DNA of 64,000 bases, taken from assembly GCF_018350175.1 (NCBI RefSeq), contig NC_058368.1, positions 9,920,001 to 9,984,000 of the forward strand, given 5' to 3'. Below the pieces are notes generated by a model that did no database searches, was not told the origin of the DNA, and worked only from the letters and a program-made list of their open reading frames with translations. This document shows, piece after piece, positions 1 through 64,000 of the stretch (position 1 is its first letter; the number at the start of each line of letters is the position of its first letter). The DNA is from Felis catus. Its lineage: Eukaryota. A program made the translations under genes and the position numbers.

Positions 1-519
1 GCACGGGGGCCGCGTGTGTCAGGCCCCAAACTTTAGGGCTGGCTTTCCCAAGCGTCGCGTGTGTCCCCTCGCCCCGAGGCTTCCCACCCCTCCTTCGGCA
101 CCACCCCTCACCGTTACCTTTTAATTCCGCAGACACCGTGCGTCTGTGCCCGGGCCGAATGTCGATCTGTGCTTGGGCTAAAGAATAAGATGTGTTTCCC
201 TTCCTGAGCCCCAGCCGATGCCCGCTTGGAGGGCATGTGGCCTCCGTTGATCAGGCGGAGTTTAGGGGACATCAGAAGGGGGCTTCGTGGAGGGTGTGGC
301 GATTAAGATAGCTGCAGACATCCTTCTGGGTGGCCAGTCCCTAGAGCTCGGTGGGGCCGCCTCCCCGCTCCTGGCCCTACAGCCTGGGGAGTCCACTCCA
401 GCTCTCCAGGGCGTAAAGCCGGTCCTTGAGTGTTCCTGTTTCCGTGCAATTTGACCGGACACCCACTCCTCCCCCAAGTTCTTTTTCTCAGCATTCACCC
501 CCCCCCCCCCCCCCCCCCC

Positions 520-1290
520 CCGTTTAGAAGCGCACGGTTCTGTGCCATTAAGTACATTTGTATCGCTGTGCAACGGCCACCACTATCCACTTCCAGAGCT
601 TTGTCCTGGCCTCAACTGAGGCTCTCGACCCCTCAAGCGCGAGCGCCTCATTCCCCTCTTCCCCCCGACCCTGCCAATCACCCTTGTCCTTTCTGTCCCT
701 ATGACTTTGACTATAGGCAGCTCATGGGAGTGGAATCGGACGGTCTTTGTCCTTTTGCGACGACGACGGCTTATTTCACTTAGCGCAATGGCCTCAGAAT
801 TCAGCCACATTGTTGCCTGGGGCAGCATTTCCTTCCTTTCTCACGCTGAATCATGTCCCATTGTATGAATAGGCCACATCTTTACCCATTCATCCGTCTG
901 GGGACACTTGGGTGGCTTCCGCCTTTGGGTTTTTGTGACTGATGCTGCAGTGATAGTGATCATGGCTGTGCAACCATCTCTTTGAGGCCTTGCCCTCAGT
1001 TCTTTTGGGGGTATCCCCAGCTGTATAATTGGTGAATTGTATGGTAATCCCCTTTTAAAAATTTTTGAGGCGCCATCACACCATTTTCCACACCGGCTGT
1101 GTGCCATTTTACGTTCCCGCCACCCCGGGTTTCTCTTTCTCCCTGTCCTCACCAACCTCCCTGCCCACCAGCCCCCCCCCCCCCCCCCGCTTTTTTTAAG
1201 TAGTCATCCCAATGGGTGCGAAGTGTTATCTCATTGTGGTTTTGGTGTGCATTTCCCTAACGATTAGTGATGCGGAACATCTTTTCCGAA
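520..1290 (-). mobile_element. Old L1M 3' fragment
   Basis: The minus translation includes KPPKCPQTDEWVKMWPIHTM and LPYNSPIIQLGIPPKELRA (degenerate ORF2 C-terminus). Confidence 0.8.
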
Positions 1291-1977
1291 CCCATCTTCC
1301 TCTACTCGTTTCCTCCTAGCAAGCCAGCTCTGCTTTGTTGAGGAGTAAGCTGCGAGTGACAGAGGGCAGCGTCTGATAAGAGGGCAGCTTTTGACAAAGA
1401 GTGGAGACAGCGGACAAAGTGGAGGCGGCAGGGAAGCCTGAGCCGCGCCAGGAGAGGGGGTGAGGGAGGAGTCTTCTGAGGAGGGCCATCTAGAGATTTT
1501 GTCCTCACGAGGATCTTGTTCATCTGCGTTGGGCGACTTTGGGGGTCCGTTGTGTTTGTCCTGGCTCTGTAGGGATGTTTATGTATGTGTTGCTTGCGAG
1601 GGGCCAAGGGTGAAGGAGGGATTGATGACCTCCACCTTGTACGTATCGGAACGGCTGTTTTTGGAACTGCCTTTGCAAAAGTGAATTTAAGATTATGCTA
1701 ATGTAACAGAACCTTCTATCTGCATTTTCGGTTTCTTAAGAACTGTGGGAATTCTTGTCTAAGTGTTGAAATAATGATCTCTTTTTTTGCATGATCCCTC
1801 TTAAAAGCACAGGGAGATCTTTCAGAGGTATGAGAAATAGAACTTTCTATAACTCCATTCAACTTTTATTTTCAGATTTGTTCTGCTGCTGCCCAAAGCA
1901 CAATCTCAGTTAACTCAGGATTCTCTCTGTCTGCTTCTCTGGAGTTGTTTCCAAGGGCTGACACCTGGTTTTTAAAC

Positions 1978-2188
1978 TTTTTAAAAAATGTTTATTTATT
2001 CATTTGGAGAGACAGAGAGAAAGAGAGAGCAGGGGAGGGGTAGAGAGAGAAAAGAGAGAGAATACCAGGCAGGCTCCTCATTGTGAGCACGAGCCTGATG
2101 CGGGGCTCGAACTCACGAACCGTGAGATCGTGACCTGAGCCCAAATCTAGAGTTGGACGCTCAACTGACTGCACCCCCCGGGCACCCC
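1978..2188 (-). mobile_element. CanSINE (tRNA-derived)
   Basis: SINEC head, (CT)n and A-tail on the minus strand. Confidence 0.9.
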
Positions 2189-2402
2189 TCCAAGAGTTGG
2201 CACTTTGGAGGGGTGGTCGTTCATCTGGTGCTTGAGTCACACGGGCACACAGATTGCTGAGAAGGCCATTTTGCTCCTGTTGTGGGTCCCCTAGCTCTCC
2301 TGTGCATCCATTGAGGGATGGGGATCTCTTGTAAACTTGGTGCTGGTGCATCAACCATTCCATAAAGTCCTTCCTGGCCCAATCCCCTCTGCTTATGGAG
2401 CC

Positions 2403-2745
2403 TCGTTATGGCCTCCCCAGATTCGCATGTTAAAGTCTAATCTCCAGTGTGCTGGGTTTTGGAGGTGAGGCCTCCGGGAGGTACTTGGGTGAGCCCTCAT
2501 GAATAGGATTAGTGCCCTTTTAAGAAGAGGCCAGAGAGCCAGCTCAACCTTTTCCCACCGTGTGAGGCCACGGCAAGCGGTCAGCAGTCTGCAACCCGGA
2601 AGAAGGCTCTCCCCAGAACCTGACCAGGCTAGCATCCCGATCTGAGACCTCCAGCCTTCGGAACTGGGAGAGAGAGGGTGCTGCTGTTTATAAGTTACCC
2701 GCTCTGTGGCACTTTGTGGTGACAGCCTGAGCCAACTCAGATAGG
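2403..2745 (+). mobile_element. MaLR solo LTR (MLT1A-like)
   Basis: GCCCTCATGAATAGGATTAGTGCCCTTT...CTCCAGCCTTCGGAACTGGGAG...TGCTGTTTATAAGTTACCC matches the MLT1 layout. Confidence 0.85.
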
Positions 2746-3119
2746 ACCGCAAGCTTTTCTGTTCTCGTCATCCGTGCCCGCACCCCTCTGTTTCTCCTGC
2801 CCCTCGTGTGGCATGTGTAAGCGAGGTGTGTGTGTGAAAGGAAAAAGAAACAACACTAGATGTGCTCTTGATATCCCAGGTCCCGTCTGAAAGTCTGTGG
2901 GTGCCCTTCCAGTCAGACTCGTTTGAAAATATTATCTAATGTTCTCTATCAAGAGACCCTGGGGTCTCTCTTCCTCTGTCTTCACGTGGGTACAATGGTT
3001 TTCTGAAAAGAAGATGACTTAACAGGCCCGTTGTGTCTAAGAAGTTACAGGTGCTTATAAAACTCTAGAGCAGGCATTCCAGGAACTAGATGGTTCTGTG
3101 CATTGCAATTCCACTCTCC

Positions 3120-3248
3120 CACTAACATGTAAGCTCTCCAGGGACAGAGATTTTAGCCGGCTGTGCTCCCTGCTGAATCCCCAGCACCTACAACATTGTC
3201 TGCCACAGCAGGCACTCAATAACTATGTGCTGAGTCAATGAGGAAATA
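3120..3248 (+). mobile_element. L2 3' end
   Basis: ATGTAAGCTC...CCCCAGCACCTACAACATTGTCTGCCACAGCAGGCACTCAATAACT. Confidence 0.7.
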
Positions 3249-3289
3249 AAAGCCGTAAGCTCTCAAGTAAACTGGAAAAAAAGAAAATG

Positions 3290-3900
3290 TAACAGAAAAA
3301 TTAAATTGCTAGTATAAGGAGCACTTACCAATTAATATGAAAAACCTCTTTGCAACTCAACCAAAAGAAATCAAACAAATGCAAAAGAATGGGGGCATGA
3401 ATCGAATATTCCCGAAAGAGGAAATACACTTGACCATTATAATCATAGAAGTTTGGCTGTCAAAATCAAAATTAAATGGCATAAAAATTTTCTTTTTCCC
3501 AAGTAGCAAAAAAAAGAGAAAAGAGATAACACTAAAACACCATCATGGATATAGAGGCTGTTCTCACACAGGACTGATGGGTGTGAACTTGGAGTATTTT
3601 TTCTGGATGGCGGTTTGGTAGCATAAACATTAAACAATGCTTATCCCCTATCCTTCTAGAAGTTCTATGTTAGAAGTCACAAGAAAGCAAACAGAGATGT
3701 GACTAAAGTTTTTATTATCACAGTATTATATATCATAGTGATTAATAGGAAACGACCTGAACATCCCGCAATAGAAGAAAATGATGAATGTGGCATATTT
3801 AGAAGATAGAGTATTAGTTATACAGACATCAGAAATAATTTTTTAAAAGAATGTTAAAAACACATAGGTGTGATAAAGCGTGGTAAGTTAAAAGTAGGAT
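3290..3900 (+). mobile_element. Degenerate L1M fragment
   Basis: A-rich, with GGMNRIFPKEEIH-like ORF2 remnant and 3'UTR-like motifs. Confidence 0.55.
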
Positions 3901-3933
3901 AGAGAAACGTATAATCATAAAAACAATATTTTC

Positions 3934-3952
3934 TTTTTTTAAAAAAACCTAT

Positions 3953-3991
<39 letters not shown>

Positions 3992-4184
3992 TTTTAGAGA
4001 GAGAGAGAGAGAGAGAGAGAGGGACCAAGCAAGCGGAAGGTGCAGAGAGAAGGGGACAGAGGATCCGAAGCGGGCTCCACGCTGACAGCAGAGAACCTGA
4101 TACGGGGCTCAAACTCACGAACCGCGAGATCATGACCTGAACTGAAGTCAGACGCTTAACTGACTAAGACACCCAGACGCTCCC
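3934..4184 (-). mobile_element. CanSINE
   Basis: TSD ATAAA(A/G)ACAATATTTT; (TTTA)n tail. Confidence 0.9.
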
Positions 4185-4299
4185 ATAAAGACAATATTTT
4201 CAAAGAAGATTTGGCAACAGAGCCTTGATAAAATGTCAAGTTCAAAGGTAAGATGGGGACTCGTCCAATCATGATAACTCAGAACTGCCCGGTGTTTTC

Positions 4300-4512
4300 T
4301 ACGCATCTGGCTGGTACGGACGTGACATATATATCACCTCACTTAAACCCCTAGCAACCCTATGAGGCAGACTCTATGATTCTAATTTTGCAGGTGAAAG
4401 AATGTGCACAGGAAGCAATTTGTTCAGGTTATAGAGCCAGTGAGCGGTGGGACCAGGTTTCAGACCTGGAGTCAGGCTCCGGAGGCCACGCTTGTAACCT
4501 TGACCCACACAG
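4300..4512 (-). mobile_element. MIR fragment
   Basis: CAACCCTATGAGGCAG...ATTTTGCAGGTGA resembles the MIR core. Confidence 0.6.
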
Positions 4513-4548
4513 CCTCTCACTGCCTGTGGGGCAGGAGCCCACAGGGCG

Positions 4549-4552
<4 letters not shown>

Positions 4553-4580
<28 letters not shown>
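4553..4580. repeat. (GT)n microsatellite
   Basis: Direct reading. Confidence 0.95.
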
Positions 4581-4993
4581 AGTTTTGGTGAAACCTCCAA
4601 AAGAGTGTTAGTGGTTATGCCTGGGTGGTGGTTTGTATTTTCTTCTTTACCTCTTTTTGCTATTTCCTCAAGCATTTGCAGCGAGCAGTACTTTTAAGGA
4701 GCCAGTGATGAAAGGCGACAGCAGCAGTTTCCCGAAATTACAGGTAGAGGGTGGTAGGTGGTTATTCTCCACTTGGTCTGTCTGGGGCCAGAAGAGTGCC
4801 CGCGTGAGGTGGCGACTTGGGCAGCCCAGCATGCGGACTTGTGGGTCTTGGCCGAGCACAGCGTAACCGTCAACGCTGGCCTCTCTTCTCCAAGTCTTCA
4901 ACCCCCTGAGAGAAGGGTGTCTGGGGAACGTGTAAACTTCTGCGGGGAGTTTTACAACGTGTGACTCTTCAGTAATGAATATGCTTTCATTTA

Positions 4994-5219
4994 TTTATTA
5001 AAAAAATTTGTTTTAAACGCTTATTTATTTTTGAGAGAGAGAGAGAGAGAGAGAGAACAAGCAAGGCAGGGGCAGAGAGAGGGAGACACAGAATCCGAAG
5101 CAGGCTCCAGGCTCCGAGTTTCGGTACAGAGCCCAATGCGGGGCTCGAACCCACAAGCCGTGACATCATGACTTGAGCCAAGGTCGGCCGCTCAACCGCC
5201 TGAGCCACCCGGGCACCCC
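4994..5219 (-). mobile_element. CanSINE
   Basis: TSD AATATGCTTTCATTTA. Confidence 0.92.
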
Positions 5220-6269
5220 AAATATGCTTTCATTTAAAAAGAGATGTGGCGTGCCTGAGATTTTAGGTCACTCTTGTATTTCTTCTTAATGTTCAAAAAC
5301 ACTTCTTTGCATTAATCATTTGTCTTTTTCTACCATGAGTCGTTTTCATCTGGGAAGCATAACCCAACCTACTGGAGAGTATTAAGACTTTTCTCTTTAG
5401 CGTTGGTGAATATACTATGAAAAATTTCATACCTTTGGGGCTAAATGACAGCAGATACTTATTGAATCTTGTAAGGAACTGGGCTGGATGCTTCGGGGAC
5501 CTCCCTTCTGCCCAAGACTCTCTGACACATCATTCCTGCCCACAGATCGCTTTAATCTACTTTGGGAACCAGGAGATATATAAAAACGTTTCAAGACAGC
5601 ATGTGCCAACTGCATGGCACAGATGGTAAGTGTTTTAGGAATGTGAGGTGGGAATAATCACTGAACAGTCAGTAAACAATCAGTGGAAGAAGTGGGTCTT
5701 GGGCTGTCCTTGGCAGGATCCTTTAGCCGGGGAGGAGAAGGAACAGAGGCGGAGAACAGAAGATCAGCCCAGAGGAAGCAGAGGATTTACATAGGCTGCG
5801 ATGGGACATAAAGAAAGCTAATTGGTGACAGAGTATGGAGGGCCCTGAATACCCAGCGAGAAAATTTGCATTACGAATGGTATTGTTCCTAAGAGTGGAA
5901 AATTTTTAATGACTTAAATACTCATCAAAGAGACAATGTACACATTTCTATGGCATATTTATCCAAAGTGCGGCGAGGATGCGGTGAAAATTTTGAGCAG
6001 AAGGCTTGATCACAGCCAGGTTCGGGGGACGTTTCGTCCAGCACGGGAGGATGGGAGAGCGAGCTGGAAGGAGGATGACCAGTTGGGTGACTGTTTCTAT
6101 AAACTCGATGTGGAGAGAGGAGGCCTTGATGGGGCCACGGAGAATGGAAAGGACACGAAAGACAAAGGCAAGCAGTGGGATGCGGTTGATAAACATGCAT
6201 GTTAGAGCCGTTGACTTGGTGCTACTGATGGCAATGACTCTGGCTTTCAGATCTAATGATTGCATAGGG

Positions 6270-6526
6270 TTTTTTTAATGTTTATTTATTAAATTTTTTT
6301 AACGCTTATTTATTTTTGAGAGACAGAGACATGAGCATGGGAGGGGCAGAGGGAGGAGGAGACACAGAATCCGAAGCAGGTGCCAGGCTCTGAGCCCGGC
6401 TCAGAGCAGGTGCCAGGCTCTGTGCAGGTGTCAGCACAGAGCCCGATGAGGGGCTCACACTCATGACCTGAGATCATGACCTGAGTCAAGGTCAGACACT
6501 TAACCGACTGAGCCACCCAGGCGCCA
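6270..6526 (-). mobile_element. CanSINE with an internal duplication
   Basis: AGCAGGTGCCAGGCTCTG occurs twice in the body. Confidence 0.9.
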
Positions 6527-6929
6527 CCCCCTCCCCCCACCCTTTTTAAAAAAGAAGTTCCACAATTTTTCTTACAGGTCTGCCATACAATAGAGGCTCA
6601 GCACAATTTTTTCAATACATGGGCTGTTCCAGGTGCCCTGTTGTATTGCTGTAGCCCTTACTAACAAGATTGTTTTTCTGATTTCTAATCTAAACATTGC
6701 TGTATGTTAAAACCCCATTTCTCAAGTGCATCTTTTGTGAAGAAGACTTACTTAGTCTCGCTGGTTGTACACTTCCGTGTGTGTAAAGTAAGGCATGCTT
6801 CAGCTTGGTTTCATTGTGATAAATGGTAACAACCCCTTTAACATTTGTCTTTAAGTCTGATCTCGCAATACAAATTTGCTTGTATGAGCAAGGTGCTTGT
6901 ACAAAATAAAAATTGGATTTGTGTAATGT

Positions 6930-7740
6930 CCCGGAGACCAACAACCTGGAAAGACTTTATTTATTCGTGTATTTATTCATATATTAACTGAAGCGTTACT
7001 TTGTGCCCTAAGGAAGACAGGATGATGACCTCAGGGTAAGAGGGGATTTCATAAACACAACGTAAGTATGAACATAAAAGGTTGATGTATTTGATTACAC
7101 TTAAAACGTATGTTAAATGAATGAGCAAAAAGTAAACATTTAAAAACCAAATCGACTGAGAGAAGACCTTGCAACACGTGTGCCCCACAAAGCCTTAGTA
7201 TCCAGAATTCGTAAAGAATGCCTACCAATTAGCGGAAGAGGAACAACAAAACAGAAACGCAGGCAAACCCTCAGTGAAGAGGAAATCCGTATTGCCAGCA
7301 AACTCATGAGAAGACCTTCAACTCTTCTAATAATCTGGGAAGCAGCGTCGCAGTGAGACGTCATTTCACACCCACCAGACTGGCGGAATGTAAGAGACTT
7401 GAAAAACAATTGGTGAGGGTGGAACACTGGCACTTTTATCTCTTATGGATGAGAGCTGGCGCACATGCCCTGGAGAGCAATTTGTCAGTTTCCTGGTGAA
7501 GTTAGACTCCCTCCCTCCAGTGCAGAGTATCCCTCCTCCAGACTTGTACAGAAGGATGTATACAAGACTGTTTGATCCAATATTGTTCTTAACACTGAAA
7601 CATTTTAAATGACTCTAATAGTCATCTAAAGGGTCTGTATAAATAAACATGGCATATTTAGACACTGCAATGCTATATAGCAGTTTCAATGTGTATATAT
7701 CTAAAAATATAGTGTTGCAGAAAGCATAGGTACAGAAGTC
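6930..7740 (+). mobile_element. Degenerate L1M ORF2/3' fragment
   Basis: AAAGCCTTAGTATCCAGAATTCGTAAAGAA and GAGACGTCATTTCACACCCACCAGACTGGC resemble L1 ORF2 motifs. Confidence 0.7.
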
Positions 7741-7854
7741 CATGTGACTGGCAACAGATCAAATAATACAGAGCAGGTTATAGGGGAAAGTCGTGGACTT
7801 CCACATTTCCTCCCCTCCTTGAATCCCAAACTCAGAGAAAATGTTTTCTTTTCT

Positions 7855-7992
7855 TTTCCTTCCTTCCTTCCTTCCTTCCTTCCTTCCTTCCTTCCTTCCT
7901 CCCTCCCTCCCTCCCTCCCTCCCTCCCTCCCTCCCTCCCTCTTTTTCTTTTCTTTCTTCCCTCCTTTCTTTCCTACCTACCTTCCTTTCCTT
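7855..7992. repeat. (TTCC)n(CTCC)n polypyrimidine microsatellite
   Basis: Direct reading. Confidence 0.95.
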
Positions 7993-7999
7993 CAAAACA

Positions 8000-8905
8000 G
8001 GTTCTTTATTTAGTTCTTCTTGTGGCTACCTTCAGAACTCTAGATTATATGTTGTTACCTCTATTTACCTATTTGGAAGACTTTTAACATCTTTTAACTC
8101 TTCAATATGAAGATTTTACTTTGCACTTCCCAGACTACCACCCTCTTCCCAGTATTAATATTTACATTTGTGATAGGCAGAGTTTTTGAGTTTATAAGTA
8201 CTCCTCTGTGGTTCTCTGAATGTTCCATTTTCATAGCAACCTGTTCTTGTTGCATGGATACAAGAGGGCTGGGGGTGGGCCTATGGTTCAGCCTACAGAC
8301 TTTCACTTAACATTTGGTTGTGGGTGTGGCATCAGCTGAGATTGCATCTGAGCCTGCAGTAGAGCCCCTCATTTGCCTGGTAAGCCCCAACGTTTTGCTC
8401 ATAGATAAGGCGGAAAGACTGCCTAGCTGATGTGGGCTTCCACAGTGGTCTGTTCTCAAGCCAGTTATCTTTACCAACTAGGATTTGGATTCAGAGCTCT
8501 GGGTAAAGTGGGCGAGAAGGGGGCTGTCAGGCTGCAGGGGCCTCCAAATAGAGGCTTAAAGAAAGAGGGCTGAAATATTTTGTTTAGTATCTTTGGGTCT
8601 TGTTTTGTTTTGCATGGGAGTAAATGCTGAGTGCTGGCTTTCTGGGTCGTGACGGGAAAAATGGTGTGAAGGGTAGTTGTCCATGTAAGACATTCACAAG
8701 TTCTCTCTCTTTTCAGCCCACTTCTTGCTTCTGTCTTCTAGCCCAGCTGCTGACTCAGAGCCCAGAAACATGTCAGGGTTCTAGTAGGTAGATCAGCTTC
8801 CAGCATCTCTGCAACAACCACAGAAAATTCGAGACTGTGGCTTCTTTTTCAGTTTCATTAGTTAACTTGTTTCATTCTGTCTTGCAGCTTTCAAAACTTT
8901 TAGAT
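8000..8905 (-). mobile_element. HAL1/old L1-like fragment
   Basis: TTCTCTGAATGTTCCATTTTCATAGCAACCTGTTCTTGTTGCATGGATA resembles recalled HAL1. Confidence 0.45.
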
Positions 8906-9142
8906 ACCTCTCTTATTGGAATGGCAGAAACCACCAGCTGAGCACCCAATATTCATACTATCTTTCTTACTCACAAAACCCCTCTATTGGGAGTGGTAGC
9001 TGAATAACACAGCCTCGCTTTCCTTGCACAGAGAAATGGCCAATGAAACGTAAGTAAGTGGAAGTCTTTAAGGCAGCCTGCCAGAAAAGAAAAAAAAAAG
9101 CAAAAAAAACCCCCCAATAACAACAACTCTTCAAAGAGACAT

Positions 9143-9480
9143 TGGGCTCCTGGCTGGCTCAGTCAGTAGAGCGTGTGACTCCTGATCTTGGGGTTGTGAG
9201 TGTGAGACCCACACTGGGTGCAGAGATTACTTAAAAACCTTTAAGGACACCTGGGTGGCTCAGTCGGTTAAGTGTCTGACTCTTGATTTTGGCCCAGGTC
9301 ATGATCTCATGGTTTCGTGGGCTTGAGCCCTGCTTTGGGCTCTGTGCTGGCAGCACGGAGCCTGCTTGGGATTCTCTCTCTCCCTCTCTCTCTGCCCCTG
9401 CCCCACTCATACTGTCTCTGTCTCTCTCAAAATAAATAAACTTAAAAAAAATTTTTTAAATAAAAATAAAAATCTTAAAA
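9143..9480 (+). mobile_element. Short tRNA-head CanSINE with a second CanSINE (~9245 onward) inserted in its tail
   Basis: Two successive GG..CCTGG(C/G)TGGCTCAGTC heads. Confidence 0.85.
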
Positions 9481-9965
9481 AAGAGAGAGAGAGAAAGAGA
9501 TTGACAGACTCAGCCAGCATTTCTTCCTGCTTATCCTTCCCCCTTTATTTTCCTTCCTGTGTGGAATAGCTCTGTTTCTTGGAGCCGTGGCAGCCACTTT
9601 GGCACAACTAGGAAAGGTCAAGAACTCTTGGAGACCTCAGCCCTGGCATCTTTCTGTATTTTCAAATATTTGCCCCTTCAGAGGAGGATTAGATATCCTT
9701 GCCTGCTGCCTTGGGACTGTGGGAAGAATATACTTCCATGCTTCATTGTCAAGTTTGGCCATGTGATTTGCTTTGGCTGATAAAATATGAGTGTCAGAAA
9801 CTTGCAGAGCATTGCACACGTCCACTCGCATTTTTGCTCTCTTCCCTTTGCTGTTAAAAAGGCACATCAAGGAGAGAAGTTGTTCCTTTAGCCCAGATTC
9901 CGTTATGAGAAGACATCTAGAAGTGACTGGCAACCTATAAAATCAGTTAGAAATAAACCTTTGTT

Positions 9966-10181
9966 GAGGCACCTGGCTGGCTCGGCTGGTAGTGTGTGTG
10001 ACTCTTGATCTTGGGGTTGTGAGTTTGGGCCCCACGTAGAGCTCTACGCTGGCAGCATGGAGCCTACTTGGGATTCTCCCTCTCCCTCTCTCTCTGCCCC
10101 TCCCTCACTTGCACTGTCTCTGTCTCTCTCAAAATAAGTCAATAAACTTTTAAATAAATAAGTAAATAAATAAATAAAAAA

Positions 10182-10220
<39 letters not shown>

Positions 10221-10236
10221 ACAGGTAAATAAATAA
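9966..10236 (+). mobile_element. CanSINE with an (AAAT)n tail
   Basis: TSD AAATAAACCTTTGT. Confidence 0.9.
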
Positions 10237-11480
10237 ACCTTTGTCATGGTAAGCCACGGAGATTTTAGGTTTTGTCACCACAGTGTTACGTAGTGAAAGT
10301 TGGCTTGTGCGATACGTAACAGGATACAGAAATCGTGGGTAACAAACGGCGTATTAGGTGTTGGTGTTTCAGAGCTGAAGGAAAAGGGTGAAAAGCGCTC
10401 ACACATCCCAGAGAGAGACACTCGCTCAACCCGCAGCGCTTGGCATGATTTGGGGAGACCAGTTCTGAAATTCTGCACTTGTGACTGTTTGGATCCCCTT
10501 GGGAGCAGACACTGAACTGGTTACCAGTGCAGAGCAATGGCTGTAAAAACTGATGGAGGAAACAGGATTGGACGGGGACGCCCCAGACTGTGGTGGCAGT
10601 CTGAGGAAGTAGTAGCCAACCCAGTGGGGAGCTCTGGGCCAGCAGTTGTCCACCAGTGGGTACCACATGGGGCAGGCATGGCGAGGCCCTAGGGTGACCC
10701 CTGTCTGAGGTTCCACAGTGACCCCTCTGCTGGGGAGTCTGTACGTGTCTATCCCTTCAAGTGGGTGCTCCTTTTCCGGGTGATCTGCCACCACTCGGCT
10801 CAGTCCCCATCCCCAGAAGCAGTAAGCGCTGGCCTCTTCCTGCTTGCGTGTCCCCCCGGCAGGCAGTTCTCTGGGCAGGGATCCTCTGGGGCTCCCGACA
10901 GCTACCTTCCGCAGTGCCCATCTGGGCCGTGGAAAACCCTGTGCATCTCTTCCCTTTTTGTTAAGCTGTGGTAAAAACCATATCACAAACTTCACCATCT
11001 TGATCCTTTAAAATGTACAGGTCAGTAGGGTTAACTATATTCACATTGCTGTGCACAGGAACCATGTGCGTTTTTAGCCGACGAATTCCAGGAGCTCCCG
11101 CTGTTACCCTCATCCCGTGCCCCTGGCACCAGGGTCCATGCTTCCCAAACTGAAGACACACAAATCGAGCTCTAGCAAGATCCATCCCGCCGCCCTCTGC
11201 CCATCCTACAGCAGCACCAGGCACATGTCCTTCCGCGTGCGAGAGGGGCTCCCGCTTTCTTCCAGCGGTTCCCTTATATCTCCTTTCACTTGTTGCTTGA
11301 TCTGGGGGGAAAAGCATCCAGCTCCTGTCTCAGGGAGGGGGAAGAGGGCATCTTTAGAGCTTTCAGGCTAACGTTTCTTAAAGAAAACTCCGTTCCTGGG
11401 TCCCTAGAAGTAGGTGATTTTTAGGTGATTGTGGAAGCCATGCAGGTGCTCTGGATTCTCTCTACAGGAAAGAACTCGCA

Positions 11481-11682
11481 GGGGCACCTGGGTGGCTCAG
11501 TCAGTTGAACGGCAGCCTTTGGCTCAGGTCGCGATCTCACGGTTTGTGAGTTTGAGCCCCCGTCAGGCTCGCTGCTGTCAACACGGAACCCACTTGGGAT
11601 CCTCTGTTCCCCCTCTGTCTGCACCTCCCCCACTTGTGCTCTCTCTCTCTCTCTCTCTCTCTCAAAAAGAAAGAAAGAAAGA
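11481..11682 (+). mobile_element. CanSINE
   Basis: GGGGCACCTGGGTGGCTCAGTC head; TSD approximately AAAGAACT. Confidence 0.9.
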
Positions 11683-11684
11683 AC

Positions 11685-11950
11685 TTGCTGCCAGAGGGGA
11701 GGGGTGGGGGAGATGAGCGATATAGACGAAGGGGATTAAGAGGTATAAACTTCCAGTTATGAAATCAATAAGGCACAGGGATGAGAAGAAGTCGTCAATA
11801 ATGTTGTAAAAACGTTGGATGGTGACAGATGGTAACCACACTGGAGGTGGTGCGCGTTGTATAATGTACAGAACTGTTGACGCACTACCCTGAACACCTG
11901 AAACTAACATGACATTGTATGTCAATGAAGCTCCAATAAAAAGAAAAAAG
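11685..11950 (+). mobile_element. L1 3'UTR end (carnivore/L1MA-like)
   Basis: ...CACCTGAAACTAACATGACATTGTATGTCAA...AATAAA followed by an A-rich tail. Confidence 0.8.
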
Positions 11951-12825
11951 GAAAGAAAGAATCTGCCGGGTGCCGTGAAGAGTGTGGACCTCTGGCCTCC
12001 GGCCGTGGCACCCTCAGCGTCTGCTACAGTATCTGAGCCAAGACCTTGAGCTTCTGTGAAGTTCCCAGCGGAGGGATTGTCTACGGGACAATCACAGCGG
12101 AACCTCCAAACTGGCTCGGAAGAGAAGTAGGCACGGGCTACCGTGGCAGTGGCCGCTGGACGGCAGAGAGAAGAGCAAACAGGACCAGCTAAGTAAGGAA
12201 ACAGCACAGGCACTCCCTTCCCACCTCCACTCCCCGCTGCCCCCCATCTCTTCTTTCCTCTGGTCCTGGGAGTGAGATGGGGAGGAAGCAGTGCGGGGGG
12301 TCTCGCTGCTGGCCTTGGCCTGTGCATGTTCTCCATGAGCAAGCTCCGAGTCTCTGCTCTTGGGTTTTGCTCCGCACGCCCACTCCAGGGAGGAAAGGAT
12401 AGCTCCCTGGCCTTGCACACGGAGTGCTGGTGTTTGGTGATGTCTCACAGGGAACATCCTGATTCACCCGGAGGGCTTGGTGAAGTCTCTGATGGGAGGA
12501 GCACAAGCAAGGCGGGACTTATCCACACCGGAGAAGACACTTGGAAGACAGAGGCTTAAAGTCTAGCCCAGGGAGACATTTCCTTCTACTCTGGAGCAGA
12601 ATGAAGACGAGCTCTTGGCAATGTGGTTGAGGACAGACACAGTGGCAGAAGGAAATCCCCGGTGAGGGGAGGTGGACAGAGAGGAGATGACACAGAGAGG
12701 ACAGAGACAGAGAGAGGGAGAGAGAGAAGGCAACAAGGAGAGGAGAATATAGAATGGAGAAGGTTCAGGATACCCCGATGCCAGATCTAACACTCGTATC
12801 CCAAATTAAAGGGCACGGGGATCTT

Positions 12826-13046
12826 GTTTTTAATTTTTTTTTAATGTTTATTTTTATTTTTGATACAGAGACAGAGCGCAAGCGGGAGAAGGGCAGAGAG
12901 GGAGGAGGGAGACACAGAATCTGAAGCAGGCTCCAGGCTCTGAGCTGTCAGCACAGAGCCCGACACGGGGCTCGAACTCACGGACCGCGAGATCATGACC
13001 TGAGCCGAAGTTGGACGCCCAACCGACTGAGCCACCCAGGCGCCCC
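12826..13046 (-). mobile_element. CanSINE (felid type)
   Basis: 16-bp TSD AGGGCACGGGGATCTT at 12810-12825 and 13047-13062. Confidence 0.95.
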
Positions 13047-13509
13047 AGGGCACGGGGATCTTTATACGTCCTGTGAGATACCTCCAGGTAGTGTTCCAGA
13101 GTCATGAACCGAACGATAGGTGGCCCCCCCCACCACCAATGCTGTGTAAGCACACTCTTTTCCATAATCACTCTTGCATAGCATTTTTTCATTTTTATTG
13201 ATTTGCCTTAATTTAATACATGTATAAGAATATCTTCCATTTTAAAAAAATTTGCATTTCTTTAATAGCTTTGGAGGCTGTGCACTTGATTCCTTGGTGA
13301 TTTACTCTGCCAATAAACATGTAATCCCTACCGGGAGCATGTTTTATCTGTGTAATAAACCATAATAAAAAATAAAAAGGAATCCGCTGACTATGAATGA
13401 GACACGTTGACAGGTACCGGGGTTAGAGAGGTTAGAGAGCAACTTGCAGTTTGGTGGGGGACCCTGGGCCTGTGCATCAAAGGGATTACAATCAAAAAAG
13501 GCAGAGTTT

Positions 13510-13727
13510 GGGGCGCCTGGGTGGCGCAGTCGGTTAAGCGTCCGACTTCAGCCAGGTCACGATCTCGCAGTCCGTGAGTTCGAGCCCCGCGTCAGGCTCT
13601 GGGCTGATGGCTCGGAGCCTGGAGCCTGTTTCCGATTCTGTGTCTCCCTCTCTCTCTGCCCCTCCCCCGTTCATGCTCTGTCTCTCTCTGTCCCAAAAAT
13701 AAATAAACGTTGAAAAAAAAATTTTTT
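13510..13727 (+). mobile_element. Young SINEC_Fc-type SINE
   Basis: TSD AAAAAGGCAGAGTTT; CpGs intact. Confidence 0.95.
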
Positions 13728-14936
13728 AAAAAGGCAGAGTTTATTGGACGCTGGCTGAGCGTTCCAGAACACAAATGCTGGGGGCGTTTCGTGTAGGGAG
13801 AGAGCAAGACTGTCGTGAGGGATGAGAACAGATACATTTGTGACCTTCATGAGCTCACCCCTGGCTCCGTGGCTGTGCCTGTCGGGGTGGGGACGGAAGT
13901 TCAGGCTGGCATAGCATCGCAGGTCTGTTCTCGGGGAGGCAGGAGGAGGTGGGCGCACAAAGGAAGGGCCGCGGGAGTGAAGGGACAGATGGACCAACGG
14001 CCAAGCGGATGAGGGTCGCACCACCCGCACGCCTGGGTTGCCTGAGCAGCCTGCCCTGCTTTGCCAGCCCTTCCGACCAATGTGTCCTGTCAGGGGCTGC
14101 TTCGGGAGAAGGAAGCCGGGAGGAAGCTTCCAGCACAGAGACCCAAAGGGAAATGGCTTTTACGCGCACGGGACTGTTGTCCTATCTTTCCATGTGGAGC
14201 GTATCCTAGAAAAGTCCCTTTCTCTGGCAGCGGTTCTAAGGGGAGGGAACGTCCTCTGCGACAGAATCCACAGCAGTGTTCATTCTCCCATTTATCAACC
14301 GCGGACTCCGTACCCGCCTCAGACCGTGTCCTCGCCGTTGCCTGGAGGACCCCTCGCTTCTGTCTTGCAACAACCACGCTCACCTAACTCTTCCTTGAAG
14401 TCTTAACCAGGATTCGAAGGGGGGGGAAAAAAAAGGAGGCCATTTCCCCAACCTGGCTCGGCTGGCCTTGCAGAGATTCTGAATTCCCTTCTGTGAGTCA
14501 GGCTGGGGGCAATGAATGGCTCTTGCCCCGAGTGCTGAGCACACAGTTCGAGAGCCCGGCCTCCTGTCCGTGTGTGCCCACTGAAAGCTATGAGGCGGAG
14601 GGGAGGGAGGCTCAGAAAGGCCGGCCCCAAAGTAACAGCCGCATGGCCTGTGTCCCCCCACCGTGGAGCCCAGGCAGGGGAGAGAAAAGCCACGGGGGGG
14701 GGGGGGGGGGAAGAGCTCCTGTGACAGAGGATGACGATAGGCAGATGGTGAGAAGCAGTTTCCAGAAACTGGGAAACAGCCCCATCTGACTGCAAGAGAA
14801 AGACCTACCGAAGGAGGGCAGGACGGAAACAGAAAACAGCTGGCCCGGCTGGGCTGGCAGGGACGGGCTTTCTCATTTTGCGGATGAGGAAACTGAGGCC
14901 CAGGGAGGGGAAGTGGTTTGCTCAAGAGCAGATTCT

Positions 14937-15166
14937 TTTTTTTTTTTTTTTAATTTTTTTTTTCAACGTTTATTTATTTTGGGGACAGAGAGAGACAGAG
15001 CATGAACGGGCGAGGGGCAGAGAGAGAGGGAGACACAGAATCGGAAACAGTCTCCAGGCTCCGAGCCATCAGCCCAGAGCCTGACGCGGGGCTCGAACTC
15101 ACGGACCGCGAGATCGTGACCTGGCTGAAGTCGGACGCTTAACCAACTGCGCCACCCAGGCGCCCC
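14937..15166 (-). mobile_element. Young SINEC_Fc-type SINE
   Basis: TSD TCAAGAGCAG(A/G)TTCTT. Confidence 0.95.
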
Positions 15167-16216
15167 TCAAGAGCAGGTTCTTGAAAGAATCCTCTGCTTT
15201 CGCCCTCCCTCTCCACTTCCTCACCTTCCCTGCTGTCCTGAGTCTGAACCGAAGGACAGGCAGGCTGGAAACCCCGTACAGAGGGGCCGGGGGTGAGGGA
15301 AGGTGAGAGAAGCTAAGTGTCCGGGCCTGCGTTTGCTTCTCATTCCGGGCCAGGAAGGCAAGATCTTTAAGACTGACTCTGCTCCCTTCTGCCGATCTCC
15401 CTCGGAGCTCTGCACCTCGAGAGAGAATCCCGGGGGCATCGTAGCTGTGTGAGCTGGGGCGGGGAGCCACAGGCGTGGTTGTGTGCAGAGCTCAGGCTCC
15501 CGCGGTTATGCAAGCGGGTGCTGAAACTCTCCGGCAACCCTTTCTCCTAACCCCTGTGAAGACATCTCTCCTGAGCATTTCACGTGAAGCTTCGGAGATA
15601 AGAAAGGCAGGACCCTGCACTTCTGCTCAGTTGCTGCCTCCTCCGGGAAGCCCTCCTTGTTGCAGCATGAATCCGGGCTCCCTCCAGGGGTCTGCTCACC
15701 CATAGTATTAGCCCTACTTTTCTGCCTTAGCCCACTCAGCCTGGGTTTGTTATATGGGCTTCTGTCTGCTTCCTTCTCTAGACGGGAAGTTGTTCGCATC
15801 TGTACCCTGCCTGCCTATGTCCCTGCACAAATGTGCTCCATGCTTTGGAGCCCGGAACCAGCTGTTAATGGAGGCACATTACACATCTTCGGTGGGCTCC
15901 CCGAGGGGTCTGAAGGGTGCAAAGAAGAGGCATTTGGGTGCAGAAATAGGAGGTGATTCTAAGAACGGGTGTGGAAGGAAAGACAAATGCAGTGCGTGGA
16001 GTGGAGGGTGAGTGGGAGGAAAGAAATGAAGTCGGAAGGGAAGGGCGGAGAGGAAGAGCCCAAGCACCAGGAAAGGAGAAGGGGAGGGGAAAGAGGAGGC
16101 GGACCTCGCCCACCGGGCTCTGCAGCAGGCTCTCTCCCTGCCCCGGACGCCTTGCACAGACGCACAACCTCAGCCAGACCTTCCTGGCGTTTTGTCTGGC
16201 ATTCTAAAGCTCGGTC

Positions 16217-16462
16217 TTTTTTTTTTTTTTTTTAATTAATTATTTTTTTTAAATGTTTATTTATTTTTGACAGAGAGAGAGAGAGAGAGATAGAGCATGA
16301 GCGGGGGAGGGGCAGAGAGCGAGGGAGACATAGAATCTGAAACAGACTCCAGGCTCCGAGCTGTCAGCACAGAGCCCGACGCGGGGCTCGAACTCACGGA
16401 CCGTGAGATCATGACCTGAGCCGAAGTCGGATGCTCAACCGACTGAGCCACCCAGGCGCCCC
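16217..16462 (-). mobile_element. CanSINE (felid type)
   Basis: TSD TAAAGCTCGGTC. Confidence 0.95.
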
Positions 16463-16984
16463 TAAAGCTCGGTCATTTAAAAAGATTTTTGATTCCTACC
16501 AATACTCTGATTTCGGACATTTGGAAAAAAAAAAAAAAAGTGATGGCCCTTGCATGCTGCCCTATTGAGATTAAGATAAATATATCAATTGAAACCATCT
16601 TCCCCTTAATAGTTATTTGTGGAATCAAAAATTCCCATGATCATTGAAGCTCTAACATCACGTTTGGCTGTTTCAGGATAAAGTTTGCATTTGATGCAAA
16701 ATAACCATGAGGTGTATGTGTCTGTAGGTGCGGGTAATAGGATTTTTTAAAATCATTATACCTTTTGCCCTGTTGTTTCTGCCTTTACATCTTTCAAATC
16801 TGCTGCTGTTTGGTAACGATAGCCTGGGTCTCAGGAGTTTTTTGTTTGTTGTGGTTAGGAAGGCTTCTGCCCCCAAACTCACCTTCCATGTAAGAGTAGG
16901 AGTCAGTAGAGACATTTGGTTTGCATACACGTTTCATCTTATGGTCAATTTGTCCCAATATCCTGTACAGCCAAGGGCCTCTGT

Positions 16985-17445
16985 ATAGTGTAGTGATTTA
17001 AAGTGTGGGCTCTGGGGGTTCCCCGGGTGGCTCCGTCGGTTGAGCGTCTGACTTTGGCTCAGGTCATGATCTCGAGGTTCATGAGTTCGAGCCCTGCGTT
17101 GGGCTCACTGCTATCAGCCTGCAGCCCAGAGCCCTCTTTGGATACTCTGTGTCCCTCTCTGTGCCCCTCCCCGGCTTGTGCTCTCCCCAAAATAAATAAA
17201 TATTAAAAACAAAAGTGTGGGCTCTAGAGGCAGACTGTCTGGGTTTCTACCCCAGCTCGACTACTTATTATCTGTGTGTCCTCGGGCAAGCTCCCACACG
17301 GAGGCTTGTTATTCCATTTATGAAATAATAGTGATGCTTAACATATAAGGTTGTTGTGAAAATCCATCAGATAATATATGTAAAGTGCTTAGAACAGTGT
17401 CTGGCACATAATAAGTGCTTAGAAAATATTAGCTCTTATTATTAA
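16985..17445 (+). mobile_element. MIR, split by a CanSINE
   Basis: GGCTCTAGAGGCAGACTGTCTGGGTTTC...GTAAAGTGCTTAGAACAGTGTCTGGCACATAATAAGTGCT. Confidence 0.85.
17014..17211 (+). mobile_element. CanSINE inserted in a MIR
   Basis: TSD AAAGTGTGGGCTCT. Confidence 0.9.
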
Positions 17446-18228
17446 TAATCAACTGACGTATATTTCTTGAGTGGGGTGGTGGGTACCCGGTGTTCATTTT
17501 ATTAAGCTTTAAAATGTGCATATGTCTTATAAATCCTTTTTATGTGTATGATATGTCTTGCATGCATTAAAATAAATGCATTAAAAATAAATGAGCATTT
17601 ATGAGGTTTGTTTTAGCAATCATATGTCCCAGGGTTCCAGAAAACAATGAAATAAAATATTCCATCCCATTATTGGATTCATGTAGCAAACAATGGGACC
17701 GCCCAGGTATTCTTATTCATGATTCAAAAAAAAAAAAAAATACGGTAACTATAGAAATAGTACCGATTTTCTAGGAATTAATACATGAGCATGTATTTAT
17801 TTTTTCCCTTCTTGGACCGATGGCAGGTTCTAGATTCATAGAGTCACTAGTATTGAATCATTGGTATGCCTGTCCTCTCCAGGCCGCTTCAGAGCGGGGA
17901 AGGACAGTACTCAGGTGAGGACTGATCCGTTTACCCAGGGAGGGATGCTGCTGAGAAGTCTCACCTGGCGAACTTGAACTTGATCTTAATTGACAGTCCT
18001 GTTCCTGTTTCCCTTGTTGGCTCTCAACGCCTTGAGTAGAAAGATGGAGGGGTTGGCGGTGAGGTTTCGTTCTGGGGACCAGGGGAGGGGGTCCAGATCT
18101 TTCTGGACAAAAGAGACACAGCTGTTCATCTCTGATGTAGTTTGAGGAGGTTAATGTTGCCCTCAGCAGCCTCTACAGCAGCCGCGGGGGTTCCGCCCCC
18201 TCACCCTGCAGGCTTGGAGAACATCTTC

Positions 18229-18456
18229 TTTTTTTTTTTTCATTTTTTTTTTCAACGTTTATTTATTTTTGGGACAGAGAGAGACAGAGCATGAATGGGC
18301 GAGGGGCAGAGAGAGAGGGAGACACAGAATCGGAAACAGTCTCCAGGCTCCGAGCCATCAGCCCAGAGCCTGACGCGGGGCTCGAACTCCCGGACCGCGA
18401 GATCGTGACCTGAGCTGAAGTCGGACGCTTAACCGACAGCGCCACCCAGGCGCCCC
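18229..18456 (-). mobile_element. Young SINEC_Fc-type SINE
   Basis: TSD TGGAGA(A/G)CATCTTCT. Confidence 0.95.
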
Positions 18457-18544
18457 TGGAGAGCATCTTCTGAATTGCCCTTGAAATCTGTCGCTGTCAT
18501 GCTCTTCCCTTTCCTGTGCTAATGGTTGGTTGTGTTAGAGTGCT

Positions 18545-18700
18545 TTGTGTACCTGTTTGTCTCCTCTGCTGGATTTCAAAAGTCTTAAAAGGAGACACTT
18601 CATCTCGTTTATCTTTAAATACCCACAGTGGCTTGCTCAGGGAGTGTTTGTTGAATGTATGAATGGCTGATTGGGTAGGTGAATGAATGAATGAATGAGT
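18545..18700 (+). mobile_element. L2 3' end
   Basis: GTGTTTGTTGAATGTATGAATG followed by a (TGAA)n tail. Confidence 0.6.
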
Positions 18701-19251
18701 AGGAGCCATCATTAAAAAGCTGAGGATAAAGTGGAAAGATTGGGCCACAAAATCTTCCAGGTAAAATCTTTTTCAAAAATTAGGAATATTCTCGAATATT
18801 CCAATGTGCTGAGTTGACAGAGTAGAGAATTTTGGATGTGGCTCCATTTGTCTGGTCATTCATGAGAATTTACAAATGTTTCACTAGGCTGAGACACTGT
18901 GGCAGCAAGGACCATGTTTATCCCCCAAAGCTAGCACACAGTAGGCACATAGTATGATGCTAAGTGAAATATTCTCTTCTCTTGTAGGATTTAACCCAAC
19001 CAGTAACCCTGACAGGAAGGAGGACACGTTCAATTCAATAAACCCATATACAGCATCTACTTCTGTAAGTACTTTCCCAAGGGCTGGGTGAACAAGAGAA
19101 TAGATCATGGGTCCTTTCTTTCAGGGGTTTTTGGAGGTAGTTAGTTACATTTGTACCCAACTGTAACACAAGGCAGAATGTGATAAGCACTACCATAGAG
19201 GTTGAAATGCTAAGTGCTAAAAAAAAAAAAAAAAAAAAAAGAAAGAAAAGT

Positions 19252-19495
19252 GGGGTGTGCCTGAGTGGCTCAGTCAGTTACGCGTCTGACTCTTGATTTT
19301 GGCTCAGGTCATGATCCCAGGGTCGTGGGATTGGGCTCCGTGCTAGGTGTGGAAGTCACACCTTAAGATTTTCTGCTTGAGATTTTCTCCCTCTCTCTCT
19401 CCCTCTGCCTCTCCCCTCTCATTTTCTCCCTCTCTCTCTCTCAAAGAAAAAAGAAAAGAAGAGGAAAGAAAAGGGAAGAAAAGCGAAAAGAAAAG
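19252..19495 (+). mobile_element. CanSINE preceded by a poly(A) tract
   Basis: SINE head at 19252. AAATGCTAAGTG is repeated at ~19205 and ~19496. Confidence 0.85.
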
Positions 19496-19669
19496 AAATG
19501 CTAAGTGGACCAGGAGGGGAGGAATTTATTAAAGCCTGTGGGATCTGGGAGGACTTCATGGCCGTGTGAGTCCTGGTTGGACAGGCAGGATTTTGTCAGG
19601 TAGAAACGGGAGGAGGACCATTTGTTCGACTGCAGTTCAGGGTGCGTAGGAAGAGACGGTGAGGGTCAA

Positions 19670-20207
19670 GGTGGAAAACTGTCTCCAAGATGGCGCCCAA
19701 TGATCCTCAACTCCTGCTGTTCATGTTCTTTTGTAGTCCTCCCGGCATTGTCTCAGGGGTGGTCTGTGTGACCAACGGAAGTGATGGTGTGTGACTTCTA
19801 AGACTGTGCCACAGAAGATGTTGCCACTTCCCTTGCTGTTCTGTAGACCGCCTGATGTGGGGGAAGCTAGGTGCCTTGTGGTGACGACACCCAGCAGCCT
19901 AGGGATAGACCCGCGTGGGAAAGACCTGAAGCCTCCCGCCACGAGCCAGCGCCAACCTACTCCTGCTGTCTGTGTGAACCAGCCTTCTTGGAAGCTGATC
20001 CGCTAGAACTGGGTCAGAGCTCCGGGTGACCGCAGTCCCAGCTGATATCCTGACTGGCACTTAGGCGAGACCTTGAGCCAGAACCGCTCAGCTAAGAGGC
20101 TCCTGATTTTCTGACCCACGGTGACTGAGAGACAGTAGGTGTTCTCTTGATGCTTCAAGGCTTTGGTTTTGGGAGTCGTTTCATAGACAGCAATAGACAC
20201 ACGTACA
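19670..20207 (+). mobile_element. MaLR solo LTR (MLT1F/E-like)
   Basis: CCAAGATGGCGCCCAATGATCCTC...CAGCAATAGACACACGTACA. Confidence 0.8.
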
Positions 20208-21524
20208 GAAACGAAGGCTTGGAGAAGAGTTTGGGAAGAGCCTTCGTTTTTAAGGCGCCATACTTGTATGCAATGGGGGCGATGTTTTTTTAAAGGCGTA
20301 AAAGATGATGATGACTGTGAGGATGGGTGTAACCTAAGTTGGCCAAAGGAGTGCCGGAGCAGGAAGAAAATTTAAGAGGCCACCGCAGTCGTCCAGACGA
20401 GAGGTAATGAGAGAGCGGAAGCGGAGGCACCGCTGGGGGACCGGAGAATGGCACGTCCACGCAGGGGGGCGAAGGCGAAGAAGTCACGAAGGTGACTCCT
20501 GGGTTTTGAGCGCAGGAACACGGGGGAGCCATGATCTCATTTACCCAAAGAGGAAACACAGAAGGGAGCCCGCGTGGGTAGGAGTCAAGAAGTGGGGGTG
20601 TCTATCTCCTGGCGAGGAGAGCTCTCTGCGTCCAGAGCTCCGCGGAGGGCTGGCCACCAAGGCTCCTTCACAGATCGGGCTGGTCGAGAAGCCTCTCCCT
20701 GAAGGACGAGGCTGTTCCATTTCACCGCACATCTTCCCCACTGCCAAGTGTTCCCTGGTGACAGCCTCTGCCATCGGTATTTTTAGCATGTGGCCTTTCT
20801 GAGCCTGAAAAACAACATCCACTTCCTGGAACTTCTCCTCCAGCTGACAGCCAGTGACCCACGCGGGCGGGAGCTTCAGCTGGGCCTGACGGGCGACAGT
20901 CTGCCAATCTGCTAGGGGAGAGGAAGGCAGGCCGCAAGTTGGGCACGGAGGCCTCCACCCCGCTCCCTTCTGTCCTGCTCTTGAGGCCTAACGACGTCAG
21001 TGCACGTCAGAAGCTGAAAAGTGAGGAAGCCTGTGAATAAAGCCCAAGAGGCAGGAAGCTTCTCCTGAAATTTCCTTCTATGACAGCTACATCAAGTCTG
21101 AAGGTAGTACCTGGCCAGGTGACGTTAGAAAACCACCAGGGCATAAATATTGCTTTTATAGTAATCCTAGGACAGGCCTGCGTGAAAACCCCCTGGGACT
21201 CGTCACACGTGCTGTTGCATCCCGTGGAGTCAGATCTGAGGCAGAGCCAGAAAAGCATCAGGGGAAACGTGAGAGAGGGTGAGGGGTTTCTCCGATGGGG
21301 TCTGCAGCCCCGGGCCAAGGCTGGGGGCGGCGAGAACCCGCCGGACTGTTCCCCAGAGTTGTAAGAGTTCTCTGCCAGAATTTTCGAAATTGTGCTTTTT
21401 AGAGTTTATGAGCGTCTAAACGGGTTGGAATAAGCATTTTCGGTGCTGATTGACCCCTTAAGTAGGAGTACTACCTCGCCCCTCAGGACCCATATGCACA
21501 AATGTGTTTTGATGCTAAGTGGCA

Positions 21525-21785
21525 TTTTATTTTATTTTATTTTATTTTATTTTATTTTATTTTATTTTATCATTTTTTTAAAGTTTATTTATTTATTTAT
21601 TTTGAGACAGAGAGAGAGAGCCCAAGCAGGGGAGGGGCAGAGAGAGAGAGAGAAAATCCCAAGCAGGCTCCACACGGTCAGTGCCTGGAACCCAGTGCGG
21701 GGCTAGAGCTCAAAACCCATGAGCTCCTGACCTGAGCTGAAGTCAAGAGTCAGACGCTTAACCGACCGAGCCACCCGGATGCCCC
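21525..21785 (-). mobile_element. CanSINE with a (TTTTA)n tail
   Basis: SINEC body on the minus strand. Confidence 0.9.
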
Positions 21786-22704
21786 CTCCAGTGGTGTTTT
21801 AAAAGTGGTTGCAGACCGATGGAAAAGACGAAAGGGTGGTTTTAGTACGGAACAAAGCGCTGGTGTCCCGTGGAGACCAGGTGACATCTCCGTGCCGTGT
21901 CTCAACAAAGGTGTAGCAGCAGCTCAAAGCAGGAATGCCAGCAAAGCTGCAGGGGACAGTCAGGGCCACTTTCTTGGTTTGAGGGTTGGGGGCTCAGCAA
22001 AACAATATCACGTGTCACTCCGAACGGGTGTGGTCCTCAGAACTGGGGGGGGGGGGTTGAAGAAAAAGAGCCACCCTTGGGGGGAATATAATCTTTGCGG
22101 CATCACCATCACCCCCCCCCCCCACCACCATCGGCAAAGCATTTACCTGGCGTGTGCCCGAGACGAGCGGTAGGGATGAGTAATACAAAGTTGTTGTTAG
22201 TGTGTTTCCATGAGAACTTCATGGACGTTGAGAATGTGTTGGGATCAGAACGCAAGGGTCCGTTGCTAATGATGTGAAGGCCCCACATGAATCTACTCTG
22301 GATGATGTGCTGCAGATGGCAACTGCAGGATTTTCTTTCTGGAACCTCAGCGGGGGCATAGGGGAGGATTTGGGGAGGACGCTTGCCCTGGAGCCGGAGG
22401 ACAAGGCTATGTCTGTTGGGTAGTGATAAATGGGCAAGGGAGGAGATCTTCCACGGAAGGTCCTCTACTACCTTGAAAACTGCTTTGAGCTGATACCAAA
22501 TCACCACATATGTGGCTGGGTTGGATACCAGGGTGCAGGATGGGGACAGAACCACCAGCGGGACCTCAGAAGGAGTCCAAGCACCAAGGATACGCCCCCT
22601 CTCCTCCCTTGGCAAACCTGACTCCTATTCTAGTTTGGGTTTCTTGGAACTTCAGAGATTTGGGTACGTTTGGTTCACACACCCAGTTTTCCAGCAGTGA
22701 GTTA

Positions 22705-22925
22705 TTTTTTTTTTTAATGGTTATTTACTTTTGAGAAAGAAAGAGAGAGAGAGAGAAAGAGCAAGCAGGGGAGGGACAGAGAGAGAGGGAGACAGAGAAT
22801 CCGAAGCAGACTCCAGGTTCTGAGCTGTCGGCACAGAGTCGATGCAGGACTTGAACTCGAGAGCCGTGAGATCGTGACCTGAGCCAAAGTCGGAGGCTTA
22901 GCCAACTGAGCCACCCAGGCGCCCC
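22705..22925 (-). mobile_element. CanSINE
   Basis: SINEC body on the minus strand. Confidence 0.92.
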
Positions 22926-23304
22926 TGCAGCTGTGTTTTTAAAGCTGGTCCCAGGATGTCAGGAACATCTGGTAGCCCACCTTCCCCTGGGCCTGAGCTT
23001 CCCCTCAGGAATAACTATATGTGTCCTATTTCCATGCAACATGACTGGTAGGTACACAAAGCTTACCCACCTACGCAAGAAACGCCATTCAACTATATGA
23101 TGAATGCAATTAATTTTACACGCTTTTACATGATGTAAGGACTTGCGGACGGAGGTATGCTGTGTACCACACTGCCTGCTGTTGATTCTTCATTTTCCTG
23201 TTATTATCTTTATCTTTTTTGCTCCAGTTTTTCCTTCCTGAATCAGGATGGATGGCATTAGCCACATTAAAAGAAACACGACGGCAGGGACTTAACCACA
23301 TAAG

Positions 23305-24440
23305 GTTTTTTGCTTAGTTTAGTTTAGTTTTGTTTTTGAGATATTTACATGATGTAAATCCACATATTTTAAGTTTACTGTTCAGTGAGTTTTGGCAAAG
23401 GTGCTATATAGTTTATGAAACCACCCCATTGGTATATAAAACATGTTTATCACCCTAGGAAATGATCCTATGTCCCTTTCTTGTGAACCCTGACCCCTTC
23501 CCCTAGGCAGCCACTGTTGTGATTTCTCTTACCATAGCTTAGTTGTGCCTGCTTCTAGAACTTCATATAAATAGAACAATACTGAATGTATCCCTTTGTG
23601 TCTGACTTCTTCGATTCAACGTAATATTCATAGTATTCATCCACGTGGTTGAAAGTTTCAGTAGTCCTTTCCTTTTCACTGCTAAGTAGTATTCTAGTGC
23701 ATAAATATGCCACACTTTTTGTACCCATTCTTTGGTTGATACACGTTCGGGCCGTTTTCAGTTCTTGCCTGTCGTGAATAGAGCATTTAAAAACATTCCT
23801 GTATACGTCTTTTAAGTTTTCACTTTTCTGGGGCAAATAACCAGAAGGAAAATGGTTGGGTAATAAATAGGTGCATATTTAATATTTCGAGAAACTGCCC
23901 ATCGGTTTTTCCAAATGCCCACGATAATTTGAACGGCGACGTGTGAGCGTTCCGTTGCCCCGCATGCTCGCGGACAGCAGTGTTGCCAGTTTTAAAGGTT
24001 TTGGCCATCCTGGCGGATGTGAAATACCACGTGGTTGTGACTACATTTCACTGATAACCGGTGATGTTGAACGCCTTTCCATGCGCTCTTTGGTCATTTC
24101 TGCAGCTTTCTCTGTGACATCCCCGTTGAAGTCTTCAGCTCGCTCTTTAAAAACCCTGGGTTGCATTTCCCTTTGTTTTCTTTTCTTTTTAATTTACAGC
24201 AGTGTGTATATTGTGGATACAAGCTCTCTGCCCGATAACTGTGCTGCGAATATTTCCTCTCAGCTTGTGGTTTGCCTTCTCATATTCTTAATGTCTTTGA
24301 CGAGTGGAAACTTTAAATTTTGATGAACTTCAGTAGATCAGGTTTTAATTGTATGGCCAGCATGGATCCATTTCTGGGCTCTCTGTTCTGTTCTATTGAT
24401 CTACTTGTCTACTCTCACTTATGCCAGTTTCCACCTTCTT
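23305..24440 (-). mobile_element. Old L1M (MC/MD-like) 3' fragment
   Basis: Typical antisense L1 3' text, e.g. TTCTAGAACTTCATATAAATAGAA and GGTGATGTTGAACGCCTTTCCATG. Confidence 0.8.
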
Positions 24441-24464
24441 GATTCAGATGGGGTTTTTGGTTTG

Positions 24465-24840
24465 TTTCCAGAGGTAGGTGGGCCCGGGCTGGTAAAGCTG
24501 CTCAAGGAAGTTGTCTGCGCAGAGCCAGGTTCCTTCTGGCTCTCTGCTCCACCGTCTTCAATGAGTGGATTTTGTTTTTCTGGAAGCAAGATGGCTGCTT
24601 CGTCAATGGCGTCCCATTCTGGCCTCTGGCAGGAGGAAGAGGACAGACAGGTTAAGACTCAGCACCCTGCTGAGTCTGCCCCTTTATAATCGAAGAAAAA
24701 AAAAAATCCCAAACCCAAATAACCAAACCATCATAAAAACCTTCCGGAGGCCCCAATCAGGACTCTGTTCGCATCTCAGAACCGATCACATGGCCACCCC
24801 CTAGTGGCAACGGAGACTAGGGAGAGGAATATTTTCACGC
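24465..24840 (-). mobile_element. Old MaLR LTR (MLT1J/K-like)
   Basis: CAAGATGGCTGCT and TCACATGGCCACCCCTAG motifs. Confidence 0.6.
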
Positions 24841-24997
24841 TGTGCGACTAGTGTACCCACCACTGCGGCAGAAGGGGAGTGATCGCACCTATCACTTTGG
24901 ACAAATCAGAACCCACCCTTGCAGCTGGATGTAGGTCAATCTCACAAACCAGGAGAGTGCTACAAAACGTCTTGGGGGAAAAATAAAGAGTGAGGAC

Positions 24998-25188
24998 GGG
25001 GGTGCCTGGGTGGCTAAGTCGGTTCAGCGCCTGACTTCAGCTCAGGTCATGATCTCATGGCCTGTTTGAGCCCCGCATCGAGTTCTGTGCTGACAGCTCA
25101 GAGCCTGGAGCCTGCTTAGGATTCCGTGTCTCCCTCTCTCTCTGCCCCTCCCCTGCTTGCGCTCTCTCTTTTTCTCAAAAATAAGTAA
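24998..25188 (+). mobile_element. CanSINE (host of a nested inverted SINE)
   Basis: TSD AGAGTGAGGAC flanks the composite element. Confidence 0.92.
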
Positions 25189-25203
25189 ACACGGAAAACT
25201 TTT

Positions 25204-25424
25204 ATTTATTTATTTTTTCAACGTTTATTTATTTTTTGGGGGACAGAGAGAGACAGAGCATGAACGGGGGAGGGGCAGAGAGAGAGGGAGACACAGAATC
25301 GGAAACAGGCTCCAGGCTCCGAGCCATCAGCCCAGAGCCTGACGCGGGGCTCGAACTCACGGACCACGAGATAGTGACCTGGCTGAAGTCGGACGCTTAA
25401 CCGACTGCGCCACCCAGGCGCCCC
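25204..25424 (-). mobile_element. Young SINEC_Fc-type SINE nested in the tail of the previous SINE
   Basis: 15-bp TSD ACACGGAAAACTTTT at 25189-25203 and 25427-25441. Confidence 0.95.
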
Positions 25425-25472
25425 ATACACGGAAAACTTTTAAAAAGAGAGTGAGGACAAAGAAACATCCAG

Positions 25473-25690
25473 AATATATATATATACATATGTATATATG
25501 TATATGTGTATATATGTGTGTGTGTGTATATATAATATATATGTTATTATATATATATGTTTACTTATATATATGTTTTTATATATATGTTTACTTATAT
25601 ATATGTTTACTTATATATATGTTTACTTATATATATATAAGTTATTATATATAATATTATATATATAAGTTATTATATATATAAGTTTAT
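25473..25690. repeat. Compound (TA)n-rich microsatellite with repeated ATATGTTTACTTAT units
   Basis: Direct reading. Confidence 0.95.
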
Positions 25691-25838
25691 TTCATGGCTT
25701 CTCAACCCGGTAAGTGGTACGCAGGAGGGCATAAGATTCATGAACGGAGTTTTTCAACCTTCCTTCCACAAGGCTGCCCCTATTTGCAATAGAAGCAGCA
25801 CTGTCTTATTCAGGTCATGAATTACATTTGCAAGTTTT

Positions 25839-26449
25839 TTTTTTTCAATATATGAAATTTATTGTCAGATTGGTTTCCATACAACACCCAGTGCTCATCC
25901 CAAAAGGTGCCCTCCTCAATACCCATCACCCACCCTCCCCTCCCTCCCACCCCCCATCAACCCTCAGTTTGTTCTCAGTTTTTAAGAGTCTCTTATACTT
26001 TGGCTCTCTTCCACTCTAACCTCTTTTTTATTTTTCCTTCCCCTCCCCCATGGGTTCCTGTTAAGTTTCTCAGGATCCACATAAGAGTGAAACCATATGG
26101 TATCTGTCTTTCTCTGTATGGCTTATTTCACTTAGCACCACACTCTCCAGTTCCATCCACGTCTACAAAGGGCCATATTTCATTCTTTCTCATTGCCACG
26201 TAGTATTCCATTGTGCATATAAACCACAATTTCTGTATCCATTCATCAGTTGATGGACATTTAGGCTCTTTCCACAATTTGGCTATTGTTGAGAGTGCTG
26301 CTATAAACATTGGGGTACAAGTGCCCCTATGCATCAGCACTCCTGTATCCCTTGGGTCAATTCCTAGCAGTGCTATTGCTGGGTCATAGGGTAGGTCTAT
26401 TTTTAATTTTTTGAGGAACCTCCACACTGTTTTCCAGAGTGGCTGCACC
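25839..26449 (-). mobile_element. Young 5'-truncated felid-type L1 (ORF2 C-terminus plus 3'UTR)
   Basis: The minus [33 protein letters not shown]...CTPMFIAALSTIAKLWKEPKCPSTDEWI is the L1 ORF2p C-terminus. 19-bp TSD AATTACATTTGCAAGTTTT at 25820-25838 and 26450-26468. Confidence 0.95.
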
Positions 26450-26940
26450 AATTACATTTGCAAGTTTTGAATCTTTGAAAGGTAACCGCCTCGTGAATAT
26501 CTTAACCGAATCTATTGTCTTAAAAACTCAAAGGCAGAGAAAGCATGATGGCAAATGTTTGGATCCTAGAGATGTCGGGGAGAACAACAGCCACTTCTGT
26601 TCAGAACCTGCTCTTCGTGCACTTAGTGACAGACTGTATTACCTTGTCCCACAGCAGGCACTGCTCAAGTTCCCAGCATGGATATTGTACCATTTCTTGC
26701 CTTGAGATCCCGTAAGTCTGTCTATACTGCCTGCTATTGAGTAATTCATTTAGCCTTTAATATTAACCTATTCTTGTTCTTGGAAGAAAATGATTCAAGG
26801 GACAGTCAAGTGCCTAGCAGGCCTTGACTCAAACAGTTTTCCATTTGGTGGGGTGAACTGAGGCACAAATATCTCCTGTCGCCGTGATAGCTAGTGACCG
26901 TTAAGAGTCGACTCGAGTTGGAACAACCCGTATTTACTGC

Positions 26941-27390
26941 TGTATTCATTTCCTAGAGCTGTCATAACAACGTACAATAAACTGGGAGGCCTCACACAAC
27001 AGGAATTCATTCTGGAGGCTAGAAGTCCCAAATGGACATGTTGGCAGGCCATGCTCTCTCTGAAGGCTCCAGGAGAGAATCTTTTCCATGGTTTTCTCTC
27101 AACTCCTGGCATTGCCTGCAAACCTTGGCTTGTAGATCCATCACTCCAACCTGTGCCTCCATTGTCACATGTGCCTCTGTTGTCAGCCCCCCGTCCTCCG
27201 CCCCGAGTGTCTGTCTTCTTATAAGACACCAGTCATATTGGAAAATGGCCCCCCTGACCCCAGGATGATCTCATCCTAACTTAAATAACTACATCTGCAG
27301 TGACCCTTTTTGCAAATAAGATCACATTCTGAGGCTGCAGGCATTAGGACTTGAGGGTATCTTTCGGAGGATGCAATTCAACCAGTAACA
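26941..27390 (-). mobile_element. MaLR solo LTR (MLT1B/C-like)
   Basis: TGTATTCATTTCCTAGAGCTGTCATAACAA...TTCTGGAGGCTAGAAGTCC...CAATTCAACCAGTAACA. Confidence 0.85.
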
Positions 27391-27960
27391 GCTGCTAAGA
27401 CATGTCATGGAGTTTGTAAGGTGGGCCGGGACCAAGGTGCCAGGATTTTTTATTCTGCAAGGTCCAGGAACAAAGCCATGCTAACAGGAAGAACACATTT
27501 GCCTCAAGTCAAGCCAGACTGGGTTGCTACTCCAGATCACAACGGATTACGTCGCTCTCATTGTTGGGGACTCTGAAGTGGAGTGAAACACCCACCACCA
27601 CCATTGCCCTTGAATTAGAGCCCGACTCCAGCCGGAGGGGAAGAAGCCGGCTCGCAAAGACGCAGAACTGTAGGCAGGGAGCATTGTCAGGATTTTTGGG
27701 TCCCGGTCCTGGATGTGCCTAAGCCAACTTGCCTCCAGCCATGCCTGGGTATAAGAGCCCCCACATGTTCTTTGCTGCATTTCATTTTCTCCAATCCTAA
27801 ATTGGCAAAAGTTGAGCAGAAGAGAGGTTGTGCATCTGAGCAAAGCCTGAGAAGCTGGACTTTCCAAGACATAAGAAGGAGAACTTTCTGGAGATGTGGG
27901 ATGGTGGAAGGGGTGGGGGTTGAAGGGCTGGAAATGGTGGATGGGGAGGATTAGCTTTCT

Positions 27961-28190
27961 TTTTTATTTAAAAAAAACATTTTTTTTAACGTTTATATAA
28001 TTTTGAGACAGAGAGAGACAGAGCATGAACGGGGGAGGGGCAGAGAGAGAGGGAGACACAGAATCGGAAGCAGGCTCCAGGCTCTGAGCCGTCAGCCCAG
28101 AGCCCGACGCGGGGCTCGAACCCACCGACCGTGAGATCGTGACCTGAGCTGAAGTCGGACGCGTAACCGACTGAGCCACCCAGGTGCCCC
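27961..28190 (-). mobile_element. CanSINE (felid type)
   Basis: 14-bp TSD AGGATTAGCTTTCT. Confidence 0.95.
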
Positions 28191-28269
28191 AGGATTAGCT
28201 TTCTAAAGAGGGGAAGGAGTGAGGGCACCGGGCTGCGAGGGTAGAGTAGGAGACAGATTAAGTGGGGGT

Positions 28270-28780
28270 GACACAGACGTTTGAAAAGAGGAAGTGTCCA
28301 CGTGGGACACTTGTCCTTCTGTGGACCTGAACCTATGAGCCTTCCTCTCTGCAGGGTACAAGGAAATGAGTAAGTGAGATAACATTGCAACTTCGGGTCC
28401 TCTCCTTGCACCGCCTCTGACCCCACAGTCAGAAGACTGTACCAACCCCCATCCTCATCTGAAGTGTGTTTTGTCTGGTGAGGCTGGTGAGGCATGAGGC
28501 ACCCAGGAAAGGAACAGAAATCGCTTCCCGGCACATGGGACTAGGGAAGTGAAGGTGCCACAGCTCCGGCAGAGGTGAGGCTGAAGGGGCACCCGCTCCC
28601 ACTGTGGGGGCTCTGCAGGCCCTGATTTCCCCACCCCCACCTCTGCCCCTCTCTCCCCTCCCACCCCCGAGCCCCGTGCAAAGGGGGCGTTCAACACAGC
28701 TGGATGATCTTGCTAGAGCTCTGTAGAGTTGTTGTCACTGTAAACAGGGCCTCACACAACTCTGGGAAGTCAACAGAAGC
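28270..28780. promoter_or_regulatory. Candidate distal promoter/enhancer with ETS/PU.1 and E-box motifs
   Basis: AAAGAGGAAGTG at 28285-28296, CACGTG at 28299-28304, and further GGAAGT cores near 28545 and 28765. Lies just upstream of the putative distal exon. Confidence 0.4.
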
Positions 28781-28785
28781 AAAAA

Positions 28786-28908
28786 ATGCTGGCATTTAAC
28801 CGCAGCTCTCATGGAATGCACGGGAAAAGTCTGAAAACCTCTGAATTTGGGAAATCTTTAGGCCCCCTGGGGAGCCTTGGGAACATAGAAGATGTTGGCT
28901 GTCTCTGA
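28786..28908 (+). other. ALOX5AP: 40-codon ORF MLAFNRSSHGMHGKSLKTSEFGKSLGPLGSLGNIEDVGCL*, probable orthologue of the distal alternative first exon of human ALOX5AP
   Basis: ATG at 28786 and TGA at 28906-28908, read from the sequence. Ungapped similarity to the N-terminal extension of the long human FLAP isoform as recalled (shared LKTSEFGKS). Confidence 0.65.
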
Positions 28909-28917
28909 GGTGCTCGT

Positions 28918-28923
28918 TGTGCG

Positions 28924-28962
<39 letters not shown>
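28918..28962. repeat. (TG)n microsatellite directly after the putative distal exon
   Basis: Direct reading. Confidence 0.95.
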
Positions 28963-28963
<1 letters not shown>

Positions 28964-30204
28964 GGAGGCATCTTCTACGTGCCCCCCTACAAACCCACCT
29001 GAGTCTTCGGGCACATGCGGTGGTTTTAAGAGCCGACGGCTCCCAGAAGCGCGAAGGTCCTGGGACGTACGTCCAACTCCACCTACTTCTGAACCAAATT
29101 TCTTCTCCAGTCTTGTTCCATAAATCTGCATCATGGGGTCGCACTCCTAATCAGCAGCTAAGGGATTCTTACTTGCCTTGCACTAAATAATGGCGAGTCC
29201 CTGAAAGCTACTTTGTCGAGGGAACTCCCAGCCCTGGCTCTTTCTAAAGGGATGCTGAATAAGCATTAGGATAAGTGATGGATGTACTAACCTTAACAGA
29301 AAAAACCTGGGCCGCGTGTTCCGAGATTCATGAAGGGCTTAGACTATGTCTCCGTTCCTCTGGAGGGAGAGGCCAGAGGACCCCTTTTCCTCTCTCCTGA
29401 GAAAGACACCTGGGCAGGGAAGGGCTCCTTCCTCCTCACAGAAAGGCCTTTGCTGTGCAGGGGGAGGGGGAGGGCAAGGAGAGGGGGACATCCACAGGTG
29501 CGGAAACCAGGGGGGTGAGCGCTTCGTCATCGTTGTGTGTGAGTGATCCCTTTCCGCAGGCTGCACTCATTCTGTCCCGCTCTCCCTCCTCCCCTGGCTC
29601 CTGCCCGAGAGGCAGCGGCTGGCAGGGGGCTTGTCGGGGGGGGGACCCCTGCCAGGCTGCCAGCTGCCCGGGAGCCCAAGGGGTGCTCCGGGGACCAGCA
29701 CGTGGTGTGCAGTTCGCTGTCGGGCTCTCGTGGCCGCGCCAGAGGGGAGGACCCTAGACGTGGGAAACATTGGCAGGTGGTGCCGTTGGGGGACTTCTTG
29801 TGGCCTCTTAGAAGACCGCCTGCCAACGGGCCCTGGGCATTTGGCAGAACGTCTCCACTTAGCTTACGGTCTCTGGTTCCTGTTGGGAAACTCAGGGCTT
29901 GCCAAAGTGTTCATTTTACTAAGTGAACAACGCCATTCTCGGCTTCTGTCTTGCTACTCACTGCAGTCTTGTGCCGTGCTCCCCCTTTTGAGCGTCTGTC
30001 AAGGTCGTGAGAGATTAGCCCTTGGCGGGGGCGGGGCCCTTCCGAGGTCAGATCGTTTCTCAACTGGCTATGGCGTGTCGCAAGATATAGGAGGGCTGTC
30101 CTGGTCCTTGGGCTCGCCACCTTGCTCCTTCTCCAGGTTGACGTGCGCCCATGACCGGTTGCCTAAGCCCCCCGGGGCCTCCATGAAGCCCCTAGGTCTC
30201 ACTG

Positions 30205-30410
30205 GCTTTGGAGACTGACAAGTATGGCCTTAAGTACCGTGCTCTAACTTGCTGTGTGACCACGAACAAGTTGCTGGGGTTCTCTGAGCTTCACTCTTCT
30301 CATTTGCAAATGAGGGCAATCATCATAGGGACTTTGGAGACGTTGAGTACGAGCCACCTGGTACCGTGCCTGGTGTATTTACCGCACCAGATCTATGTTA
30401 CCTTTTGCTA
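30205..30410 (+). mobile_element. MIR fragment
   Basis: GCTGTGTGACC...CTCTGAGCTTCACTCTTCTCATTTGCAAATGAGG. Confidence 0.65.
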
Positions 30411-33000
30411 TTAGGAAGATTCTCTGCTGTGAGGAATACGGCTGTGCCACAGTGCCCTGGCCAAGGTGAAGGTGGTGCTGCCTTCTCAGGCAGTGGGCGT
30501 GCAGAGCATCTCCACGTGCATCCGGGCTCGCTCGGGAACCTGGATGCTTCTCTGTCGGCGGCACCGTGCAGGGGAAAAGGCAGCCGCAACCTATTAGCAA
30601 TTACGTTATTGTTATGATTCTCCGAAGCCAAAGCAACCTTGACTGGGACTTCGGTTTCACCTCCTGTTTACCGGGTGACCCCTCAGTCTCAGTGTTCTTC
30701 TCTGGATAAGGGGACAATAATACCTCTGCATAGGGTTGCTTTAAAGTCTAAATAAAGTGACGTGTGTAAGATTGCTTGCATTTAGCTGCATTCGATAAAT
30801 ATTCCCACATTGTCACTCACCTGTCTCCTTATTCTAGCTCTTGATTCTCTTGCCGGAAGTATGGACTTCAGACGACTAAGCTTGTTACGATCCTGTATAA
30901 AATGACCAGCCTTCTTAGGGCAGTTCAGAGAATCAAACGCTGTTTTGTTTGGTGAATAGTCTCCGTTAAATCTGTTTGAGTTGCTCAGGGTTGTCTTCGC
31001 TATGTCGGACTTCGCGGCGTGCGCTGGACAAGTGGGGCTCATGGACAAGTTCCACGTGAGTGAGGAGGGACAGGTGGGGCGGTTCTGCAGGTAAACTTGA
31101 GGCAAGTGCTCACTTGTGCATGTAATTCAAACACAGCCTGAGGACAACGAGGCTGTGGTTCAAATGCTCCTTTTTCCCTCTTTCCAAGGATACTTTTAAA
31201 ATGTGTGTTTGCGTTTGGAAAATGTGACTGGCATTTGTTTTGAGTTTTATAGTGTCACACACTATCGGATACTGTGGATTACTTAAACCTTAAGCCCTCT
31301 GGCCGACTAAAAAAACAAACCTCTAAGTGGTTCTCAGCAACCTTCATATACAATGTAAATTGCAATATCTATCAGGATATGTGAGAACATCTGTTTTTCT
31401 TCTAATGCAGTAAACATATAAGGGTCTCTCGGGACATATTTTAAATAGACTTAATACAACATGCAGGAATGATAAGCAAAATATAATCACGGTCTTAAGG
31501 GAATGTGAGCATTTCATATTAATAACACTGGAAACTTATGTTTAATGCAGTGCTAAAAGTTGACAATTAAGCATGTGAGAGTCAGGAAATTCAATTAAAA
31601 TTATCACAGTAATATGAATTTAGCCACATCCTGTATTGGTTATGAAATCCATTTAGCACCGCAAACAATAATGTTTTCGGCTGGTTTATTCAAAAGGAAA
31701 ACAGGAACAAAAACACTCTAATGCTATATATATTCTGGTACTGTGGTCAGGCTAATTTCGCTGGGGGAAGAAGTTTAACTTCTGAGTCTTTAAATGCCCC
31801 GTCATTCGATCTGAGTATTCTCTTTCCTTGCCTGTTGCGTCATTTCTGTCAATAAAATAAGGCCCAGCAACCCCCACAGGACTTCTCCTCCCCTCTCCCT
31901 GCTCTCTGCGGAGGACAAGGACCCGTCTGCCGCCCGAGGGCACCCTCCTGGGATTAGAGCCGCTCTTCTAATTTGTCCCTCCACCTCTCTGCGGGCGCTG
32001 TGGTCGCAGGGATCGGAATTCTGTGCGGATGCTCCACCCCTCATCTCGAGCTGGGAACCCCTTGTGGCCATGTACTTGGGGGGAAATGAAGCTTGTAATT
32101 CCATTCTCCGTCACGGCACAGGGTTCGTGGACCCTTCACTGAGTCTACTCCACATGCCCCCCCCCCCCCCCCCCCGTTCTGCCGGCCGCAGAAGTCCCTC
32201 TAGTCCTTTGCTATCCGAGACCACGGAAGACGGGCGTTCATTTTTAATACACACACGTCCGCAGCAGGTCTAATATTGCCACCTCACTGTCGTGTTGCCA
32301 CGCGACTGTGTGCGAGCTAGGGTGCTTATCAAGCATTCACTCGACGGTAGCCCGAGTCAACGTGGCACCGGGAACTTCAGCTGTGTGCCCACACGCTCCC
32401 CCCAGCAAAGGGCTGCAAGGGCAATGATAATGAAAGAGTCTCCAGAGAAACTTCTCAGGGAATTACACCAACACTCATCTGGAAGGTTGTCAGACCTCTG
32501 AGAATCACCCTTGGCTCCTCCTCCTTTTATCCCTCGTCCCTCGCTAACCCTTGCAGTGACTCTTCAAGAAACAGTCCTCCAACCCACCAACTTCTGCCCA
32601 AGGTCGCTGCCACCACGCCAAGTCTAACTCATCCCCTTTTCTCCATAGACCTCTGGCGCGGCCTCCCAGCTGCTCTCCCCGTCTCCACCCTGCTCAGCTG
32701 ATGGCAAATGCCCATCCTGTTTCGAGACAACTCCCCTTAAAGTCCTGGAGTGGCTTCTCTCTGTTCCCAAGATCATTTTGAAACTCCTGGCCGCACTGGC
32801 GAGGCCCTCGGTGAAGCGGTTCCCCAGGCCCCTCCCCTCCCATCTCCTCAATCTAGTTTCCAGCTAAATGCCCAGCGTTTCAGTTCCTCAGCTGCCTTGT
32901 GACCTTTCTCCTGCTCGGGATCTTTGAACACATCATTTCCTCTTTCCTCTCGTCTCTGCTAAGCTGATTCCTACTCATCCTTCAGGTTTTAACATAGATG

Positions 33001-33183
33001 TACAGGTCGAAGATTTGTCAACCCTGCATAGAGCAAGGCTATGGGTGCCATTTTTGCTCATTTAGTGTCTCTGTGTCACATTCTGGTAGTTCTCATCGTA
33101 TTTTATTATTTTATTTTGATGAAAAAATTATTTTAATGTTTATTTTGAGAGAGAGAGACAGAGTGTGAGCAGGGGAGGGGCAG

Positions 33184-33218
<35 letters not shown>

Positions 33219-34828
33219 CAGAATCCGAAGCAGGCTCCAGGCTCTGAGCTGGCAGCGCAGAGCCCGACACGGGGCTCGAACTCAAGAACTTCGAGATCAT
33301 GACCTGAACCGAAGTTGGGTGTTCAACTGACTGAGCCACCCAGGTGCTCCTGTCATGATATTTTAAACTTCATTATTATCCCATTTTTTACAGTGATCTG
33401 CGATTAGGGTTCTTTGATGTTATTATGGTCATTGTTTTTGGGGTGCCGGGAACCACGCTGATATAAGAAGGTGAAACGAATGGATAGATGTGTGTGTTCT
33501 GACTGTTCCCCTAACCAACCGTCCCTGTCTCTCTCCCTCTCCTCAGGCCTCCCTGTGCCCTGAGACGCAACGATATTGAAATAAGGCCAGTGAGTCACCC
33601 GACAGCGGCCTTTAAGTGCTCAAATGGAAGGAAGAGTCGTATGTCTCTCACCTTAAATGAAAAGCTAGAAATGATGAAGCTTCGTGAGAAACGTGTGTTG
33701 AAAGCCGAGACAGGCTGAAAGCGAGGTCTCTTGGGCCCAACCGGCAGCCGAGTTGCGAATGAAAAAAGAAAGTTATCGAAGGCCCTTAAAAGTGCGGCTC
33801 TAGTGACCACACAAATAAGAAAGTGAAGCAGCCTTACTGCTGGTGTGGAGGAAGTCTGAGCGGTCTGGATAGAAGGCCAAACCACAGCATTCCCTGAAGC
33901 CAAAGCCTGATCCAGAGCAAGGCTTAGCTCTCTGTAACGCTATGAAAGCAGAGAGAGGTAAGGAAGCCACTCGAGTTTAAAACCAGCAGAGGTGGGTTCC
34001 GTGAGGTTTAAGGAAAGAGGCCGTCTCCGTAACATGAAAGTACAGGGTGAATCTGTAAGCACTCGTGTAGAAGCTACAGCAAGTTCTCCAGAAGATCTGC
34101 CGAAGATAATTCATGAAGGTGGCTACACTCCAGAACAGACTTTCAGTGTAGGCCAAAGTGCCTTCTGTTGGAAGAAGATGCCACCGAGGACTTTCAGAGC
34201 TGGAGAGGAGAAGTCAATGGCTGCCTTCAAAGCTTCAAAGGACAGGCTGACTCTCTCGTTAGGGGCCAGTGCAGCTGATCACTTGAAGCTGAAGTCAATG
34301 CACATTGTCCATTCCAAAAATCCTGGGGCCCTTAAGAACTATGCTAAATCTGCTCTGTCTGTGCTCTATAAGTGGATCAGCAAAGCCTGGAGGACAGCAC
34401 ATCTGTTTACAACATGGCTTACTGAATATTTGAAGCTACTGTTGAGATCTTCTGGTCAGAAAAAAAGATACCTTCCAACAATTCTGCTCACTGACAATTC
34501 ACCTGTCACTCAAGAGCTCTGAAGGAGTTGTACAAGGAGATTAATATTTTTTTTGGATTAATGCTGTTTTCAGGCATGCTAATGCAACATCCATTCTATA
34601 GCTCATGAATCGAGAAGTAACTTTGACTTAGGAGTCTTAAGAAATACATCTTGTAAGGCTAGAGCTGCCATAAATAGTGATTTCTCTGATGGATCTGAGC
34701 AAAGTCCATTGAAAATCTTCTGGAAAGGATTCACTATTCTAGATGCCATTAAGAACATTCATGATTCATGGGAGGAGGTCAAAATATCAACACGCACAGG
34801 CGGTTGGCAGAAGTTGACTCCCACCCTC
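33001..34828 (+). mobile_element. Tigger1 (TcMar-Tigger/pogo) DNA transposon fossil, 3'-truncated and interrupted by a SINE
   Basis: ORF 33992-34522 translates to pogo transposase (FKERGRLRNMKVQGE, EGGYTPEQTFSV, WKKMPPRTF, FKASKDRLTL, KNYAKSAL). Flanks follow the recalled Tigger1 consensus, with frameshifts and stops. Confidence 0.92.
33105..33350 (-). mobile_element. CanSINE with an internal (CA)n, inside Tigger1
   Basis: SINEC body; Tigger1 sequence resumes after it. Confidence 0.92.
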
Positions 34829-35332
34829 CTCTCATCTCCCTGCCTAGTTCTGGGTTAGTGTGGACTACAGGAGGCATTTGACATGAATTTGGAAGGTAGA
34901 CGCGAACCAGCAGCCATCTTTTTATGCTTAGCAGTTAGGCAGGGCACATGGCTCTCTGGCACACACATTCTTGCCTATCTGCTGGCTCAACCAGTTGACT
35001 TAGGGCAGTTGGCTGGGCCCTCAGTTCTTGCAGCTTGTTCTAGGAACTCCTTCAGCTTCTCTGACTGGACTGTGACGAGGCTACCAGATTCTCTGGCAGA
35101 AAGCCGCAGTCATTGAGGTTTGGGCTTAAAGTCGGTGTGTGAAAGATATGGGTTCCAGCCTGTCCTCGTGGTTTCCTCACAGATTTTAGCGTCTGTCCAG
35201 TTCTTGCTTCCCCCGCTTCATGTACCTCTCTACCTGCCCCTGTTTGCCTGTCGGCTTGCCCTTTTAGATTTGAGGCTTCAGCACCAAATGGAGAACCACT
35301 TGTTCTCCACCAAGTGGAGAACGGAAGCTGTG

Positions 35333-36009
35333 CAGTTAAGGGTTGAACTGTGTCCTCCAAAAGACCTGTTGAAGTCCTAACCTCCCGTACCTCAGAATGT
35401 GACCTTGCTTGGTAATGGGGTCGTTGCAAATATAATGAATTAAGAAAGGTCACACTGGGGTAGGTTTTTTTTTTAATTTTTTTTTCAACGTTTTTTATTT
35501 ATTTTTGGGACAGAGAGAGACAGAGCATGAACGGGGGAGGGGCAGAGAGAGAGGGAGACACAGAATCGGAAACAGGCTCCAGGCTCCGAGCCATCAGCCC
35601 AGAGCCCGACGCGGGGCTCGAACTCACGGACCGCGAGATCGTGACCTGGCCGAAGTCGGACGCTCAACCGACTGCGCCACCCAGGCGCCCCTAGGGTGGA
35701 CTTTTGATCCAACATACTGTTGTCCTCATGAGAAGATGGCCATGTGAAGACAGAGACCTAAGGGATGAGCACTAGGTAGTGACAGGTACAGAGACTGAAG
35801 GGCTGCAGCTGCAAGCTAATGGACACCAAGGACTCTTGGCGACCACCAGAAGCTGGGGGGAGCAGAGAGGGACCTTCCCCTTATAGGTTTCAGAAGCTGA
35901 TGGCCCCGCCAACACCTTGATTTTGGATTTCTTCTACTCTCCAGAACTGTGTCCCGATAGATTTCTATTGTCTTAAATTTCTTTACAGCGACCCTAGAAA
36001 ACAAATACA
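35333..36009 (+). mobile_element. MaLR solo LTR (MLT1B/C-like) with a nested SINE
   Basis: GGGTTGAACTGTGTCCTCCAAAAGA...GTCCTAACCTCCCGTACCTCAGAATGTGACC...CCCTAGAAAACAAATACA. Confidence 0.85.
35465..35691 (-). mobile_element. Young SINEC_Fc-type SINE inside an MLT1 LTR
   Basis: Near-identical to the 13510 and 40545 copies. Confidence 0.95.
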
Positions 36010-36154
36010 TTCACATAGACAGTTGTGTAAGCTCGGATCCCTATGACACATGCATATACATGTATGGATTATATGTATAAATATAAATATGTAAACATGT
36101 ATAGAATCTTCTAGCAGCTCCGCTTCTCTGGTGAAACCCGGACTGTGACAAGAC

Positions 36155-37235
36155 ACGTGTTTTCATCCCTTTTGGACAAATATCTGAGAATGGACTGCCA
36201 GGTCATAGAGTGAATGTGGATTTAGCTTTTTAAGAAACTACCAAACTTTTTCCGAAGTGTTTTCATTTGTACTTTGCCCCTTTTTTACATTTACCACTTT
36301 ACGCTCTGACCAGAAATGGGTTGGGTTAAAGTCCCATTTGCTCCACGTCCTTGCTGACCATTCCAGAAGGTTTATGGTGGGATCTTTTACTTTGCGTTTC
36401 CCGATGACTAATGACACCGAGCATCTTTTCACGCACTTATCGGCCATTTGTAGATCTTCTTTTGTGACATGTCTGTTCAAGTCATTTACCCATTTTTTTT
36501 TTAAACGGGGATTGTTCATCTTCTTATCACTGGCTGGGAATAAGTTCTTTATATATTCTGGAGAGACTACATCCTTCATCAAGTTTATGTATTACAAGTA
36601 TTTTCTCCCTGTCTGTGGCTTGCCCTCTTATTCTCCGAATGGTGTCTTTTGAGGCACAAATGTTTTAAATTTTGATTTTTTTCTTTACCCAGCTCACACT
36701 TTTTGTGTCTTTAAAAAACAACGACAACTTTTTACAGCCTAGGGAATCAAGCCCATGGCATTGTAATAGCCTTGTCTGGTGACAGATGGCAGCTTCACTT
36801 GTGGTGAGCACAGGATAACATACAGACAAGTTGAATCACCATGTTGTATACCTGAAACTCATGTAATGTTGTATGTCAACTGTATACAGAATGAAAAAAT
36901 GAAAGAAAAAATAAAAAAATAAAAAAATGAAAAACAAATGAAAGATAAAATGAAAAATAAATGAAAGAAAAATTTAAAAAATGGAAGAAAAACTACTTTG
37001 CCCTCCATACGGTCACAAAGACTTCCTTTTATTTTTTTCTTCCAGAAGCTTTGCAGTTTTCGTTTTTAGGTTTGGGTTGAAGACCCATTTCTAGTTATAC
37101 GTGTGTGATTTGGGCGTAGGGTCAAGGTTCATTTTTCCCCCCCATGAATGGCCAGTTGTTCTAGAACCCTTTGTTTGAAAGACATTCCTTTCCTCATTGA
37201 ATTACTCTGTCAAAAATTAACTGGGCGTATATGAG
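36155..37235 (-). mobile_element. Old L1M ORF2 fragment containing a younger + strand L1 3' end (~36735-36990)
   Basis: Minus ORF KKWVNDLNRHVTKEDLQMADKCVKRCSVSLVI. The insert has GGTGACAGATGG...TACCTGAAACTCATGTAATG and an A-rich tail. Confidence 0.8.
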
Positions 37236-38695
37236 CCTCACAATTTTTTATTTCTATTAGAACTGAATGCGTCCACATCTGGTCATGCCCACTACTGGCC
37301 TCCTTTCCATAGAGAGCCTGTAAGGCAAGCTGATAGCTGGGGGAAAGGAACCCACACGAGATACCTGTTTTTGTATGACACACGTATGATGTTTTCTGCT
37401 CTTATGGGTGGCTTACTTAATCTTTCCACAAGCTCATAGCCACACACTGTGTTTTGTGTGTTTGTGATACGGGAGGGAAGACATTTCCTGGATGCTACCT
37501 CGGTTTCTTACAGTCTGCATTGAGTGTCTGCGGACTTCAGCTTCTATTCGTTTCTTTGCGCTGGTATTATCAGCTTATAGCTTGAGACTCTAGGACATGG
37601 AGATCGTATCTGTGAATGTCATTTTCCTTTGTAAAGCACCTAGCTCAATGCCCTGGGCGTGTGTGCAATTTAGTCAGTAGGACTGAGGTTATGGCCGATT
37701 CACTATCCCTCAGTTTCCTCATCTATTTATTGGCATGAAGGCTCATCTCTATTTAATTCAATTCAAGTCAGGACCATGGGCTGTTTGTTCACGTAAAGAA
37801 AGACCATCTGATAGTAGCTGGGGAAGGAGACTTGACAACTTTAATCAGGCTGATTTAGTTCTCTTGGAGACTATTGATGTGTGATATCTAGAACGCACCA
37901 TGGCCTGGTCTTTGTTGATATCAACTATCTTTCAGATCAACGTGGTCTGAATAGTTTTTAGAATAGCTGAAATTAAAGGAACTGCTTTGTACCCCTCCAC
38001 AGTATGCACCCGTGGGCCTGGGCTATATCTCTACATCCCAGCTAGAGTTGATGGCCCCAGCCCGGGAGAATTCTGTGCCTGCTGCCTCGCTCCCAGCACT
38101 TACGTACAGGGAAGTCTTCGTCCTGGTGAACACGGAGGGCCACCCTGTCTGGAAAGTGAAGGGAAGAGATATCATGGAACGGCAACATGTACTGGAGGGG
38201 AGATGAAGGATATGTGAATGTTGTTGCTTGACAGCCTACGAAGTGGCCCCGTGTTGCCATGGTGACGGAAGCCTGTTGACGCTAAGTGAGCAGCTCCCAT
38301 GTTTTTTATAGCAGCTGGTCAGTGCCACTGCCTTCTCTGAATTGCTGCCCCCCTGAGTGGCTGCGTGGCCCCAGCTGTCCTGATCTCTGTTGACAAATGG
38401 TTGTCCTTCACAGTCAAACTACCAGCAGTACTCTAATTAATGAATGTGCTAATTATCCTTCCCTACTCCCAGCACATTTGTCTAACTAACCTGTCACACG
38501 CTGTAAGTGCAGCACAGGCATGATCACAGGGGTGCTGGGAGCAGGGATCTGGGAGCAGAGGGCTGGGCTCACAGCTCGGAGCCGTGGGATAGTTCTAGTT
38601 AAACTACCTTTACAACAGTGGGGTGTCTGGGGAATATGTTATTTCCTGTGACGTGTATTTGTTTTCCTTTCCTTCCTTTTAAAAAAATCTTTCTT

Positions 38696-38915
38696 GGGGC
38701 GCCTGGGTGGCTCCACCGGCGAAGCCTCTGACTTCAGCTCAGGTCATGATCCTGCAGTTCGTGAGTTCGAGCCCCGCGTCAGGCTCTGTGCTGACGGCTC
38801 GGAGCCTGGAGCCTGCTTCAGATTCTGTGTCCCTCTGTCTCTGCCCCTCCCCCTCTGTGCTCGCACACTCCGTGTCTCTAAAATAAAATAAACTGAACAT
38901 TAAAAAAATAAAAAA
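38696..38915 (+). mobile_element. CanSINE
   Basis: TSD approximately AAATCT(T/C)TCTT. Confidence 0.92.
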
Positions 38916-39039
38916 TAAATCTCTCTTTAGGGGCCTTGGGCCATTGATTAATGCCCTAGCCTCTGAGGGGCCCGCCCAGCACCGATGCAGAAGCACCAGC
39001 GAGTCCCGAACTCTGAAAACTGTTCCAGAAGCAGCATTC

Positions 39040-39225
39040 AGAGCGGTTGAGGACCTAGCCTTTGAAGCTAGAGGGGCCCGGGTTTGAATCCTGGTCCTGC
39101 TCCTTTACTACACGTGGGTCCTTAGGCATGGAGTTTAACCCCTCTGAACTTCAGTTCTAGCCCTTTGGGCAATGGGAGGAGTAACCTGTGCACACAGGGC
39201 GCTGTGTTGAGAAGCAAAAGCACAG
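39040..39225 (+). mobile_element. MIR fragment
   Basis: CCGGGTTTGAATCCTGGTCCTGC...TTAACCCCTCTGAACTTCAGTT. Confidence 0.65.
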
Positions 39226-40544
39226 GCCGATCAGGGCCTCGGGGCCCGTGCCCGGTCTGGTCTGGGCCCCGCCAGGCCCGGCTGCCCCCCCGGGGACCAT
39301 CTCCTTAGCAGTGGGAAAGGAGAGCCCGCCGTGCGCTCCCCTCCCCCGCTCCCCGGGCGCCCCTCGTCTTTTTGTTCTGTCTCAGCAGCTCTCTATTGAG
39401 ATGAATGGCATTTCCAGAGGCTTCACCTCTGATAAGTGTTCCTCTGCGGCGGCAGCGGGAATCTTAATGTGCGCCCTGTAATTTAACGGCCATCTCGGCT
39501 GACTATGAAAACGCTCTTCCCGGGTGAAGTGAACTCGCTCCCTCGGCACGTGCTCACGCTGCCAGGGTGACTCCGGGGAGCTCGGATGTGGCTGGCCCCC
39601 CGTGGGAGGGAGGGGGGTGCAGCTCCTGAACTCCTACCAGGGCCTTCTCTTCTAAAGGGGAGATGGCTGGGCATCACCCACCCCCACCGCCAACCCCCTC
39701 CCCCCCCCCCAATCCCCACACCCCCACCCCACCCCACTCCCACCTGGCGGGGCCCCTGGAGGCTTGGGAAGCAAGAGGAGAGGTTGCCCTTCTTGGAAGG
39801 CAGGAGCCCAGGCTGGGATGATTTTCAAAGACATCGTTGGACTCTGTCGATGCTGTTTGTTGTGTGCCTGTGGACACACACTTACACGCCAGAAACACAG
39901 ACGCCCAAGCAGGAAGGAGACTAGGCTGAGCCTTAAAGACACCAGGCTGTACGAGAGAGACACTTCTTTGATAAGTGGGTGTTTCGATCTGGAATTACAA
40001 GGAGTGGACAGTCACAGTGTGATAGTGTTTACGTACACCTGGCATGCCTCCACCCCTCCCAATCTTTCTTTAGGGAACGATATGGAAACCCCCAGTTCAT
40101 TCGTTTTCCTGCCATCTGGTTGTCCAAGGAATGATATGTGACTACCCAGAGCCCGTGAGATCGTTCTAAGAATTCAGATGAGAGAAGTCAGTCCTTTAGA
40201 GCGTGGGGAAAAGTGATCTGCAGAGAGAATAAAGCTGACAAACCAAGAGAAAGTTGAGAGAGGAAGAGAGAGATTGAAAGAGAGAGAGAACTCTATTTGA
40301 GAGAGAGAGAGAGAGAGAGAATGCCTGACCTCCAAGGCCCAACCACATCTCTGTTCTTTCCAACTTTTGGTTGCTTGGTTCCTTGGATTTTTTTGAGCCA
40401 ATCATTTCCCCCCTTTTCTTTTTGCCCACGCTAGTTTGAGCTAAGTTGCCACTGTTTGCAACGGGAGTACTTTAAAAAGGGACTGGCCTTCGCCTCTGAT
40501 GCATTATCTCTAAGTTATGATGAGCATTAGAAAGGCAACCTCTT

Positions 40545-40776
40545 GGGGCGCCTGGGTGGCACAGTCGGTTAAGCGTCCGACTTCAGCCAGGTCACGATCT
40601 CGCGGTCCGTGAGTTCGAGCCCCGCGTCAGGCTCTGGGCTGATGGCTCGGAGCCTGGAGCCTGTTTCTGATTCTGTGTCTCCCTCTCTCTCTGCCCCTCC
40701 CCCGTTCATGCTCTGTCTCTCTCTGTCCCAAAAATGAATAAACATTGAAAAAAAAAATTAAAAAAAAAAAAAAAAA
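40545..40776 (+). mobile_element. Young SINEC_Fc-type SINE ~1.4 kb upstream of the ALOX5AP ATG
   Basis: Perfect 16-bp TSD AGAAAGGCAACCTCTT at 40529-40544 and 40777-40792; long A tail. Confidence 0.96.
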
Positions 40777-41736
40777 AGAAAGGCAACCTCTTTATGAGGG
40801 TCAGACTCCTTATCTACACGGCCCTACACAGCTCCTGAAACTTCACCAAACTTCCCATACGAATCAGATCTCATTAAGGTGAATACACAAATCTCGCTGG
40901 TGCTGAGCCCCCTAAGCGGTCTTGTGACATCACACCTGGCAGAGTGCCCCAGGCACTCAGAGAGTACTCAAGAGTGTCAAGACCATATCTGGATCGCCCT
41001 AGCTACTGGCCTCCACGCTTCCAAGCTCTGGACACCGCCTCCACGGACGTCTGTCTCTTCTCTGTTGAACGGAGGACACTCAAGCCGGCCTCTCCCACAC
41101 TGCGACGCAGCTCCCTGCGGCCACCGAGTATAGTGGCTAACGTTCTCTTTCAAAGTGAGGTTTTGATAAAAGCTCCACTCCGTCGCTGCTGAAGAGTTGT
41201 TGGGTCTGGGCCGAAGATCGCAGGAATCTCGCATTTTCTGTGTGGCTTCCGAGGGATTGCCATTTACACGGAGAAAGCTGTCCCGTAAAATGCCAGGTCA
41301 CCACCTACCTGCCCCAGCGGGCTCACTCTTACACCTTCTCTCCTCTCTTATCATTAATTACACTGAGGCCATTGTAGGAAGGTGTTTTAACAATGAGCTC
41401 TGAGGGGTCAAGCCACGGTGTTTAATAATACTTCTGTTCAAAGTTTTCCTTAAGGGTCATCTGTAACCTCATTTCTGTTCCTTATCTAAATTCTTCGGTT
41501 TAGTTTTAATTCTCTTGTTGCCTTTTTTTTTTTTCCCTTGTGGAAATAGAGATGTCAGCTGTCCCCCTCTTACTCATTCATCCATTTATTCACCCATCCA
41601 GGCCTTATTCTGTGGCTGCTACTCTGGACCCTGCCATGTGTTATGTATTCAGGGTTTTTTCCTGGGAATCCAAGAAAGCAGTGACAGCATTCAAAACACA
41701 GATCTTTTTGCTGCTCTCTAAATAAAACACAAGTTT

Positions 41737-41906
41737 TGTTTTTAGTTTATTTATTTTTAGAGAGCGAGCGAGCGAGAGAACGCAAGCACGTTCCATGTTG
41801 TCAGCACAGAGCCCGACGTGGGGCCCCATCCCATGAACCGAGAGATCGTGACCTGAGCTGGAATCAGGGGTCAGACGCTTAACCAGCTGAGCCACCCAGG
41901 TGGCCC
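41737..41906 (-). mobile_element. CanSINE (internally deleted) abutting the ALOX5AP promoter
   Basis: TSD TAAAACA(C/T)AAGTTTT. Confidence 0.9.
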
Positions 41907-41989
41907 TAAAACATAAGTTTTATTTTGTCTTTCCTTCCGGCTCGGCTTCGAATCCCTGCTTCTCCTGACAGGTCACACTGAGCCAGGAC

Positions 41990-42180
41990 ACTTTGGTGGC
42001 TAGTTAAAAAAAAAAAAAAAAAAAAAGAAGAAGAAGAAGAAAAAGAAGAAGTCACTGTGTAACTGTGCTGGGACCTTTGGAAATTCTAGTGATGAAAGGC
42101 AGGGCCCTCACTTCCTCTTTCTGAGCAGCACAGGGTGTCACCAGACAGGAGCAGTCCTTGCCGGGGAGCCCGAAGCAAAC
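41990..42180 (+). promoter_or_regulatory. ALOX5AP: ALOX5AP proximal promoter and 5'UTR: A21 tract (42006-42026), (GAA)n, PU.1/ETS site CACTTCCTCTTT (42109-42120)
   Basis: Directly upstream of the ATG. No canonical TATAAA seen. The site is the reverse complement of the PU.1 consensus AAAGAGGAAGTG, consistent with myeloid expression. Confidence 0.75.
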
Positions 42181-42250
42181 ATGGATCAGGAAACCGTGGG
42201 CAATATTGTCCTGTTGGCCATTGTCACCCTCATCAGCGTGGTCCAGAACG
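42181..42250 (+). CDS. ALOX5AP: ALOX5AP (FLAP) coding exon 1, 70 nt: MDQETVGNIVLLAIVTLISVVQN+G
   Basis: ATG at 42181 in context GCAAACATGG. Translation matches the FLAP N-terminus. Donor AACG|gtaagg at 42250/42251. Confidence 0.98.
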
Positions 42251-45200
42251 GTAAGGGAACGCCCTCACTCAGAGGGGGAGACAAAACCGATTTTGTTTGT
42301 CAATCGCTTGAAAGTCAGAGGCTCACACCGTTCTCTGTGTCTGTGCACACTTTTGCCCACTTCCCCCTTATTTGTATTTGTTTTCTTTTTGCTTTGAATG
42401 TATAGGATATATGCATTTATGCATGACTGGGGGTTTCCTTCTGGTATTTCTTGCACTTCAATGTTGGTGACTAACCATGTTTGTAAAGCCGGGGCTGCGA
42501 TCTAGAAGCTTTATAAAAACCCTTACTAAAGTGTCTGCAGTCAGCCTTTTAACTATTAATTACTGAGGCCAGAGACCGGGTGGGAGGCAAGAAGCCTAGA
42601 AAGGGAAAGTGAAATACATGTTGTCCCAAGACACTGGGCTTTTGTTAAGCGCAGCTGGGCTGACTTCAGTGAAACTGACGTTACCTGTCACCTGTAGGCT
42701 AAAAAAAAAAAAAAAAAATTGAATTTGGATAGTGGGAGGAAGAAATCACCTTATTATCATTTATCTCTGTATTGCTTCTTTTTTCTTTGGAAGAAAGAGA
42801 TTCTTGGTAATACTTTTTTTTTTTCCTAGCGATGTATAGTTTTGAAGCATTTTTCATACGCGTTATGTATTAACTATTAATGTAAAGAGAGAGAGGAAGC
42901 ATTTTTTCTTGCGCGGGGTTTGCATTTCCATCCACCCCGCTATCACTTAAGAAAACCGAGCAAGGAAGAAAGAAATACGCAAGGTACCGGGACCTGAAAA
43001 AGACAAGACCGTGTAGCATTTTCTCTTTAAAGTTCCGAGTTAGGACTGCCACAGATTCTTTTTCTAAGTATTTCCAGTGGCTTTGTGTTTTGCAGTTTAT
43101 TAAGATAGAGGAAAAAGGAAAGTAACTACCAAGGGCGGCTGTTACCACTTAATGGTAATTATTGCGTGTTCACACACTGTTGTCACACTTTGGAAATTTG
43201 TTTCACCAATTTGGGATCCTCTGTTATTTCCCCCCAACTTGAACCTGGACAGAGGCTGAGGATTAGCCTTCTGAGCCCTGAGTAAGGCTTCCCTGAGACC
43301 TCCCCACACCAGAAAGACCCGCTTTCCCCTAGTATGTTCCTCTGTGGAACAACAGTTGGCTGCTTTTTGACCCAACCATTTTCATGTTAAATCCACACAA
43401 TAAAGTTGCAGCTCCGAGAGGGAACGGGTGGGTTGTTTAGTCTGCCATTCCTCGAGCCATTGCTATTTCCTGCAGGCGTCAGGAGCTCCCTTGGCCTTGC
43501 GAATCAGCAAGGGATTCATTTATTCAACGTGCAGGGACACCCCCGCCCCCTGCCCTTGTGATGGTCAGAGTCCTGGCTTTATGGGGACATAGCTGTGGGG
43601 CGGGTGTCCCAGGAAAGAAAGGATAGCGAAAAGAGATGACCAGGCAAGGTCAGTAGGAAGCCTTCAAAGCATTCTGGTTGGGTGAGTGGGCGGTGCTTTT
43701 CCAGCTCTGTGTAGGGTCTCCCCTCCCACCCTCCCCCTTGTAAATGGCAACGTAACTGACAAATACCGGTGGACCCGGGAGCCAGTGCCTTGTCACTGGC
43801 CAGTGTGGATGGGGCTAAGCTAGCTGGAAGGCTGTAGGTCACCCCGAACTGCTGCCTCTCGGTTCAGAGCTGAGCTGGGGGGAGGCCGCAGGGTCTCCTG
43901 TTGTGAGAATAGAGTCTCTTCATCGCTCCCGAGATGCAGAACCCGGTCCGGGCCTGTTGAGTGGGTCCCGGGCTCTTCCCCGAGTGCAAAGCAAGCCCTG
44001 ATCCGACTTGAGGGGGACGGTGAAGTTCCTAATTATTTTTGGCAGATGAGATTAAGTCTTCTTCCTTGGTACGGTGTGGAAGGGGAGATGATAGGCGGCC
44101 AAATGTCTGAGCCTTAACAGCCGCGGCGTGGGGGCCTTGACTTTTGGCAGGCCATTTCAGAGAGATGGCGACACAACACAGTGGCCTCGCTGCTAGAGCT
44201 CCAGCCGCTGACGCGGGATGAAGGCTGCCCGGTGGGGAGCTGCAAACCTGGACCAGGGTGGAGCCACCATTTGGGGCCCGGAGACTTTTTCAGGCTCTTT
44301 TTGAAGCCACATGAAAGCCATGCTTTCCCTCTGAGGCCGAGACCCAGACTGCCGTGTGATGTGGAGACCGCTGGGTGAGGCCTTTTACTTGTGACCGTCA
44401 AATGTGCCCATGTCGGGGAACAAGACAAATCCAAACGACCCGGAAGAGAATATCTGTGCTCGCTTGTGTACACCTGGGCTTTGAGGCGAACGAATGCAAA
44501 GGTTCAAGTGCCTGTCCCGAACCTCTCTTTGCAATGCTAATTAACCTCAAGGCTGCAACCGTGGGTCTTCCTCAGAGAGTTCAGAAAATATGCAAAAACG
44601 GTGCCTTTCTCTCCCTGCCCCGCCAAATGCCACTTCAAACCCTTCCTCTTAGTTTTAAAAAATATTTCCGTGTTGTCGCCCGGCACCACAGACGTTGTCT
44701 TTGCCCCACGACAGAGAGGTCCGGTCTGCATGTGTCCGTGATGGTGTCCTGGGTCTGTGCTCCCTGTTCACTGTGTGAGAACCTCATTTCCCAGAAAGAG
44801 GCCAGAGCCCAGCCTTCCCCCAGAGCCCAGAACTTCCCCCTCCGACTCTGAAACGTTGTTGAGTCATCAAGATCTTTGAACCTGTGGCCCTCTTCCAGCT
44901 CGATCCAGCAAAACACAGATCTGGAAGCACAGAGCAAGTTTCAAATACGTCGTTCCAAGAAAGCGGGGCCCGAACCACCAAAGGCTGGCTTCCCAGGGAA
45001 TGCAGATAGATGCATTTCCTATAAATAGCATCCAGAGGGCCTCGGACCCCTCCTGCCGAGGTGCCAGCAGTGTTGACATGCAAAAACACGCAGGCAATAA
45101 GCATGGGTTTGGAGAAAGTGATTCCCATAAGCAGCCCAACTAGTTAGCTTGAGAGGAGAAGGTGAGCCGAGGGGAAGGGCCACTGAGCCCATGCATGGAA

Positions 45201-45649
45201 GCCTGAGTGGCAGCAGAGAAGAGATGTCCTCCGGCAGGAGAGCCGTTCCGGCCGCCCTTCTGGTTGTGGGGAAAGGCGGTGGGAACTGGCATCATCCTCC
45301 CGCCTCAACTCTCTTCTTACCTTGAAGCCAGGAAGGGAGACATCGTGGCCCTGCTCTCGCAGGGGTTTGTGAGCATAGGACAAGGAGGGCTAGAGAGCTG
45401 GCGGGGAACACCTCCATTTCCGTGCCAGCCCTGGTATTCCCACCCCCACCACACACACTCGAAGTGAATCTCGCGGGCACCATATTGGAAGACCTAACGG
45501 CCCAACGTAGGGTTAAATGGGCCGTGGAAACAGGACTCAGGAGGCGCCCCCAAAGCAGAAATCTTATTTGCAGCATTCTCAACAGCTCCGGCCTGGACCC
45601 TCCCGTGATAGAGAGCTCACGGCTACTGGACTCCCCCTTTCCCTTGTTA

Positions 45650-45860
45650 GGTGTATTGGGAGTTTGCTTTGTGTCGAGCATGGTGCTTTGTGCTGGGCAT
45701 AATACTATTTCACTGAATCCTTGCAGCCTGTGAATTATATCTATATCGATCGATCGATCGATCCTATTTTACAGATAAGCAAAGTGGGGCTTGGAGAGGC
45801 TAGAACAATGGTTGGACTGAGATTCAATCCAATTCCAAAAAGTAGATGCTTATGCTATGT
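45650..45860 (-). mobile_element. MIR fragment containing an (ATCG)n expansion
   Basis: TGTGCTGGGCA...CCTATTTTACAGATAAGCAAAGTGGGGCT. Confidence 0.65.
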
Positions 45861-46372
45861 TTATTGCCTCAAATTCATTTATTCAAACTCTCCCTACTCA
45901 AGAAGTTCTTTCTTACGCGTGCTGAAATCTACTGCCCTGTAACTTCTATCCACCGGTCCTGTTTCTATTGTCTGGAAAAGCTTGCTGCTTCTAGGTTTAC
46001 AGAGTCAGCTATCCTGTCATCAATGTATCATTTCCTTTGTGACTTGGTTTCCAGAGTCCCTTGTCATTGGGTTACACCCTCCCACCCATCTTGCCCTGAG
46101 CTTTCTAAGATGCAGACAGACGCTTCCTGTACAGGGAAACTCACTCTTCCTGAGATCCAGACATCAATCCGATTAAGATAATCACAGGTGCATTATTCTT
46201 TTGAACATTTGTTATCGCACTGCTGGCTCGTATTAACTTTGTGCCTAACTAAGTCCTCAAGATCGTTTTATGTGATCCTGAGAAAGCTGTTTGCCTTCTC
46301 TGACTCCCAGCTTCCTCAACTGACAAGTGGGGCTACGATGACTTCCGTGCGTGTCTGTTGAATATATCGCAC

Positions 46373-46510
46373 GGAGACGCGCCCGGGTGACCCAGTCGGT
46401 CAAGCGTCCAACCTTTGATCTCAGCTCAGGTCTTGGTCTCAGGGTTGTGAGTTCAAGCCCCACACTGGGCATGAAGCCTACCCAAAAAACAAACAAACAA
46501 ACAAACAAAG
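46373..46510 (+). mobile_element. Short tRNA-head CanSINE in intron 1
   Basis: tRNA-like head followed by an (AAAC)n tail. Confidence 0.8.
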
Positions 46511-47135
46511 CCACCCTGCAATGGAACAACCTAGGGAAAGTAGCCTGCGGTGCCCGGCATGCGGTGTGTGTGCTCTTTAGTGGTCGGCAGCCTTTTCTCT
46601 CTGTGTCTCTGACTCTGGCGCTATCTGTCTGGTTTGGCTCACCGTCAGCAGCTGGCCAAGATAAGCCTATCAATGGTCTCTGTGCTCGAGGTTTCTGTAA
46701 CATGGCGGAAGATAACACGGGGGTGGGGTGTGAATGGGTGGCGAGGCGTGGGCAAAGGAAGGCAAATTCGTTCAAGTGTAGCTAAAAGGAGGGAGAGGGA
46801 AAGCCTCGTAGGCTGGGGCAGGCTTGCTTTTTTGTTTAATGGGTAGGAGAGATCCGAGTATGTTTCTAGGGTCAAGAGAAGGAGGAAAAAAGAGAGGGAA
46901 GGTTCAGGAATTGGGGAGAACACTGATGAGACAAAGGCCCGGAGAGGCGGCAGGAATGGGCTGGAAGTCACAGGTCGAGGGCAAGCCCTGCAAACGAGGA
47001 AGGGGTCTGTCTGAGCAAGGAGAGAGAGAAGGCAGGCAGGCACGGAGAACTATAGCCACGTCGTGCTGTTGGTTGCAGAAATCACCTCTGACTTTCTTAA
47101 TACTATCTCTGCCACCTGTTCAGAGGCGAGGGCCT

Positions 47136-47180
47136 CTTAGGTTCTGGACCCTTAGGTTCGGAACCCTTAGGTTCTGGAAA
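47136..47180. repeat. 15-bp x3 tandem repeat (CTTAGGTTCTGGACC-like)
   Basis: Direct reading. Confidence 0.9.
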
Positions 47181-48503
47181 GCCAGTGAGCAGGACTTCCT
47201 GCTGTCCTTTGTGCTAAGAAGAGACATTCAGAACAGAGAGATGTGTACTTAAACCCCGTGTGGCTCGTGGGTCCCCTGCGGTGAGCTGCAATGTGACAGC
47301 AACAGGAAGAAAATATCCTCATCTGCCCCCTTGGATCTGAGTCCCCAGCTTCACTGTTCCCCAGTGGGGTGGCTCTGAGAATGCCACCCAACCCCCCTGA
47401 GTCACTGGGGGCCTTGTCTACAAAGTGGAGACAGCATGGCTCACTCCGCGGAGTGGGCACAAGGCCCATCGAGGCCAGGTGTCTGCTGGAGGGCGATGCC
47501 CCCTGCTTACCAGCGGGCCCGTAGCTGCTATGCCCCCAGACAGGCACGTTGCTAGGGTACGGCTGTGCTTTTGCCCCAAAGGAAACCAGAGAAGGCTTTT
47601 ATTCCTATACACGGTTGATAAGGCATCCATTTCACAGCTTTTTGAGGAGGCTAATATCAAGCTGATGAAAAGGGATCCCACAGGGACCCCTGATATTCTG
47701 GAAATAGGAGCAGAGGAGTAAAAGACGAGGGGAAGGGAGAGAGACCTCCATTCCTCCCCGCTCCATCCAATCTATAGACAGACCCTTGGGATTCTGGCTT
47801 CTCGGCAACTCCCCTCCCCACCCTCCCCCCAGCCCACCGCCCCACCCTTAGCGGGCTCCCTATCTTCCGCTGTCCCGGTCCTGGCCCCTCTGGACGCTCC
47901 CCATGCGGAAGACGGAGTGGCTTCCTGCTTCCACCACTTGCTCGGCTTATCCCTGCCAGTGACTCCTTGTGGCTCATGAGATGGGCATGAATTCTGTTTT
48001 CTTACCGCGGCTCACATCAAGGTGACAGTCACGCCACCAAATCCGGCAGGCGCTTCTCAACTATCCCCTTCTCCAGGCCTGGGCTCGCCTAGTGCTTTCT
48101 CGCTCTGTCCACCCTGTGGGCACCGCACGTGGCCCCCCCACCAGGCTCTGCGTTCCCCTCCATCCGCGGCTGGGCGCACTGGATAAATTTCATCTAAGTG
48201 TTTAGTTCGCGGTTTACGGTCTGCCTCCTCCTCTTCCACCCCCGCCAGAGCATGAGCTTCTCAGGCCAACGTCCTTTGTGTGTTTTGTTCTCGGATGCAA
48301 GCTAAGTGTCTGGCTCGTGGCAAGCCAGAGGTTAGTAGAGACAGCTGCTGAGTGAATTTCTGGCAAGTGACGTTGGACAGAAGACATTCGGGGCTGTTTG
48401 GAGGGCACACGGAGGAAACATTTAACGTTCTAGTAAAATAAGGGGACGGCAGGCTCATGAACGTGCCCATGGTAAACCAGATCCAAACCTTTCCCTCTGT
48501 CAG

Positions 48504-48603
48504 GGTTCTTTGCCCACAAGGTGGAGCATGAAAGCAAGACACAGAATGGGCGGAGCTTCCAGAGGACGGGAACACTTGCCTTTGAACGCGTCTACACTGC
48601 CAA
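48504..48603 (+). CDS. ALOX5AP: ALOX5AP coding exon 2, 100 nt: (G)FFAHKVEHESKTQNGRSFQRTGTLAFERVYTA(N)
   Basis: Acceptor ctttccctctgtcag|GG and donor CCAA|gtgagt. Phase 1 in, phase 2 out, continuing the exon 1 frame. Contains the MAPEG FERV motif. Confidence 0.98.
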
Positions 48604-49849
48604 GTGAGTTCGAACCCTGATACTGCAAACTAACAGAGTGGGGCCCTGGGCAAAGGGGGCCTTCCTACTGGAGTGAAGGCCACCGTCAAGGCTACATGTC
48701 TGTCGGGGTCGACCTTCAGAGTGCCAGGAAGGCAGAGCTCCCAGGGACGATTGAACCTCACCTGGGTGGGGGGTGTTGGGGGCACCCTTGGTCATCTTAA
48801 TAAGGGCTAGTGTTTAAAGAAAGGAATTAGGGGTAGTGGGGGCGGGAGTGGGGAGAGGTGCGATCGCCGCAGCTCTCCCTGGTGCTCCAGAAGCCTCTGA
48901 GCCAGTCACGTAGCCACGGCGTTACCGACTTCCTGGGGAATTCGTCCAAAGGGACTACCGTGCAAACCAGCCATGCAAGCTCATCGGCTGGCTTTGGAGG
49001 CAACAGGTGGGACGCGATGGTGACAGCCTTCAGCTCACTGTCCCTTGCGTCCCCCTTGGGGGGACTTCTGGAGGTGTGCCGGGACCTTTGGTAACGCCCG
49101 CTCTTCTTGGGCAACTAGAACAAGAACAGAAAGAATGGGGGAGCTGTGCAATTCCTCCCCATCCCCCCCCACCCCCCGCCATTCTTTACTTTTGAATAAA
49201 AAAGCCGTTTGAAAATACCTGAGCAGCTCAGAGAAGGAGATGGGAGCTACTCGGGATGCAAATCTGAATGGACGTTATTCACACACGCGTTTTTCCTTTA
49301 CGCAGAATGTATTTGAACAGCAGTTTCAGGCAGTGGCCTGTCTGCTTCTCTGTGCCTGTGACCAGGGGCCTGTCACGGGGAAAGGCTTCGGAGAGGAGCT
49401 GGCCAAGGAGCTGGCCTTCAGTGTCAACTCGGAGGTGGCTCTGATGGCCGCAGAGATCTTTCCACAGGGGCAGTCGTGGATACCCAAGGAAATTGTCACA
49501 GGCTGATATCCAGGTCCCTTCACCCTTTCTGAGCCCTTTGCCTTTTGGGCTCGGGACTTGAGGCCACTCCCGAGTGCGCGAAGCCCCTCCGAGACCTCCC
49601 CTTCACTCGGGCCCTCGCCACCTGCCGTGGGGCCCCCCTCGCTCACACTCTGCCGTCCGGAGGAGGGTCATTCCAGCAGTCTGGTCTCAGGGAAATCCTT
49701 TGCTAAACTACCTACGGGGATATTTCTCTTTTAACATGTGGACCTTCGGGGTATTAATTCTCAGAATCAGTCGAAAGAGTTTAAAGATGTGTCTGAAGCC
49801 ATTTTAGACACTGACACTTAAAGGAGCGCAGGGAACGTACGTAGGGCGC

Positions 49850-51250
49850 ACCTGTCTTTGTGCCATTTGCAGGGGGAGCCGTGAGAGCGCCTCTCAGACA
49901 CTCTGCGTCCGAGAGGTGCGAAGAAGGTGTCTTTGATCAGGGACGACCCGAAACGCTCTCGGCAAACAACCCCGAAGGGCACATTGACGCTATTTGACTA
50001 CTTGGGAAGGAGAAGCTTCTTTCTGCCCAGATCGCCGCGTTATTAGCAGTTGCACCGGGTGGCTCCGTTCCGGAGAGGCCGGGCGGCGCAGGTGACCTGC
50101 GGTGGTTTCCCCCCGCACCTCGTGCGGAAGTTCAGTTTCTGTTTTGGCAGCAACGAAGACGAAGAGGAGACGAAGAGGAGACGAAGAGGAGGAGGCCAGG
50201 CCGTCTGGGTTCTGCCGCGTCCCCCGGGGGGGGGGGGGGGGCCCGCTGGCTCTGCGCCTAAGGAGCGGCTCCGCCCATACCTGGCCCGGGGCGCCAGCCT
50301 CCAAATTGCAGAAGTCGCCCTTTGGTGGCCGCTGCGCTGCGTCATTTGGGAGGGCGGTTTGGAAGTTCCGCAAGGCTGCGGGGTTCCGGGAGGGAAGAAG
50401 GCGCTGGAGGACCGTGGTGGCCCATCCCGGCTGCGCCGGGGGTCCCCACGGTGTGGGCGCGTGGCCCAGCTCCCCAAAGCCACGCGTCTGTGCTTCACCT
50501 CCGTGGGAGGAGAGCCACAAGAATTAGGAGGAGAGGGAGCTGCAGAGCGGGAGCAGCTAAGGGAGAGAGACGGAGAATTTTCTGGAAGAGGGAGGCGGCC
50601 CAGACGCTGCTGTGGTTCTGTTACAAAGACCACTTCCTCCCTGACCCAACTGACGGCACTCTGTGTGCCTGTGGTGGTTTGTCCAAGGGCTGAAAGATCA
50701 GGGCCACGGGCCACCACGTGCTGGCAGAACCCAGAGGCGCCGGTGTGCGTCTGCCAGGAAGTTCCTGCCAAGGGGTCCTGTGTCATAGGGACTCTTCTCC
50801 GGCCGTGGCTCGTCTGGCCCCCAAAGCACCAAAGAGGGTGCGAGCTGAGCCGTGGACGTGCAGCAAGAAAAGAACAGGGATTTAATCTTGCTATCTAAAA
50901 AAATAAGAAATTAAGCTTTGCTCGGTTTCAATACACAGGTCGAGGGCGGTGTGTATGTGATCCCCGTCACAGGGTTGCACGATCAGATCTCCTGGTTGAT
51001 GGGGTGTGAGATCATAAATGTTTCCAGACCACGGCTGTAAAGAAAAACTAGCGTAAAGGATAACTGATGCTGGCGGATTGAAACGCCTGATGCAGGCTTT
51101 TGAGCACCAAATATGACTGCCGAGTGATGCAGATGGTTCGAGATCGGGGCGCGGGGGGGGGGGGGCGTTGATAAACGGGTATCGCGGCTGGGTGTGGCCC
51201 ATCGGCCCCAACGGGGCCCCGGTTAACGGTCTACGAGGGTAGAGCCGAGT
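49850..51250. promoter_or_regulatory. CpG-rich island-like segment in ALOX5AP intron 2, candidate enhancer
   Basis: Visibly CpG-dense with no recognised repeats. ETS cores (CGGAAGT ~50125, CACTTCC ~50631), RUNX TGTGGTT at 50611, GGTTTCCCC at ~50104. Confidence 0.5.
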
Positions 51251-51742
51251 CAGGGTTTGAGAGATAAAAAGAATCTTGACCTTGACTCTGTTCACGTGTG
51301 CAAGGCGTAGTCCAAAGCCCTGTTCCCAGATGATGCGCACAGCTAGAACAGAGCTTGATTTCTGGAGAAAAATCTCAGTTAAACTGACCCAAGATTCTTC
51401 CCCATGATGCTGGTAAGCACGGGCTGCAGAGAGGTGACGGGTCTCTGGAGAAATGTAATTTTCTACACATGTCCCACAGATTACACGTTCCTGGGCTGGT
51501 AACAGGTATTACAGAGGAGAGCAAGTTCTGTAAAACAGGACTTTTGAGAGCTTCTAAGGTACTGAGGAACACTGTGATTCTTGGTTCTCCAAGAAGGGGA
51601 AGTCTTTTTTGAGTACAGATACACCCCCTCCATCCTTTTTTTTGGGCAGATCATATCCAGGGTTTAGTGCTTCACAAAATGCATTTTTTGGAAAATGCCA
51701 CCCTAATGTCCCTTCTCCCCTGCACCTCTCAAGATCCACTTT

Positions 51743-51966
51743 GTTTATTTTTATTTTTTTTAACATTTATCTATTTTTGAGAGAGAGAGAGAGAGAGAGA
51801 GAGGGTGGGGGAGGGGAAGAGAAAGAGGGAGACGCGGAATCCGAAGCAGGCTCCAGGCTCTGAGTTGTCAACACAGAACCCAACGCCGGGCTTGAACCCA
51901 CGAACCGCAAGATCACGGCCTGAGCTGAAGTCGGACGCTTCACCGACTGAGCCACCCAGGCACCCT
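51743..51966 (-). mobile_element. CanSINE in intron 2
   Basis: TSD ATCCACTTT. Confidence 0.93.
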
Positions 51967-52115
51967 TCAGAATCCACTTTAGGCTCACTTCTAAGTAGGG
52001 TGGACTCGTAAATACCTTGAAGCTAATAGTTCTGCATTGATTCCATCCATTAGTATAGCTACTATTACCATTATTAGTGATAATTTACTTGCTTTAAGTT
52101 AACCTAAACAAAACC

Positions 52116-52290
52116 CTTAGTAAGTTCTCCTGCACTTATTCCCGAAGGTGGAGAAAAACAAAAGGGAAAATACGAGTCCCTTTCTCCATGAGCACACAGA
52201 GTGTCGTGCATCACATTGAACACAGCAGAGTGACTTGTCGACAAATCGGGCAAGTGCCTCAGAATCAGACCTGGGGAAATGAAAAGAGCC
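52116..52290 (+). repeat. Left arm of a ~175-bp inverted repeat
   Basis: Aligns by eye to the reverse complement of 53279-53457. Confidence 0.92.
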
Positions 52291-52434
52291 AAGATGGGTC
52301 TGCCAATTTTGTCTCGTAGAAAGAACGGCACAAAACCCTCCACAAAAGAAAATTTGGAGTAATAATAATTTGTCCGCAGGAAAGGCGTTTCCACTGGGGA
52401 CTGTAAGAAGGAAGACATTGGAGAGGTAACAGTC

Positions 52435-52615
52435 ACCGTTTATTGAATGCTTGTTCTGAGCTGGGCACTGCTCTATCTCATTTTATTTTCATAAGCCAGG
52501 GTGGTAATTACTTACGTCTCCACTCACCTCTTATAGATGAAGAAAACTGAGGCTCAGTGCACTCACGCGGCGGCAGAGTAGGCATCGGACCCAGGCTTTG
52601 TGCCTTTAAAGAGCG
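52435..52615 (-). mobile_element. MIR fragment in the spacer of the inverted repeat
   Basis: TTTATTGAATGCTT...TTATAGATGAAGAAAACTGAGGCTCAG. Confidence 0.65.
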
Positions 52616-53278
52616 TGTGAACATCCATCCGGCTCCACCTCAAGGGACGGCCCTGTCACTGACCAATGCCACTTGAATTCAGCCCGGCGGTGGCTCTCTG
52701 CCAAGGAGGGACATATGCGTGGGGAGCTGTGGATCGAAGGCGGGTCAGAGACTCTGGATCGGAAAAAGACTGGCTTGAGCTAGATCGAGGGACAGGAGTT
52801 GGGAGTTTCATTCCAATCCAGACAGACCGTGTTTTATGAGGGACCCGGGTGACTTGAGACAACAGGCAGGAATGATTGAAGGACTGATCCAATGTCACAT
52901 TACTATACCGTTCTCTCTAATGAGCAAATTCCTTAGATAATTAAGCATTTTGAAAAACTGCATCACCCAGCCCAAACCAGTACTCAAATACAAATAAAAC
53001 CAGAAGCATGTGAATGAGGAGGATGTAGGGGCGATCTTTGGCATTAATAGATCATCAAAATTGTTGGAGCCTCAAGTATTAGATCCCATCAGACGTAGAA
53101 CATTATTCAATTAAATAAATAATAACGTGCCCTAGTTTTCTAGGGTCACATTCTCAGTCCCAAGGCTGTGGGTTTGTTCCTCTAATACGTAATAGCTGTG
53201 ACGTTGGGGCGCTCCATAGCTGCGTACGGGACCTGTTTCTTCGCTGAGTACTTCACCCCAAATGATAAGGTGGTTCAA

Positions 53279-53457
53279 GGCTCCTGCCCTTCCTCCGGGT
53301 CTGATTCTGAGGCGCTTGCCGGGTTTGTGGACAGGTCACTGTGCTGTGTTCAATATGATGCACCACACCATCAATGTGTTCGTGGAGAAAAGGACTCGTA
53401 TTTTCCCTTTTGTTTTTCTCCACCTTTGGGAATGAGACACAGAAGTACTTACGTAAG
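53279..53457 (-). repeat. Right arm of a ~175-bp inverted repeat
   Basis: Reverse complement of 52116-52290, with a 35-nt perfect core AAGGTGGAGAAAAACAAAAGGGAAAATACGAGTCC. Confidence 0.92.
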
Positions 53458-53900
53458 TACTACTGTGTCCGCTAGATCAGTGAAACCCCTGGGTACCCAG
53501 CAAGCTCAGCGGGGCTGTGCTCTCTCCCCCTGTGCCTGTATCCCAGGGTAGGATACACTGCTTTCTTACCTTTAATTTCATTGACCTCTCCGGTGGCGGA
53601 TCTTTTGATCATCAGAGGGACATGAAACTTCCTGTGGCCGGGGACACGGCACATCCTCTCTGGGTTCTCTGCGGGGGATGGACCAGGGCTCGGTCATTCC
53701 AGAGTCCTCAATGGTACCACTGAGGCATGAGACGCTATCAGTCTGAATAAGGGTCCGTCGCCGATTTAGGAGGAAAGTCATGAGAACCAGATGAGGGAGG
53801 GTCCAGATGAAGGAATCCAAGGAAGGAATTCGGATAAAAGGCCAAATACGCTTTGAAGAGTGCATCTTTGCTTTGCCTGTTAGTTCGAGTGACATGAGAC

Positions 53901-54105
53901 CAGTGGTTTTCAAACTTGAGTGTGCTTCAGAGTCACCTAGAGGGCCTGTTAAAACAGCCGGCCTGTTAAAACACAGATTGCGGGGCCCCACCCCTGGAGT
54001 GTTTAATTCTGTAGGTCTCCGATGGGCATTAACACTTTCAGTTTTAGCAAGTTCCCAGGTATTCCGGATGCCTGCTGATCCAGGGACAACTCTTTGAGGA
54101 CCACC
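53901..54105. mobile_element. MER5A (hAT-Charlie) non-autonomous DNA element with a small internal duplication (GGCCTGTTAAAACA x2)
   Basis: CAGTGGTTTTCAAACTTGAGTGTGCTTCAGAGTCACCTAGAGGG...CTTTGAGGACCAC matches recalled MER5A ends. Confidence 0.85.
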
Positions 54106-55221
54106 TCACTAGAGCATCAACTCTTAAAGCTTACGTGGATCTTAGAGTTACTATCAGTCTCTTAGCGTTTCAGGTGGGAAAACTGCATCCAAAGTGATTA
54201 TTTTGCCATTGACAAACAGATGGTGAATGTCAGGTCAGAGGCGAAGCCTTAGTCACGTGCCCTTTCCACTCCATCGCGCTGCCCTACCCCATTCACGCTT
54301 CCATGTCTTGTAAGGTGGTTTTTCCACGGATGTACGTGTATATTTTTTTTCTTTTTTCAAGTTTTTATCCAAGGTATAGTTAGTTAAAATATAGTGTCAT
54401 ATTGTCTTCAGGAGTTGAATTTAGTGATTCATCACTTACATACAACACCCGGTGCTCAACGCGACAAGTGCCCTCCCTGAATGCCCATCACCCATCTAGC
54501 CCATCCCCTACCCACCTCCCTCCCTCAACCCTCAGTTTGTTCTCATCATAAAGAGTCCCTTGTGATTTGTTTCCCTCTCTCTTTTTTTCCCCCTTCCCGT
54601 ATGTATGTACATCTATTTTGTTTCTCAAATTCTATATATGAGTAAAATCATAGGGTATTTGTCTTTCTCTGCCTGACTTATTTTGCTCAGCATATCCTCT
54701 GGCTCCATCCACGTCATTGCACATAGCATGAGTAATACTCCATTGTATTTATGTATACCACGTCTTCTTTCTCCATTCATCAGCTGATGGACATTTGGGC
54801 TCTTTTCATAGTTTGGCTATTGTTGATAGTGCTGCTGTGAACTTTGGGGTACATGCACTGCCTTTGAAACTGTACTTTTGTATCCTTTGGGTAACTACTT
54901 AGGAGCGCAATTGCTGGGTCGTAGGGTAGTTCTATTTTTAACTTTTTGAGGAACCTCCATATGTTCTCCAGAGTGGCTGCATCAGTTTGCATTCCCACCA
55001 ACAATGCGAAAGGGTTCCCCTTTCTCCACATCCTCGCCAACATCTGTTGTTTCCAGAGTTGTTCATTTTAGCCATTCTGACAGGTGTGAGGTGGTGTCTC
55101 ATTGTGGTTTTGATTTGTATTTCCCTGATGATGAGTGAGGTTGAACATCTTTTCATATGTCTGTTAGCCATCTGGATGTCTTCTTTGGAAAAACATCTAT
55201 TCATGTCTTCTTATCATTTTT

Positions 55222-55270
55222 TCCTCTTCCTTCCTTCCTTCCTTCCTTCCTTCCTTCCTTCCTTCCTTCC

Positions 55271-55322
<52 letters not shown>

Positions 55323-55501
55323 TCCTTTCTTTTTGAGGATGGGGAAGGACAGAGGAAGAGAGAGAATCTTAAGCAGTTTCCGTAACCAGTGAGGAGCCCG
55401 GCATGGGGCTCGATCTCATGACTGTGAGATTGTTACCTAAGCCAACATCAAGAGCTGGACTGACTTAACTGACTCAACCTACTGAGCCACTCAGGCACCC
55501 C
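55222..55501 (-). mobile_element. CanSINE with a (TTCC)n(TTTC)n tail, nested in the L1
   Basis: SINEC head at ~55501; L1 sequence resumes after it. Confidence 0.85.
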
Positions 55502-56320
55502 TTCTGCCCATTTCTTAACTGGTCTTTTTTTTGGGGGGGGGGTGTTGAGTTTGATAAGTTCTTTATAGATTTTGGATACTAATGCTTTATCAAATATCTT
55601 CTCCCATTCTGTAGGCTGCCTTTTAGTTTTGTTGTTTGTTTCCTTCACTGTGCAGAAGCTTTTTATCTTGATGAAGCTCCAGGAGTTCATTTTTGCTTCT
55701 TGCGACATGTCTAGTAAGACGTTGCTACCGCCGAGGTCAGAGAAGTTGCTGCCATGTTCTCCTCTAGGATTTTGATGGTTTCCTTTCTCACATTTAGGTC
55801 TTTCATCCATTTTGAATTTATTTTTGTGTATGCTGTAAGAAAGTGGTCCAGTTTCATTCTTCTGCACCTTGTTCTTCAGTTCTCCCAACACCATTTGTTG
55901 AGGAGACTGTCTTTTTTCCATTGGGTATTCTTTCCTGCTCTGTCAAAGGTGAGTTGACCATGTAGTGGTAGGCCCATTTCTGGATCTTCTATTCTGTTCC
56001 ACTGATCTATGTGTCTGTTTTTGTGTCAGTACCTTACTGTCTTGATGACTACAGCTTTGTAATATAGCTAGAGGTCCCAAATTGTGATGCCTCTAGATTT
56101 GTTTTTCTTTTTCAGGATTGCTTTGGCTATTCGGAGTGTTCTGTGGTTCCATACATATTTTAAGACTGTTTGTTCTAGCTCTGTGAAAAATGCTGATGGT
56201 ATTTTGATAGGGATTGCATTACATGTATGGATTGCTTTGGGTAGTATAGACATTTTAACAATGGTTGTTCTTCCAGTCCATAAGCATGGAATATTTTTCC
56301 AGTTCTTTGTGTCCTCTTCA

Positions 56321-56509
56321 AGATATTCCATAACTGTTCTACGGAATCAGTCGTAGAATGGTATACGACTGAGTCGTAGAAAATATCTGTACCTCTTTGG
56401 CTAGGTTTTACCTCTTTGGCTAGGTTTTACCTCTTTGGCTAGGTTTATTCCGAGGTATCTTACCTCGGATATTTTATGTCTTTGGCTAGGTTTATTCCAA
56501 GGTATCTTA
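56321..56509. repeat. Nested hairpins plus a 19-bp x3 tandem repeat inside the L1
   Basis: TACCTCTTTGGCTAGGTTT x3 at 56390-56446, with inverted repeats on both sides. Confidence 0.9.
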
Positions 56510-57179
56510 TTGTTTTTGTGTGATTGTAAATGGAATCAATTCCTTGATTTCTTTTTCTGCTGCTTCATGATTGGCGTATAGAAACGCAACGGATTTCTGT
56601 ACATTGATTTCACATCCTGCGACTCTGCTGAATTCGTATTAGTTCCACCAATTTTTTGGTGGAGTCTTTCCGGTGTTCTACATAGAATATCATGTTGTTT
56701 GCGAATAATGAAAGTTTGATTTCATTCTTGCTGATTTGGATGCCTTTTATTTCCTTTTGTTGTCTGCTGAGGCTAAGACTTCCAGTACTATGTTAAATAG
56801 TGAATGGTGAGAGTGAACATCCCTGTCTTGTTCCCGACCACAGAGGGAACACTCTCAGTTTTTCCCCATTGAGTATGATATTACCTGTGGGTGTTTTCAT
56901 ATGTGGCCTTTAGGATGTTGAAGTATGTTCCATCTGGCCCTACTTTGTTGGGGATTTTTATCAATGTGGATGCGCGTATTGATGGTCCTGACCGAGACTG
57001 TCAACTTCTCCAGAGGATCTTTGCTATTTTTTTAGTGTAGTCGAAGAGCTAACAGATATAGTTACAGAGTTGGACTGACCAGGACGTGCATCCTGGCCCC
57101 ACCACCTTGTAGCTCAGTGACACTCAGCAGTTAGTCAACTTCTCCCAACCTCAGTTTCTCATGTGAAAATGAGGGTAAC

Positions 57180-57873
57180 TGGGGTAGACTGAATAAAGAG
57201 CCCCCAAACATCTTTACCTCCCAATCCCGGGAACCTGTAGGTTCTGTTACATAGCAAGAAAGAATTCAGATTGTCAACCACCTGACCTTAAAATCAAGAG
57301 ATTACTCTGGATTATTTGGGTGGAACCAATGGGATCACCAGGGTTCTTTTCCTTTTAATTTTTTTTTAATGTTTATTTATTTTTGAGAGAGAGACAGAGA
57401 GTGAGTGGGGGAGGGGCAGAGAGAGAGACACACACACAGAATCTGAAGCAGGTTCCAGGCTCAGGTGTTAGCACAGAGCCCGACGCGGGGCTCAAGCCCG
57501 TGAACTGCGAGATCATGGCCTGAGGAAGTCAGATGCTTAACCGACTGAGCCACCCAGGCACCCCTAACAAGGGTTCTTTAACTGTGAAGGAAGGAGGCGG
57601 AGGAGTGGGTGTCAGAAAGACCCTCTCGGCCACTGCTCCCTTTGAGGTTGGAAGGGGGTCACAAGCCAAGGAATGCAGGTGATCTCTAGAAGCTGAGAAA
57701 GGCAAGGCAAAACGGATTCTTCCCTAGGGTCTCCAGCGGGCTTGCAGCCATGCTGACCCACCTTGACCGTGGCCCAGTGAGACCCATTTGGACTTCTGAC
57801 CTCCAGATGATTTATCTTGTTTTAAGCCCCGACGTTTGGGGCTACCTGTTCCAGCAGCCGCAGAAAATGCATG
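57180..57873 (+). mobile_element. MaLR solo LTR (MLT1D-like) with a nested SINE
   Basis: CTGGATTATTTGGGTGGAACCAATGGGATCAC...AAGCCAAGGAATGCAGG...GGACTTCTGACCTCCAGA. Confidence 0.85.
57351..57564 (-). mobile_element. CanSINE inside an MLT1 LTR
   Basis: TSD AGGGTTCTTT. Confidence 0.92.
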
Positions 57874-58083
57874 CAGTCACCCTGCGCGCTCACACGGCTG
57901 CGGTGAGTGTCCGGGGGGACAAAGGGTGTAAAATATCAGCATGGTGGCTGGTGTGAGGGGAGAGCCCCTCCCCGAGAGCGAAGACTGAGCCCTGAACACG
58001 GCGATCGCATCACCAGCACGAGACCTTCCTGAGCGTCAGCTTTTCTGAATCGACCCTGGTTTCTTTCACGCCCGAAGCTCATC

Positions 58084-58084
<1 letters not shown>

Positions 58085-58119
<35 letters not shown>
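58085..58119. repeat. Poly(C)35 tract
   Basis: Direct count. Confidence 0.95.
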
Positions 58120-58120
<1 letters not shown>

Positions 58121-58567
58121 CCTCGCCTGTGGGTCTGAGCTGACTTGTGTGTCTGACAAAGGTTTCTCAGTTGGGCTCCTCTCTCCTGCACCCCCCACCC
58201 CCCACCCCCAATCCTGACAGCTGCCACAGCCCTGCTGTCTGTGTTGCTCACTTTTCAATTCCAAGAAGCACTTTGGCACAGCCAGGAGCAGGAACCCTGC
58301 CAAAACGAATCCATCAAGAAACCGAGTCTCCGACTGGCTTCACTGAGGAAGGGACTAAGTGGATTCTGAGCATGTATTTGCTTTATGCCACTGCCTATGT
58401 CTCATGCGGCAGCCGGGTCCTACCGGTAGATATAAGTGGAGTCATGAATGGGGTTCGTGCTTCATGTGTGATGGTGATTATCGGCTTGGGGTTTCAGGTG
58501 ATTTTCAGACGGTGCCGCGGTAGCGTGTTTCCTGATGCTTCTTCTCCTTATTTTTTTTATTCTACAG

Positions 58568-58638
58568 CCAAAACTGTGTGGACGCGTACCCCACGTTCCT
58601 TGTCGTGCTCTGGAGCGCGGGGCTGCTCTGCAGCCAAG
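58568..58638 (+). CDS. ALOX5AP: ALOX5AP coding exon 3, 71 nt: (N)QNCVDAYPTFLVVLWSAGLLCSQ(V)
   Basis: Acceptor ttttttattctacag|CC and donor CAAG|gtaact. In frame with exon 2. Confidence 0.98.
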
Positions 58639-59385
58639 GTAACTCTGGCTTCTCCTTGTGTGTTCTCTTTCTGGAGCGTGCGCCGTGGGGAGGTTCAAGC
58701 GCGGGCTCTTTTGTTGAAAAGACTTTGCCTGACCTCCAGCTCCGATCCCCGTGAAGCCCTCGGAGAGGTGAGAACCCTCGGGAGGTCGTGTTTCAGGCAT
58801 GCTCTGCGCCTGTGCGGAGCGGGTGCGATAATGCATTGCTAATGCTTGCTCCCCGGTGGCTGGTGGAGAGCTCCTGCGCCGACAAGGGTGGTTTAAGGCT
58901 AAATGTGACTCAGAATCCTTAAGCAGTGTTAGCGCAGATACAAGGGCATTATAAATGAGGGCGCCTGAGGGATCTATTCTGGGACCGCCGTCACTCTGCT
59001 CTTCTGCTAATAAGCTTGCAGGGTGGCAGGTCCTCTGTCGGGCCTGGGTCTGCGGAGCCACGGGCCGGATTCCAGGTCCCCAGCCTTCTCCGGGATTAGC
59101 AGCCGCCCATGGTCTTGACTTCAGTAGGTTGACTCCCAGAGTTGACCTGGAAAGGACCAGGAAACCAGAGTCGTGTTTTTCGGGTCCCCTTTGGAGATCG
59201 GCACTGTGCCTGGCCGGGGCAGGGGTGGGGGTGGGGCTGGTGTGACCTGGCCAGATTCCACAATGTGGCCCCCTGCAGGAGTGTGTAAGAAAAGGTCACA
59301 AGTGTCCCCCGAGGGACTCTCTAATCCTTACCTCTTCTCCCACTTGACGGAGTAGGTAGAGGGCGTATTATCTCCCTCTGTTATC

Positions 59386-59537
59386 TTTTTGTTAAGTTTC
59401 TTTATTTCTTTTTGAGAGTGGTGGAGAGAGCGAGTGGGGGAGGGGCAGAGAGAGATTGGGAGAGGGAGAGTCCCACACAGGCTCTGAACCCAAACCGAGA
59501 GCCAGACGCTTAACCCCGCGGAGCCACCCAGGCGCCC
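59386..59537 (-). mobile_element. Internally deleted CanSINE in intron 3
   Basis: Head and (CT)n present, middle missing. Confidence 0.85.
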
Positions 59538-60723
59538 CTCCCTCTATTCGCCTGGAGAACACTTTGGTTCGGGGAGATGAGATGACGGGCTCAAGGTTAC
59601 TCAGCTGGTGAATAACAGAGCCAGAAACAGAGCCCAGGTCTCTGGCGCTAAGTCCTGGATTTTGCACCAGGGCTTTTCTGCATTATCCACGTATATGATG
59701 CATAGACCTTGAGCACCTCCTACGTGACAAGCCCTGTGCTTAGATACACAGTGATAAATAACAAGACGTAGTGGCCGAGCACATGGCACTTGGTGAGATG
59801 AACCACAGGAAAAAAAGCGAAAGGATACATCGTTGCCGAGAGTGAGAAGTGCCATGAAGGAAGGGAATCAGGCGCAGGGACAGAGAACAGAGGTGAGGGA
59901 TGGCAGCAGAAACCCCTTCAGGGACAGCATGTGGCCTCCTCCTGTGCTCCATAAGGCTGTCATCACTCACTATTTATTTACCACTATCTATCCCGAGTGA
60001 AATAAGAAACGTGTCTGGCGTCACCTGAAAAATCAAGCCAAACTATGCTTATACGAGGAGTTACGATTCCTTTTAGGTCCTAGATGATACTCGATAGAGG
60101 CGGATGTAGAGTTGTTCTAGCTAGATAAATACAAAGGGAGTGTGAAGGTGTTTCAGAGCCCCGGAACTATGCATTTTCTGCCAAACAATTGTTGGCATTG
60201 CTAGGGGTCAAAAGTGTCAGTAAACCCTCTTCGGTAATCGTCATTTCTTATGCTCTATAGTAAATTACTGGATTGTTTAGTCAAAAGGAACCTCAGAGAT
60301 CATTCTCGCCCAGATTCTTTGCTTTACAGGAGCAGGAGCCCGAGTCCCAGAGGGACAAGCGGTTTGCTCAAACCTCAGAATTTTCGAGTCCAGATTCGAA
60401 CCCACTGTGCCTTTCCTGCTGTTCCAGGCGGCCTGGTGGGTCCACGAGGCATGAGCACAGCCATTTTCCACCCCTGACTCTTGTGAGCTCATGTTCAGTT
60501 TAGCTCCTGTTGAGAGAGAGATGTGCTGGTAAGTTAGAGCAGAGCCATCCAGATGGGACAAACCAGGAAAAACTTTGTTCAGGGCAGATTGTGAATTGTG
60601 ACAGTTTCGTGACTTTCAGATAATAGCATGAACTTCATAAGTGGTTTCTTTTGTGTTTTGGTTCTCTTACCTGTCACATAACACTAGTATTTTGGGAGGG
60701 TCTGGGGACTGACAGACTGGAGA

Positions 60724-60730
<7 letters not shown>

Positions 60731-60763
<33 letters not shown>

Positions 60764-60991
60764 TTTAAGTGTTTTCTTTCTTTATTTTGAGAGACAGAGG
60801 GAGAGAGAGAGAGAGCACACATGCATGAGCAGGGGAGGGGCAGAGACAGAGGGAGAGAGAGAATCCCAAGCAGGCTCTGCGCAGTCAGCACAAAGCCTGA
60901 TGGGAGGGCTCTAACACACGAACTGTGAGATCATGACCTGAGCCAAAATCAAGAGTCAGATACTTAATCAAACGAGCCACTCAGGCATCCC
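60731..60991 (-). mobile_element. CanSINE in intron 3 with a long poly(T)
   Basis: SINEC body on the minus strand. Confidence 0.92.
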
Positions 60992-61325
60992 TAGAGACTA
61001 TTGTGAGGACACTCACTGCTGGTGTTGTGACCCTGGGCTGTTCTTCATTCATCCTTCCTAAGCCTCAGTTTCCCCATTTGTAAAGCAGGAATAATTGAGT
61101 TCCCAGGGTGCTTGAGAGACTGTGCATAAAGTCCCTGACATAGTGCATGGCATATATCACATTGAACCATAGAAAACTGCTGATGCCTGACAGTTTAGGA
61201 TCCACAAAAATGGCAGTTCATATAGTTCAACCTAACAATAGAAGCCCAGTAAATGTGATTATCGATGGCACTGGTGGTGGTAACACGGTTTTAAAATTAT
61301 ACAAACTTGGTTTCAGATTCCACCT

Positions 61326-61776
61326 TGTTAAAACATAAAATTCAACCGAATAAATTGGAAGACCTAATCGGCTTCATTAAAGGATTCACGAATCCAGCAT
61401 CCCATCTAGCAAGTGGGGGGGGGGGGAGGAGAGAGGGGGGCAGAGGGGTTGTACAAAATGGAAGGTTTTTATAGGAAGGAGGGTGAGGCAAGAAAGTTGT
61501 TAGCAAAAGAAAAGGATTTTTCCGGGCAAGGTTTCTTTGCCTTAGAGAGGAGAGGAGGGGCCCTTATCCTGCAGACCTCACCTTCCTTCCATCCCCCACG
61601 TGGGAGAGGGCCCATGCGACCCATGACTGCCTTGGCTCGGATCAGAAAATTCCTGACTACAGATTAAGACTGCATTTTGGAGGGAGATGGAAATTGCTAT
61701 CAGGTTAGATAGGAAGCCTGGTTTGGGGACTTGGCCTAACTGATGCCATTTTGGGTGTGTGGTTTTCTTTTTAACA
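61326..61776 (-). mobile_element. ERV1-type solo LTR (451 bp) in ALOX5AP intron 3, probably antisense
   Basis: TGTTAAAA...TTTTAACA inverted termini and a near-perfect 4-bp TSD (ACCT/ATCT). Orientation is inferred from recalled LTR layout. Confidence 0.7.
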
Positions 61777-62900
61777 ATCTTTTCTTTGGCTTACTTGATG
61801 TTTATTAATTCACTTAACAAATAATTTTTGAAAGCCACTATGTGCCAGGCGCCATGCCAAGCACAGAGATGATGGCTGGCCAAAGATGTGTGTCCTCATG
61901 GGTCTTTTGGTCTGGTAAGTGCAGCTGGGCAAACTGACTTCCTTGAGCCTAAATTTCCTCATCTGCCCAGTGGCGACAGTGATACGCTCTTTACCAGGGG
62001 GCTGGGAGGATTGGAGACCCAAGTACCCAAAGTGCCTGGGGGCAGTGCCTGACATATAAAAAGCACTCTGTCGACACAATTAATTTGGCATTTGAATAAT
62101 GCTGGGAGGTCTTCAGGGTGCTTTTATACCCATCACTTATATCACCCTCATAATTATTCCTGAGAGGTAGGAAAGCTGCAATCACCCCTTTGTCCAGAGG
62201 TAGAATGAGTTAAGTATTAGCTCTTGATCCGAATGGTTCTTGTGAGGTTGGGTTTTCTAACTCTCAAATCCAAGGTCCAGGACTCCCGATGCTCACGGGT
62301 GCTCCTCAGGGGACTAGAAAGCAAAGGGAATCTCCTTCCCTAGAGATGTTTTCTGAATTGGCAGCAATTTTTCAGAAAAGGTTGAGCATTGCACTGCCTG
62401 GTGGCCCAGAGGGGAAGGGTATACTTTTAAGAGAGCCAGCCTAGAGCTGGGTTTGGGGTTCCGGGTCTGGTTCCCCATCCCCTGCCCCGGACCACATCAC
62501 ACACACACGCGCGCACACATACACACCAACACACACACCACCCATCCCACCTGGCAGTCTTACACAAGCCCTTTGACCCCTGAAGCCCAAGTTTTCACAT
62601 CTCGAATAAGCAAAGATGATACTGGTCATGTGCGAAGGATTCAGATTACATGATGGGCAGGAAAACACTTTGTAAACTGTACCACGACGCCCATAGAAAG
62701 TAACATTACTATCATCGAGGTTCTAGGTTTCTACCAGCCCTGGGCATTTGCTGAAGTTCAGCCCCAGCTGCCAGCACTTGAGGCTTCTGCTAGATTTTTC
62801 GACCAACATTCGTTGTATAATGACTGGATTAATACCATGCTAACTTAGCATGTTCCGGCATCTGTGAAACTCACACGGGTGTTTCCCTTTCTCCACTTAG

Positions 62901-62982
62901 TTCCCGCCGCCTTTGCTGGCCTGATGTACCTGTTCGTGAGGCAAAAATACTTCGTCGGCTACCTGGGGGAGAGAACTCAGAG
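62901..62982 (+). CDS. ALOX5AP: ALOX5AP coding exon 4, 82 nt: (V)PAAFAGLMYLFVRQKYFVGYLGERTQ(S); the final exon lies beyond the window
   Basis: Acceptor tttccctttctccacttag|TT and donor CAGAG|gtaggc. In frame with exon 3. Confidence 0.98.
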
Positions 62983-63672
62983 GTAGGCCACTGGGACTGT
63001 TTAAGAACCAGGGTGTGAGCCACGCTTTTTGAGCAAGAAGAGGGATCGTTCACCACCATATTCTGCCCAAGATTTAAGGCTCTGGGCGGCGGGGGGGGGG
63101 TGTCACTCGGGGCTGGAGGGTGAGGGCTATAGTATCCCTCCCCCTTTTCCCCCTGAACTTTGCGGGCTCGGCGAATACCGCCGGGGGACTTGATTCCTAC
63201 GCCCAGTAACAAATTCCTCCACATGGCGTCGGGCCCACGAAGGATGCTTTCACACCGCACGCTGCCCATTCTGCACCCCCTCTGCCCCCTGCTCTACTCC
63301 CACCCTTCAGAGTCTGACTTTCTGGGTCTGGCTTCCCAAGGCCTCCGGTGAGTGAAGCATTTCATTGTTTGCCTAAAGAAATGAGAACTAAAACGTGCCC
63401 CTTGTGATCAGTTCTCTCGAGTAACAGATTTTCCAGGGACCAGCAGGAAGAATGTTGCGAAAATAGGACGCACGAACACTCAGAGGACGGAGCCTGTGAA
63501 TAGAGTCCCCGTTGCACTGCTGATGGAGGCTGCCAGACAGAAAGCCCCAGAGCAGCAGCTATAACTTTGGCTACACCCGGTTTGGGAAATCCGGATTTCC
63601 ATAAAATAAATGAGGATACTTACAGGAGACATGTTATAGTCTGCCACCAGTTCCTCAGGATTCTTGTTAGAA

Positions 63673-63888
63673 TTTTATTTATTTATTTATTTTTTGAGAG
63701 AAAGAGAGAGTGAGTGAGCAGCAGAGGGGCAGAGAGAGGCGGAGAGGGCGAGAGAGAATCCCAAGCAGGCTCCGCGTGGCCAGCGCAGAGCCCGATGTGG
63801 GGCTTGAACTCGTGAACCGTGAGATCGTGACCTGAGCTGAAATCAAGAGTCGGACGCTTAACTGACTGAGCCACCCCCAGGCGCTCCC
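63673..63888 (-). mobile_element. CanSINE in intron 4
   Basis: SINEC body on the minus strand. Confidence 0.92.
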
Positions 63889-64000
63889 GCTTCTTTCGAA
63901 TTCTTAATGTACCAGCAGGGCTCCAGGAGCCAGGCGTGTGTTCTGGGAGGCTGCCGCCTGCCCGAGTGGTGACTCCAGCCCTCCCCTCCATTTTTCTCCC

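Follow-up and report, generated by a model that had tools for sequence, protein, structure and literature searches.

The window analyzed in this study, a 64,000-nt stretch of Felis catus DNA, contains the 5' part of the felid ALOX5AP (FLAP) gene; four coding exons were located within it (Table 1), and exon 5 was not found there. Exons 1-4, with the coding part of exon 1 taken as 42181-42250, match orangutan FLAP at 102 of 105 residues, and the Lynx rufus FLAP model is 100% identical across 41 residues around the FLAP start and differs elsewhere. Upstream of the gene lies a short open reading frame (ORF), previously interpreted in an earlier note as the probable orthologue of the distal first exon of the long human FLAP isoform. 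The description of this ORF was confirmed in each of its elements, with the ATG at 28786-28788, the TGA at 28906-28908, 40 codons, the translation as originally given, and a distance to the FLAP ATG (13,395 nt to 42181) in agreement with the roughly 13.4 kb first reported. The start codon stands in the context AAAAAATGC, with an A at -3 and a C at +4. ORFs this long that begin with an ATG are common here (27 of the 215 plus-strand ATGs in approximately 15 kb of surrounding sequence open ORFs of at least 40 codons).

Table 1. Window coordinates of the FLAP exons, the upstream ORF, and the indels and splice sites discussed in the text
Feature	Position	Strand	Remark
Block orthologous to the primate ALOX5AP distal-exon region	28433..29025	+	frameshift-aware alignment to P0039
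ATG..TGA ORF, 40 codons	28786..28908	+	ATG orthologous to the primate long FLAP start codon
1-nt deficit relative to primates	28807..28810	+	common to the elephant-seal model
1-nt excess relative to primates and seal	28824..28827	+	primate frame restored
Excess of about 14 nt over primates (7 nt over seal)	28888..28901	+	frameshift-aware alignment
Cryptic GT before the stop, GCT/GTCTCT	28901..28902	+	-4.85 bits; FLAP frame only via acceptor 42134
GT of GAG/GTGCTC	28910..28911	+	after the TGA; 2.9 bits
Orthologue of the primate distal donor	28916..28925	+	best at 28916, CTC/GTTGTG, -5.55 bits
(TG)22.5 microsatellite	28918..28962	+	also directly after the exon in primate read-through records
FLAP first coding exon with 5' part	42129..42250	+	ATG 42181, donor 42250/42251
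FLAP coding exon 2	48504..48603	+	tblastn and donor scoring
FLAP coding exon 3	58568..58638	+	tblastn and donor scoring
FLAP coding exon 4	62901..62982	+	tblastn and donor scoring

Upstream exons and their acceptor

The acceptor at 42128/42129 is in phase 2 and is equivalent to the primate acceptor, and an upstream exon is joined to it in the Lynx rufus RefSeq model. Carnivore gene models predict the splicing of upstream exons other than the ORF region into the FLAP exon, at approximately 38.1 kb; an alternative ALOX5AP exon corresponding to 38105-38197 is present in the models of Lynx rufus (P0001), red fox (P0002), and raccoon dog (P0017). At the junction of this exon in the lynx model, the window carries GG, not GT, at 38198, and the donor therefore seems to be lost or different in the window. 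Additionally, the orangutan models P0007, P0011, and P0012 have other N-extensions, which we take to be Alu-like from their resemblance, joined to the same FLAP acceptor, showing that this acceptor readily takes recent upstream exons.

Several other segments of the window were matched by predicted exons. In the southern elephant seal FLAP model P0025, the first predicted exon corresponds to 20787-20936 (69% over 39 residues); this segment is flanked by stops in the window and is probably conserved non-coding DNA caught by gene prediction. The intronic segments 52116-52425, 53279-53457, and 57644-57763 correspond to alternative 3' exons of the Lynx rufus isoform X9 model, and 52116-52290 resembles 53279-53457, with the two stretches oppositely oriented. 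An interspersed repeat of approximately 250 nt, presumably a carnivore SINE by its resemblance, occurs in about 25 copies across the window (e.g., 27956-28206).

Homology with the primate distal exon and differences in frame

According to PMC12821811, human ALOX5AP variant 2 has an extra exon with an upstream in-frame AUG, and variant 1 (161 residues) is predominant. The felid ORF shares with human variant 2 (NM_001204406.2; NP_001191335.1, 218 aa) the locus, the ATG, and the position and phase of the acceptor; it differs from it in a frame altered by a -1 and a +1 indel and an excess of about 14 nt, in a stop that precedes a weak donor, and in an exon lying 13.4 kb from the main ATG. Orthology to the primate distal exon, as originally proposed, was well supported by tblastn: all eight primate long forms matched 28786-28930 with E values of 1.4e-8 to 3.3e-5, on the correct strand and in the correct order, in a syntenic position upstream of FLAP. 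These E values, taken with the position, strand, and order, indicate homology and not chance, and chance similarity was rejected as an explanation. The window segment 28786-28908 and the primate distal exon thus descend from the same sequence.

The long FLAP forms compared (56-59 extra residues) came from orangutan, gibbon, gelada, a langur, and three lemurs; a long form from a snub-nosed monkey was also retrieved, which is shorter and frameshifted. The comparison drew on 15 of the 31 members of the main FLAP cluster. The human N-terminus, as quoted in the earlier note, is present letter for letter in record P0039 and is identical to the ORF at 20 of 34 residues. Both P0039 and the similar record P0040 are translations that read through genomic sequence of a primate-type region, from the upstream flank across the exon to the start of the intron. 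Alignment to P0039 showed that the flanks of the ORF are homologous as well, and the orthologous block of approximately 600 bp (28433 to about 29025) spans the upstream flank, the exon, the TG repeat, and the intron start, with 14 indels. When orthologous DNA was sought in metagenomes, none of 149 pattern matches was confirmed; the comparison was therefore protein-based throughout.

Searches with the ORF as a query gave no protein relatives, although short queries make such searches weak: a protein search with the 40 residues returned one candidate and no match at E values up to 10, a comparison with 1.84 billion representative proteins returned zero matches, and exact look-ups of the ORF and seven overlapping ORFs found none. 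A further search, for which the query was the first 40 residues of the long orangutan FLAP, returned two candidates, both of them primate-type. Among the 13 non-primate FLAP models tested for a distal exon, one, the southern elephant seal model P0025, had it, and not from this ATG.

The first 34 residues of the ORF had been described as aligning without gaps to the human extension. This holds at the protein level, where the gapless identity to the primate long isoforms is 19-22 of 34 residues (8/8 isoforms), but not at the DNA level, where a -1 and a +1 frameshift are hidden. Three of the 14 indels lie inside the ORF (-1, +1, and about +14), and codons 8-14, approximately, are read in a frame other than that of the primates; in a three-frame view, leaving the frame uncompensated at 28824-28827 leads to a TGA a few codons on. 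Allowing two frameshifts improved on the gapless alignment by 21.8-29.0 bits for 8/8 primate sequences under three assumed distances, although these sequences share ancestry and are therefore not independent, whereas the maximum gain in 400 indel-free neutral simulations was 10.7 bits. Record P0020, which is already frameshifted, and the near-duplicates P0034 and P0040 were left out of this test. Judged from these alignments, the gapless appearance is a coincidence of opposite indels. The extra nucleotides at 28888-28901 then bring the TGA at 28906 into frame ahead of the orthologous donor.

The elephant seal offers a third state of the same region, for which the evidence is a single predicted model. 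In P0025 the -1 indel is present (21.9 vs. -30.1 bits), the +1 indel is absent, and there are seven rather than 14 extra bases. When the five residues of the model at this place were read through all their synonymous possibilities, 448 of 576 closed the ATG frame with a stop; the seal ORF beginning at this ATG would probably end near codon 16. From this model we infer that the 40-codon length in the cat would be an accident of indels that the seal lacks (+1 and +7). Across the cat, seal, and primates compared, the frame, length, and stop of the ORF are not kept.

These indels bear on the possibility, which we consider very unlikely, that an ancestral boreoeutherian coding exon was lost in carnivores and that the -1/+1 changes in the cat are a compensatory pair kept by selection on the peptide. 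The ATG is common to felid and primates, the frame is restored within about six codons, and two orders are too few to polarize the indels. The felid pair also resembles the compensatory frameshift pairs of PMC8935012, which occur in real, weakly constrained coding regions. However, the retained cases of PMC8935012 are those with no extant intermediate; the uncompensated state, with the -1 only, is seen in a living species (seal), and on this ground the felid pair does not fit a compensatory pair in coding DNA. The restored frame still stops before the donor, and the divergence of the segment is neutral-like. With a living intermediate and an ORF that does not join FLAP, the felid indel pair looks like chance in non-coding DNA.

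Splice sites and possible products of the distal region

Donor-like sites were scored with a rough matrix, on which real FLAP donors reach 7.6-9.0 bits. The site adjoining the stop, at 28909/28910, was found to be the best donor-like site there, in agreement with the earlier note. Two further statements of that note on the donor were not upheld. The position 28901/28902 had been taken as the equivalent of the primate donor, but about 14 extra nucleotides follow codon 34 and the primate donor coincides with the start of the TG repeat; as the orthologous donor, 28902 was disfavored at -7.8 bits vs. -0.2 to +3.6 bits. Likewise, a GT had been reported as lacking at the equivalent position, but one is present at the actual orthologous site, which is 28916 by full alignment, with 28923-28925 as alternative positions (28923 scores 0.77), and thus at least 14 nt beyond the position first given. 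In the primate records, the phase-2 end of the exon abuts the TG repeat, and the inferred donor scores 5.3-8.0 bits. No open frame runs from the felid ATG to the orthologous donor, as the TGA at 28906 precedes 28916-28925. Additionally, three donor-like sites of 8.5-9.7 bits lie upstream of the ORF ATG, at 28478, 28487, and 28575; with these stronger donors, a distal exon or transcript need not include the ORF.

The conclusion that this species cannot make N-extended FLAP therefore stands for the primate route, for a cause other than the one first given, namely that the orthologous donor is weak and lies after the stop; it does not stand in full, as a poor cryptic in-frame route is formally open. 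Splicing from the cryptic donor at 28900/28901 to the acceptor at 42134 is the sole pair among nine donor-acceptor pairs that is both in frame and free of stops, and it would add 54 residues to FLAP. That the cat still makes such a protein is nevertheless highly improbable: 88% of the GTs in the window score as well as or better than this one, the donor lies inside a stretch that primates lack, and protein searches found no felid model with such an N-terminus.

A working, species-specific uORF is also quite unlikely. Such a uORF would require a distal promoter and a leader exon spliced from 28909 to 42129 or 42134, with the 40 codons translated, FLAP reached only via re-initiation or leaky scanning, and FLAP output from that transcript damped. 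The A at -3 of the ATG, the donor immediately behind the stop, which is weak but usable, and the joining of an upstream exon to the acceptor at 42129 in the lynx model are consistent with it, and PMC2674463 allows species-specific regulation by non-conserved uORFs in alternative 5'UTRs. Like the uORFs of alternative 5'UTR exons described there, the felid ORF starts with an AUG, may lie in an alternative leader, and ends before the main ORF; unlike them, it is not conserved, and its leader is putative. Against such a uORF, its length and stop depend on indels absent from seal and primates, no constraint was seen, the much stronger upstream donors could end a distal exon before the ORF, and the region has no CpG island (o/e 0.25).

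Part of 28500-28915 was found in 18 of the 24 public sequencing runs listed (seven studies), in which DNA carry-over is possible. Four of these runs are recorded as RNA, all of them metatranscriptomes, with shares of 0.44-0.72, and ten others are guesses and may be DNA. A purine motif at 28287-28296, about 500 nt upstream of the ORF, is one that we take to be PU.1-like, from one match scored without a control.

Divergence and the origin of the long isoform

The distance implied by comparing primate residues with window codons was 0.28 (0.17-0.44) for the ORF, 0.34 for the upstream flank, and 0.41 for the intron flank, in comparison with 0.015 for FLAP coding exons 1-4; the ORF did not differ from its flanks (p=0.41) and differed strongly from the FLAP body (p=1e-9). 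Translated identity was similarly 23/38 in the ORF vs. 67/129 in the flanks (Fisher p=0.36). Slower amino-acid change in the ORF than in the flanking DNA was not seen in this protein-based test, which has little power on 38 codons. The most similar part is a core at 28818-28876, with 11 of 15 codons matching vs. 5-10 elsewhere, and the ATG with its A-rich context is kept between primates and felid. Given the weakness of the test and this more similar core, mild constraint at the DNA level is possible. In neutral simulations, at least 20 of 34 identities arose in 23-65% of cases at distances of 0.25-0.35 and were uncommon at 0.40-0.45 (5-10%).

Overall, the alignments favor the reading, which we consider likely, that the orthologous segment 28786-28908, lying upstream of felid ALOX5AP, has been evolving without protein-level constraint. 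With its divergence equal to that of the flanks and a frame both broken and patched by indels, the segment is most likely ordinary non-coding DNA and not a working mini-gene. FLAP would be made from the proximal ATG at 42181, and the distal segment would be upstream DNA drifting since the carnivore-primate split, perhaps within a minor leader exon. Should the distal region be transcribed, the product would be a minor non-coding leader, and the uORF in it would be incidental and have no conserved role. If the transcript were spliced at 28909, such a uORF could, through the general scanning mechanism, lower FLAP translation from it. The uORF or micropeptide role raised in the earlier note is not borne out as a conserved one, as the frame differs among cat, seal, and primates and the divergence equals that of the flanks; the note's fallback, neutral drift with a lineage-specific coding frame restricted to primates, is the one favored by the evidence. 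Among the species sampled, the 57-residue coding frame is probably restricted to primates.

A more novel possibility, which we regard as unlikely, is that primate FLAP gained its 57-residue extension de novo on the primate stem, when small indels within a non-coding distal leader exon brought an old upstream ATG into frame with FLAP, and that this frame has stayed open since the lemur-ape split; the felid sequence would then represent the non-coding precursor state. The distal-exon frame is open in the models of orangutan, gibbon, gelada, a langur, and three lemurs, and the rough probability of its neutral survival over ape-lemur depth is 0.02-0.08, assuming an ape-lemur distance of 0.15-0.25. 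However, the models were selected for openness, and those of lemurs may be projections from human. The colobine P0020 (Rhinopithecus roxellana) is frameshifted in the distal exon and starts at another ATG in a shifted frame, and orangutan-lemur identity is near-neutral in the exon (26-27/38) vs. 151-154/161 in the body. The protein of the second human isoform was moreover reported in 2018 as not experimentally validated (PMC6003571), and the FLAP peptides in the accessible part of PMC9883352 are from the body only.

In comparison with the primate-restricted upstream N-terminal extensions described in PMC11317171, the FLAP extension is similar in that its frame is not kept outside primates and purifying selection was not detected. 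Those extensions are backed by peptides and begin, for the most part, at non-AUG codons in a GC-rich contiguous 5'UTR, whereas the FLAP extension uses a spliced distal exon with an AUG and is open in lemur models too. ALOX5AP was absent from the one PMC11317171 supplement searched and from the PMC8140736 supplement searched. A literature search that covered a minority of subscription papers and no bioRxiv supplements found nothing on the evolution or function of the distal exon or on an ALOX5AP uORF.

For the cat, the ORF matters little for function, and the analysis serves as a useful correction; it also provides an example of a gapless 59% protein match hiding two frameshifts in drifting DNA. 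Were a de novo origin in primates true, an N-terminal isoform of a drug target in leukotriene synthesis would have been born in primates and would be missing from the cat, the seal, and probably other model animals. More generally, these results suggest that the RefSeq 218-residue FLAP isoform, which is used for ALOX5AP variant numbering, is not an ancestral mammalian protein.

What the first reader, a model, noticed from the sequence alone, without database searches (positions are those of the whole stretch)
52116..53457. ~175-bp inverted duplication in ALOX5AP intron 2 that I cannot assign to a known repeat
Seen: 52116-52290 is the reverse complement of 53279-53457, with a ~990-bp spacer. 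In the central 130 nt I count about 14 mismatches and one 2-nt gap (~88%), with a 35-nt perfect core. Both arms give the same spurious peptide DSYFPFCFSPP on opposite strands. The arms are not SINE, L1 or MLT sequence that I recognise. The spacer holds an old MIR, so the arms look more similar to each other than the locus is old. Inference: this is a local inverted duplication (possibly homogenised by gene conversion) or the long TIRs of an unrecognised element. In pre-mRNA it could fold into a long duplex (ADAR substrate or splicing modulator). In DNA it could mediate inversion of the 1-kb spacer.
Basis: partly seen in the sequence, partly recalled or inferred. Interest (0 to 1): 0.7.

Follow-up and report, generated by a model that had tools for sequence, protein, structure and literature searches.

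The report
Old inverted duplication in ALOX5AP intron
A 175-base piece of an intron in a cat-family ALOX5AP gene has a real, decaying mirror-image copy one kilobase away; it most likely came from an old DNA-copying accident and can fold the unspliced RNA into a long stem, a common and probably functionless feature.

Summary
52116-52290 and 53279-53457 are inverted copies (149/179 columns, 35-nt perfect core, 988-nt spacer) in mid intron 2 of ALOX5AP. There is no third copy in the window, and no target-site duplication, poly(A) tail or Pfam/Rfam match above cut-off. The arms differ by K2P 0.17±0.03, about as much as older carnivore SINE copies and a third as much as MIR-like copies. A later duplication therefore explains the arm identity without gene conversion or selection. 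A 34-nt palindrome at the right arm's outer end looks like a fold-back scar and suggests that the right arm is the copy. Best reading: a template-switch or staggered-break event, possibly with the spacer inverted. The pre-mRNA can form a 157-bp stem (45 bp unbroken, -262 kcal/mol), which resembles the human non-repetitive edited dsRNAs. The antisense strand folds nearly as well, so no selection is shown. RNA reads were too few to test editing (13 raw reads, none on the core helix). No repeat library, host genome or orthologue was available, so a repeat-family origin is not excluded. Low interest.

The parts
52116..52290 (+). Left arm (probably the original copy; inferred)
53279..53457 (-). Right arm, inverted copy, 83% identical (probably the derived copy; inferred from the fold-back scar)
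52145..52179 (+). 35-nt perfect core; with two G-U pairs it forms a 45-bp unbroken helix (52135-52179) on the sense RNA
52291..53278 (.). 988-nt spacer of host intron DNA; orientation relative to the ancestor unknown; no Pfam match above cut-off in the frames scanned
52495..52559 (+). Best-scoring part of an old MIR-like fragment in the spacer (label recalled; by eye about 52430-52610)
   Evidence: E 0.017; K2P 0.43-0.50 in the 4 of 7 alignments of 80 nt or more
53436..53469 (.). 34-nt palindrome across the right arm's outer end: halves 16/17 to each other and 12/17 each to the left arm; likely fold-back copy of the arm's last 17 nt
52423..52431 (+). Donor-like site in the spacer (exon end 52425, GT at 52426); one laid read ends at 52425 by bin arithmetic
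   Evidence: one molecule only
48504..48603 (+). ALOX5AP exon 2 (context)
58568..58638 (+). ALOX5AP exon 3 (context)

Best explanation
A one-off local inverted duplication of unique intron DNA, made by a replication template switch or by repair of staggered breaks, and since decaying neutrally. Shown: two inverted arms, no third copy in the window, no mobile-element marks, divergence 0.17. Inferred: the right arm is the copy, and a short fold-back at its outer end left the 34-nt palindrome. The event dates from about the time of the older carnivore SINEs, roughly 25-55 Myr ago at a recalled rate of 2.2e-9 per site per year, and earlier if felid rates are slower. The spacer was either left in place or inverted in the same event; I cannot tell which (about even odds). 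The pre-mRNA probably folds into the stem and is probably A-to-I edited to some degree (my estimate 60%), as a by-product without function.
For: No third copy in 64 kb (best other BLAST hit 16 nt, E 0.42; two-arm profile, best outside hit E 0.43). No direct repeat of 5 nt or more around either arm; around the pair only off-register 5-6-mers. K2P 0.168±0.034 with 16 transitions and 10 transversions, against a median of 0.254 for 276 SINE pairs and 0.43-0.50 for MIR-like copies. No strand preference: 9 G-U against 7 A-C mismatches (P 0.40); sense 157 bp with a longest helix of 45, antisense 158 bp with 44. The palindrome is the only one of 15/17 pairs or better in the window outside one simple-repeat tract at about 25450-25700. 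Template switches make inverted repeats with or without an inverted spacer (23% and 31% of 794 human-chimp events; PMC5453318 section 6). Staggered breaks give inverted duplications at 17 of 29 fly inversions (PMC1885836 passages).
Against: No repeat library, host genome or orthologue was available, so single-copy status is shown for the window only, and neither the origin nor neutrality was tested against an outgroup. Two weak hints point the other way: the 35-nt run (P 0.022 whole arm, 0.062 core) and 9 G-U against 3 A-C in the core (P 0.073, boundaries chosen after the fact); the sense duplex is 13.6 kcal/mol more stable. The published template-switch model covers short-range events within one fork, and the MMB-TI screen was limited to templates within 100 bp; this event is longer.
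Confidence: 0.66

Rival explanations
1. Two independent insertions or fragments of an interspersed repeat that neither the first reader nor I recognise, lying in opposite orientation by chance.
For: Inverted repeat pairs are the rule here: 16 of the 17 inverted matches of 80 nt or more within 3 kb in the window are SINE pairs. Over 90% of predicted human dsRNAs are repetitive (PMC11838218 passages). No repeat library could be searched.
Against: No third copy in the window. Neither arm has a TSD, a poly(A) tail, termini inverted to each other or a tRNA-like part. A family with copies only 17% apart would be young enough to keep such marks (inference).
Confidence: 0.17
2. An older duplication kept alike by gene conversion between the arms and/or by selection for the RNA stem (ADAR substrate, or looping-out of a cryptic donor or RNA end in the spacer).
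For: 35-nt perfect run (P 0.02-0.06) and core wobble excess (P 0.07). It is the only close inverted match of 80 nt or more in 42000-64000. Its length, pairing and energy exceed the medians of edited non-repetitive human dsRNAs (144 bp, 30 contiguous, -185 kcal/mol, 87.5%). One read ends at a donor-like site in the spacer.
Against: The antisense strand folds almost as well. There are 10 transversion mismatches and 4 gap columns. The pair is 3.5 and 5.1 kb from the real splice sites. The matching acceptor is poor (rank 114 of 700). No variant, joint or end cluster was listed in 4 runs, and one RNA-library contig over 26 nt of the core helix shows 0 differences (consensus only, may be DNA). Conserved human dsRNAs are typically short, weak and rarely edited.
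Confidence: 0.12
3. Long terminal inverted repeats of a non-autonomous DNA transposon (foldback/Mutator-like) that captured the spacer.
For: The geometry alone: two inverted 175-nt arms around 1 kb.
Against: No TSD at the outer ends; no Pfam match above cut-off in 20 frames; the outer ends are the most decayed part (77% in the first 30 columns); old MIR-like DNA inside.
Confidence: 0.05

Closest known systems
Template-switch mutations, four-point model (PMC5453318; passages and section 6 read) and MMBIR templated insertions (PMC8421209; passages)
   Same: An inverted copy of nearby unique DNA, with or without an inverted spacer; fold-back creation or perfection of short palindromes.
   Different: Those are short-range events inferred by comparison with a reference sequence; here 175 nt were copied across 1 kb, long ago, and no ancestral sequence is at hand.
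Inversions flanked by inverted duplications from staggered breaks (PMC1885836; passages)
   Same: An inverted duplication of non-repetitive DNA at both ends of a segment.
   Different: Described for large Drosophila inversions; here 1 kb, and inversion of the spacer is untested.
Non-repetitive predicted/edited dsRNAs of the human genome (dsRNAscan, PMC11838218; abstract, passages, section 12 and one supplementary file)
   Same: An intronic long-range stem whose size, pairing and energy are like the edited class (4,597 edited and 492,832 unedited members).
   Different: Editing not shown here; felid locus; conservation unknown.
Recurrent human inversions mediated by inverted repeats (PMC3961182, PMC4576756; passages)
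   Same: Inverted arms around a spacer.
   Different: Those inversions are 5.1-226 kb, with breakpoints in regions of high identity (that study defined highly identical IRs as 1 kb or more at 97% or more); here 179 nt at 83%.

Membership tests
Local inverted duplication (template switch / staggered break) | Two inverted copies close together, above chance | tested here: met
   149/179, E 1e-44
Local inverted duplication (template switch / staggered break) | Arms are unique sequence (two copies genome-wide) | tested here: inconclusive
   No third copy in 64 kb; no genome held
Local inverted duplication (template switch / staggered break) | Outgroup shows a single arm (and, for the inversion type, a reversed spacer) | not testable with these tools
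   All named DNA holders were the same organism; no look-alikes in the scan's other genomes
Local inverted duplication (template switch / staggered break) | Junction scar (microhomology or fold-back) | tested here: inconclusive
   34-nt palindrome at one junction; it could also have arisen later
TIR DNA transposon / MITE | Target-site duplication outside the inverted ends | tested here: not met
   Only off-register 5-6-mers; an old TSD may have decayed
TIR DNA transposon / MITE | Transposase remains or a multi-copy family | tested here: inconclusive
   No Pfam match above cut-off in 20 of the 36 frames listed; genome copy number untested
SINE/LINE pair | Similarity to the SINE/L1 copies, tRNA-like head, poly(A) tail, TSD | tested here: not met
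   in-window copies only, no Dfam
ADAR-edited intronic dsRNA | Long, highly paired stem on the transcribed strand | tested here: met
   157 bp, 88.7% paired, 45 unbroken, -261.8 kcal/mol; prediction only
ADAR-edited intronic dsRNA | A-to-G changes on both arms in RNA | tested here: inconclusive
   13 raw reads, none on the core helix; no difference listed
Conserved functional RNA stem (editing-complementary sequence, SON-type) | Conservation and covariation across species | not testable with these tools
   No orthologue; the strand-bias proxy is not significant
Known RNA family (Rfam) | Match at the family's gathering score | tested here: not met
   Best: mir-2041 on the palindrome, 24.1 bits against 70, E 0.24
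NAHR-mediated recurrent inversion | Long, near-identical arms; both orientations seen | tested here: not met
   179 nt at 83%, 35 nt perfect; no joint listed in 4 RNA runs at thin depth; no DNA run was laid, so polymorphism itself is untested

The most novel reading that the evidence does not exclude
The stem is a selected, non-transposon RNA element of ALOX5AP. It is edited in leukocytes, and by looping out the spacer it gates a cryptic donor or premature RNA end at 52425, which tunes FLAP and leukotriene output in carnivores or more widely. The only support is one read end, two marginal statistics and its being the gene's only close long inverted match in the part of the gene that the window holds.
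Probability: 0.06. Interest if true: 0.5.

Novelty: new member of a known kind. Interest (0 to 1): 0.13.

Why it matters
As a neutral duplication it matters little. It is one more of the many non-repetitive inverted pairs in mammalian introns, though a tidy case for dating and for telling a templated insertion from an inversion-with-duplication once orthologues are aligned. It would matter if conserved and edited, or if it controlled the donor-like site in its loop, because ALOX5AP encodes FLAP, the activating partner of 5-lipoxygenase in leukotriene synthesis (recalled). I found no paper on an inverted repeat or editing in this intron (0 papers; 10 listed, each with 1-2 mentions of the gene, not read; 20 of 2,880 listed, 2 mention the gene, not read). 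The library lacks most subscription papers, and editing databases could not be searched.

Tried and rejected
No whole genome is held. Rfam on 51000-55000: 2 hits, both far below gathering score. Pfam on 20 of 36 frames: 3 hits, all below cut-off. ARAGORN found only the tRNA-like head of the SINE at 51876-51961. A 22-nt arm pattern gave 0 viral contigs and 1 metagenome contig. That contig is ORF-dense, 55% GC, and matches only over the pattern, so I take it as chance. Sequencing runs: 20 of 24 rows hold the stretch. The 14 DNA or unknown-kind rows score 0.99, but they are picked as best holders and 8 may be the source, so they say nothing on spacer polymorphism; no other species was named. Laying 4 of the 24 runs gave 13 raw reads and 6 contigs, with no variant, indel, joint or end cluster. 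The contig and read holes over both arms are tempting, but the tool drops records without notice (X15 holds 0.96 of the words yet only 186 nt were laid), so I draw nothing from them. Strand bias of wobble pairs as a sign of selection: not significant. A 46-nt cassette exon 52380-52425: the acceptor scores -0.9, rank 114 of 700, with recalled frequency tables; rejected. A first MIR profile from 2 copies was too weak (E 0.11). I did not test rebuilt ancestral junctions, because tiles over the spacer ends and the right flank hit nothing else in the window. Earlier notes: nothing near, nothing by sequence, no relatives; the word search gave unrelated items.

Full report
Observation. The pair is real. 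52116-52290 is the reverse complement of 53279-53457 at 149 of 179 columns, with 4 gap columns, E 1e-44 in a self-search of the window. The central 139 columns are 88% identical, the longest perfect run is 35 nt (52145-52179), and the spacer is 988 nt. Exons found with recalled FLAP peptide motifs and read off their splice sites lie on + at 42181 (start codon), 48504-48603, 58568-58638 and 62901-62982. The pair therefore sits in intron 2, 3.5 kb from its donor and 5.1 kb from its acceptor. Homology stops at the stated ends (6 flank tests, P 0.15-0.47). The genome is cat-like, judged from the SINE family and the 'feline' run labels.

Is it a repeat? Within the 64 kb there is no third copy: the best other BLAST hit is 16 nt at E 0.42, and a profile of both arms finds nothing outside better than E 0.43. 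Neither arm has a direct repeat of 5 nt or more around it, and the pair has only off-register 5-6-mers. There is no poly(A) tail, no tRNA-like part in the arms, no Rfam match at gathering score, and no Pfam match above cut-off in 20 of the 36 frames of 30 codons or more. No repeat library and no host genome were available, so 'single copy' holds for the window only. Pattern scans of viral and metagenome contigs gave 0 hits and 1 chance hit.

Age. K2P between the arms is 0.168±0.034. Among 24 SINE bodies in the window, 276 pairs have a median of 0.254 and 14% are at or below 0.168. The MIR-like piece in the spacer (label recalled; E 0.017 against a profile of 7 other copies) is 0.43-0.50 from the 4 of 7 copies that align over 80 nt or more; the other 3 alignments were under 40 nt and are left out. 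The evidence for conversion is marginal: a 35-nt run has P 0.022 when the differences are shuffled over the whole arm and 0.062 over the core.

A 34-nt palindrome, 53436-53469, straddles the right arm's outer end. It is the only one of 15/17 pairs or better in the window outside one simple-repeat tract. Its halves match each other at 16/17 and the left arm at 12/17 each. The simplest reading is that the end of the copied arm folded back and was extended, at the time of the duplication or later. That would make the right arm the derived copy. This is inference.

Mechanism. Template switching is documented to create inverted repeats with the spacer left in place (31%) or inverted (23%) among 794 human-chimp events (PMC5453318, section 6), though that model covers short-range events. 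Staggered breaks leave inverted duplications at 17 of 29 Drosophila inversions (PMC1885836, passages). Inverted templated insertions occur as human germline variants (PMC8421209, passages). Any of these gives the present anatomy, and only an outgroup can say whether the spacer was turned. Recurrent flipping today is unlikely (inference): the validated human cases are 5.1-226 kb with breakpoints in highly identical repeats (PMC3961182, passages).

RNA. On the sense strand the arms form 157 bp (88.7% paired, 45 unbroken, -261.8 kcal/mol), and the stem dominates the fold of the whole 1.4 kb. This exceeds the medians of edited non-repetitive human dsRNAs (144 bp, 30 contiguous, -184.8 kcal/mol), a class of 4,597 beside 492,832 unedited ones (PMC11838218, passages). 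Some editing is therefore likely and would be unremarkable. It is the only inverted match of 80 nt or more within 3 kb in 42000-64000, but 16 inverted SINE pairs meet the same test upstream. Selection is not shown. Mismatches are 9 G-U, 7 A-C and 10 transversions (P 0.40), or 9 against 3 in a core chosen after the fact (P 0.073). The antisense strand gives 158 bp, 44 unbroken, -248.2 kcal/mol. Conserved human dsRNAs tend to be short, weak and rarely edited.

Reads. I laid 4 of the 24 listed runs. They gave 13 raw reads and 6 contigs, most raw reads in the direction expected for sense pre-mRNA in a stranded library, with no variant, indel, joint or end cluster listed. No raw read covers the core helix. 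One RNA-library contig covers 26 nt of it with 0 differences (consensus only; DNA may be present). 8 of the 13 raw reads are under 99% alike, which could be editing, alleles or adapters; the tool does not say. Editing is neither shown nor excluded, and holes over the arms are not evidence. By arithmetic on the depth bins, one single-cell read is laid over 52340-52425 and runs on unlike the stretch. 52426 begins a donor-like GT that ranks 13 of 581 in the intron and 2 of 107 in the laid stretch, scored with recalled tables. It is one molecule; the unlaid part may be barcode or poly(T), and the nearest acceptor is poor (114 of 700). I record it as a lead only.

Literature. No paper in the library holds ALOX5AP with 'inverted repeat' and 'intron', or with 'A-to-I', 'editing' and 'intron'. 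Searches listed only passing mentions (listings seen, papers not read). The one supplementary file held for the dsRNAscan preprint does not name the gene; its large tables were not held and could list the human orthologue.

Verdict. A real, old, local inverted duplication, probably neutral (0.66). Rivals: an unrecognised repeat pair (0.17), a converted or selected stem (0.12), transposon ends (0.05). New member of a known kind; interest 0.13.

Noticed in passing
window 52340-52425 (run X21): By bin arithmetic one single-cell read ends exactly before a donor-like GT at 52426 and runs on unlike the stretch: a cryptic splice, an RNA 3' end or just barcode/poly(T). One molecule.
   Followed up: partly
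window 52481-52510 joined to 52277-52403 (run X19, contig 2): One contig goes back from 52510 to 52277 without splice signals at the joint; probably an amplification chimera or a circularised fragment; the tool did not list it as a joint.
   Followed up: no
window 52120-52125 and 53453-53458: Both outer ends carry a consensus +1 to +6 donor hexamer on the sense strand (ranks 23 and 11 of 581). The second is the fold-back copy of the first, so they are not independent.
   Followed up: partly
window 50000-51200: GC- and CpG-rich stretch with G-runs in intron 2, about 1 kb upstream of the left arm (CpG o/e 0.65 in 50116-52115 against 0.49 for the window); possibly an intronic enhancer or promoter.
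   Followed up: no
window 33962-34522 (+): 186-codon open frame that reads like a fossil Tigger/pogo transposase fragment (label recalled); no similarity to the arms.
   Followed up: no
window 13510-13732 / 14944-15166: Young inverted SINE pair, 96% over 223 nt and 1.2 kb apart: a stronger potential dsRNA than the finding.
   Followed up: no
window 53943-53973: 14-nt perfect direct repeat at 17-nt spacing inside a MER5-like element (label recalled).
   Followed up: no
window 52342-52352: Several oligo-dT library reads appear to end at this A-rich tract, as expected from internal priming (inferred from depth bins).
   Followed up: no
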